A stretch of DNA of 47,048 nt, taken from NCBI GenBank assembly GCA_003614675.1, contig ML002289.1, forward strand, positions 1 through 47,048, read 5' to 3'. Positions 1-47,048 of this stretch are shown here, piece after piece. A program made the position numbers and the translations under genes. Each line of letters opens with the position of its first letter. Position 1 is the stretch's first letter. The notes below the pieces were generated by a model that searched no databases, was not told the origin of the DNA, and was given only the letters and a program-made list of their open reading frames with translations. The stretch comes from Dimargaris cristalligena. Taxonomy: Eukaryota.

Positions 1-80
1 ACTCGTCAGGGGCATACTTCCGATAAGTGCGAAAAATAGATAAAAAATAAAAGTAGGTAAAAAATGTGGTAAGTTCACCA

Positions 81-567
81 CAGTAGGGGCATGGTACTAT
101 CTAATAAAGGCTATAACTGCAGGTTCAGGTAAGGGATGTGCAGGGAGCACACTTGCTGGTTAATATAAGGGGGGTAAGCATATATAGAGTTTATTGGGAT
201 AAACTAAGGGGTAAGAATAAGCTAAAGAATCTAACCAGTCCCAATGGGGCCCAGTTATATATATGCAGGGAATGACTCTAGAGGGAGGTCCCCAAAGGAA
301 GATACTACTAAGACTAAGGTATAGTAGAATAGGCCAACTGGACAACTGTTAGGACCTAAAAGACTTTGATGGTAACTGGGAGAGTCTTTGAATCAGCTCT
401 CAAGTAATTAATGTAAAGAGGCAGAGTCTGGAAGGGGAATAGTTATATGATATAAGGTGATCCCATAGTACTGGGGGTGACTATGGGCAGGTTAACATGG
501 TACTATAAGGCCTAATGGGGATGGGTAATTATTATATCTAGGTTAAGTTGGATTAGGAGGGCTGACA
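81..567 (+). mobile_element. Truncated LTR, copy A, of a degenerate LTR retrotransposon family
   Basis: Its reverse complement aligns with 1177-1650 and 6514-7000 (shared blocks such as ccctctggagtt.tccct and cccctagtttacc..aataaact). It ends in ...GGGCTGACA, a typical LTR CA end. No CpG seen. Confidence 0.7.
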
Positions 568-1176
568 GGGATGTTAGGCACATTGAAAAAGCCAAAGTTG
601 GTACAGGACATACTAACAATCAAACTGTATAAATAATTGATAATCAATTATTCTGGTAGGATTATTAATTATAAAGGGAAAAGAAAGGGAATGTATACAT
701 GTAATATATTAATATATTTTAAAGTGGGCCCCTTAAATCAGTATCTCAAAGCAATTGTTTAAATATACTAAATTGCATCCCAGATTTTAAATAGACCACA
801 AAATCAGCATAACACATGGTCAATTAACTAATTATGAATATAGCAGGTGGGGCAAAGATCTTCCAAGGGTGTGCAAATATTTACTAAAATTGGTGTAATT
901 ATTTGATATTATTCAAATAATTGACAATAGAGGGGTCTGTCATGATAACTATCAGCTGAACTGATGGCTGGTTATTCTAAGCTAATTGGTGACCATCTTA
1001 TAGCACTACACATGTACCCCAGGACAGTATTTGCCAAGTGAGCAGACTCACCTTCATTAGCAGGAGTTTGCCTAATAGACCTCAGTCCATAATTCCAGCA
1101 CTGTAGCCCAGGACTGTCCACCAGGATAGAGTGTGGGTATAATTGCCCAGGGTAAATACTATGCAGTTATACCCAA

Positions 1177-1760
1177 TATTGACCCTTCTAATCCAACTTA
1201 ATCCAGGTATAGTAATTGTCCATCCCAACTAGGCTATATAATGCCATATGTAACTTCCCATAGTCTCCCCCTGGTACTATGGGATCCTTCTATATTATAC
1301 AACCCTTCCCCTTCTGGACTCCACCTCTTCACACTAATCACTCAATTGGTAATCCAAAGACTCTTCCAGTTACCATTAGAGTCTTCCAGGTCCTTATGGC
1401 CTTCTGGTCAGCTTATTCATTGTATCATTAACCTTAAGAGTACCTTCCCCCAGGGGCCTCCCTCTGGAGTTATCCCCTGTATATATATAACTGAGCCCCA
1501 TTAGGACTGGTTAGTTTCCTTAGCTTATTCATACCCCCTAGTTTACCTTAATAAACTTTATATATACTCACCCCCTTATACTAACTAGTAAGTGTACCTG
1601 CTGTACATCCTTGCATACCTAATCACCTAAGCCTTTATTGGTTAGTACTATGCCCCATCCTAATGCTAGTAGCCTGCTTGGCCAAGTCTAAGCCCTGCCT
1701 ACCATTAGAAGCCTATCCTTGGGACTCTTGATGGACTAAGAGTGGTTAACCTGGGTAATA
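1177..1760 (-). mobile_element. ~585 bp LTR, copy B; probable 3' LTR with adjacent polypurine tract
   Basis: Aligns end to end with 6514-7101. The termini are mutated TGT...ACA (TATTGA...GGTAATA). It is followed directly by atccccctccc (1761-1771), which reads GGGAGGGGGAT on the minus strand, a polypurine tract abutting the LTR start. Confidence 0.7.
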
Positions 1761-2063
1761 ATCCCCCTCCCAATTAGTCAGGAGGTACCCCCTATGGCAC
1801 CAGAATGTACTGTACCAGATTGCATGACTCCCAGTTGCTTCCCTAAACCTAACACTGTAAAAACAGATTCTGACAGTAATGCACAACCATGCACTGGATC
1901 AGCTGTTTATCATCTGGGATTGAGGAGTATGCATGTGGGTTTACTGTTGACTACCCCATATTCTATTTTTAAAATTCATACTAGATATGATGATTAAATA
2001 ACCATCTATAAAAGCTATTCACGAATTCAGGAATTCCCCCACCTTATCATTGGCTATCAAATC

Positions 2064-2350
2064 TGTAACCGGGGGGAGGTCGGGTTGGACCAAGTGGGGT
2101 TTACTGTAGGCGAGGACTGTGTGGGGAGGGAAAGTGTGCCAATCAACTCACTAGTAAAGTATAAATTGTGATTTTATGTTAATATGATGAACCCGGTCTT
2201 CCGGTAGTTTTGACTGATTTTATATGTTCTAGATCTTTATTTCCAGTCTGGTCGAGTCGACTTTTGTCCGCACTACATTGGGACTGGGATCTCAGGAGAA
2301 GGAGTCACGTGATGTGTTCAGCTGCGGGGATCCTTGGCCTGGCTGTTGCA
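2064..2350. mobile_element. Possible solo LTR of a second family
   Basis: Starts TGTAAC and ends GTTGCA (imperfect inverted termini). The flanks AATC/AACC resemble a 4-bp TSD with one mismatch. It retains CpGs, unlike the flanking DNA. Only one copy in the window. Confidence 0.3.
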
Positions 2351-2759
2351 AACCATGGATCAATACTGTGTTTGCATTGGTATAACACCAGGATACAGGT
2401 CCAACATTTGCATCCGATTGGATGCATCCCTACCTCAGAGAGGCATTCTACTGTATAATGCAAGCCTCCCCCACTCCACAACTGATAATACTATGGAATC
2501 ATCTCCAAGTGGCACTGTCACTTCAATGCCCTTATTAATTGCATAAACGATCTGGATAGGCTAGCTACATTAGCTATGCCGGCCATAACGTCAACAAAGG
2601 CATCACGTATATCACTCAATAATTGGAAGCTATAGTGGGAGATCCCGCTAGGTTGGCTCTAGAATGGAGTAACTGTGGATCAACGTTTATTGAAGAAATG
2701 TGTGGAGACCTCTAGCCCCAAATATAATACATAAGGGAGTATGATTATGGCTTAGTAGC

Positions 2760-3104
2760 CTATTTTGGTGCAACGGTGGCCTTACCGCCTTTTTCGACTT
2801 TTTTGTCAATCGCCCTGGCCATCTTTTGGACGTTAGTCTTGGGAATCTTAACCTGTTTGCCGAAAGTCGCCGCTTTTTTGGAGGTGTTACCACTATTGAC
2901 ACCAATATTTCTTGGGGCCGGGGGCGATGAATCAACGGTGCCCTTACCACCAGCTTTCGTTGTGGGCAAAGCCCGGCGCACGAGAAGGACGGCAGATACT
3001 TGGGAGTGATGGTGGTCTGGGCCACTGGGCAGTGGATGGGCGAGAACCAGAGCCAGGGTCGCCGACGCGATCAGGGCGAGCGTGGTGGGGATAATGAAAT
3101 GCAT
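2760..3104 (-). CDS. Small secreted Lys-rich prepro-protein (114 aa)
   Basis: Intronless ATG ORF with a hydrophobic signal peptide (MHFIIPTTLALIASATLALVLA|HP), a pro-region ending in VRR, and a Lys/Gly-rich, Cys-free C-terminal part. It has a pyrimidine-rich 5' leader and TATAAATA about 220 bp upstream. Confidence 0.75.
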   Translation of the reverse strand: MHFIIPTTLALIASATLALVLAHPLPSGPDHHHSQVSAVLLVRRALPTTKAGGKGTVDSSPPAPRNIGVNSGNTSKKAATFGKQVKIPKTNVQKMARAIDKKVEKGGKATVAPK

Positions 3105-4180
3105 GGTGAATGACAGCGGTGCAAGTGCGAGCGGTGGGGTGAGAATGGGATTTGAAATCAGGCTGGTGCAGTGGAGTAAGGGGAGGAAAGTTCAAGTAGG
3201 GTAGTGGTGTAAGTAAAGGTGCTTGGGGAGAGAAAACGGGGGAGAGAATGGGTGTGAAAGTGAGAATGGGATTGGTGTTGATATTGATATGGATAAAATG
3301 AGAGGGAATATGTCCGATATTTATACAATTAATGAGTTCAAGGGAAAGAGTACTGTTAATTAGCAGTCATAGGCTTCTCTCTTTCCCCCGCACCCTTTCC
3401 CTCTACCTCTTCCTTCGAGCTAATCGAACATTGACCAATGGGGCTCGATACCATGTACTATGCCCCCTCCCCCGTTTGACGAGAAATGGAGTCATTCGCG
3501 TAGCTCTATAATGGTCGGAAAAGTTGCAGGGCGGAATTAATATACCGATTTGACCATCGGGCCACCTTTGTTTTCTCTATAGCACCACCACCAGCACCAC
3601 CAACTCCCGCCTTTTATCCTGTCCATTGGCACCACCGTTTTCAACCTATTTACATCCCACGGATGGACCACAATAATCACCAGAACTATAACGTACCGCT
3701 GTACGATCTCCCCCAAGTCTTTGTACTAATGCAATTCTCTTTATGTGACGCTCTGGCGCGGGAATTGGGAATAGAGGAGGCGCCCGCTTACCGGGGGGAC
3801 AGGGATATGGGCGTGCGGAAAGGATGTAAGGATTTATAGAGGTATACCTAGGTAGATATATCCAATGAACACCCATACTCTCCTTCTTACATGCTCATGT
3901 CCTCTCTCTTGCCAACCGGGCCTGTCAAATGGTATTATCCGCCACCCCAACTAAAATACCACCATTTGTATTTAGTCTGGAGGCAGTGAACAGTATACTC
4001 GCTCACACTTGAATAATATAAATAATATAAATAAATAGTAAAGTAACGCTATCCCAGGCCTAATGACCAGCTGTTGAGCGGACAGAGACTTGAATATATC
4101 CCTGACCCAGCATACTCGCCGGGTGCGTTATGGCGAGAATTAATCAAGGACAATCATCTCTTACCAAGAACTGCCCCGGG

Positions 4181-4603
4181 CTAATTAGAATTCCGGCGAT
4201 CCAAATGCCCATAGTTCCGACCATCGTTAGCGCCCAGAGAGATAGGCCACTCCATTCCGCCTACAAAAGACCGTCGACCCTCGTAAGCTTGGATTATTGG
4301 GGAGTTGTTGACCTGCGGAAAATATAAGCGGGCTAGACCATGTGCACTAGCCTACCAATTCTCTGGAATGGCCTATTTGTAGCCCTGGATTAGAATATAT
4401 ATATATTTTCGAAGACAGAAATAGTATACCCGGGGACTACAAAGTGTGTTGGCGTCGGGATCATCTAATCCACCGCTAGGATTCGGATTACGGACTGGCG
4501 TACCTTGCTCGAGTGCAGAACGCTGGGGCGTGGATGGCGGTGTACCCGGGCCGGATGAAGGTGGGACACTAGGTCCAGAGGAATGAATGGGGAGGCGCGA
4601 CAT
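4181..4603 (-). CDS. Hypothetical ~101 aa Ser/Pro-rich protein (exons 4603-4430, 4312-4181)
   Basis: GC/CpG-rich ATG ORF. A gtatac donor and ttttccgcag acceptor join in frame to VNNSPIIQAYEGRRSF...RRNSN*. No recognisable family. Confidence 0.4.
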
Positions 4604-5912
4604 TGAAGAGAGAGTGTTAAGTGTTGATGTATTTTGAGGGAAAAAATTTAGTAATTATTAGTATTTTATTTTATTTTTATAGTAATCGTGAAGAGAATAG
4701 CAATTATGAACAAAGTATTGTTTTCCTGTTGCAGGAAGAGGGCTCCCTGAACAGAGGTCGCAAATCCGTTGTTATAAATAACACAGAATCTCTTTAACAG
4801 GTTTGAATACCGGCATAATATCATCACAACACATGGTCGTTAGCATGGATATAAAATAACAAAACGGGAGTTGACTTCCCAAAAGGAATGAAATATTTCT
4901 CATGAAATTCGCCATATCAGTTATAATCGCTAGTATTTGATAAAAAAAACAGTCGTAAGTATTGTAATTCTTTGATAATCGTCAAATCAACATAAGAATC
5001 GGCAGATAAATTGATAGCCGGATGGTAAAGGCTGTTGGCCGACATTCTCACAAAACTACAAAAGCACTCATAATAGGGTTTAGTTTTTAATTGGCCAAAG
5101 GAATAAACAGGCCGAATTTTCATTACGGGTGGGTTCCACGACCACCTCTCCTCCGGCTCACTCATTTTCGTTAATTCAGTTGATGAACAGGCAATAAGGC
5201 GGACTTTAAAACAAACAAACAAAAAAAAGGGTAAGGGATGTAGCAGCTCGTGCAGCACTAAAACTATACGCGTCTGTTTGTCTGACACTGAACAATTAAT
5301 CATTTTGGCCGGTGGAATTTTTAAATAGGGTTAATTGTCCGATGGAATGGGGTGGTGGGAGGTAGCTGGCGAACCACAGAGCAAGGGTACGTTATGTCAG
5401 AGACCCAAAGCAAATCGGAGAGGAGTTGGCTGGTAAATAGGAGGGGGGCCAATACAACCAAGCCCCCTGGTATTCCCCACTGCTTAATTATCGGATGGTT
5501 CTCTATATATTACATAGTATAGTAAAACGAATGATAGTAAAGAAGATTGCCGCCTTCGAACCCAAAGGCCCACAATCAAGGCCCGTTTCTTTATATTCAT
5601 GATATTAATGTTGGGTAGCCGATACATTCGATGGCCTAAATGGACTTATTGTACGTGATTTTCTCATTCATCCTCGACAGATGTTTTACCAGTGGTTGAA
5701 CTCTGCCTGACTGCTTACTAGTTTAACTACTAGCAGTTCCATCACACCCTCCCCTACTCTTGCATATCAGTACATTATACTATTTCTATTGTAATATATT
5801 TTTATCTATATTATTCTAGGATTCCTTATAGCAGCTTTACTGACCTGAATTGTTATTTTCCTGGTATCTAATCAGCCCCCACGACCTCCCATCCTCCCAA
5901 CTTGTTATACCA

Positions 5913-6056
5913 ATATGGGAGTAGTTCAACTAGGCTGTATAACAAAAAATCCATTTGATGAGGCAAATACTACTGGTTGAAAATAAATATCCCACCAATT
6001 TTCCCACACACATATCGGTTAAAACCTTATACCACTGAGCCGAACTTCATCCATAT
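5913..6056 (+). mobile_element. 144 bp MITE, copy 1
   Basis: Imperfect ~30 bp terminal inverted repeats (ATATGGGAGTAGTTCAAC...CGAACTTCATCCATAT). Colinear with the reverse complement of 34319-34462 and 45538-45681. Confidence 0.7.
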
Positions 6057-6513
6057 CCTGCCAAACTTGGATGGAATATGAGTACCAGTTTGATATATTC
6101 CTGGGTAACCTGTGGAATTATATTGTATTGGTATATTCCTACTAAAGATACCAATTAGTTATACTGCAAAGTTGTGAATAGCAGCAAAAGCTGTCTATAA
6201 AACCAGGTCAACAGCCAAACCTACTAAACCTGAACAACTTACAGTGTAACCCATCTCTGTTGATGTGGAATTTAACTGAGACATTAGCATGGCCTTATAA
6301 TGCCAATAGTCTGCTAAGTGAAATGATGGTTCTAAACTGCTAGAGGCCTATAGAACTTATCAACTACCCATAATCTCCAAAAACAACCCATCAGGCTAAA
6401 TGGGAGTTGGATAATATGGGAATATATATTGTGGAGCCTCCTATCATCTATCAACCTTCAATTTATAATCTAATTGATAATCTGGTACTTTATTTTGAGA
6501 ATATTTAATATAC

Positions 6514-7101
6514 TGTTGGATTATTTAGTCTATCTTAATCCAGCTGGCTTAGATATCTAACTATATTAGGCCTTATAGCACCATATTAGCCTTCTCATAG
6601 TCACCCCTAGTACTATAGGATTATCCCTTATTATATAACCCTTCCCTTTCTAGACTCTACTTCTTTATATTAATTACTACTAGTGCTAATCTATAGCTTC
6701 TTCCAGTTACCATCCGAGTCTTCTGGATACCTACAACCATCCAGTTAGCCCATTTATCTATACCTTAGTCTTAGTAGTATCCTCCCCTTGGGACCTCCCT
6801 CTGGAGTTGTCCCTGCATATATACAACTGGGCCCCATTGGGACTAGTTAGACTCCTTAGCTTACTCTTACCCCCTTAGTTTACCCCAATAAACTCTATAT
6901 ATACTCACTCCCCCTTGTACTGGCTAGTAAGTGTACCTGCTACATGTCCCTTACCTATCCCTACCACTTAGCTTTTTTTAGTTAGTACTATGCCCTATAC
7001 CTGATGCTAATAGCCCACTTGACCCAGCCTAAGCCCCACCTATTATTAGAAGCTAACCCTTGGGACTCTTAATAGACTAAGAGGGGTTAACCCAGGTAAC
7101 A
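6514..7101 (-). mobile_element. ~588 bp LTR, copy C (solo or remnant)
   Basis: Termini TGTTGG...GGTAACA and full-length alignment to 1177-1760, with differences dominated by C/T and G/A transitions. No matching TSD seen. Confidence 0.7.
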
Positions 7102-8044
7102 AGTTACAACTTAAGCACAATTAATGAGATGATGTCCCCCTTTCTAGAGGGGACCCTGCCTTTACTGACCAATAACAATAGTTCAATATAGGGATAGCTG
7201 GCCTTGCAGACTGCCCTTTTCTCCTTATATTGTCACTTTTTTCCCTTTTCAATTTGTTGGCTCTTTTACCCATATCCTAGTGACCAGGACATTGGTCCCC
7301 TTTTATTATATATTAAAATTGGTTCAATAAATTGCCATGCAGGCAATAATAGGGACCAGTCATGCACAAGGCCTCTTCAATACAAGTCCTACCTTTCATT
7401 TCGCTGGGTCCAACACATAGCCTTCCTAATTCCTACAAGTTTTCTCAATTTAAAACCAATGGGAGTAGGGCCGAACCTCGCCCATAGCCGCATGGCCAAA
7501 TGCATTGAACCTTTCTTAAATCCATCAATCCACATAGGGACAGTTTCCCATTCACGAATACCCCAGACATCAAGGATGCATATTATACGGTTGGGACAGT
7601 TATGAATATTATAATATCGATAAAGATAGTTTGAGGAGAATTGCACAGTAGAATGAAATGATAAACCATATTGAATCAATCCGAGAAAGGAGGGAGGGAG
7701 GGAGAGGTGCTACTAATAATAATATAGTTAAATGCAAATGGGAGGGGGGGTATGTATGCCAATCTACTACGCTAAAAAAAGCACAGCAAACGGTGGATAC
7801 GACGGGAATGAAGATTCACGAGGGCTTGGACATAATATATGGATGGAAATAAAGGAGGATAAGGAGGAATTAATAAATGTAAGCTATATTATCTAGTCGC
7901 TATAATGATTAGAAATAACTTCCTACTAACCCATCGTTGCTAGTCGTCTTCATTCTAGACTAATACACATTCCTCCTTCTGTACCCACACCCACACCCAG
8001 ATACACACACACGCATTCCATCCCATCTCATTTCATCGACTTCT

Positions 8045-10503
8045 TTAGTCATATGACCGATTGCCTAGATTCAAGTTCTGGGCCATCGTTAAATCCTGCA
8101 CTGTCTTCTGGAAATGCGTAAAGTCGTGACTCTTGGGGACCACCCAATCGCCCAATTCATAAATAGCCAACGTCGAATCAATGGTACCAATGGCCGCTTT
8201 ACGCCCGAATTTATCCCAGGCCAACCGGTTGAGGGCGTGTTTGCCGGACCCCACGGGCGTGGACAGGACAGGCACTTCGGTATCCGTGTTCAGGTTCCAC
8301 ACGTCAAAATGGCCACTACCATCAACGGTACCGAAAATAGCGGGATGGATCGGGGACCATTTGACATCGTAGATGTAATCGTCAAACGCTTCGAACGAGT
8401 GGATCGGGGTGGTTTGGGCGGATGCGGGGAGGCTGGAGGAGGAGGATACCATGCCTGATGCGGACGAGGGGATACCCCCGCCGCTAGAGGCCTGCGCGGT
8501 CGATTTATTGGGCGATTTAGCGCGCCATAATTTGACCGTCCAGTCCACCGAGCACGTCAAAAATAGGTCGGTGTAGTCCACGGGACCCACGAGGGGGTGG
8601 AAATTCAGGCCCGTGACGGGCCCCGTGTGACCCCGGTACACGTCCTGCAGATTCAACCCGGCCTTGCTTCCAGCCCGATCGTAACGGTTCGCCTGGTATA
8701 CATTGCCCTCTTCGGTTCCGACCCAAAAGGCCGCCGTTTCACCTTCGGGGAATCCCATGGCGGTGGGGGCCACTTCATCGGTACGGGGGGGGGGGGGGGG
8801 GGTCAGTTCCAGAATCTCCTGGGGTTTGGCCAAAATATCGAGTTGCCAGGAGCACACCACGCCGTCCGTGCTGGCCGTCACCAAATTATGGGCATTCTGC
8901 GTCCCCACCATATCCAAGGAATACACCGGGTGGGTATGGCCCACGGCCGAGAGCGGGGTTTTCAGCACCGGCTGGGCCTTGGCCCGCGTGTCCCACAGGA
9001 GAATCTGGCCCGAGTAAGTGCCGCCGATAACCAGATTGGGGTGGAAATCCGAAAACCGGACCTGCAGAATATCCGATTGCGAATGGAAGACAAATTCGGG
9101 GCGTTCCCGGAGGTGCAGGTTCCACACACAGACAATACCGTCGGGGTCGTTCATGGCCATGGGGTTCCGGTTGTATGAACTCACCACCAATTCGGGGAAC
9201 TTCTTGGACCAGGCCACGTCCGTTACGGATCGATTCTTGGTCCACCGCTCGTCACTGAAATTGCAGTACAATTTAATCTGGTCACCCGAGACTTGATCCC
9301 CGTCCACCTGCTGGCTAATGGTGTAGTCCGTCATAAAGTCGTAGGTCTCATTGAGCGCCCGTTCCACCAGCTTGGACGAGTAGTCGATGAAATCGGTAAA
9401 CTCGGAGGACTGTTCAATGGACATCTTCTCGTCTTCAGTCAGCTCCTTCAACTTCTGTCGTTGTTTCTGGAGCTCCTCCTGCCGCTTCTTCTCCTGCTCC
9501 TCGGCAATGCGGCGGGCTTTTTCGTCCTTCTCCCGCTGCTCTTTGACCCGCCGCTCGATCTCTTCCTCGGGAATAACCGGGGGGTCGAGTAGCATATCGG
9601 TGGTCTGGGCCTCTTTATTATAGGCCAGACGTTCCTAAATAATTGTGATATATTGGGCATTGGGGGGGTAGTGATAGACGGCGGAATCGTAGGGAGGGGG
9701 GTTGATTAATGAAGTGTATGTTAATATTGGAATAGACAGTCACATCTCAAGCGCCGAGCCAGTCCCTAATTCGACAGCATAATATACTAAACGCACCAGA
9801 CACACGAATTTATATTAACAGACAACTTCCTCTAAAGAGTAGGAAAAACTTACCTTGGGTGGCATATCGAGGATAACCGCATCGAAGGCCGAGAATTCCG
9901 GGATGGCCTGGGGCTTAGGGGGGCCTTCGAATCCGGTCGGTGACATGGCGCGCTGCTCGATAGAGGTTAAATCGGTAGTGGAAGACGAGCCTGAAATATT
10001 GCCCTGAAAGCTGAGCCCAGGCTCGGACAAGGTCTGGCTGATGGACGAGGCTCGGATGCGCGTTGGGCTCCGGGGACTGAGACGCTCACCCACGAGGGAC
10101 GCCACCAGATCGTCGATTTCTTGGCGACCATTAGTAGCTGGAGCCGGGCCAGTTGCCTGTTATTTGCAAATAAACAAGCATAATGGTCATAAACAACGAT
10201 AATTTACGGGCATACATACATCAGGTTAGGAGGTCTAATGGAACAGGGGGTGAGTAGTTTGGGTGTAGGATGGTGGGTGGTTGAGTTTTACAGGCAAACC
10301 CACACATGCGGTGAACAAATGAATGGCCACAGCATTCAAGGTATAGGGTAATTATCGCTGAGAAATGAGTGGGAGTCAGCCATATGAGATAGTTCCCTGG
10401 CACCCTCCATCCCACATATCTACTAGTCGTCCTGGGATATATATTATTCAGGCGACTAAATTCTAAAGTAGCCTAGGCCATTAATACACTGGCACTCGCC
10501 ATT

Positions 10504-10538
<35 letters not shown>

Positions 10539-10652
10539 TACCGCCGGGCCGGGTCGACCACCCAGGAAGGCCTGGCGCCGTTCCTCCCTCTGTCGTCGGA
10601 TTTCGGCTAAACGCTGGCGCTTGCGAGCGATCTCCTCCTGTCGGCCTTCCAT
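8045..10652 (-). CDS. DYNC1I/PAC11: Cytoplasmic dynein intermediate chain, WD40 (exons 10652-10542, 10156-9854, 9634-8045)
   Basis: N-terminal charged helix (MEGRQEEIARKRQRLAEIRRQREERR), light-chain-binding YNKEAQT motif, FIDYSSKLVERAL segment, and WD40 repeats (GHTHPVYSL, TCSVDWTVKLW, YDVKWSPIHPAIF). All splice sites are GT-AG and in phase. Confidence 0.95.
10508..10534. repeat. (TA)n microsatellite in dynein IC intron 1
   Basis: Directly visible. Similar (TA)n tracts occur at ~17580, ~26956, ~31850 and ~35580. Confidence 0.9.
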
Positions 10653-11608
10653 AACTGGTTAACTAACACTACGGGGCTAGGTGGTGGAGAGAGGGAGAGT
10701 CGACGATTGAAAATATCCCTGGAGGAGGCGGAGTAGATGATATGCAAGGAGATCAAATAGACGATGATGCGGAAATACTGGCGAGGTTATATATGCCTGT
10801 AGTGCTGTTAGCTCCCTATGCTGCCCAACTTAGTGGAGAAGGAGTGGGAACGAATGTGGCTCTTAGGTAAAAGTCAGGCTAGGTCCTCTAGATGGCTGTA
10901 GTTCGCTTGTGTAGTCAGCGAACGGGAAATGAAAAAAAGGTCGATAACGAAGGGGTAAGAGTAGCGGAGTATTTAGGTAACAATTGGGGGGAAGTAGTAA
11001 AGCAGATGGTGGCAGAGTGACCCCGGAACAAGGGAATAGGGAGAACTACCAGACAGGGAATAAAGGTGCAGATGGAATTCAAGACCAGGGAGTTGGCGGG
11101 GCATAAAAATATTGGCGGGAGTATGAGGTATATTGGGCGGCTGAGCTTTGAAAACTCCGGCCGAACTGGGCTGTTTAGACAGTCTGCCTTTGTCGATTAT
11201 TTCTGATTAATTTAAACATTGCCCGAGGGATTCACTCGCTACAACAAATGGAGGGACTGAGTTGGCTTACTCGCTATATCAAAATGAGTAGTACATTACG
11301 CGCAACAGGTTTGAAGGAGACCTGCTACAACTCCATCTCATTCTAACACTTACTATGTTCCTGGAGGAGTTAAATGGGTGTTAGGGAAAGAGCCCTCCAA
11401 ACGAGTCACTAAACAAAAATCATATGTCAATAGATCCGATTGACCATTGTCATCCTAATCAAACAAATTATGCATTGCATCAACAATAGGAATGTTTCAA
11501 TAAGTGCTTTATAAAAGGAAACAGCCATAAGACCTATTGGATAAGTAGTTGGTGCATAAACGGGAAGGGGAGGGAGGAGGGGTATCCCGTGGAGAAACCA
11601 GCCATTGT

Positions 11609-13843
11609 TTAAAAATCTTCTCCGTCCATCAACTCCCCCTCTTCTACTTCAAGCATCTCTTCGAAATCCTCGTCATCCTCCAGTTCTCCATTACCATCGA
11701 CCACCTGGTCATCCTCGGCGGAACCCCTAGTAAAAAATCCATTGCGAATGATAAATCCCGCAAAGAACGTCAGAACCCCCACCGTGAAATACACGTTATT
11801 AAGTCGACTGAGCTCAATCTCCGAATTGGTCCGGGTTTCGTCGGCCAACTGTTCGCCCTGACGACCCATTAGAGTTTGCACAGGTCCCCATTCGACAATC
11901 GAGCATACTATGGAACGCCCGAGGCCGCCCATCAAATCAACCAGAGAGGGAGGGTCCATATCGAGTTCGATGATCGCTGGCGAACGGTCCAGTTCTGACT
12001 GGACTCTTTGCATGTAAGCCTGGAGAACGGGTGCCTGGCGACGAAGGAGAGACGATAGGTTAGTTACCACGAACTGGTCGTCGTAGCTTAATAAAGTAAG
12101 GTAGGTGTAAAGGAGAATATCGGCCCGTGAAATCCTGGGAACATGTGAAATTATATGGCAATAAATATTATATTGCTTGCAGTAAGGTTAGAGAAGATGT
12201 TAAGTTGTGTTAACGAGACTAGAAATGGAAAAGACATACCCATTGCGCTAGCTCATTTAATTTGAATAAATCTATATCAACGCTAAACTGACACTAGTTC
12301 CATGCGAATAACAACCAACGAGGTATGGTAGTGATGATTTAACTTATAAGTAACTTACGAGGAGCCGAAGAGATATTTACGGGTTCCAATTTGGGCTTCG
12401 AAGGTGGCAAATGTTTCAGCAGCCAGCGCTTGCATCTAATGGCCGGTACAGAATCAAGGTAATAGACATAATGGGTTAGGGTATTAAGTGAGCGGTAAAT
12501 GATTATGGGGGTTGCTGTCAGACGCCAAGGCATCAGTGGTCCAACCATGAGTTTGGGAGATGAAGATGTGCACAATCTAGTACCTTTTTTGAGACTAAGG
12601 GTTGTTTGGGTTGCTTGGCCAATCGTAAATGTCGTACAACCTACAATATGTCAAGGAATAAAATCGGGTAACAGGAGGGATGGATTTTCAGCCATTAATA
12701 TTAGCCTGTCGGTGCGATTACCCCATGGATACTCAAAGGGTTCGCCCAAAACAACAAACCTAATAATGCGTTACTCTGTAAGTCCGATATTTGCAATAAG
12801 ATGGCTAGTTCCGTGTTTGGTATTCGACATTAACATGCTCTTACCTCGGGAATCGGATCCGCTGGGGGCTGATTAGCCCTTCGACTGGCCGGGGCCTCGT
12901 TCGTGTCTTCCGATATATGCCACCGGCACTCCAACTGCTCGAGGGCCTGGGTTCGTTTGCGGGTGGGCGCTATCAGGGAGGTAGGGAATGGGACCAGCGA
13001 GGCCCAGCTCGGGCGAATGGCGTGGGTGAAATTTTCGCCCTCCCAGTACCAGGCGTAATGTAGCAGGTTTCGTAGTGTGTCTTCGCATAGGGCCATAAAC
13101 CCGACGGACTCGACCTTTTCCTGGGGGTTGAGGTCTCGATCTAAATCAGCGCCCTGGCCGGTTCATAAATGAGGCATACGCGAATGAAAGATAATAAAAC
13201 GGGTGAGGATACAGTCAACCAAAGGGGGTCGGTGGGCTATCCATCTAAGATATAAAAGTCCGATCCTGGACTATCTCTACCGACGCAGTCCAATCGGGGG
13301 ATAAAGGAAAGTACATGATGGGTACCAATCGACCAAACCAACGAATATTCCATTTTTACCTGTTTCTGAAGATAGCACAGAATAGATGGAATTCCGCTAA
13401 TGACTACATCACCGTCGCGAATGAAGGGTAAATGGCCCTCGGGAGAGAGTGCGGGGTTGTTGCAAAAGGCCACCGACCATTCGAGGTTGCTTAAGCGCAG
13501 GTAATTCTACGTATTTGATAATAGATATACGGGAGGGGACGCGGCATCGGTCCGGGGAAGCATGGCAAGAACATAGTGTTAGTTGATTGATCCGATAAAC
13601 CGACGAATAGATAACGTGTGGATATGCGTGTCGCCGCCAAAGTTAGATTCCGGATCGGCTCGCCAAAGGTCCGTCACATTCGGCTGGCTCGCCTTGGACT
13701 TAAGGGGGGCAAGTCCCGGAGACTCCTTTGGTCTGGTGGTGCCATTCGCTGGCTGAGATGCTTACCAGGATAGTGAGACAGTCCGGATCGAGGGATAGAA
13801 ACTTGTCGGGGTGGGGCGAACCCCAGCTGTATAGCACAAGCAT
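11609..13843 (-). CDS. MTX1/SAM37: Metaxin-1/Sam37-like mitochondrial SAM complex subunit (exons 13843-13766, 13506-13360, 13153-12845, 12435-12359, 12134-11609)
   Basis: Spliced product contains MLVLYSWG...SLDPDCLTILNYLRL...NNPALSPEGHLPFI, LLHYAWYWEGENF and KYLFGSS-ISRADILLYTYL, followed by a C-terminal transmembrane segment (YFTVGVLTFFAGFII) and an acidic tail. This is the metaxin GST-like pattern. Confidence 0.88.
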
Positions 13844-16800
13844 GGTGGCTAAAAGAGAGGAATGCGAGTTATATGGGAACTGGGTGAATTCGAAATAGAA
13901 AAGCGAACATTAACTGGCTGTAGGCATAAATAGAATAAAAGAATGGGACACATGAGTGGTGAAGTCAGACAAAGAAAGATAGATCGTCTGGGTTATGGAG
14001 GCAGCAGAGCATGTGCGGGCTCTTCACATCCAGTACCCTGAAATCAGGTGGAACCTGCCTACTATTATTCTACTGCTACTACGGCTCTATGGGCCTGCGG
14101 CGTATATGAGAGGCAACAGCTTTAGTCTGGTGTTAGGCGAGTTTGATGGTTGAGCTGGCGCGGGCAACCTCCGTTTGAGACTGCATTTATCATCCAATGG
14201 TGTGGGAGATCAGCCCAGCGGGCGGCGAATAATTCGTGATCCCAAAAATCCAGAGGAGTAGAGTCGCCGGCAGTAGAATTGCGGTACTTAAGCTTGGCTT
14301 GGTTTAGTTTAAGCATCGGCAAAACCCAAAATGGACTACCCCGCTGCTCCGTAAGAACCTCATGTTTTGACATATAAGTTAAACTGTTTGCCAACAGGGA
14401 TGTGATCCCCTTGATCGTCCAGCATGGTGCTTTCCATGCTACTATTGCGTAAAATAAGCCGCATTGCACACCCCTGCTCATTTAATGACAAATCGGGAAC
14501 CTGGTTAAAGTTTGGGATAGCTGCCTGTAGTACTTTGGAAACTAATTAAGTCTAGGCCATATAGTCAGTCCCCCTCCCTTCAACATGTCTTCCAGTCTCA
14601 TTGAAGGCCCTCGATTTACCCAACCGTCTTCAACTATGATAGTTTATAATGATTTCCTCTCACATACACCACCACCACCCCTTATTCCGTCGTTCTCCTC
14701 TACCAAAGGGTCACATGGGGTAGGACGTTGTGTAACAGAGATACGCTAAGTCTTCGGCAAATAATCCTTCATAAAGGCCTGGACCCCATTGGAAAATGCT
14801 GGTTCACTTGACTGGTACGGTCGGTGTGGATTAGGAATCCAATAGGGACTATTCCGAAAATGGCCAAACTAATAAGTTAACTCAGCCCATTAGGTTCGTT
14901 GAACAGAAATGTAACTGTCAGCTGAAACAGGGTTGTGTCACTGGGAGCTTGCAAAGCCGTCCGTTTACGCACATTAACCAACGAGTTGGGCTTGCATGGC
15001 TGTCCTACGCGAGGACTAACGGGGCAAGAGGTTGCAAATTACCATAACGGTAATAGTTTGGCTTATTGGCTGAAATAGTTCAGGGGGGCTGCTGGCTTCT
15101 CATATTAAGCCCTGCCAAATGAGAGTCACAACTATGCCTACCGCTGACTCAAGTACGTTTGATCCAAATCGGCCATTGGTTCACTGGCTTTCCGGAGACT
15201 CTTCCATATTATAATTGAACTCGTAGAATGATCGCGTTACGTTTATGTTATACAGATAGGGTTACATCATAACCAATTTATCGAAGGGTCGAGGTGGTAT
15301 CGTAGGTATTAACAACCTAATGACAGCATCATCGATTCGGTTTCGGCCGAAGTAGGAACTCTTCTTAGGCTAATACCAATTTAGCAATGGCGGTGCATAC
15401 CTTTCCGGCTGGTGAAATAACAATTGAATTAAGAACCATCCGTATGGATGGATAGCTCCAATTTTTATTGACGTCCATCTAATGGGTTGGATGCGCCCCC
15501 CCCTAAAGAAACTTCGATGCTATCACATCCTGTGGTCAATAATGGCACGTTGAACCTCATCGATACGAACTTAAGTAGATGGTTGGGTGGTGGACATGGT
15601 AGTATAATTAGAAGATTCGGTGTTCCCTCCCACCACCACCCACTCCAATTGGTCGTGGCATCACTAGAATTCCATGCAGTGTTCGATTGGAATACGTCCC
15701 CATTGTCTGAAACTTGGGGGGTTTGGTTTCCCAGCATATCCGCTCTATTCCAAAGATCACGTGCCGCTCCCGGCTCCCAGCTCTCGGTTGCGATTCAAGA
15801 CTTCCTATATGACATTATTTGTCCTTGTTATAGGATCGAATGGTTCTTGGGAAAGGATGGGGGGACAATGGTATCGGATTATTTCACGTTGGCCCTGTCG
15901 GCTAACGAGTCGTTCCACCGCTGAACCGGCGCGCATGCAACATGCCCCTTAGTCCATTATGAAACACCACGGACCTGTTCTATTTAGATGGTACAGGGCG
16001 TGTCATAAAAAGTCTCGGCGCCAAAGACTGGGCGAGGGGGATACACCCTTTTCTCCTCTTGGCGCTGTCACCTTCGTCATTGCAATTCATTTCCACCCCT
16101 GCGACTTGGCAGTGGTATAGACGATGATGACGATGAAGTTGTGTGCGGACTTTATAGCCAAGTAGAGATTGCCCATATTCGCCGGATGTTTAAAATAGGT
16201 TTCGGCCTATTGTTTCGACCAACCACGGTTAGTAGTAGTAGTGGTAGTGGTAGGGAGGGGCCAAGGGAGTGGTGGTGGTGCCTTGGTTGCATTAGTTGGG
16301 AACGGCTATACCAAAGTGTGGCTCCCCTCCATCTCTCACTGCCGTTCATCTTCTCTCACTCGATAGGTACGTCTGAGAATAGAGGTGTTTGGCCAAGACA
16401 TTGCCCCTTCTATTCAGGAGGATCCATTAGCTCCATATTATTAACCCTTACCCATTCACATTCATTTTTATACGGCCATTATTTCGCCGTTCCCCAGGGG
16501 TGCTCTATAGTATAACGCTATTTTCACAAACCACCTTGGCCACCGGTGTGCATCAAGGTTATGTGGGTGGGCGACGGTTGGCGAACCTGCACCTATGATT
16601 GGCGCGTGAAGAAACATACGAGACTGGGAGGGGGGACCATGCCAACATTCAGTGATTCATTCGAGGACTGGGATTCCTATATACTCGCTTCAGTCCTGGA
16701 ACAGTAAAATAAAATACAATAGAATTTTGCCAAAGGCACTTTAACTGGTACGCATGGCGGGTCATTATTAGGAAGTAGCTTGCTGTGTAAGGGGAGAGTT

Positions 16801-17825
16801 TAGTGTCAGAGCAGGGGAGGAGAGGAGAAGGATTCAGACCTCCACCTAACCTATACTCTCTCTACGGAAATGAGAAAGGTTTTGCGGTGGCAAGTAATAT
16901 ACTAAGGCTGAATACCCGGCATTGCCTGCCACCACTAGGTAGATTTTTTTCTTGTAATAGCTCTTCCCCTGGTCAGGTTGGACTGGCAGCTAAAGCGGTG
17001 TTCCTTCTATTCACGGTTCAGTCGACATTGAATCAAGCAAGAGGGTGTCCAGTCTCTCTCACTCCATGCTGACTCTCCCCCACCTGTTCACTGTTCTCTG
17101 TCCTTGTAGCCCCCTTGTTTGGTGATAATGGCCAGATGGTTCGAAAGAAACGGTATAGTTTGAGGCCATTGCTCCTCCCTTCAACCTATCATGGATCCTG
17201 CACAGCCGGAGCTGGCGACTGCAGCAGCAGCAATACCAACTGGTTGGAGACAGGAGGAGGAGGAGGAGGAGGAGGAGGGAAAAGGGCAGCGGGTCGTACA
17301 AGGCAGGTCAGATTGACCTCATTATCTCGCAAAGCCCCCCTAGAATAAAGCGCGATCGTCTTCGATTGGCCTGAATCTAACGGACCTGGAGATGATAATG
17401 ATGCCCTCCTTCCCCAATTAGCCACACCCCTCTCCTTCTCTTTCTCACCTATAACTTCGGCGGTCGAGGCTGCTCCAGTTGGCTCCTTGTCCAGTCCTGG
17501 TCAAGTCAAATAAATACCACCCCGACTCCCCTCGTGTTTTAGGGGCATTCATTTCTCTATTATACTACATGTCCAATTAAATATATATATATATATATAT
17601 ACGGATACGCCAGCACCTTGACCTCGCCCTTCCTTTTACTTAAATCCTACTGATCATTCTCGCTCGCCCGTCTTACCCTATATGTATATATATACCTATG
17701 TCTTTATTCCTTCAGTAGAGTTACTCCTATCGTGTGTGTGTGTGTACCCCCCGTCTAGCTTCTATACCATATTCTAAACCCCCCCCCTTTATTCCGAAAA
17801 CCCTTTACCTTCTTCTTCTCTTCTT

Positions 17826-19214
17826 ATGCCGGTTGTTCTACCCGACGCCTCCACGCTACCCTTGCGGGCCCAAACGGGCAAGACCTGGGGACGGAGCCGG
17901 GACGTATCGCGGCGGGTCGTTTTATCGACCCTCACCCTGTTACTCCTGTGCCCGTTGATGGTGATCTATTTTTGGCTGGCCTGTACCCATTATCAGTGCT
18001 CGTTGGTCGCTCCCTATACCCGTCTGTCGACCCTATTCCACGCCGCCGACCCGCTGTTCGGTCCTATTCTCCGGAGCCAACTCCCCCAACCCTCCGTTGA
18101 GGCCGCCCTGCTCTTCGCCGGCTGGCTCGTGTTCCAAGGCCTGCTGTATGCCTTCTTGCCCGGTCCCGTTGGCCAGGGCCAACAAACCCCGGCGGGCCAC
18201 ATTTTGCCCTACAAAGTCAATGGTCTCCGCGCCTGGTTGCTCACCCACGCCCTGTTCGTGGCGGGCTCGTCCTTGGGTCTGGGTTGGTTTTCGGCTAGTA
18301 TCATCTACGACCACTGGGGCGGCCTGTTGATCGCGGCCAACTTGTACGGCTACGGTCTCACCGCGTTTGCGTTCAGCAAGGCCCATCTGTTCCCGACCCA
18401 TGCTGAAGACCGTAAATTCTCCGGCTCCTACGCTTACGACTTGTTCATGGGTATCGAACTCAACCCCCGGTTCGGCCAACTCTGGGACTTCAAACTTTTC
18501 CACAACGGTCGCCCCGGTATCATCGGCTGGACCCTGATCAATCTGTCGTTTGCCGCGGCGCAGTACCAGCAGCTCGGCCGGGTGACCAATTCCATGGTCC
18601 TGCTCAACTTTTTGCACGCCGTCTACGTGGTGGACTTCTTCTACCACGAGGACTGGTACCTCCGCACCATCGACATTGCCCACGACCATTTCGGGTTTTA
18701 CCTGGCCTGGGGCGACTCCGTCTGGCTGCCCTTCATGTATACCCTCCAGTCCCACTTTTTGGTTCGTCATCCCATCGACTTGCCCTGGTTGGTCGCCACC
18801 GGTTTGTTGGCCATGGGTCTGGTCGGTTACTACATTTTCCGCCACGCTAATAATCAGAAAGACCTCACCCGTAAGGCCGACGGCAAACTGAACATCTGGG
18901 GCCGGCCCGCGCAGGTCATTCGCGCGGCTTACTCCACTAGCGACGGCAAGCAGCACACCAGTATCCTATTGACCAGTGGTTTCTGGGGCATTTCCCGCCA
19001 TTTTAATTACGTCGGGGACCTTCTCATGTGCTTCGCCTTCTGCGCCGCCTGCGGATTCGATTATCTGTTGCCCCACTTTTACTTTATTTATATGACCATC
19101 CTGCTGGTCCATCGTATTCAACGGGACGGGGCCCGTTGTACCGCCAAATACGGCCCCTACTGGGATGAATATTGCCGGCGGGTGCCTTACAAGCTGATCC
19201 CTTACATTTATTGA
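17826..19214 (+). CDS. DHCR7: 7-dehydrocholesterol (Delta7-sterol) reductase, ERG4/ERG24 family
   Basis: Intronless 462-aa multi-TM protein with GIELNPR, FDFKLFHNGRPGIIGW, DFFYHEDWYLRTIDIAHDHFGFYLAWGDSVWLPFMYTLQ, SGFWGISRHFNY and KYGPYWDEYCRRVPY. The EDWYLRTIDIAHDHFG motif is characteristic of the DHCR7/DWF5 branch. Confidence 0.92.
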   Translation: MPVVLPDASTLPLRAQTGKTWGRSRDVSRRVVLSTLTLLLLCPLMVIYFWLACTHYQCSLVAPYTRLSTLFHAADPLFGPILRSQLPQPSVEAALLFAGWLVFQGLLYAFLPGPVGQGQQTPAGHILPYKVNGLRAWLLTHALFVAGSSLGLGWFSASIIYDHWGGLLIAANLYGYGLTAFAFSKAHLFPTHAEDRKFSGSYAYDLFMGIELNPRFGQLWDFKLFHNGRPGIIGWTLINLSFAAAQYQQLGRVTNSMVLLNFLHAVYVVDFFYHEDWYLRTIDIAHDHFGFYLAWGDSVWLPFMYTLQSHFLVRHPIDLPWLVATGLLAMGLVGYYIFRHANNQKDLTRKADGKLNIWGRPAQVIRAAYSTSDGKQHTSILLTSGFWGISRHFNYVGDLLMCFAFCAACGFDYLLPHFYFIYMTILLVHRIQRDGARCTAKYGPYWDEYCRRVPYKLIPYIY

Positions 19215-19562
19215 AGTTAGGGTTTACGGAGTTTGATTTAGTACAATAGACTTGACATATATTTATAAAGATCTCCCCTTATAGTAGTAGTATTGGAACA
19301 ACCGCGTGGCCTTTAGCTAATGCCTTGGGGTAATTGATAGCTCAACGGGGGAATACTACGATCCTATTACGGAGGCCGACCATTTATTACTGGTTTACGC
19401 TTATCCAATAGGCGTGGGCTGGTAGGATAGAAAGGGTTTTAATCGAAGCTTTCCCCTTCTAAACAGACCAAATGATCCCAGCCAGAGCCTTCTGCTATCA
19501 CATTCCTTCTCTAACTATTTTACACCGTGGCGTAAAAATGGGTCGGTTTGGTTATGAATAAG

Positions 19563-19567
19563 NNNNN
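19563..19567. other. Assembly gap (5 N)
   Basis: nnnnn in the sequence. Confidence 1.
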
Positions 19568-19610
19568 CTTCCCCCCCTCACCCATTCTCCAGATACACGA
19601 TTGATTGAAT

Positions 19611-19724
19611 AGGGATTGCCGCGGTCGAAGGCGCTCACCTCCAGTGACGTTGTTGCGGATGGCAATCCCTCCGATCCTTGATTGTGCGCACATGATAGTG
19701 GTGCTCTATAAAGCCGCAAGGATC
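19611..19724 (+). ncRNA. Candidate structured RNA: two adjacent hairpins
   Basis: AGGGATTGCC/GGCAATCCCT closes 19611-19670 and GATCCTTG/CAAGGATC closes 19673-19724. The inner stems need G-U pairs on the + strand. No known ncRNA family recognised. Confidence 0.35.
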
Positions 19725-20005
19725 AAGGCATATTGATAAGGATGGGGTGGTGAGTGAGAAACGAATAGGTAAATCCAGTATTCTCTGAACCATGATCTCT
19801 CTCTACTCTTTTTTCTATAGAGCAGTTTCATGTTTCCTGAAATGGGTTTACATAAAGCTAAATCGGTAACTGCAGCCAGTTGTTATGGGCAGATGTGGCG
19901 GTTGAGAGCCGGAGAAAAAGAACGGTGAGATAATAATATATAAAAAAGGAACTGTACAGAGTCGGTCCATTCTAATTTATTTGGTCTATATAGATATATA
20001 TATTA

Positions 20006-22419
20006 CTACGATGTGGTGACGGGAAGGGGCGTGGGCTGTTCTGGAATGGGGATAGGGCTAGCTTTCGACTGGTGAATCAAGCAGACAACCGCCGAGGGAA
20101 TTGGTGATACCGGCGCGGATTCACCACCAGCCGTGACCATCCCACCTTCATTTTCACCTTCGATTACCTGGCCATTCACGGTAGGGGCAGCAGCAGCAGG
20201 AACATCCCTGATATCCTGTGGGTTATCGGGCAATAACCCCCGGGACCGACAGCAACTCTTGCAGCGTTGGTGGGGACATTTTACGGAAGTGGTATTCCGG
20301 CAATGGCGGCATTTCATCTTATTGCGGATGCCCTGCCGACCAGTGGAATCGGCTGCTGCTGCTGATTGGGAAGAAGGCACCGGGAGTGGTTTCGGTTTCT
20401 TAGAGATGGGTGACTGTTGTGGCTGCTTTTGGGCCTTGGTGGGTGACTCGGAACGGGTCCGTTTGGGCTGTTGACCTTATGATATTTTTTTTTAAAATAC
20501 AAATGTATGACGAGATTAACCCGATTGGGTGGGATATAGGAAACAGGTATTAGGTGAGGATAGTAGGGTTTAAGGTGAGTTACAGACGACAGGTTGGTAT
20601 AGGCTAAATTGGCTAAAAATGAGTCGTTGGGGGAGGTATGGTCAACGAAGCTAATCGGGACAGGGCGAAGAGAATTGGCCGCAACCCCCCCGATCAAGGT
20701 GAGAGTAAGGGTAACCGATGTGTTACTCTAACGGCTTTTGACGGGAGGGGGTGGGTGGCACACGATTCAATGTAGCACCCGTTTATTACATTCCATCAAT
20801 AATGCCAAGTTTGGGCAGTTTCTTTTAATCTCAACCCAAGTGAGAGGGGGGGGGGAAGTAGACTTAAAACACAGCTATTCATTGCCCTCTCGCTCCATTT
20901 GCGAGACATGATGGCGACGGTTCGACTTACCTTCACTGGTTTGTGCAACATCAGCGATCGGTTGGGGAGGAAGGTCGTTTTCGGTAGATTTTACCCCTTG
21001 AGTGCTATCCACGGCAAGGGGGGCAGATGCGGCAGTGGTCACCGTCGTCATGGTTGTAGGGGCAACATCTTTCTTCTTCGTGCTGGTTTTGGGATCAAAC
21101 GGGGGCCGTACGTACGGTTGGCAAATCCAATGGGGAATAATGTAAAACCCATCGGTGTCTTTTTCGGCCGTTTCAATACAGAACGGCGGGTGCTGTTCCG
21201 CCTCGGGCTGCAGCCGGGCCTGTAAGTCATGCACGACTTGGTCCATTTCCGCAAACGACTGGACCTTGGCCATCTGGGCCCGTAGGTCGGTATGCAGCGG
21301 CAGACTGGGCTTGAACAGTTTGAAGAGGTGGGCCCGGATAAACGGCATAGGGGTAGGGACTTCTTTACAAATGTCCATGTACTCGCGGGCCAGCTGGTAG
21401 GCCGGCAGGTAGCGGCCGGAGAAGACCGCGGGATTGTACAGGTTAGCTTCGGCGGACATGACGCCGTCCACGCCCGTGGCGGCCAGACAGCGTTCGACGT
21501 CTTCAAAATACAGGATATTGCCATTGGCCAGTACGGGGATTTGCACGGCTTCCTTGACGCGGCGGATTTGGTCCCAGTCCGCCAGGCCGCTTTTATGGCC
21601 CCGTTGTTCCCGGAGACGCCCGTGGACGGTCAATAACTGGCAGCCCGCGGCCTCCAGCATACGGGCATACGCGACGGTGCGTTCGGGATCGGGGAACACC
21701 CGGATTTTGCAAGTAACCGGGACGGTGATGTTTTCGTGCAGCGTGCGCACCATGCGCGCAACCAAGTCCCATTCCTCCATGAGAAACGACCCGTAGTGGC
21801 CTTTTTGGGCGATCCCCTGCGGGCAGCCCAAGTTCAGGTCGACCGCGTCGCACTGGTCCTGGATGCGCAGGGCCGAGCGGAGCAGGAATGCGGGGTCATT
21901 GGCGCAGAATTGGGCAATCAGCGGCCGGTCCGCGGGATTGGTTTGCCACTGCTCGGCGAAATAGGCCTTATGCTCGGGTTGGCAGAAGAGCCGGGCATGG
22001 AACATGGGGGTGTAGCAGAGCTCGGCGCCGTACCGCCGGGAGAGGATACGCCAGGCCAATTCGGACTGGTCTACCATTGGGGCTACGATGTACTTGGCCC
22101 CCCGAAGGGCCTGGCGGTAGAATGCATAGCCCCCGAGTTTGGTGGGTGGGGTAATTCCGGCGGTGGGGGACGATGGCGGCGGCACTGGGGCCTTGCCATC
22201 GGACTCAACCTGGGTAGGGGTGGCAGCTGCTGCCGCGGCCGACACCGAGGTTGCTCGCTGGGCCGTAGCGGAAGGGCCTTGTAGGGAGGATTCGGTAAGC
22301 CCGGACATGGTGGTTAGACTGGCAGTGTGCACTGGGAGAGGGAATCGAAGAGGGCGAGCAAGCAGGGAAAGCAGAGGCAGACGTTGATGCGGGAGATGGG
22401 CCCGAAACCAGTAAGGCAT
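20006..22419 (-). CDS. DUS1: tRNA-dihydrouridine(16/17) synthase Dus1 with C-terminal Cys-rich Zn finger (exons 22419-20931, 20475-20006)
   Basis: Motifs APMVDQSELAWRILSR, YTPM, DRPLIAQFCAND, DLNLGCPQ, LTVHGR, ANGNI and GVMSAE. A phase-1 intron joins to CRHCRN...KCPHQRCKSCC...CLIH, as in DUS1L-type proteins. A second in-frame ATG lies at 22308. Confidence 0.93.
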
Positions 22420-23158
22420 GGAAAATGACAATAAAAAAGCGGAGCCAAGCAAGGGGAAAAAACACCCGGGCTAGGGAGTACAACGCGGGGGGATCAGTGA
22501 GTAAACGGTGCACACAATACCGATGAGGGCCCAACCTAAACGGAAATGCAGCTCAACCAAAAAGTAACTTGAGACAAATAATAAATAGGCAACTAAGTAA
22601 AGTCTGTCTAGTAGTCCCTGGAGCCAGCGATAATTTAGGCTATGGAGCTTTGCATCATTGTGGGGAGGGTTTCTTCCTTTTTCTTCAGTGTGTGATAATC
22701 AGTAAAATCCCTCATCCTATAAAATGGCAGCAACCAAGGTGTGTGATATATTACTGTCTATTTTGGCCATGCGGGGAAAGCCCCAGGCATTAACCCCTAT
22801 TGGTCGGAGATGGCCCAGGACAGTATTACTATCAGATTAGAGCCACTATAAACGCCGCATTTCCTCATACATACCACGCCCACTATTTCACCCTTTCTAT
22901 CCCCCCCCACAAAACGGGCGCCTAAATAGTCTTTAAAATCCCCCAACCCGGCTCCATCTAACCCCAGAAACCACCGCATATAGAGACAGTCTACTACAAC
23001 CCAAACAGGAACATTCGTCGCATTCAATCGTATTTACGGGTATTTATTACAGGCTGACCAACATGGAATGTAGTATAGTAATAGGGTCAGTACGAGGGGA
23101 CATTGGCCAAATTCGGCGAGACACTCTCCATTTTTCAAAAATCCAACTAAATGTTCGC

Positions 23159-23458
23159 TTATTTGTTGATATTCATATTGGCGGCCCCCTTGGCGCGTTG
23201 GGCCTCGTCGGCAGCCTCGGCGGTTTGGTTGCCGGTCATGGAGTGGAAGGTGCTCTTGACGGCCCCGGAGACCTTATCGGCCAGACCTTCCATGTAGCCC
23301 TGGTTCTTGGCCTGGGTGTGTTCGGCCTGGCCCTGGGCGTTGCGAGCAGCGCCCTTGGCTTGCATGTTTTCGTTACCGAGGGTTTCGCCAACCTTCTGCT
23401 GGGCGCTGCCCATGGAGGCCTGGGTGCTGCCGTGGGTCTTGCTGGGGTCGGTCGACAT
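23159..23458 (-). CDS. CsbD-like / Hmp1-like small hydrophilic stress protein (99 aa)
   Basis: Two repeats of the CsbD-type unit (GSAQQKVGETLGNENMQAKGAARNAQGQAE; GAVKSTFHSMTGNQTAEAADEAQRAKGAA). Codon bias is strongly GC3, suggesting high expression. Confidence 0.85.
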   Translation of the reverse strand: MSTDPSKTHGSTQASMGSAQQKVGETLGNENMQAKGAARNAQGQAEHTQAKNQGYMEGLADKVSGAVKSTFHSMTGNQTAEAADEAQRAKGAANMNINK

Positions 23459-23903
23459 GGTGCGGAGAGTTAGAGTTAGAGAGGCGAAGGGTATAATAAG
23501 GGTGGAGGTAGAGGGGTTGGATGGTATCAGAAGTAGGTAGCAAATATAGGTGATGAGAGCTGTACAATCTAACCGAAGGGGTGGCGCTGCTGGGCTTTTA
23601 TGTGTTTATGGGCGCGGGCAGGAAGGTGAATCCCCCCGGGTCTAAGACCCCGTCCGCTGGTGGTGTAGATTGGGTGGTTTGACCCACCTCACTTAAACCT
23701 CATCTCTCTAAGGTCATCGTGGTTTGATTCAACTAGGTAAATGGGATCTAAACAGCAGAGCCCTCCCTCTCTCATGTTGACGGCCACCACCACTTCGGTT
23801 ATTGGTTACAAGCATACATAATAAATGCATCATCCGCCCCCTGTGACAAGCCCACATCTATCGAGTAAGCGTGCTGTCTTACTTCCCGATCGGAGGGAGT
23901 TTC

Positions 23904-24699
23904 ACGTCATCGAGACTGTGGTTCGGGAGACACCTTCGATTCTCTACGCCAGGGTCTCTCAATCACACGTCACTGACTCTCCCTCGTCTTCATGGACTCC
24001 GATCCAAGTGACGTACCAGATCTTCGGAATCGGTGGGTATTGCAGCACAGTAGCAAATATCCCCCGTCTATGCCTCTGGGCCTTTTATCAAGGAGCACCC
24101 CGATGAATGCTGAATTAACCGAACCCCAATCGAGTTACCTTCCGCAGCCATTCCAGCCGAAATGACGTTTCAGGCAAATACCCAGGGGGTACTGCAGTAG
24201 GTTCATTGCTCTTTGGTAAAAGGGAACACATCCACTACTTCAACCCCTAAAATATTTCGATGGGCTATTTGCCCAATAATAACGTAGAGGTATGTGATGT
24301 CAGTCTGGTTCAGCAGCCAATAAGCGGCATCAATTAGGCTGCCCCTTGAAAACGATATAGCCTGATATGGATTGGCTAGACTGCATCCTAGTAGAGTTTA
24401 CCACAACCCCTGTGAATGCAAACAAGCAACGTCATTAAAGCGGTCACCTGACGCCGCAACAGATAATAATTCAGTCGTTGTCGTCTTATTCGGCCCTATG
24501 CAGGTCGCCGAAGCCGAGGCAATGGCGTTTGCTGACGGAATAACGGGGTTGTCCATTCTACAGCTGAAGTCGGGCAATCGTCGTTTATCTACAGTTGGCG
24601 TCATGTCTATACCACTCACTGATTTAACGGCAACAGCCAAATATGGCATTTCTAGAGGGGATCAGGCACCATCGAAACTACCGAACCGTAATTACGTCA
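23904..24699. promoter_or_regulatory. Cluster of six CRE/ATF-like TGACGT sites upstream of the CsbD-like gene
   Basis: TGACGT or ACGTCA at 23904, 23967, 24009, 24163, 24429 and 24694, plus several STRE-like CCCCT/AGGGG sites between 23512 and 24346. Confidence 0.5.
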
Positions 24700-27600
24700 T
24701 TCACAGTGGGATCGCAATGGCGGAGGTCATTATTATCTGACAGTTACTGGAAAGAACGGTGGGGTTGCTGTATGATTATAGGAGGTCTACAACTGACTGC
24801 ACCCAAGACAGGACGGAGTGGGAGATATCGCGAAAATACCGGGATGAAACCAATCCCCGGTTTGGGTTTGGATGCTAAAAGAATAGACATGAAATGATGC
24901 TGATGCAAGCACAGTAGGTAAACCTTCCCTAGTAAGCCAATTTTCACTCTGCCATACGGGTTAACCCACGGTTAAAGCTGCTGGCGTAGGTTCGGGCTCA
25001 TTTTCAAGGGAGTAGGTACCACCACCACCCATCCAGCTTCGCCCTTACCCCCAAAAGGCTGCATTATTGACTACCATGCCCTTTGGTTACGGTAGGAAAC
25101 ATTCTTCCCATATAACTTAAGCTACTGTGGCATACCGGATAGTAAATAAATGTCGAATTGGCAGCGTCAATAACCTCAAACCCCACTGCCAGCCAAGTCC
25201 AAAGGGTGGTTTAACGCGCCACTGTCGGGCATAATAATGCATGCCATAGATCCAACCTGACCCCTAATCGAAAAATCACCTTTCAATGTGTAGGACCAAG
25301 CCGGGTTTAAAAAATATACACGTTATGCTCCCATTTGCGTTTCACCCAATGCCCCGTAGGCCTCGGCCAAACTCACATACTACATGTTAATCGCAACTCC
25401 AACAGTAAATTATAGCCCCCTGAATCCAGTTTGCAGCGAAATTAACCTATCTTTCAGTTTCGAGACACTCCAAGTGGAACATGTCTGTGAATCATTTCGT
25501 TGGCCAAGTCTAACGCTAGGTGATATCGATAGAGTCGGGAGTCATCTGTATTAGGCGAGTGGGATTATCTAGCCGGTATATCGGAAACTCCAAAACTAGA
25601 CAAATTCTGAAATATCTATTTTTGATAGCAATATTCTCTACCTTACAGCCCCATCAGTTCTATCCTGATCGAGATACCCAAATCACCTTGTAATAAAAAA
25701 CCCCTTCCAAAACTCCTCAACATTAAGTGTGGACTATCATTCAATTGTCCATCTCCTTAGTTATACGCCAGGGACACCGAGCTTCCACCTGTCCATTTCC
25801 AGAGAAACAGTAAGGCAGAATTGAGCATGTATACGTGGGCGGGGTCCGGGTAAACTCGACATGGAGTACTGTGTCGGTCCATATGTGGAGTACACTAGTA
25901 AAGGGCTTATCGTTGGGATACCTGTTAACTAAGCCTGGCCATGAACCCACGCAATATCTTTCTTTGGTGGATTTATCTATTGGATTGCACTATTAGAGGA
26001 ATAGGGAGGAGTCTCGCCTTCATATTAGGCGATTCATCCTCAATAAATGCCAAGTGAGCCAATCAGTAGCATCATTCCTCCCCCAACATCGACAATGTTT
26101 ACAAATCACAGGTTTCAACGGTTGAAGGCAGAATATGTCCATAAAACACCGATATATTCCGGTTTTATTCGTTTAGCTTCTCTGGATATAACGATAACCG
26201 TTTCTTAACATAGAATTTGTTAAGATTGCCACTTGCTGTTGCCTATCCAGTTCCTCAACAAACGGAAATGTGCAAAGATGATTGTATATGGAAATACCGC
26301 TCCCCAAGTCTGCTATAAATCATTTTAAACAACACACCACCCACTCAGGTTATATAAATAGAAGCTTGAAAATCAATAATACTTGAATGATTAAGCCGAC
26401 CGCAATGGCATATCCGTATTAGGCCAGCGAAAAAACTCAACGACTGAACAGGTGGCACTAGAGTGGGGTGATTTACTATCACTATAAAGAGGTGTGAAGC
26501 CCTGCATGGCCCGTTTGACCAGTCGTTTACACTAAGATCTCCAGTCGGATGTAACCACGGACAACTCTAAAAGTTCGTAGCATCATTCATCGCCTGTAGG
26601 CAAACTGGCTGTTTTAGGGTCTGACAAATGGAAGTAACTGGCCAGGAATCCCCCATACACTCAGAGTCGGATGCTACTCCGCTTTTTTTTATCCGTCAAT
26701 TAATAATGGGCCGTCGTGGGTCATGGGAGCAAACCCTAGTTTAATATAAAGTTTAGGAAATTCCATCCAGTGTGTGACCCTCAGCTATTAGGCAGGGACT
26801 GCGTATTGTCGATCCCATATGGTAGTAATGTGGATGTAGTGTATAGAGGGTGGGTCAGGCCAGGATGCCGCTACGAACCGAGTAATTCAACATTGATGAT
26901 CAGGCCAAAAACAGAGTAATCCTTGGACTGGAAGTCCAGGGGGTAGATATGCATTTATATATATATATATATATATAAGTAGCCAATTCTGGTTTCCGCC
27001 CAAGTGCATTTTATAAAGAGTTGATTCTAGACGACAGTGCCATTTACAAAAATTACTTCCACAAACTAACGCGTTCGCGATGGCATCCTTAGTTGTATTG
27101 GAAAGGACAAAGTAAATTCTCCTTATTGAGGATCTTCAGACCCGGCCGAATTAGCTAATTACTCATATTGGCCTTGAGCTCAAATCAGAAAATGTCCGTC
27201 CAAAATTGGCAATAGCTTAATATTCCCACCCCACTGTAGCGCACCCGTTCTCCAAGTACTTCCCCACCCCACTCGGCCAAACATGAAGGCCGCTAACACT
27301 ACGATGGCCCGTTGACACTCGAAACAAATTCAACCTGTTTCATTTTTACCAACTATTGTTTGACAAGGAGCTTTACTGTACAAGGTTGATATAGTGGTGG
27401 GATAATCCGCCTTAGTACTCATGTTTAGGCGGTACCTTAGGGTAAGTACCACCCTGATGGCCATTTATTGACACTGGTGTCCTATTAGGGACCGACAACG
27501 ATACATTAAACATAGTGGGAATATAGTCGTTAAAGCGGGATCCAGTGTCGCTGAATGGTGATACTCCAGTCCAATACTCGTAAGGGTAAAGTCTAGGGTC

Positions 27601-28517
27601 TCTCGGTATGGCCCCCACTTACGCAACTGTTAGCTCAGTCATTTTCTGTAGGGACCGAGAGCGGGCCGCCTACATAGTGAGCCCCAACATCACCCGACCA
27701 TTTTTACGCAGCCCATTCCTCATAAAGACCAAGGAAGACAGTGGCGACTATGAGTTGACTGTTAAGCCCTTTTAAAGCGCAAGGGAGTAGACCATTTTTA
27801 GATTGTCTATATATCAATCAATGCCGAGTAAAGAGAGTGCACAACTCCCCAGGGTAACTACTGTTGTGCTTCATTTCACGACCAGGGTAGAACAAGGAAG
27901 CGCTGTGTATGGCTGCCAACTCTATGAAGTGTTGGTGATCAAGTGGATCGCGGGAGGGTGATCTATACCCCTCCTCTTCCCCCTTTTTTCTTAGAGATGT
28001 AGCCGACTTTCCTTCCAGACACGGTTTGCCATTAAGAAATTATGCGTTGAAGCTGGCGGCTCAGGACATGCCGAAAATATGAGTGACGTTTCAGGTCGAT
28101 GAAGAGCCTAATAATGGACGCGCTTACAACCACTGGCTCCTTATACCTACCTGAATAAGCAATGCCAAAAAGAGAAATGTTGCATTGGTAGTTTAACCGT
28201 GAAGGTCAATCCTCGCTTTCCTTGTTTGGCTGCTGGTCAGTATGTCTTGAGACCCCTCCCCTCTTCTCACCATCCCGCAAAATTAACCTACAGCCGGCGA
28301 TTTTTGAGGTGCCATTCCCAGTCAGAGCGAATCCCGTTAAAAGCATAAATACCGACGGCTTTCCGCCACTACCGAACTATATCAAATCCCATCTTCTTCA
28401 ATCCCACCGGCTCATCTCTAGCACATTACCACCGCGTTTCGCATTCCAATCTCTCTTTGGCACCCCACACCCACACCCACTCACATTACCCACTCCCCAC
28501 CTGTCCTATCTTCTACC

Positions 28518-28709
28518 ATGGTCTCCCTTCGTTTCGCCGTTGTCGTTGTTCTCGCCGTCGCCTTAGTGGCTGTCCAGGCCCACCCCGTCCAAGACAATGT
28601 TCCCGATCTTTCCAAGCGCCAAATGGAAGGCGGCCCCGGCGATGATGGTAACGGTACCGGCCCCGGCTGGAGCTCCTGCTGGAACGGCAGCTGGTGGATG
28701 CCCTGCTAA
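28518..28709 (+). CDS. Secreted prepro-peptide (63 aa): signal peptide, pro-region, Kex2 KR site, 29-aa Gly/Trp/Cys-rich mature peptide
   Basis: MVSLRFAVVVVLAVALVAVQA|HPVQDNVPDLSKR|QMEGGPGDDGNGTGPGWSSCWNGSWWMPC*. It has an ACCATGG Kozak context, strong C-ending codon bias, a CATAAATA box at ~28344 and C/T-rich UTRs like other genes here. Confidence 0.82.
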   Translation: MVSLRFAVVVVLAVALVAVQAHPVQDNVPDLSKRQMEGGPGDDGNGTGPGWSSCWNGSWWMPC

Positions 28710-29602
28710 GCACCAGGCCACGGTGGTACGATGATCTCCCTCGACCTCATCCTCATCCCCGTCCTATCCTTCCTCCACCTCTCCTCTCCTCTCACTTTAT
28801 CACTTTCTCCCCTTTTACCCTCCTCACTCTAATGACCTGACGAAAGTACGATTAATAATTATTACGCTTCGGGGTATTGTTGATTATCTTAGATAGAAAC
28901 GCCAATACTCTACATAACTTCGATTACTCACCCTTCCCATCCTAATTTGTACATGTATGGATGTGTTATTAATTGGCTCATATATTCGACCCATCCTGCC
29001 GGGGTTTCATGCCTTCTCTGTTATATTCCAATAAACTAATTACAAAATACTATTGGGCTGTTTTAATAGTATTGAATAGGTATGCATATACACCCCAACC
29101 CTCTACACACATTATCATTAGGCCCTGCTTAGCCGACCTACTTCCATGTCGTAGCTTAGACAATAGTAACTTATTCGACCCTTATAGGGGGTAGATTTCG
29201 AGTGTTACGGATGTTAGATTGGCATCGAATATCAGAGAACAATGGCGCTGACTCGCATAGCTCTGTATATTTCTGGGGCACTCTCTTTTCATTTCCTTTT
29301 CAAAACTCGTTTTATATATATAATAGGGAAGGGTCTAGCGCCTAATATCGAACTGGGTTAAAATAACTCAGGTCTAATGTTCATCAAATCCGGGACATAA
29401 TGAGGGGGTGAGATGCTTGTTAAATGGATAAAACCTGATCAGCGATCTGTAGGTATAGTATATTGACGGGCTAGGTCTGGGAGAGTCTCTCGGGAGGCCA
29501 GGTCTTGTTGGCCAAGCTAACCGGTTAGATACAATGCCTGAGAAAACGGACTGACTTCTATTTACTTATATCGACTCGGCAAGAGCGGATATTTCGATTC
29601 GC

Positions 29603-31513
29603 TCAATACCTCCGAACCGCCGGCGGCGGCGGCGGCGGTGGCGGTGGTGGTGGTGGGGGAGAAGGAGATGCAGGTGGAGGAGGGGGAACGGATGAAATCA
29701 CTTGCTGGTCTGATTCGGATTCAAAATCAGCCTGTCCATCCACCGTAGACTGATCCGCTGGCGGAGGCGATGGGGGTAAATCAGGAGAAGGGGGAGGAGA
29801 AGAGGGAGGGGGTATAGAAGCCCGGTCCGACAAAGAAAAGGGGTCCAGCATATCCGGGCGCCGCTTTTCGGGGAGAGTAATGGTGTCCCCCGGGGCTGGA
29901 GCCGTTGCATCTCCCACATAAGTATCTAAGAAGGCGTTTTCGCTATCAATCGCATCAGCCCTGCCCAGGGCAAAGTCTTTCGCAAAAATATCATCGCCAA
30001 TCACAGTGTAGTACAAGTCCTCGGCCCGGGAAGTGACGTCGAGATTATAATCGTTGGGCAGTCCGATTAGGTGCCTACGAAACGCCTTGGAGAGTTTCTT
30101 GAAATCTGGGTTAGGCCCACTGGCCGTATCATTAAGGCGGTCAAACCAGTGGATCAGCGTGGTACTGACTTGTTGAAATTTAGAGCCATAGAACATAATC
30201 GTATCTACGAAAACGCGGAGAAGGGCAGCGGCTTGGTAACGCTCCCACATGAGACACATCATAAAAAAACCGAGATATTCTAAAGGGGCAAAGGGTCGGA
30301 TGTCATTGCGAGGTAGATCACGGGAGCCCAACTCCCGGTTGATTAGGAGAAGCTCCCATAAAGTCGCCACATCGTCGACGAGAATAGCGGCCCGAATACA
30401 GTCGGTTAGCACTATAAATCCGGTCACCTCCAGCAGGACGGATTCCTCGCTACCTATCAAGTTGAAACCGTCGCCCATGGTTTGTAGACGTGAATGGATA
30501 ATATCCACGGCTAGACCCCCGCGCTTTTCAAAAACCAGCATAGCGGACATGTGGGCCCGCCGGGTTTGCGGATCCCGAATATCCGGGATGCGTTTGATAT
30601 ATTTTTCCAAAATTGCTTTGCCCCGGAGGGGAGCGTAGTAGTTTTCGTCGAGATTGTAAATCACGTGCCGCAATTTGTCCTCGGGCCCCGTTTGGATGAG
30701 TTTCCGTAAGTTTTGGTAGTGCTGAGTGTCCGTCGTTTTGGAAATGTAATTGGCAAAGTCATCTTTACTCTAATGTACGAAAGAGGAAATGGGTTGGATA
30801 GTAGGAATATTAGGGACCGAGTTAGTGAACCTTGGTCTATAGGATGGGCAATTAAGGAAGGTCGGATTAACGGGCGTTGAATACAAAATAGTAACACTAA
30901 GGATAGCTACTAGGTCTCTCCGTTGTAACTAATTGTGAAATGGGGGTATATGGTAGGGCCATTAACCATAATTAAATTTTAGAAGTCGTACTAAATATAG
31001 GCAACACTGACCAAGCATCGCTTGGAAATATTGCCAAGATGGCCCGTACTGCCCTGTCGGACCCCCAGACTATAGAAAGGCACTTTCACTTACTCGATTT
31101 ATCAAGTTTTCCTCGTATTCTGTGCGTTCCGTGACGAAGACACTCAGGACAGTCGGATATTTAAAAAGTTCAATGACCGAGGAAGGTAGGTCGTCCAACA
31201 CCAGTGCGTCCAAGGGGATGGTATACGCTTCGCTGTACGTGGGAAGAGACTCGGCTTGGCCAGTGGGGTCTGCCTCCGGCTGGGGATGGTAAACCACCCG
31301 GCGGGGAAATGTCCTGTCTTGCGACCGAGCAATGGATGTCCCGTACGTGGGTAACCCGCGGGGGTCTTCAGTGGAATAGTCGCCCAACTTATTTACACTC
31401 AGGTGTTCCATCGATGGCTCGCTGAGTCCTTTTTCCAAATTGCCTAGGGCACTGCCTGACATATTGGCAAAATAGAGACTGGCTAAAAATATACTATAAG
31501 TAAAATAAGCCAT
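29603..31513 (-). CDS. Secreted effector-like protein, ~528 aa, with LPxY motifs and a polyproline tail (exons 31513-31094, 30769-29603)
   Basis: N-terminal signal-like sequence MAYFTYSIFLASLYFANMSGSALG. A gtaagt donor and cattag acceptor join the two ORFs in phase 0 (ENLINR|SKDDFANY...KLRHVIY). The C-terminus is Pro-rich. Confidence 0.75.
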
Positions 31514-33387
31514 AGTTGACGGTTATTGGAGTGACATGGAGGTTTTAAGCGATAGTAAAATAGTCAAAGCAAAAGGACAGTGTAGCGGGGTGTCGCCGAT
31601 ATCTGAGTATACTTCAAAATTAATAATAAAAGGAAGGGGGATAATGTAAACTAACTAAACAACATCAGCATGATGGTGCAAGCAGCTGCGCTATGTGGTC
31701 TATAGCTAAAGTATATGGCTGGAAATGAAATAGCACCTTGGAAAAATTAGATATAATAAACTACGTCCCTAAACTGGACAAGGCGTAGAAAATGGGCTCA
31801 AATAAAGTCGTTACTATATACTTGGACAATGGAAGGGATAGTCTCAGGCTATATATATATATATATTATATATAACCCAAGGAGGTTATATTGCCCCAAC
31901 TTTGACCTACCGTCCACTTGGGCAAGCGAGACCCCACCAACGGCACATTCTGGGCTGCTCATAGGGAAAGAGGGGGAGAGAGAGTATCCAAGAAGTGCAC
32001 GTCCTTGCTCAATAAGGCCATTGGTCCACCTACCTTCCCCCTCCTTTTCCCCTTTATATAACAATTTGTCCAACATTGGCTAATTTAGGCAAGCCGGAAG
32101 CTCGGGTCACTTTGGGACCTATTAATCCCCATTAGTCTAGTCTTCCATTGACAAAGCACCGGCGGATTTTCCGCCATTCTCTGTGGCCCGTTTAGCGAGA
32201 TAAAAATGGACTTACACCCACCACAGCATTAAATTAATTTGCACTATATAAGAGAGATGGCGAGGGTGGTTAGAGAAAAGGGGCAATGCAACCCGGCAGG
32301 GGGACCTTTCATGTATTAGCTGCTGAAAAGTACACCAACCACCCTTGGGCACCCCTAGATCCCATGGTGCTCTTTACACATTTGGCAGTACCCATCACCA
32401 CCAGTTTCTACCATCAGTTGTGGAATCAAATTTTTACGCCAGCTGGCTAATTGGTCTTGGTTAGCGCACTAGGAATTCTAATTAGTATTTCCCAAAGCCA
32501 GTAAGGAGTCGCCGATATGGTCATTTTTGATATGGAAGAGTTGGCTTGAAAATGTTGGACTGTGTTGGTCTTAAAATAGTCAACAAATAAGACCTTATTA
32601 GGCTAGCTACTCTCAATAATGCTGGTATACTAAATAGCCCAGCCTAAAGCTGTGAGTCTTTTGGTGGCAATATAAAGGTCCAATATTAGGCCTGCTTTTA
32701 ATATTATTATATTTAGCCATGTTGGTATAGTCACTATCGTTTTCCTTGTGGGTGGGGTATATTCCAATTAGCCAAAAGCTGCGCCGGTTTTTGGGTTAAT
32801 GTCAGACTAATTGATCCAAAAATGGACAGCTTCTATCCAATAGTTTACGGACGGGGGAGAGGGGAGGGAATTCCCACTGGGGCTAAAGCACAATGGAACT
32901 ACTGTGGATAAAGTGGCGCAAGTAATCTGAACCTCCGATAGACTGGGTTACTTTGATTCGGAACCCGTAGTGGTTTTTCACGCTGGTACTATATTTTGCT
33001 ATGGCAATCCGCCTTCAATGACGCTTCCCCGATTTTGCAACTGAAATTAACCAGCCTCCCACTCAGTAGTGTGTAGCATCACTCGCTTCATCGGAAGCCA
33101 TCCACACCATATGAAGGCGCCAAGTCGCTGGGCGTTTCCCAAGTCACCTAGGCTAGTGCCATTATTACCGTTGCTATAAGCGTGATGTGTTTCTGATGAT
33201 TATTAGACCCGCACTTTTTCTCTTCCATCGTTGAGGGATGGGTCGAAGAAAAGCATATGAAAAGAAAAGGTGGACTTTTGCTTTACTTCATAGTTTGTCT
33301 GGTTCATTAATGTATAATTAAAACAAAAGACGTAGGGGGGGGGATAAAAGTATTATATGTACTAGTCCACGTATTTTTATGCCAAAA

Positions 33388-35101
33388 TCAGGATTTCGGT
33401 AGCTTAGTATCAGGGGATTCCGTTGGGGGGGACGAAGGCTCCTCCGATTCGGGGCCGGATTGGACGTCGTCTTCGATCATTTTGAGAAGGTCGTCAACTT
33501 CTTGACCACAGCGGAATACCAGCTTGACCCTGCGGCGGTCTCGCATACGACGGTTGACCAATCCACTCAATGCCTCGCTGTAAATAAACAGGGCCTCCTC
33601 GACCAAGCGCTATAAGTAGAACGTATAGAAAATATATATAAAATATATAGGGAAATCCAAGCAGCACTTAGTATATTATACACTTATTCCAAGGCCCTCT
33701 CTTGGAGCGCCATCGTTTTGAAGCATCCTTCGAGGGACTATTGCATACGTGGCTTAAATTGAGGGGGGGTTGATGTAGATAAATAGTAAAATATAGGTCT
33801 ACGGTCAAACCAGGGAACTAACCTGATCAATCGATGGGTCGTTGTTAGTGGGGACCCACCACACTTCGGCCTTTTTGAAGTCTGCGGACATGTTGACCTG
33901 AATAGCGCCCGTTATAAAAACCGGCAATCAATGAAATTCAAATAAGGGTTAGTTTGACGGGATGGAAGATGATAAATACATATAGAAGAGTGTATTTCAA
34001 TGAAAGGTAATTATTTTGGGGTGAGTAAATAGTGGCAGTCGTGCCACAATTTTACATACCTTAGTTACATTCCAATGAATTGGTGCTAGGATAGCGATGG
34101 GGAGAGCGTCGGCGGTTAGAGTGTTTTGAAGAGCCTTGACGACCCGATTGGCATAGCGTTCCCGGGCCGACTGGACCTGGTCGGGAGAAGGAGAGAAGCT
34201 ATCTTGTGATGATACAACTCGAAGAGCCTGTTCAAGGCGAGTGGCCTTTTTCTGTAGTGTTTCCAAGAGATTATGCCCAAATAGCGCCGTGGGTGATTAG
34301 TAACATGCACATAAATTCATATGGGTGAAATTCGGCCCAGCTATATAAGGATTTACATTATACGTGTATGGGAAAATATATGGGAAATGTATTTTTAACT
34401 AGTTATATTGGCCGAATCTAATGGGTTTTTCGTTATACAGCTTGGATGAACTTCTCCCATATGTAACTGCCCCTCGTGGTAGTCTTTACCCCTTCCGGGA
34501 AATTCAAAAATACAATGCAAATCCGAGTAAGCGACACCTAGTAGTATACAATTAGATCCAGCGAAACATACCAGTTCTTTAGCAATCGGGCTACGCTTGT
34601 CCCGCTGAAAATACCGAAGGTGCTTGCCGTTGACTGAAAAGTTTTCCAGAATGAAACGTTCTTTACGAAGAGTAGCTTCCTTAGCTGCGACTGCAACAAT
34701 CATATATATAGGGGCCATCAAATTCCAGATGGGTGGACCATACGTATTTTGTATTCGTCAAAATAGGTAGTTGCAGGATTAAATGGGGTTAAAGGATTTT
34801 CTCCCGGAATTGGCAATAAAATGGGCACTTGTTAATTTCCCGAGGCCGCGGATAAATACCAAAGGGGGTGGGGTGGTATGGGCTACATTAAGGTGGCCAC
34901 TATAAAAAATGGATACATATTCGGCCTACTTTTCTCGGGATCGGGGGTCTCTGAAAGGTACTTTGTCCTCGTTGAATAAGGGGTAGTGAATTGCTGGCAT
35001 GCCGAAATTGGGAGACCTGGCGATCGGGTAGTATGTTTGAGCGATTGGGCTACCCCAGGAAGACCGACCCATTTTGGTATTATAAACTTCGGTAGCGACA
35101 T
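33388..35101 (-). CDS. RBFA: Mitochondrial ribosome-binding factor A (RbfA family) (exons 35101-34930, 34690-34572, 34251-34060, 33897-33823, 33609-33388)
   Basis: Spliced product has a basic N-terminal presequence, then RERYANRVVKALQNTL, WNVTK|VNMSADFKKAEVWW (RbfA 'VT.V.vSpDl..AkVy'), LVEEAL...LSGLVNRRM and RRRVKLVF (RbfA 'R..PeL.F'). All junctions are GT-AG and in phase. Confidence 0.75.
34319..34462 (-). mobile_element. 144 bp MITE, copy 2, inside RBFA intron 2
   Basis: Terminal inverted repeats CATATGGGTGAAATTCGGCCCAGCTATATAA / TTATACAGCTTGGATGAACTTCTCCCATATG. Homologous to 5913-6056 and 45538-45681. Confidence 0.75.
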
Positions 35102-35695
35102 TGGAGAAGGGGAATAAAGTGGCCGGGATGCATTTATGGTCAGAGGAGAGCGTTGTTGCTGAAAAGGAATCGAGAACAAAACCACTCCAAGGTATGCTTT
35201 CTGGATCAAGGTGAATGGGCGAAGTTCAGAACCCGTTCTCTTTTTCCATGAGGCTGGATAGGCCTCCTTCTAAGCCTCACTCAGTCTCTCCCTCCTGTCC
35301 AAAGTTCTTCATGGGTTTCAAAGCGTGGGCATAGTCCAGCTTTCTTATAGGCGAGGTTTATGTTATTATTGTCCCTTTACGCTCATGGTGGTGACTGTTA
35401 CACCAAGCCTCGGTCAAAGGGTAGTATGAAGGACTTGGCAACTGTCACGCCGTTGATTGGCGACCCTCGTCCAAGCAGCCAGTCGCCGCTCTTGTCGCTT
35501 CTTCTCTGGTGCACAATGCTATGCTAAATGCCTGTTCGTTGGGCCACCTACAATCTTATTTTTGAAATACATACACACATATATATATATATATATTTAT
35601 ACTTATACCACTTGTCTCTAGATTTACGGCAAATCCTTCTTTGGCCCGACTACCCGCCCGGCACCCAACCGCCCGCATGTAACTCTTCTTCTACA

Positions 35696-37129
35696 ATGAC
35701 CACCGCCACTCAATCGCAACCCGATGTACTAACCCACGTTCCACCTGACATTGCGGCCTATTTCCGGCTGGTGGTGACTCCCACCGACGACCTAGTTCGG
35801 TCGGTGGCCCGTTTACAGCTCACCACCGACGCCTACAGCCAGTCCCTGAATTTCCTTCCAAACTCCCAAACCGAACAGAAACTCACCAAGTCCATCTCAG
35901 CCACTTCGCTCGGGGCACCTCTGGACTCAGGGCCAAACCCCGCCAATTTACCTTTTGTCGTCTGGGCCACCCGCCCCTCATTTCCCGCAACTGGGCGACA
36001 CGACCAGGTCATCGTCCGGGTGGAATACTGTCAGAGCCATATGGATGTGACCTTTCTCTTTGATTTGACCGACCCCGAACGGACTCCCGACATCATTATT
36101 CCACCCACCGCCCATTTACCTCGACTGCCCCGGGTACGACCATTCCGTCCGACGTGGCCCCAATTAACCCGGTCCGTTTCGACCACCCCTGTTGCTCTAT
36201 CCACGAGTTCATTGAATCCGGACCTGGATACTGCTAGTGCCCAATGGACAGTCAAAGTACTCGCCAATATCCGTCGGGAACTGGCCCACCACCACCACCA
36301 AGCCTTGCGTGATTTCCCCCTAGAACGGATCCCTTTCGAATACGGTTGTTGGAAGGACCAAGTCGGGTTCGAAGGCCGGGTAGTATATTCAACAGCTCCA
36401 CCCGACTCGACCAACCGGATACCCAAACCCACCCAAGTACTGCTACGCATCCCCCTTCTTTTACCGAAACCGGTAGAGGCCCGGGCGAAGCCCCAGGGAG
36501 CCACCCCGGTTCCCGCCGGTTCACTCTGGGTCACCTACACCATTCCCTCCGACCTCAATTCCAAAACGACGAACGATGTGGCCGATGTCACGGCCACCTG
36601 TGCCCTTCGGCCTCCCTGGCTACAGTTGACCAAAGGCGTACAATTACCCCCTCTGGTGAAGACCCGGTCACTGGTTGACTACGTTAAAACTCTAACAGCG
36701 GCTTTGGCCCGCAAAATGATCACGGCTATCCAACCCATTTACGACCGGCTACTTTTCGGCAAGGCGCTGGTTGATAAATGTCGAAACCAGGTTATTGAAT
36801 ACGACTCGCCGGTTTACTCCTATGTGACTATATTGGGGGAGGTCCCGCTAACTGACTCCGACTTAACGGCGGGGACCACAACCACTACTGTACCTATGGC
36901 TACCGCTCTGGTTACTTGTCGCATGTCTTCCCATTTTCCCTTAGACCCCATGACTGTTCGTCTGACTTCCCCCCTTCATTTTGCGGACGCCCAGTCCCAC
37001 CACCTCTTCTCCCAACCTGAATGCCAGTGGCAACCCTCCGATATCCAAAAACCCCTCTCCGCTGCCCTTAAAGAATGGCAGGCGTTTATCAACCGGGAAC
37101 TCATTAACTTCCACCGCCTGGCTTTCTAG
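35696..37129 (+). CDS. BABAM2: BRE/BRCC45 (BABAM2), tandem-UEV subunit of the BRISC and BRCA1-A complexes
   Basis: Colinear motifs match animal BRE from memory: DQVIVRVEYC...FLFDLTDPERTPDIII, LERIPFEY, SLVDYV, RLLFGKALVDKCRNQVIEYDS and HFPLDPMTVRLTSPLHF. The likely start is MTTATQ at 35696; upstream sequence looks like a 5'UTR or intron with (TA)n. Confidence 0.8.
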   Translation: MTTATQSQPDVLTHVPPDIAAYFRLVVTPTDDLVRSVARLQLTTDAYSQSLNFLPNSQTEQKLTKSISATSLGAPLDSGPNPANLPFVVWATRPSFPATGRHDQVIVRVEYCQSHMDVTFLFDLTDPERTPDIIIPPTAHLPRLPRVRPFRPTWPQLTRSVSTTPVALSTSSLNPDLDTASAQWTVKVLANIRRELAHHHHQALRDFPLERIPFEYGCWKDQVGFEGRVVYSTAPPDSTNRIPKPTQVLLRIPLLLPKPVEARAKPQGATPVPAGSLWVTYTIPSDLNSKTTNDVADVTATCALRPPWLQLTKGVQLPPLVKTRSLVDYVKTLTAALARKMITAIQPIYDRLLFGKALVDKCRNQVIEYDSPVYSYVTILGEVPLTDSDLTAGTTTTTVPMATALVTCRMSSHFPLDPMTVRLTSPLHFADAQSHHLFSQPECQWQPSDIQKPLSAALKEWQAFINRELINFHRLAF

Positions 37130-37798
37130 ACATCAGGCCGGAGGAGGGCCGTCAGTTGGTACCGGGAGACCAATCTCCTAATCAAATGCAGGCCAGTACC
37201 ACCGAATCCCTGATATATTACGTACCCAATAACCGGTAAACTAGCATTACTGAGATTCGGGCCGGAGTTTTGTATGCCCACTAATAGCCACGTTAGACCA
37301 TGAACCGAAACAAATAGCGACTATTTTCTTTCCTCGAAAACCCTTTAATCAGCTAATTTGCTTGATATAGCCCCATTCCGTAGCAAGTTACATATAAGAT
37401 GCTCACTCTAATAAATAGCAAACGATCAAACTCTGTTAGAATATTGGCGGTGTTCAAATAATATGTAGAACCATCGTTTTTATGGACCAGTGTATCGCAC
37501 CGACTCCTAATAATAAGCAATAAGAGGCCTTATATGGTTTAAATCGAAAACTTTTAGGAACGCCAATGATTTAATTATGCTTACGCTTCTCCGCGTACAT
37601 GATGAGTTAAGTCTCGATATTTAACAGTTCCTATATCTTGGCCCCAGGCGTGTCTTTTCTAGTTTTTTTTATAAATATAAAAACATACTTCTTTCCAAAG
37701 TCCCGTATACATTTCGTTGGCATTACATTAACAACTTATCCCCCCACCTCTCCGCATTTCGCACCCTTTGTTTTTTTTTCTTAACCCTGCTCCTAAAC

Positions 37799-38692
37799 AT
37801 GGCCCGCCGGTCACGTTCCCCATCCAAGACGCGGTCTTCCACCCATCGCCGGTCCCGCAGTCCAGGCCCTGCATCACGTTCGAAAGCCGTACCTTCGCGT
37901 GATACCGAGCCGGATACTCAAGAACTCGAAAGCGGTGAGATTCGGGAGGATAGCCCGGATTCCCAGGCGTCGCATTCGGCTTCCATCACCACCACTGCCG
38001 CCGCTGTAGACACCCGACGTCCCCCCACGACCTCGAGTCGCTCCCGCTACGAGTCCCCTCCCCGCCGCACTTCAGCCGAAAGGACAGGCAATAGTGGTAG
38101 TGGTCGACGTCCCCACCACCGCTCCCGCCGCTCGCGTTCCCCTTCCCGTTCGCGTTCCCCACAACGCCATAGACGGCATAGTAGCCGGGACGGCCGTGAA
38201 GTACGGCGTCGGCCCAGCCCGGATTCTTCGGCTTCGAAAGATGAACGTAGGAAAAGTCCGGAAAGGTCTACTTCCAAATCCGAACAACCCGCCCCGCCCC
38301 AAATTGACGTGACCGCCCTAAGCGAAAAGGATCTCATGGCCATGATGGGGTTCGGGTCGTTCGGAAGCACTCAGGTAAGTATTATAGATTGCAATTGGCA
38401 TATATATCTATATATTTCAATTCTCCTAAACCCCGCGAGGTTGGGCTATGATGAATGTCCGTATCTCTCGACGTCCGGACCAGGGGAAACTTGATTTCTT
38501 CATTAATAATCGGACCCCCTCAAATTAATATACTATATATTATATTACTACATTGAACCCATGTATGTCTCCATAATCTAGGGCGAACATGTGTTGAATA
38601 ACACCGCCGGAGGAGCCAGCGTCAAAAAGCAGCGCCAGTACCGACAGTACATGAATCGCCAGGGCGGTTTCAATCGACCACTGGATAGTTAA
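37799..38692 (+). CDS. SNRNP27: U4/U6.U5 tri-snRNP 27 kDa protein (exons 37799-38374, 38582-38692)
   Basis: RS-rich N-terminus followed by LMAMMGFGSFGSTQ|GEHV...KKQRQYRQYMNRQGGFNRPLD, the family signature. Confidence 0.95.
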
Positions 38693-38982
38693 TTCCTCAG
38701 AGCTGCTACATTCGACCAATCAAATCACGACCGTCCCAGTATTTAGCAATCCTCAATTTCCCCTCTGAAACGAGAAGTGTGGCATAGGCCTAGCAATAAA
38801 CATGTACTGTATATTTCCATTGTTAAATACCATTTAGTTTGCCATTTTTCGCCGTACCAAGCAGGTAGATGTAAATATAATTTTATATTGTTGGTCGAAT
38901 ACAGGAGTACACGGATGTCTAAAGCGAATTCGTCACAATTCGGACTGACTAGTAGGGGTAGGAATGGAAAAGCTATTCTAGT

Positions 38983-40343
38983 CTACTCATCCGATCTGTC
39001 TGCCTCAGGCTTACCATCAGAATCGCTATCATTGTCACTGGCGTCGCTGGAGTCGCCATAATCACCCACCAGACTCAATAGGCCGCTCGTTGGTGGTGCC
39101 GGTGGGGGGGTTGGGGCTTTAGAGGGCGCTGTTGAATTGCCTGCAGCGGCTGTGGTAGTAGTACTGGTGCTTGGTGGTGGATTGGTCACAGCTTTCTTGG
39201 GTAGCCGAACCATGTCTTGGATAAGGTCCAAAGGCCTAGACCGCTTCGGGCGAAATGAAGAAATGGGGATGGCTACGGTTGCGGTTGGTTTGGGAATTGG
39301 ATCTAGGTGAACTTGAGCTGCTAAGTCGCCAACCGGAGGCTGGTCGGCGGTTCCCAGTCGTCTTTTGGATACCTCTCTATGGCAATGAGGGAATCAGGGT
39401 TGATCAGCGGGTGAGGGAATGTCAGATGATAATGAAAAGATGCATTGAGGGTAATGGCCGGTTGGTCCAATGTAATGTAACTAAAGAACAGGAGGGCTAC
39501 CGCGTAGATGACCCCCTCTTCTCTTCGGGCCACTGATCAACCGGATCGTAGCCCAGTCGAAGGCCATGCCAACTAATTTGGTCTTCAAAATCCAGAAGTA
39601 TAATTCAACCTATAGTCCATCTTGTATCACATACTTGCGGAAGAGTTCGAGCGCATCTATCTCCTCTTGCCGTTTTTGATCCTCGACTTGACGCTGATAG
39701 GCCTCTAAATTAGACAAAATCTCAACCTGCTCCTTGGTGGGCTGGTGCATTGCAAGGTTGTCTAGCGTTCGCAGCAGGGATGGTAATGGTATTAATAGAT
39801 ATATACAGTTAGAAATGTTGGAAGCCGTCTAGAGTGGGTGATAGACCTCAGTGTAAATATACTACACACAACGTGTAAAATCAGTTGTATTCAGCTAGAG
39901 CCATAGAGAATGCACTTACGGGCTCGGAGTTTTTCGTTCTCATCGTCTTCTTTCATTTGGCGCTGTTCCCGTAGTCGCTCGAAAAGGGGGCGTTTATCGA
40001 CGACTTCGTCCGGATGAGGCACTAAAGGATTAAAAATTGGTGGCCAGGCGCGGTTGAGTCGGAAAATGAATAGATAAACGATGCTACCATTAGTAGGCGC
40101 GTACCAAAATTACTTGACGCAAAGTAATCATTAGGATGAGGGAAGCTATCGAGTCGCATAGTGGTCACGTTGACGGGTTAAATTGGAGGCCGATGGTATA
40201 TTTCCAACGCTTGGGTTTGATTAGAGTCTCTTACCGTCTCTACCGGCGGCCCGGGCCTTTTCCCATTCCTCTTGGCGTTTGCGGCGTCGCTCTTCGAGCT
40301 CGGCTTCGGAGACAAACTGGACGGATAGTTTAGAGCTGCTCAT
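38983..40343 (-). CDS. FAM192A: FAM192A/NIP30/PSME3IP1 (Fyv6-like) protein (exons 40343-40235, 40021-39920, 39761-39635, 39376-38983)
   Basis: FVSEAELEERRRKRQEEWEK, DKRPLFERLREQR, EEIDALELFRK and C-terminal GLLSLVGDYGDSSD with an acidic Ser tail match the family pattern. Splice phases are consistent. Confidence 0.85.
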
Positions 40344-41157
40344 GGTGGAGTGACTTGGGTTTGCCTGCGGGTACGGCAACCAGTAGGGAAGGGTAATGTG
40401 AATAAAGGAATGGTAGTATGTGAAGAACAGGAAGGGGTTCTACAAGTGGCAGGCGTGTTGAAGAATGGGCGTTCAAGGGGAGTTCTAAGAGTTAAAGAGG
40501 GCTGAGAAGAAGGAATGCATTTAACTGGAAACTGGAAGAAAGGGCAAATAGATTCCAAGACCGTTTTATGCATGGAGGCGGAAGTATAGCTAGCTCAAGG
40601 CGTGGTAGAGCTGGACTGTACCAGGCCTTTCCTTTGGGTGTAGAGTGGTATTCATTGACTGGAACAAAGCTTTATCCGTGAATTGTTGCTGGCCGATGTA
40701 TTTTTTTCACGTTTAAGGTCATTATTAAGCTATGGAAACCGGATTTAATGAAAGTAGAGCGGGGTATACACGGGGAAGTCGTTAATGGCCGTTCCATTGG
40801 CATATTTTGGCCATTAAAGTTGTATGGGCTTATTGCCCCAAATATTGCTCCGGCCATATTTTGACTTTATCCATCGGATAGCCTGGCTGTGCTGCGTGCA
40901 GAGAGAGAAACACACACCACACGACACCGCCGACCGGTGACGGAATCCTTGTTTCCCGCTCATATTCCAACTCTTTGGTGGGTGGTATATAGAAGGAGTT
41001 GCCTTACCCATGTAGCTCGCGGACCTCTTTCTCCCACTACTCCTCCATTCTCACTACACTACACTACTAGTCACTATTCCCTTCAACCATTCCCGAAGTC
41101 GCTTGAACAAACCCTAATCGTCTCACACGACAATCCCCCGTCCAGCCGCTTAGAACC

Positions 41158-43140
41158 ATGTCCGACTCTGTCGATTCCGAAGGCATTCTCCAGTTTTGCC
41201 AAATCACCAACGCCGAGCCCACCGTGGCTATGGGCTACCTACAGGTAAGCTACCCCGTTCCATACACCGCCCCCTCCTCCTTCGTTTGAACTTTTGGTAA
41301 GGCCGGGGATGACTCCGACTCCAACTCCCAAGTCAGGGAGGTGGAAGACATGGCGAAGTGCTTAAGGGCATACGGGTCATATAGCCCCTGCACGGGCCAC
41401 TCGGACCGGAAATCACTGTGGCCAACTTCACCCGACACTCTACCTACCTGCCAAAATTACTCACGACTCTCCTCTACATGTATTATCGGTCACCTTTGCG
41501 GTACCTATCTATTATTTGCATCCCCGACCGTATGGGGGATGTGTCATTAGATCTCTGAAGGGAATATTGAACAAGCGGTATCTTTATTTCTCGAAAACGG
41601 CGGAGCTCCGCTCGAAGCCGCCGTACCCCGGCGACAGGCCTCCCCTAGCGATCATTGGGCCGATGCCGGTCGGTCCGCCCAATCCTCCTCCTATCATAAT
41701 AATGCGAATGACGACGTCCGAGCCCCTCTAGCCCCGCGCCGTGAGGTCTTGGTTGAGTCCGGGTCCCTGTACGACACCCCGGGGGTAAGCTCCGCTCACC
41801 TGTACGCCACGGGCGTTTCCGAAGGCCACCGTTCCGTGTTTGACCAACTACCCCGTTCTACCCGAACCCAGGAAGCCTTTCGGGATTTCGCCGCCGAATC
41901 CTCAGCTTTGCAAAGCTCCTCCCCCTACGGCATTGCCGGGAGCAGCGTCCATATCGGCGGTCTGGACGGACTCGACGGGGATATCGATATTATCGGGGAC
42001 GTAGGCAGTAGCATCGGTGGGGGTATTGGTATTGGCGGCAGCAGCAGCAGCGGCAGCACTTCCGCGGAGCGTAAGTCCAATCGCCTCGCCGAACTGTTCC
42101 GCCCTCCTTTTGACCTCATCCAGAACCTTCCCTTCGACCAGGCCCGCGGCCTAGCCAAATCCCAGCGCAAGTGGATCCTTGTTAATATCCAAAAAGTATC
42201 CGAATTCGCCTGCCAGGTTCTCAACCGGGACATTTGGAGCGATGCCACCGTGAAGGAAATTGTCCGGGTCAACTTTGTGTTTTTACAACTGGGTCACGAG
42301 AGTGACGAAGGGTCTCGGTACATCAATTTCTACCCCGTGCGGAAATACCCCCATGTGGCCATCATTGACCCCCGCACCGGGGAACGGGTGCGGGAGTGGA
42401 ATGACAATATCACGAGTGCCGCGGAGTTTGCCGAAGATGTGACCCAGTTTTTGGGACTTAACGCCTACGGCGGTTCCCAGCCGATTATTAGTCAGCAGTC
42501 CAAGCGGCCCCGTAGACCGGACCCTTCCCACCAGACACGTGATATATCCGCCATGACCGAAGAGGAACAAATCCAAGCGGCCATTGCGGCATCTATGGCT
42601 AAGGAACACCAGCCGACCTCGTCGCCGTCCCCGCCACCATCGACTATTGAAACTGCATCAATGACGCCACCATCACCGACGACACCGGCTTCGGCCTCGG
42701 AATCGAACATGCCGGCCGAACCCTCCACCTCCAGTTCCAAGGACATTGGGAAGGCTGGTAGTGAAAGTCATACCCATAATCATCCTAACCCGGGGGATGC
42801 CCAGGACGATGATGACGAAGACCAGGATCGGAGTGGTCAGAACCAACTCGAAGCCATTTACCACAGTATTCAGGCGAACGAGGGAACGGAACCTGGGGCC
42901 AATGCGCCCGAGGCCACCACCCGAGTACAGTTCCGTTTACCGAATGGTTCCCGGGTCGTCCGACGATTCCGTACCGATACCCCGGTCCGGGATTTGGTCG
43001 CATTCGTCAAGGCTAAGGTCCCGGAAGCCAACGAACACATCGTCAATATCCAGTACCACCGCGAGAATTTGCTCGATAAACTCGATCAGACGGTCGCTGA
43101 AGCGGGACTGCAGAATGCGTCCATTACGGTGGATGCGTAG
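41158..43140 (+). CDS. UBXN7/UBX5: UBX-domain Cdc48/p97 adaptor, UBXN7/Ubx5 type (exons 41158-41244, 41551-43140)
   Basis: UBA-like N-terminus (ILQFCQITNAEPTVAMGYLQ|ISEGNIEQAVSLF), UAS domain (LAELFRPPFDL, FACQVLNRDIW, YPHVAIIDPRTGE), UIM (TEEEQIQAAIAASM) and UBX domain (TRVQFRLPNGSRVVRRF...AEAGLQNA). Confidence 0.93.
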
Positions 43141-44019
43141 ATTTTTTCTTTTGATGGTGGTGGTGGTGGGGGCCGTTTAGGGAGGTTAAATCATTAGGCT
43201 TCTTGTTTTGTTTCATTTTTTTCATATCATATATCTATTTTTGTGCCTCTCCCTCATTTTCCCTCTATTTCTTTCTTTTGTTGTGCATCGAATATAATTG
43301 TAGTCACCTTAGATTTCACTACCCTGGGCCGAGGATTGAAGGACCGGCGAATAGAAGATACTTTCCAATAGATATAACTTTACCCCGCTTGTGATTAGTT
43401 TTGCGAAAGGTACGCCATTGTAGTCGGATTTAACGTGTGATTTAAATGTCCCTATTTTTTATTAACTTGGCGTCAGTTACGACCTCTTTTCGCCTTATAA
43501 ATTCCACTTGGACTTTCTAACTACGATTTACTGAAGGTACCCGAGGGAGAAGTGTGAATATAGAGTTAGGGGGGCTTGGTAGGTGACCCCGCCTGGGGAT
43601 TCGTCTCAACCCGGGCCTTTTAAAGGGGGTGGGGTATCATGAACCTCCTCCTAGTTTTCTCCGCCGCATAGCTTAGCTTCGTTTATTAAACTTCATAGTA
43701 TCAGTCCAAGTGGTGTTCCCACCCGCTGGGACAGTAGGGGGCCACCAAGGGACACTACTATCCCCCCCTTGAATATGGTGGACTTGGAGATCACTCATTC
43801 GCATTACCTTCAACCCCTTTTCCACACCACCCACACCACCTTCCACTCTTTTAAATTCCGCCGTATCCATTATTAAGCAAAGCTCTTTTGAACTTCGTCA
43901 CTTCATCTGATATTCTCTACTGCGCTAAACCCTTCTCCCTACATTAGTTTCTGCGATATCCGTTCTTCTTATTCTTATTCACACTCCTACCCCACCTATA
44001 CCAATCTCCCATTCCCGTC

Positions 44020-45164
44020 ATGTCGCCTCCCTCTAAGGAAAACGTTGCTCAGTTGCTGCAGGCTCTCCGGCAGGAATTCAACAACCCCCAGTCGAACCCC
44101 GACAAATGCCAAGATTATCTTACCCAGCTCAAGGTAATAAAACGGATCCCCTCCTTGGATGGACAATGCACGCCCACCTCCTTAGTCAATTTAAGGAGAC
44201 CGCGTCCAATTGATACCTGCTGAACGCAATGTCTGGCTTGACTAGGCCGTACAGGGTGGTACGGCCAAGACAGTCTTCGCAATTCATTCGAGAATGGCCC
44301 TGTTCCCTGCTAGACCCCCTGATAAGCCAGTGCTATACCCTTCCGGCTCTTGCACACGGTAGCTTTACGTTTAAAACCAACCGGCTTTCTCTATCTCTAT
44401 CTCTACCTATATCCATGACTAACCACCATCCTGTATTTATTTAATCAATGTTAAATCCTGGTGGACTCCGTCGCTAGATCCAACTGGCCGAGCTTGGCCT
44501 ACTCGACGCCCTGACCGCCGACAGCCAGGGCCTGGTCTTGGCCCGCGATGTCCTGGAAATCGGGGCTTACTGGAGCATCCGCATGAAGGATATCCCCTCG
44601 TTCGAACGCTACATTCTTCAGCTGGCCATTTTTTACCAAGAGGGTCTGCGGACCCAGCTGCCGCCTTCCTCCAGCATGTACCCTCTCATTGGGCTCAACC
44701 TGCTCCGCCTCCTCTCCCAGAGCCGTGTAGCCGATTTCCACACGGCCCTCGAGCTCATCGATCCCTCCGAGCTGAACCGCAATCCCTTTATTCACCACCC
44801 CTTGCAGTTGGAACAGGCCCTTATGGAGGGTAGCTATAAACGGGTCTGGAACTCGCGTACCGAAGTGCCCGCCCCGGAATACACCTTCTTCATGGATATC
44901 CTCACGCTGACCATCCGTAACGAAATTGCCAGTAGTTGCGAAAAGGCCTACGACAGCCTGCCCCTGGAAGACGCGGCCGCCCTGCTGTTCTTTAGCCGTC
45001 CCGAAGAGGTGCAGGCGTTTGCCCAGGAACGGGGCTGGCGGATGAATCAGATCAACCGTCGGGTCTACTTCGGTAACTCCGAAACCGATGTCCAGGAATT
45101 CCCCATCCCGAAGATTGTGTCGCAGACGTTAACTTACGCACAGGAACTGGAGAAAATCGTGTAA
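44020..45164 (+). CDS. RPN12: 26S proteasome lid subunit Rpn12/PSMD8 (exons 44020-44133, 44478-45164)
   Basis: ARDVLEIGAYWSI, FERY, GLNLLRLLSQSRVADFHTALELI, LEQALMEGSY, TIRNEIASSCEKAY and LTYAQELEKIV. Confidence 0.96.
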
Positions 45165-45537
45165 AAATCCCTCACTCGGGGCTTATAGTTCGACCAGGAG
45201 TTTCCTTGAAAAGAGGTATATGGATGGAAAGCTGTATCTACACCCGGACCATGCTGGCAACTAACTTAGTTAGTTAGGCTGGGGCCTGTTTTATTGGCAC
45301 CTCTTCTGCTTCTATTTATCCACCTATTTTTTAAAAAGTTGGTTCATTTATCCTTCAGCTTCAGCTCCAGATCTGTATTTTGCGCTTTTCATACCCAATT
45401 TTTAGGCGTAACTCCAGAAATCAGCCGGACACGCCTGGTTTCTACATCATTCGAATTACTCGTCCATATGTATCTTTTCCGCCATTTTAACAAGTCTTGA
45501 CAACAGTAAACCGATTTTCTCTAAATATTATTTTTCA

Positions 45538-45681
45538 ATATGGGTGAAATTCAGTCCTGCAATATAGAGTTTTAAATGATACGTGTATATGCTTAAAGAC
45601 TGGGGATTTATATTCTATCAGTAGCGTTTACTGCATCCACCGGATTTATTACTATTAAATCTGGCTGAATCCATCTTATAA
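45538..45681 (-). mobile_element. 144 bp MITE, copy 3 (more diverged)
   Basis: ATATGGGTGAAATTCAGTCCTGCAATATAGAG...ATACGTGTAT aligns with 34319-34370. The distal terminal repeat is degenerate. Confidence 0.6.
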
Positions 45682-46557
45682 TAATATAAAAAGTCCAGAA
45701 TGACCTGGCCAACCGTCAAGAAAATGTTTGGAAGTGCTAGCAAAGACCCTTGTCACCATTAACCCAAGGCAATGACAACGACTGCATTGATGATGCGTAA
45801 TATCGGCGGTTAGTCAGTGTCACAAAATTGCAAAAAAACAGGGGAGGGTGCCAATTCGATGGCAAGTTCTAGATATTAATCTCCTATAAAATGATGCCGA
45901 GTTATACGAACCGCCTGCCCAGGACAACGAAAACTAATGTTGGAAATTAACAGTCCAATTAAGAAATAATCATACATATTCCGAGAAGGCCGAAATACAA
46001 GTCTAAAATACGCCGTGTTGGATAGACCGCTGTATAACAGTGGCGTCGATTAAAGGCAAAGGGGGGCGCCTGTGAGGCACTAGCTTGGAAAAATAGTCGC
46101 TGTTCTACGTAAGCCAATCAAGCCATTTAATGAAGGATAACATCTTATTATATGTATTATTGTAGTGAACGCCACTTACTAACCACCTTAGCCTCCCTGG
46201 GTTACTTGGATTGGTATATCCCCTTGAATAATGGTGATGGGAGTGTCAGCCATCTTGCAACAAATACTATAAAAATTAAATGAACAGCTAAACAATCAAT
46301 CACACCATCACCACCACTTCAAGCCACTTTAAGCCACTATCCCGTTTGATAAACTACGTTGTACGACATAAGAAGCATGGGTAAAATATGATCTGGGGCT
46401 ACATTGTTACCAAAAACTCTTCTAATAAACTCCCTTAGACCCATCGCAATTGGATATAAATACTGACCACCCACAACCTTGAACATAATAGAATACCAAC
46501 ATACAGTAGCAATTATTTATTTAAAATAATAAGCAACCGCAGGATGGGTAGTAACAA

Positions 46558-47048
46558 CTACCCACCTGCAGCCTGCTCTAAATAATCTCGATTTACGAGA
46601 TTATTATATTCCTCGGTTGTGAGGAAGTGTATCCTCAACCGAGGAAGAGCATTGCGAAGGGCCTGGCAGATAGGCCGACCCGGTTTGTAAATGCTTAATA
46701 GCAGTAAACCATGTTGATTTCGTAAGGCTGGAAACAGCCACGTAATTGCAATAAAGTTTACTGCTACTCGCATATACGATAAGGTATTTGTTGAGAATTC
46801 ACTAGGGATGAGACCCCTGGTGAATACCTTGTCACGGTGGCACAAATCGAAATGCGCCAGCCGCGGACAGAAACGCAGTGCATAGTTGATTTCCTGCTCA
46901 TCACAGGCACAATTTGTCAACCGCAATTTGCATAGATTTAACCCGACTAGGTCAATTACCTTTTTCAGAATGGAGCTACCAAGAGCCACCTCGTGAAAAA
47001 CCAGGCTGGTAATTGACCCAGCCATGGGCTGGTTCATGTTGAATGGCA
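46558..47048 (-). CDS. 3' part of an RNI-like leucine-rich-repeat protein, possibly F-box; 5' end lies beyond the window
   Basis: Open frame running to the window edge with LRR-like units (NLCKLRLTNC, FCPRLAHFDLC, ALPRLRI). Confidence 0.55.
   Translation of the reverse strand, partial: PFNMNQPMAGSITSLVFHEVALGSSILKKVIDLVGLNLCKLRLTNCACDEQEINYALRFCPRLAHFDLCHRDKVFTRGLIPSEFSTNTLSYMRVAVNFIAITWLFPALRNQHGLLLLSIYKPGRPICQALRNALPRLRIHFLTTEEYNNLVNRDYLEQAAGG

Follow-up and report, generated by a model that had tools for sequence, protein, structure and literature searches.

Kex2-released secreted peptides of fungi

Several groups of fungal secreted proteins are cut from a precursor by the Kex2 protease; the papers that describe them are cited here by PMC number, on the basis of excerpts. 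Kex2-processed pro-domain (K2PP) effectors and other Kex2-released peptides of biotrophic fungal parasites have a signal peptide, a short disordered pro-piece, and an L-x-x-R/KR site with K, R, or P at P2 and an aliphatic residue at P4 (PMC8528282). The KEPs are likewise cut by Kex2 from secretory precursors, with repeated cores; many of their products are pyroglutamated, and they form lineage-specific families without assigned function (PMC6339444, PMC7329392, PMC9769878). Coprinopsis in which six KEP genes had been knocked out showed no phenotype in axenic culture, from which the authors infer a role in biotic interactions (PMC9769878). In Ustilago maydis, a single Rep1 precursor yields 11 peptides (PMC3133707). 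The alpha-type pheromones of ascomycetes (MF-alpha, Ppg1/Ccg-4) are also released by Kex2, from precursors with repeats and Ste13 X-A/X-P spacers, while the precursors of dikaritins have a UstYa gene nearby. Copsin and the CPP-type peptides are antimicrobial peptides of fungi that Kex2 cleaves (mentioned in PMC9769878). Their precursors consist of a signal, a pro-piece, and a Kex2 site, and they occur as paralogues. They are folded, cationic, multi-disulfide defensins, and copsin carries an N-terminal pyroglutamate.

Among early-diverging fungi, the known pheromones are trisporoids and sesquiterpenes, not peptides, according to the excerpts of PMC3834313. The Dimargaritales are haustorial biotrophic parasites of Mucoromycota and Ascomycota and are rich in subtilases (PMC9866270, in excerpt); the cell-level host interaction of Zoopagomycota as a whole is described as little known in the parts of PMC9391592 at hand. 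Here we describe what is apparently a hitherto undescribed Dimargaritales family of secreted peptide precursors, starting from one short gene of Dimargaris cristalligena.

The locus and its precursor

The window, that is, the whole stretch of DNA analysed, comprises 47,048 nucleotides of contig ML002289.1 (assembly GCA_003614675.1). On its forward strand, a single-exon CDS at 28518–28709, closed by a TAA at 28707–28709, encodes a precursor of 63 amino acids. Residues 1–21 (28518–28580) are the predicted signal peptide, judging from a hydrophobic N-terminus, a helix over residues 3–20 in the AlphaFold model, and an Ala21 that occurs in 16 of 16 aligned family members. The 13-residue pro-piece that follows (residues 22–34; 28581–28619) ends in a Kex2-type L-x-K-R. 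The predicted mature N-terminus is a pyroglutamate-capable head, Q-[MLI]-[EST]-G-G (28620–28634), which is continued by a Gly/Asp-rich linker (28635–28661) with an N-glycosylation sequon at 28650–28658, and by a Trp-rich tail (28662–28706) with a second sequon at 28683–28691. The tail contains a C-x8-C motif (Cys codons 28677–28679 and 28704–28706) whose second Cys is the final residue. The core of 29 amino acids (residues 35–63) thus begins with Gln, holds eight Gly, four Trp, and two N-x-S/T sequons, and has a net charge of −3. Our translation is identical to that in the initial annotation, so the layout given there (signal, 13-residue KR pro-piece, 29-residue core starting with Gln, four Trp, C-x8-C, two sequons) stands. 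The AlphaFold model of the precursor is of low confidence (mean pLDDT 60.9), with low pLDDT beyond residue 21; the cores are disordered in the model and have no predicted fold.

A TATA-like box, the putative promoter, is at 28344–28350 (forward strand), 174 nt 5′ of the ATG, and a putative AATAAA polyadenylation-like signal is at 29030–29035 on the same strand. The locus is also present in a DNA run of a separate study, with five differences over 2.6 kb, just one of them, synonymous, in the CDS; three further runs with contigs at the locus may themselves be the origin of the present DNA and are left out of account. The strong codon bias noticed at the outset is borne out by a codon adaptation of 0.55 against an expected 0.335, a value matched in 2 of 2000 simulations; the reference was PGK and porin of the same genome, and the expectation came from 11 background ORFs.

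The initial annotation also described about 5 kb of apparently gene-free DNA upstream, and this description is sound: in 23462–28517, a stretch without a detectable gene from which short-exon genes could nevertheless escape, the longest ORF is not above 124 codons, the three ORFs scanned have no Pfam match, and the window gives no Rfam or tRNA match. Since 7456 genes share 31 Mb in this species, about 4 kb each on average (PMC9391592 supplement, in excerpt), the gap is long but not extreme. On the far side of it, a divergent ORF at 23159–23461 (reverse strand) encodes a CsbD-like small stress protein whose Pfam score is below the family cut-off. The other window ORFs with Pfam matches are housekeeping genes: a WD40 protein (dynein intermediate chain-like in our own reading), ERG4/ERG24, Dus, BRE, SNRNP27, UBX, and a CSN8/PSMD8 protein.

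Three further observations concern the window. A small ORF of 114 amino acids at 2763–3104 (reverse strand) also looks secreted: it has a signal peptide, a pro-piece that contains His, the Kex2-type site L-V-R-R, and a tail of basic character, but no Pfam family above cut-off. Convergent with the peptide gene, a 388-codon frame at 29603–30769 (reverse strand) has a Pro-rich C-terminus, no Pfam match, and a codon adaptation of 0.22, the lowest of the ORFs scored; it is perhaps a lineage-specific protein. Around the peptide gene, no notable repeats were found. Two short segments that flank the gene, 27168–27185 and 29084–29106, are matched by one other contig each, at a spacing of about 3.8 kb in two runs, and are possibly old repeat remnants or chance matches.

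Public gene models

The gene had been thought too short for most gene callers. This does not hold, as the exact 63-residue sequence is present in NCBI as a called gene and the locus is annotated in addition as RKP39214.1, a model of 118 amino acids that has the same stop and an extra 5′ exon (27608–27676, forward strand) joined to 28422 across the TATA-like box. That exon would bury the signal peptide. The paralogues described below align from the 28518 ATG, and the upstream DNA of the 28518 gene matched none of them; the exon is probably false and no part of the real gene. The public models of other copies (P0005, P0007–P0010, P0016, and P0017) are extended or spliced differently, and the spliced ones run into 3′ DNA that varies among paralogues. 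We read these models as mis-spliced or extended, masking the signal peptide or the Trp-rich tail. Because the longer models are read as mis-calls, one outcome that had been named as fatal to the initial proposal, that the ORF would prove to be exon 1 of a longer known protein, did not arise. A bacterial-type protein of 1395 amino acids (P0020) that fell into one sequence cluster was set aside as a clustering artefact.

Dispersed paralogues under purifying selection

A six-frame search of the D. cristalligena genome (30.65 Mb in 2220 contigs) found 13 matches, spread over 12 contigs, and three more members occur in Dispira; the gene, first taken for an orphan, belongs to a family. All 13 copies are intact single-exon ORFs of 57–67 amino acids with a common layout. 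The 12 paralogues keep frame, start, and stop, their indels are in frame, and in all 13 genes the stop directly follows the Trp-rich tail. An allelic origin was considered and rejected: the copies are paralogues because even the closest pairs have flanks only about 79% alike, and the two copies of one pair sit together on a single contig. On contig C178 of this genome (G000), two members with identical cores, at 5634–5810 (forward strand) and 26496–26672 (reverse strand), are 21 kb apart and inverted, and about 1.7 kb of their upstream DNA is 79% alike.

The number 13 is a lower bound. Scanning for R-Q-x-x-G-G gave 84 matches (73 in the control), 76 of which were read, the remaining eight being known members; the 76 contained no 14th short member, and the scan yielded two I9-like genes to which we return below. 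Scanning for Q-x-x-G-G-[PS] gave 102 matches (102 in the control), and no secreted family member was found among the 40 chosen new ones that were read.

The family is under purifying selection. Its dN/dS (Nei–Gojobori) is 0.28 over six disjoint pairs and 0.26–0.29 across four pair sets; by region, it is lowest over residues 35–48 (0.09–0.20), compared with 0.33–0.56 in the pro-piece and 0.29–0.50 in the tail. Four members (L001–L004) have near-identical cores despite many synonymous changes and codon adaptation values of 0.55–0.64, as expected of a product needed in bulk.

The 63-residue ORF is a real single-exon gene. That it has no function of its own and is an ORF arisen by chance, a piece of a repeat, or one exon of something longer could be argued from those copies whose public models are longer or differently spliced, but we consider this extremely unlikely: the dN/dS in all four pair sets, the exclusively in-frame indels, the constant position of the stop, and the conservation in two genera speak against it, the spliced models enter 3′ DNA that differs among paralogues, and a weak search among 8000 candidates found no longer or repeat-bearing homologue.

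The neighbours of the 12 paralogues, in stretches of 3–10 kb, are unrelated (MARVEL, PDT, GINS, PGK, C2H2, MINDY, NUDIX, and ORFs without a family), and no gene common to these surroundings was found. In 9 of the 12 paralogues, the upstream region is free of ORFs of at least 150 amino acids over a length that ranges from 2.3 kb to 5.1 kb or more; of the other three, one holds only an unassigned 187-residue ORF and two reach contig ends. A TATA-like motif occurs at −119 to −174 in 9 of the 13 family genes, at −227 in one, and only at about −20 in another, while the pattern used found none in the remaining two. A search for k-mers common to 11 promoters yielded nothing significant after correction over 2020 tests (best 2.7e-5). 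As a side observation, the ORF L036:7377–8087 (forward strand), situated 2.3 kb downstream from the member on contig C77, looks secreted and has several KR/RR sites in short repeats and no Pfam match; it could be a KEP-type precursor.

This dispersal bears on the proposal that the peptide is a RiPP precursor, in which a tailoring enzyme encoded elsewhere in the genome would recognise the head and then crosslink or cyclise the tail with its Trp, Cys, and Gly. A conserved head with a variable Trp-rich tail does recall a leader with its core, and the N-terminal Gln is accompanied by a C-terminal Trp in 7 of 16 members, a combination that presumably recalls the plant lyciumin-type peptides. UstYa/DUF3328 (PF11807), however, had no genome-wide match in a search whose control was blank, and none was present in 13 paralogue-flanking ORFs scanned or in 11 ORFs of the window. 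Unlike the dikaritins, the family has no cluster: its genes are dispersed among unrelated housekeeping genes without a common neighbour, and a clustered pathway, one form of the RiPP suggested initially, finds no support. The precursors have no repeats, and the head is kept on folded proteins. A RiPP with unlinked enzymes is in our estimate very unlikely.

Conserved and variable parts of the family

Invariant columns were sought in an alignment of 16 members, namely 12 of the 13 D. cristalligena copies, one D. cristalligena database protein, and three Dispira proteins, whereas the counts of cleavage sites, identities, and sequons refer to the 13 copies plus the three Dispira proteins. Six columns are invariant: Met1, Ala21, Arg34, Gln35, Gly38, and Gly39. 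At the Kex2-type site, P1 is Arg in 16 of 16, P4 is Leu or Val in 15 and Met in one, and P2 is Lys in 11, Pro in 4, and Arg in one, a pattern covered by the extended Kex2 motif in the excerpts of PMC8528282, PMC6258133, and PMC3777899. Between genera, identity is 0.67 over core residues 1–6, 0.42 over residues 7–14, and 0.23 over residues 15–22, and it is 0.08 in the pro-piece. A conserved core beside a variable pro-region is what homologues were predicted to display.

The Cys loop is not the defining motif that it was taken for. C-x8-C is present in 8 of the 13 D. cristalligena copies, hence in 8 of 16 members, C-x4-C in one, and four copies have no Cys; none of the three Dispira proteins has a loop. 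In the aligned sequences, the invariant feature of the family is instead the Kex2-type site followed by Q-[MLI]-[EST]-G-G. The linker sequon is found in 13 of 16 members, at core position 8, 9, or 11 and with G, D, or S as the middle residue, where shuffled sequences would give 1.5. Because the members are kin and not independent, this frequency suggests, but does not prove, that N-glycosylation of the linker has been selected.

Each of the 16 precursors has one core. Core length is 29 amino acids in 9 of the 13 copies, and the mature product ranges from 22 to 29 residues. All 13 cores have a net charge of 0 to −3 and 0–2 Cys, which lends no support to a cationic antimicrobial peptide, one form of the antimicrobial role that the initial annotation mentioned. 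From copsin and the CPP-type peptides, which they resemble in precursor layout, the family members differ in being neutral to acidic, with 0–1 disulfide and no predicted fold.

The cores are of low complexity (5–12 Gly, 2–4 Trp) and, as noted, disordered in the AlphaFold model. These properties, together with high copy number and codon adaptation, would suit a structural surface peptide, repellent-like or adhesive in the manner of Ustilago Rep1. The family's Gly/Trp-rich products would then form assemblies on the surface of hyphae, spores, or appressoria and confer hydrophobicity or attachment. Rep1 is processed by Kex2 into fibril-forming surface peptides (PMC8528282; PMC3133707), and hydrophobin candidates are reported in only one of six Zoopagomycota genomes in a preprint whose available portion does not name Dimargaris (bioRxiv 10.1101/2022.08.19.504535). 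Both Rep1 and the present family give secreted, probably abundant peptides, but each precursor of the present family has one core, its head is fixed, a sequon is present, and repeat architecture is absent. A fibril-former could do with less specific features than a five-residue head that never varies, a core of 29 residues in 9 of 13 copies, and a tail able to form a disulfide, and a glycan on the linker would hinder packing. We regard a surface role as unlikely.

In the tree, the Dispira proteins are split from the Dimargaris copies with support of 100/99, and 1 of 13 inner branches is well supported. The split suggests that the family expanded separately in Dispira and in Dimargaris.

Taxonomic range

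Two profile searches of 5.8 billion proteins gave 11 matches each, and one of 1.84 billion representatives gave nine matches at E ≤ 0.001. Relatives were found only in D. cristalligena, Dispira simplex (IWQ61_001404), and Dispira parvispora (IWQ62_001327 and IWQ62_003132), and the family is apparently restricted to Dimargaritales, a range that rests on annotated proteins. It may be wider in truth, since tiny genes are often unannotated.

No Pfam family covers the precursors: the 16 members gave one weak, unrelated match, and none matches a Pfam pheromone family at E ≤ 1. With the 63-residue protein as sole query, a metagenome scan returned 600 pattern matches and no confirmed one; the ESM Atlas held no usable match for the precursor, and a PDB sequence search gave just chance matches at the level of the signal peptide. 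The hevein chitin-binding triad, the bacteriocin double-glycine leader, and the PIR repeat, and likewise the cystatin loop and the amatoxin and lyciumin cores, we take to be look-alikes with a loose fit. A full-text literature search with family motifs and identifiers found no description, and neither did searches by topic, subscription journals and among them the original genome paper being outside its scope, and one family motif was absent from the 11 supplementary files of PMC9391592 examined, two of them in part. The view that the family is undescribed is upheld to that extent. The published KEP tables list 11 KEPs for the species, and none of four family accessions checked is among them. 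Repeat-based KEP screens would miss the family because there is one core per precursor and dose comes from 13 dispersed genes.

The same head on I9-like secreted proteins

Two longer secreted ORFs retrieved by the motif scan have a signal–pro–R|Q-x-x-G-G-P junction as in the peptides. A third paralogue, found by homology and not by motif, keeps Q-L-E-G-G at 34% identity with Arg replaced by His. The three genes are L116:1154–1549 (reverse strand), L115:3124–3486 (forward strand), and L119:1007–1414 (reverse strand), on contigs C657, C357, and C25 of the same genome (G000). Their products have 121–136 amino acids and two conserved Cys. A profile comparison of the peptide family with these proteins aligned 37 N-terminal columns (E 3.2e-7, probability 93), a score inflated by partial circularity, the first two having been chosen by motif.

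Beyond the head, the proteins have no Pfam match. Their remainder has an atlas score of 0.89 with I9 clusters on top, a pLDDT of about 90 in the AlphaFold core, and, among the top Foldseek rows, prodomains of PCSK9, fervidolysin, and subtilisin, with a best E of 0.0099. It is a probable stand-alone I9/subtilisin-propeptide fold, which we offer as a lead from predicted structures and not as an assignment. Since the signal–pro–R|QxxGG module is also found on these three secreted proteins, the Q-x-x-G-G head is a module borne by at least two kinds of payload.

Processing enzyme and candidate receptors

The genome encodes a Kex2 orthologue (G000:C197), a 991-residue ORF with Peptidase_S8 and P_proprotein domains. 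The central proposal of the initial annotation, a real precursor of a Kex2-type secreted peptide in an early-diverging fungus, is supported.

Receptors were sought exon-wise in this fragmented genome, against prokaryotic controls, with a tool that did find the Kex2 and I9 domains. Ste2 had no match over cut-off, and Ste3 and 7tm_1 had none. The sole weak STE2 match, L023:1144–2325 (forward strand), has one predicted membrane helix and, in our own reading, a C-terminal RING-type Cys/His motif, and was rejected as a Ste2 receptor. Among the neighbouring ORFs that were scanned, none belongs to a receptor-like family. Class I (Ste2) receptors are reported only in Ascomycota in the excerpts of a review (PMC13308352).

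These results bear on a role of the peptides in signalling within the species, be it as hormone, as mating pheromone, or as quorum or fusion signal. A non-Ste2 seven-helix receptor would sense them; the head would be the common activating message, and the Trp-rich tail would give specificity. The layout is typical of a ligand: the N-terminal Q-x-x-G-G does not vary, the aromatic tail does, and selection is purifying. The release by Kex2 is in common with the alpha-type pheromones, and the long upstream regions of 9 of 12 paralogues would accord with such a role. The absence of receptor matches is a weak negative, to which the reported confinement of class I receptors to Ascomycota may be added. 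There is, moreover, no upstream k-mer shared after correction and a single core without repeats, and the head is also found on folded I9-like proteins, which makes it less likely as a receptor message. In all, a signal of this kind, head and tail functions included, seems to us doubtful.

The alpha-type pheromones, with which the initial annotation had led, share with the family the Kex2 release, the richness in Trp, the N-terminal Gln, and, in one subtype, a two-Cys loop. Here, however, there is one core and no spacer, Q-[MLI] stands directly after the Arg, the Cys are dispensable, a glycosylation sequon is present, and neither a Pfam match nor a Ste2 over cut-off was found. The analogy is therefore not retained as the leading reading. 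The core is also, we presume, about two to three times as long as an alpha-type pheromone.

Proposed maturation and role

We propose that the precursor would enter the ER by its signal peptide and be N-glycosylated on the linker, that Kex2 would cut after L-x-[KRP]-R, and that the exposed Gln35 would cyclise to pyroglutamate, a modification known on Kex2-released fungal peptides (PMC9769878, in excerpt). In the loop subtype, the tail would close as a disulfide loop before bulk secretion. This path is, in our assessment, very probably correct. The mature product would be a protected, flexible, neutral-to-acidic (glyco)peptide of 22–29 residues whose head is constant and whose Trp-rich tail varies, its dose raised through gene copy number and optimal codons and not through tandem repeats.

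What the peptides do is a more tentative matter. It may be, though we hold this with less than even confidence, that they are a secreted host-interface payload of the mycoparasite, released in bulk at the interface with the host (or a competitor) in the manner of an effector. The Trp-rich tail would then bind a wall, membrane, or protein target of the host, and the head would be a maturation or anchoring module common to the peptides and the I9-like protease inhibitors. The layout is that of the K2PP effectors and of the peptides that other parasitic fungi release through Kex2, as described in the excerpts of PMC8528282: a predicted signal peptide, a disordered pro-piece with a Kex2-type site, and a Kex2 gene in the genome. 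The K2PP effectors are folded, whereas here one Gly/Trp peptide of 22–29 residues is released and the host is a fungus; the invariant mature N-terminal head, common to another protein family, is also peculiar to the present case, and there is no sequence relation to described effectors.

We slightly favour this extracellular host-interface role over a mating signal, because the family tracks a mycoparasitic order and appears to have expanded separately in two genera, and because it is built for dose and has its head in common with inhibitor-like secreted proteins. Several points count against the host-interface role. The core dN/dS of 0.1–0.5 is purifying, not diversifying, unlike that of an arms-race effector, and fits a self-signal. 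Pheromone genes, too, are typically amplified to raise dose. The Dimargaritales-only range may reflect sparse annotation of tiny genes elsewhere, and the I9 assignment behind the argument from a shared module is only a lead from structural models. It is tempting to go further and see in the pyroglutamate-x-x-Gly-Gly head a portable address tag for the Trp-rich peptides and the I9-like inhibitors, but this is a long shot, and so is the RxLR/PEXEL-like routing of payloads to the haustorial interface, or through it into the host fungus, that such a tag would bring, by analogy, to mind.

Significance

Kex2 screens that look for repeats are bound by their design to overlook peptides of this class, and gene callers often mis-splice the genes. 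The family offers 13 defined, synthesisable variants with a fixed head and an optional glycan and disulfide, which allow a direct test of whether an early-diverging mycoparasite uses such peptides as effectors on its host or as signals on itself. If they are directed at the host, the peptides could be leads against moulds. If they are directed at the fungus itself, they would constitute a peptide signalling system outside Dikarya; a hormone or pheromone system of that kind, working without Ste2, is the less expected outcome and one that we think doubtful.
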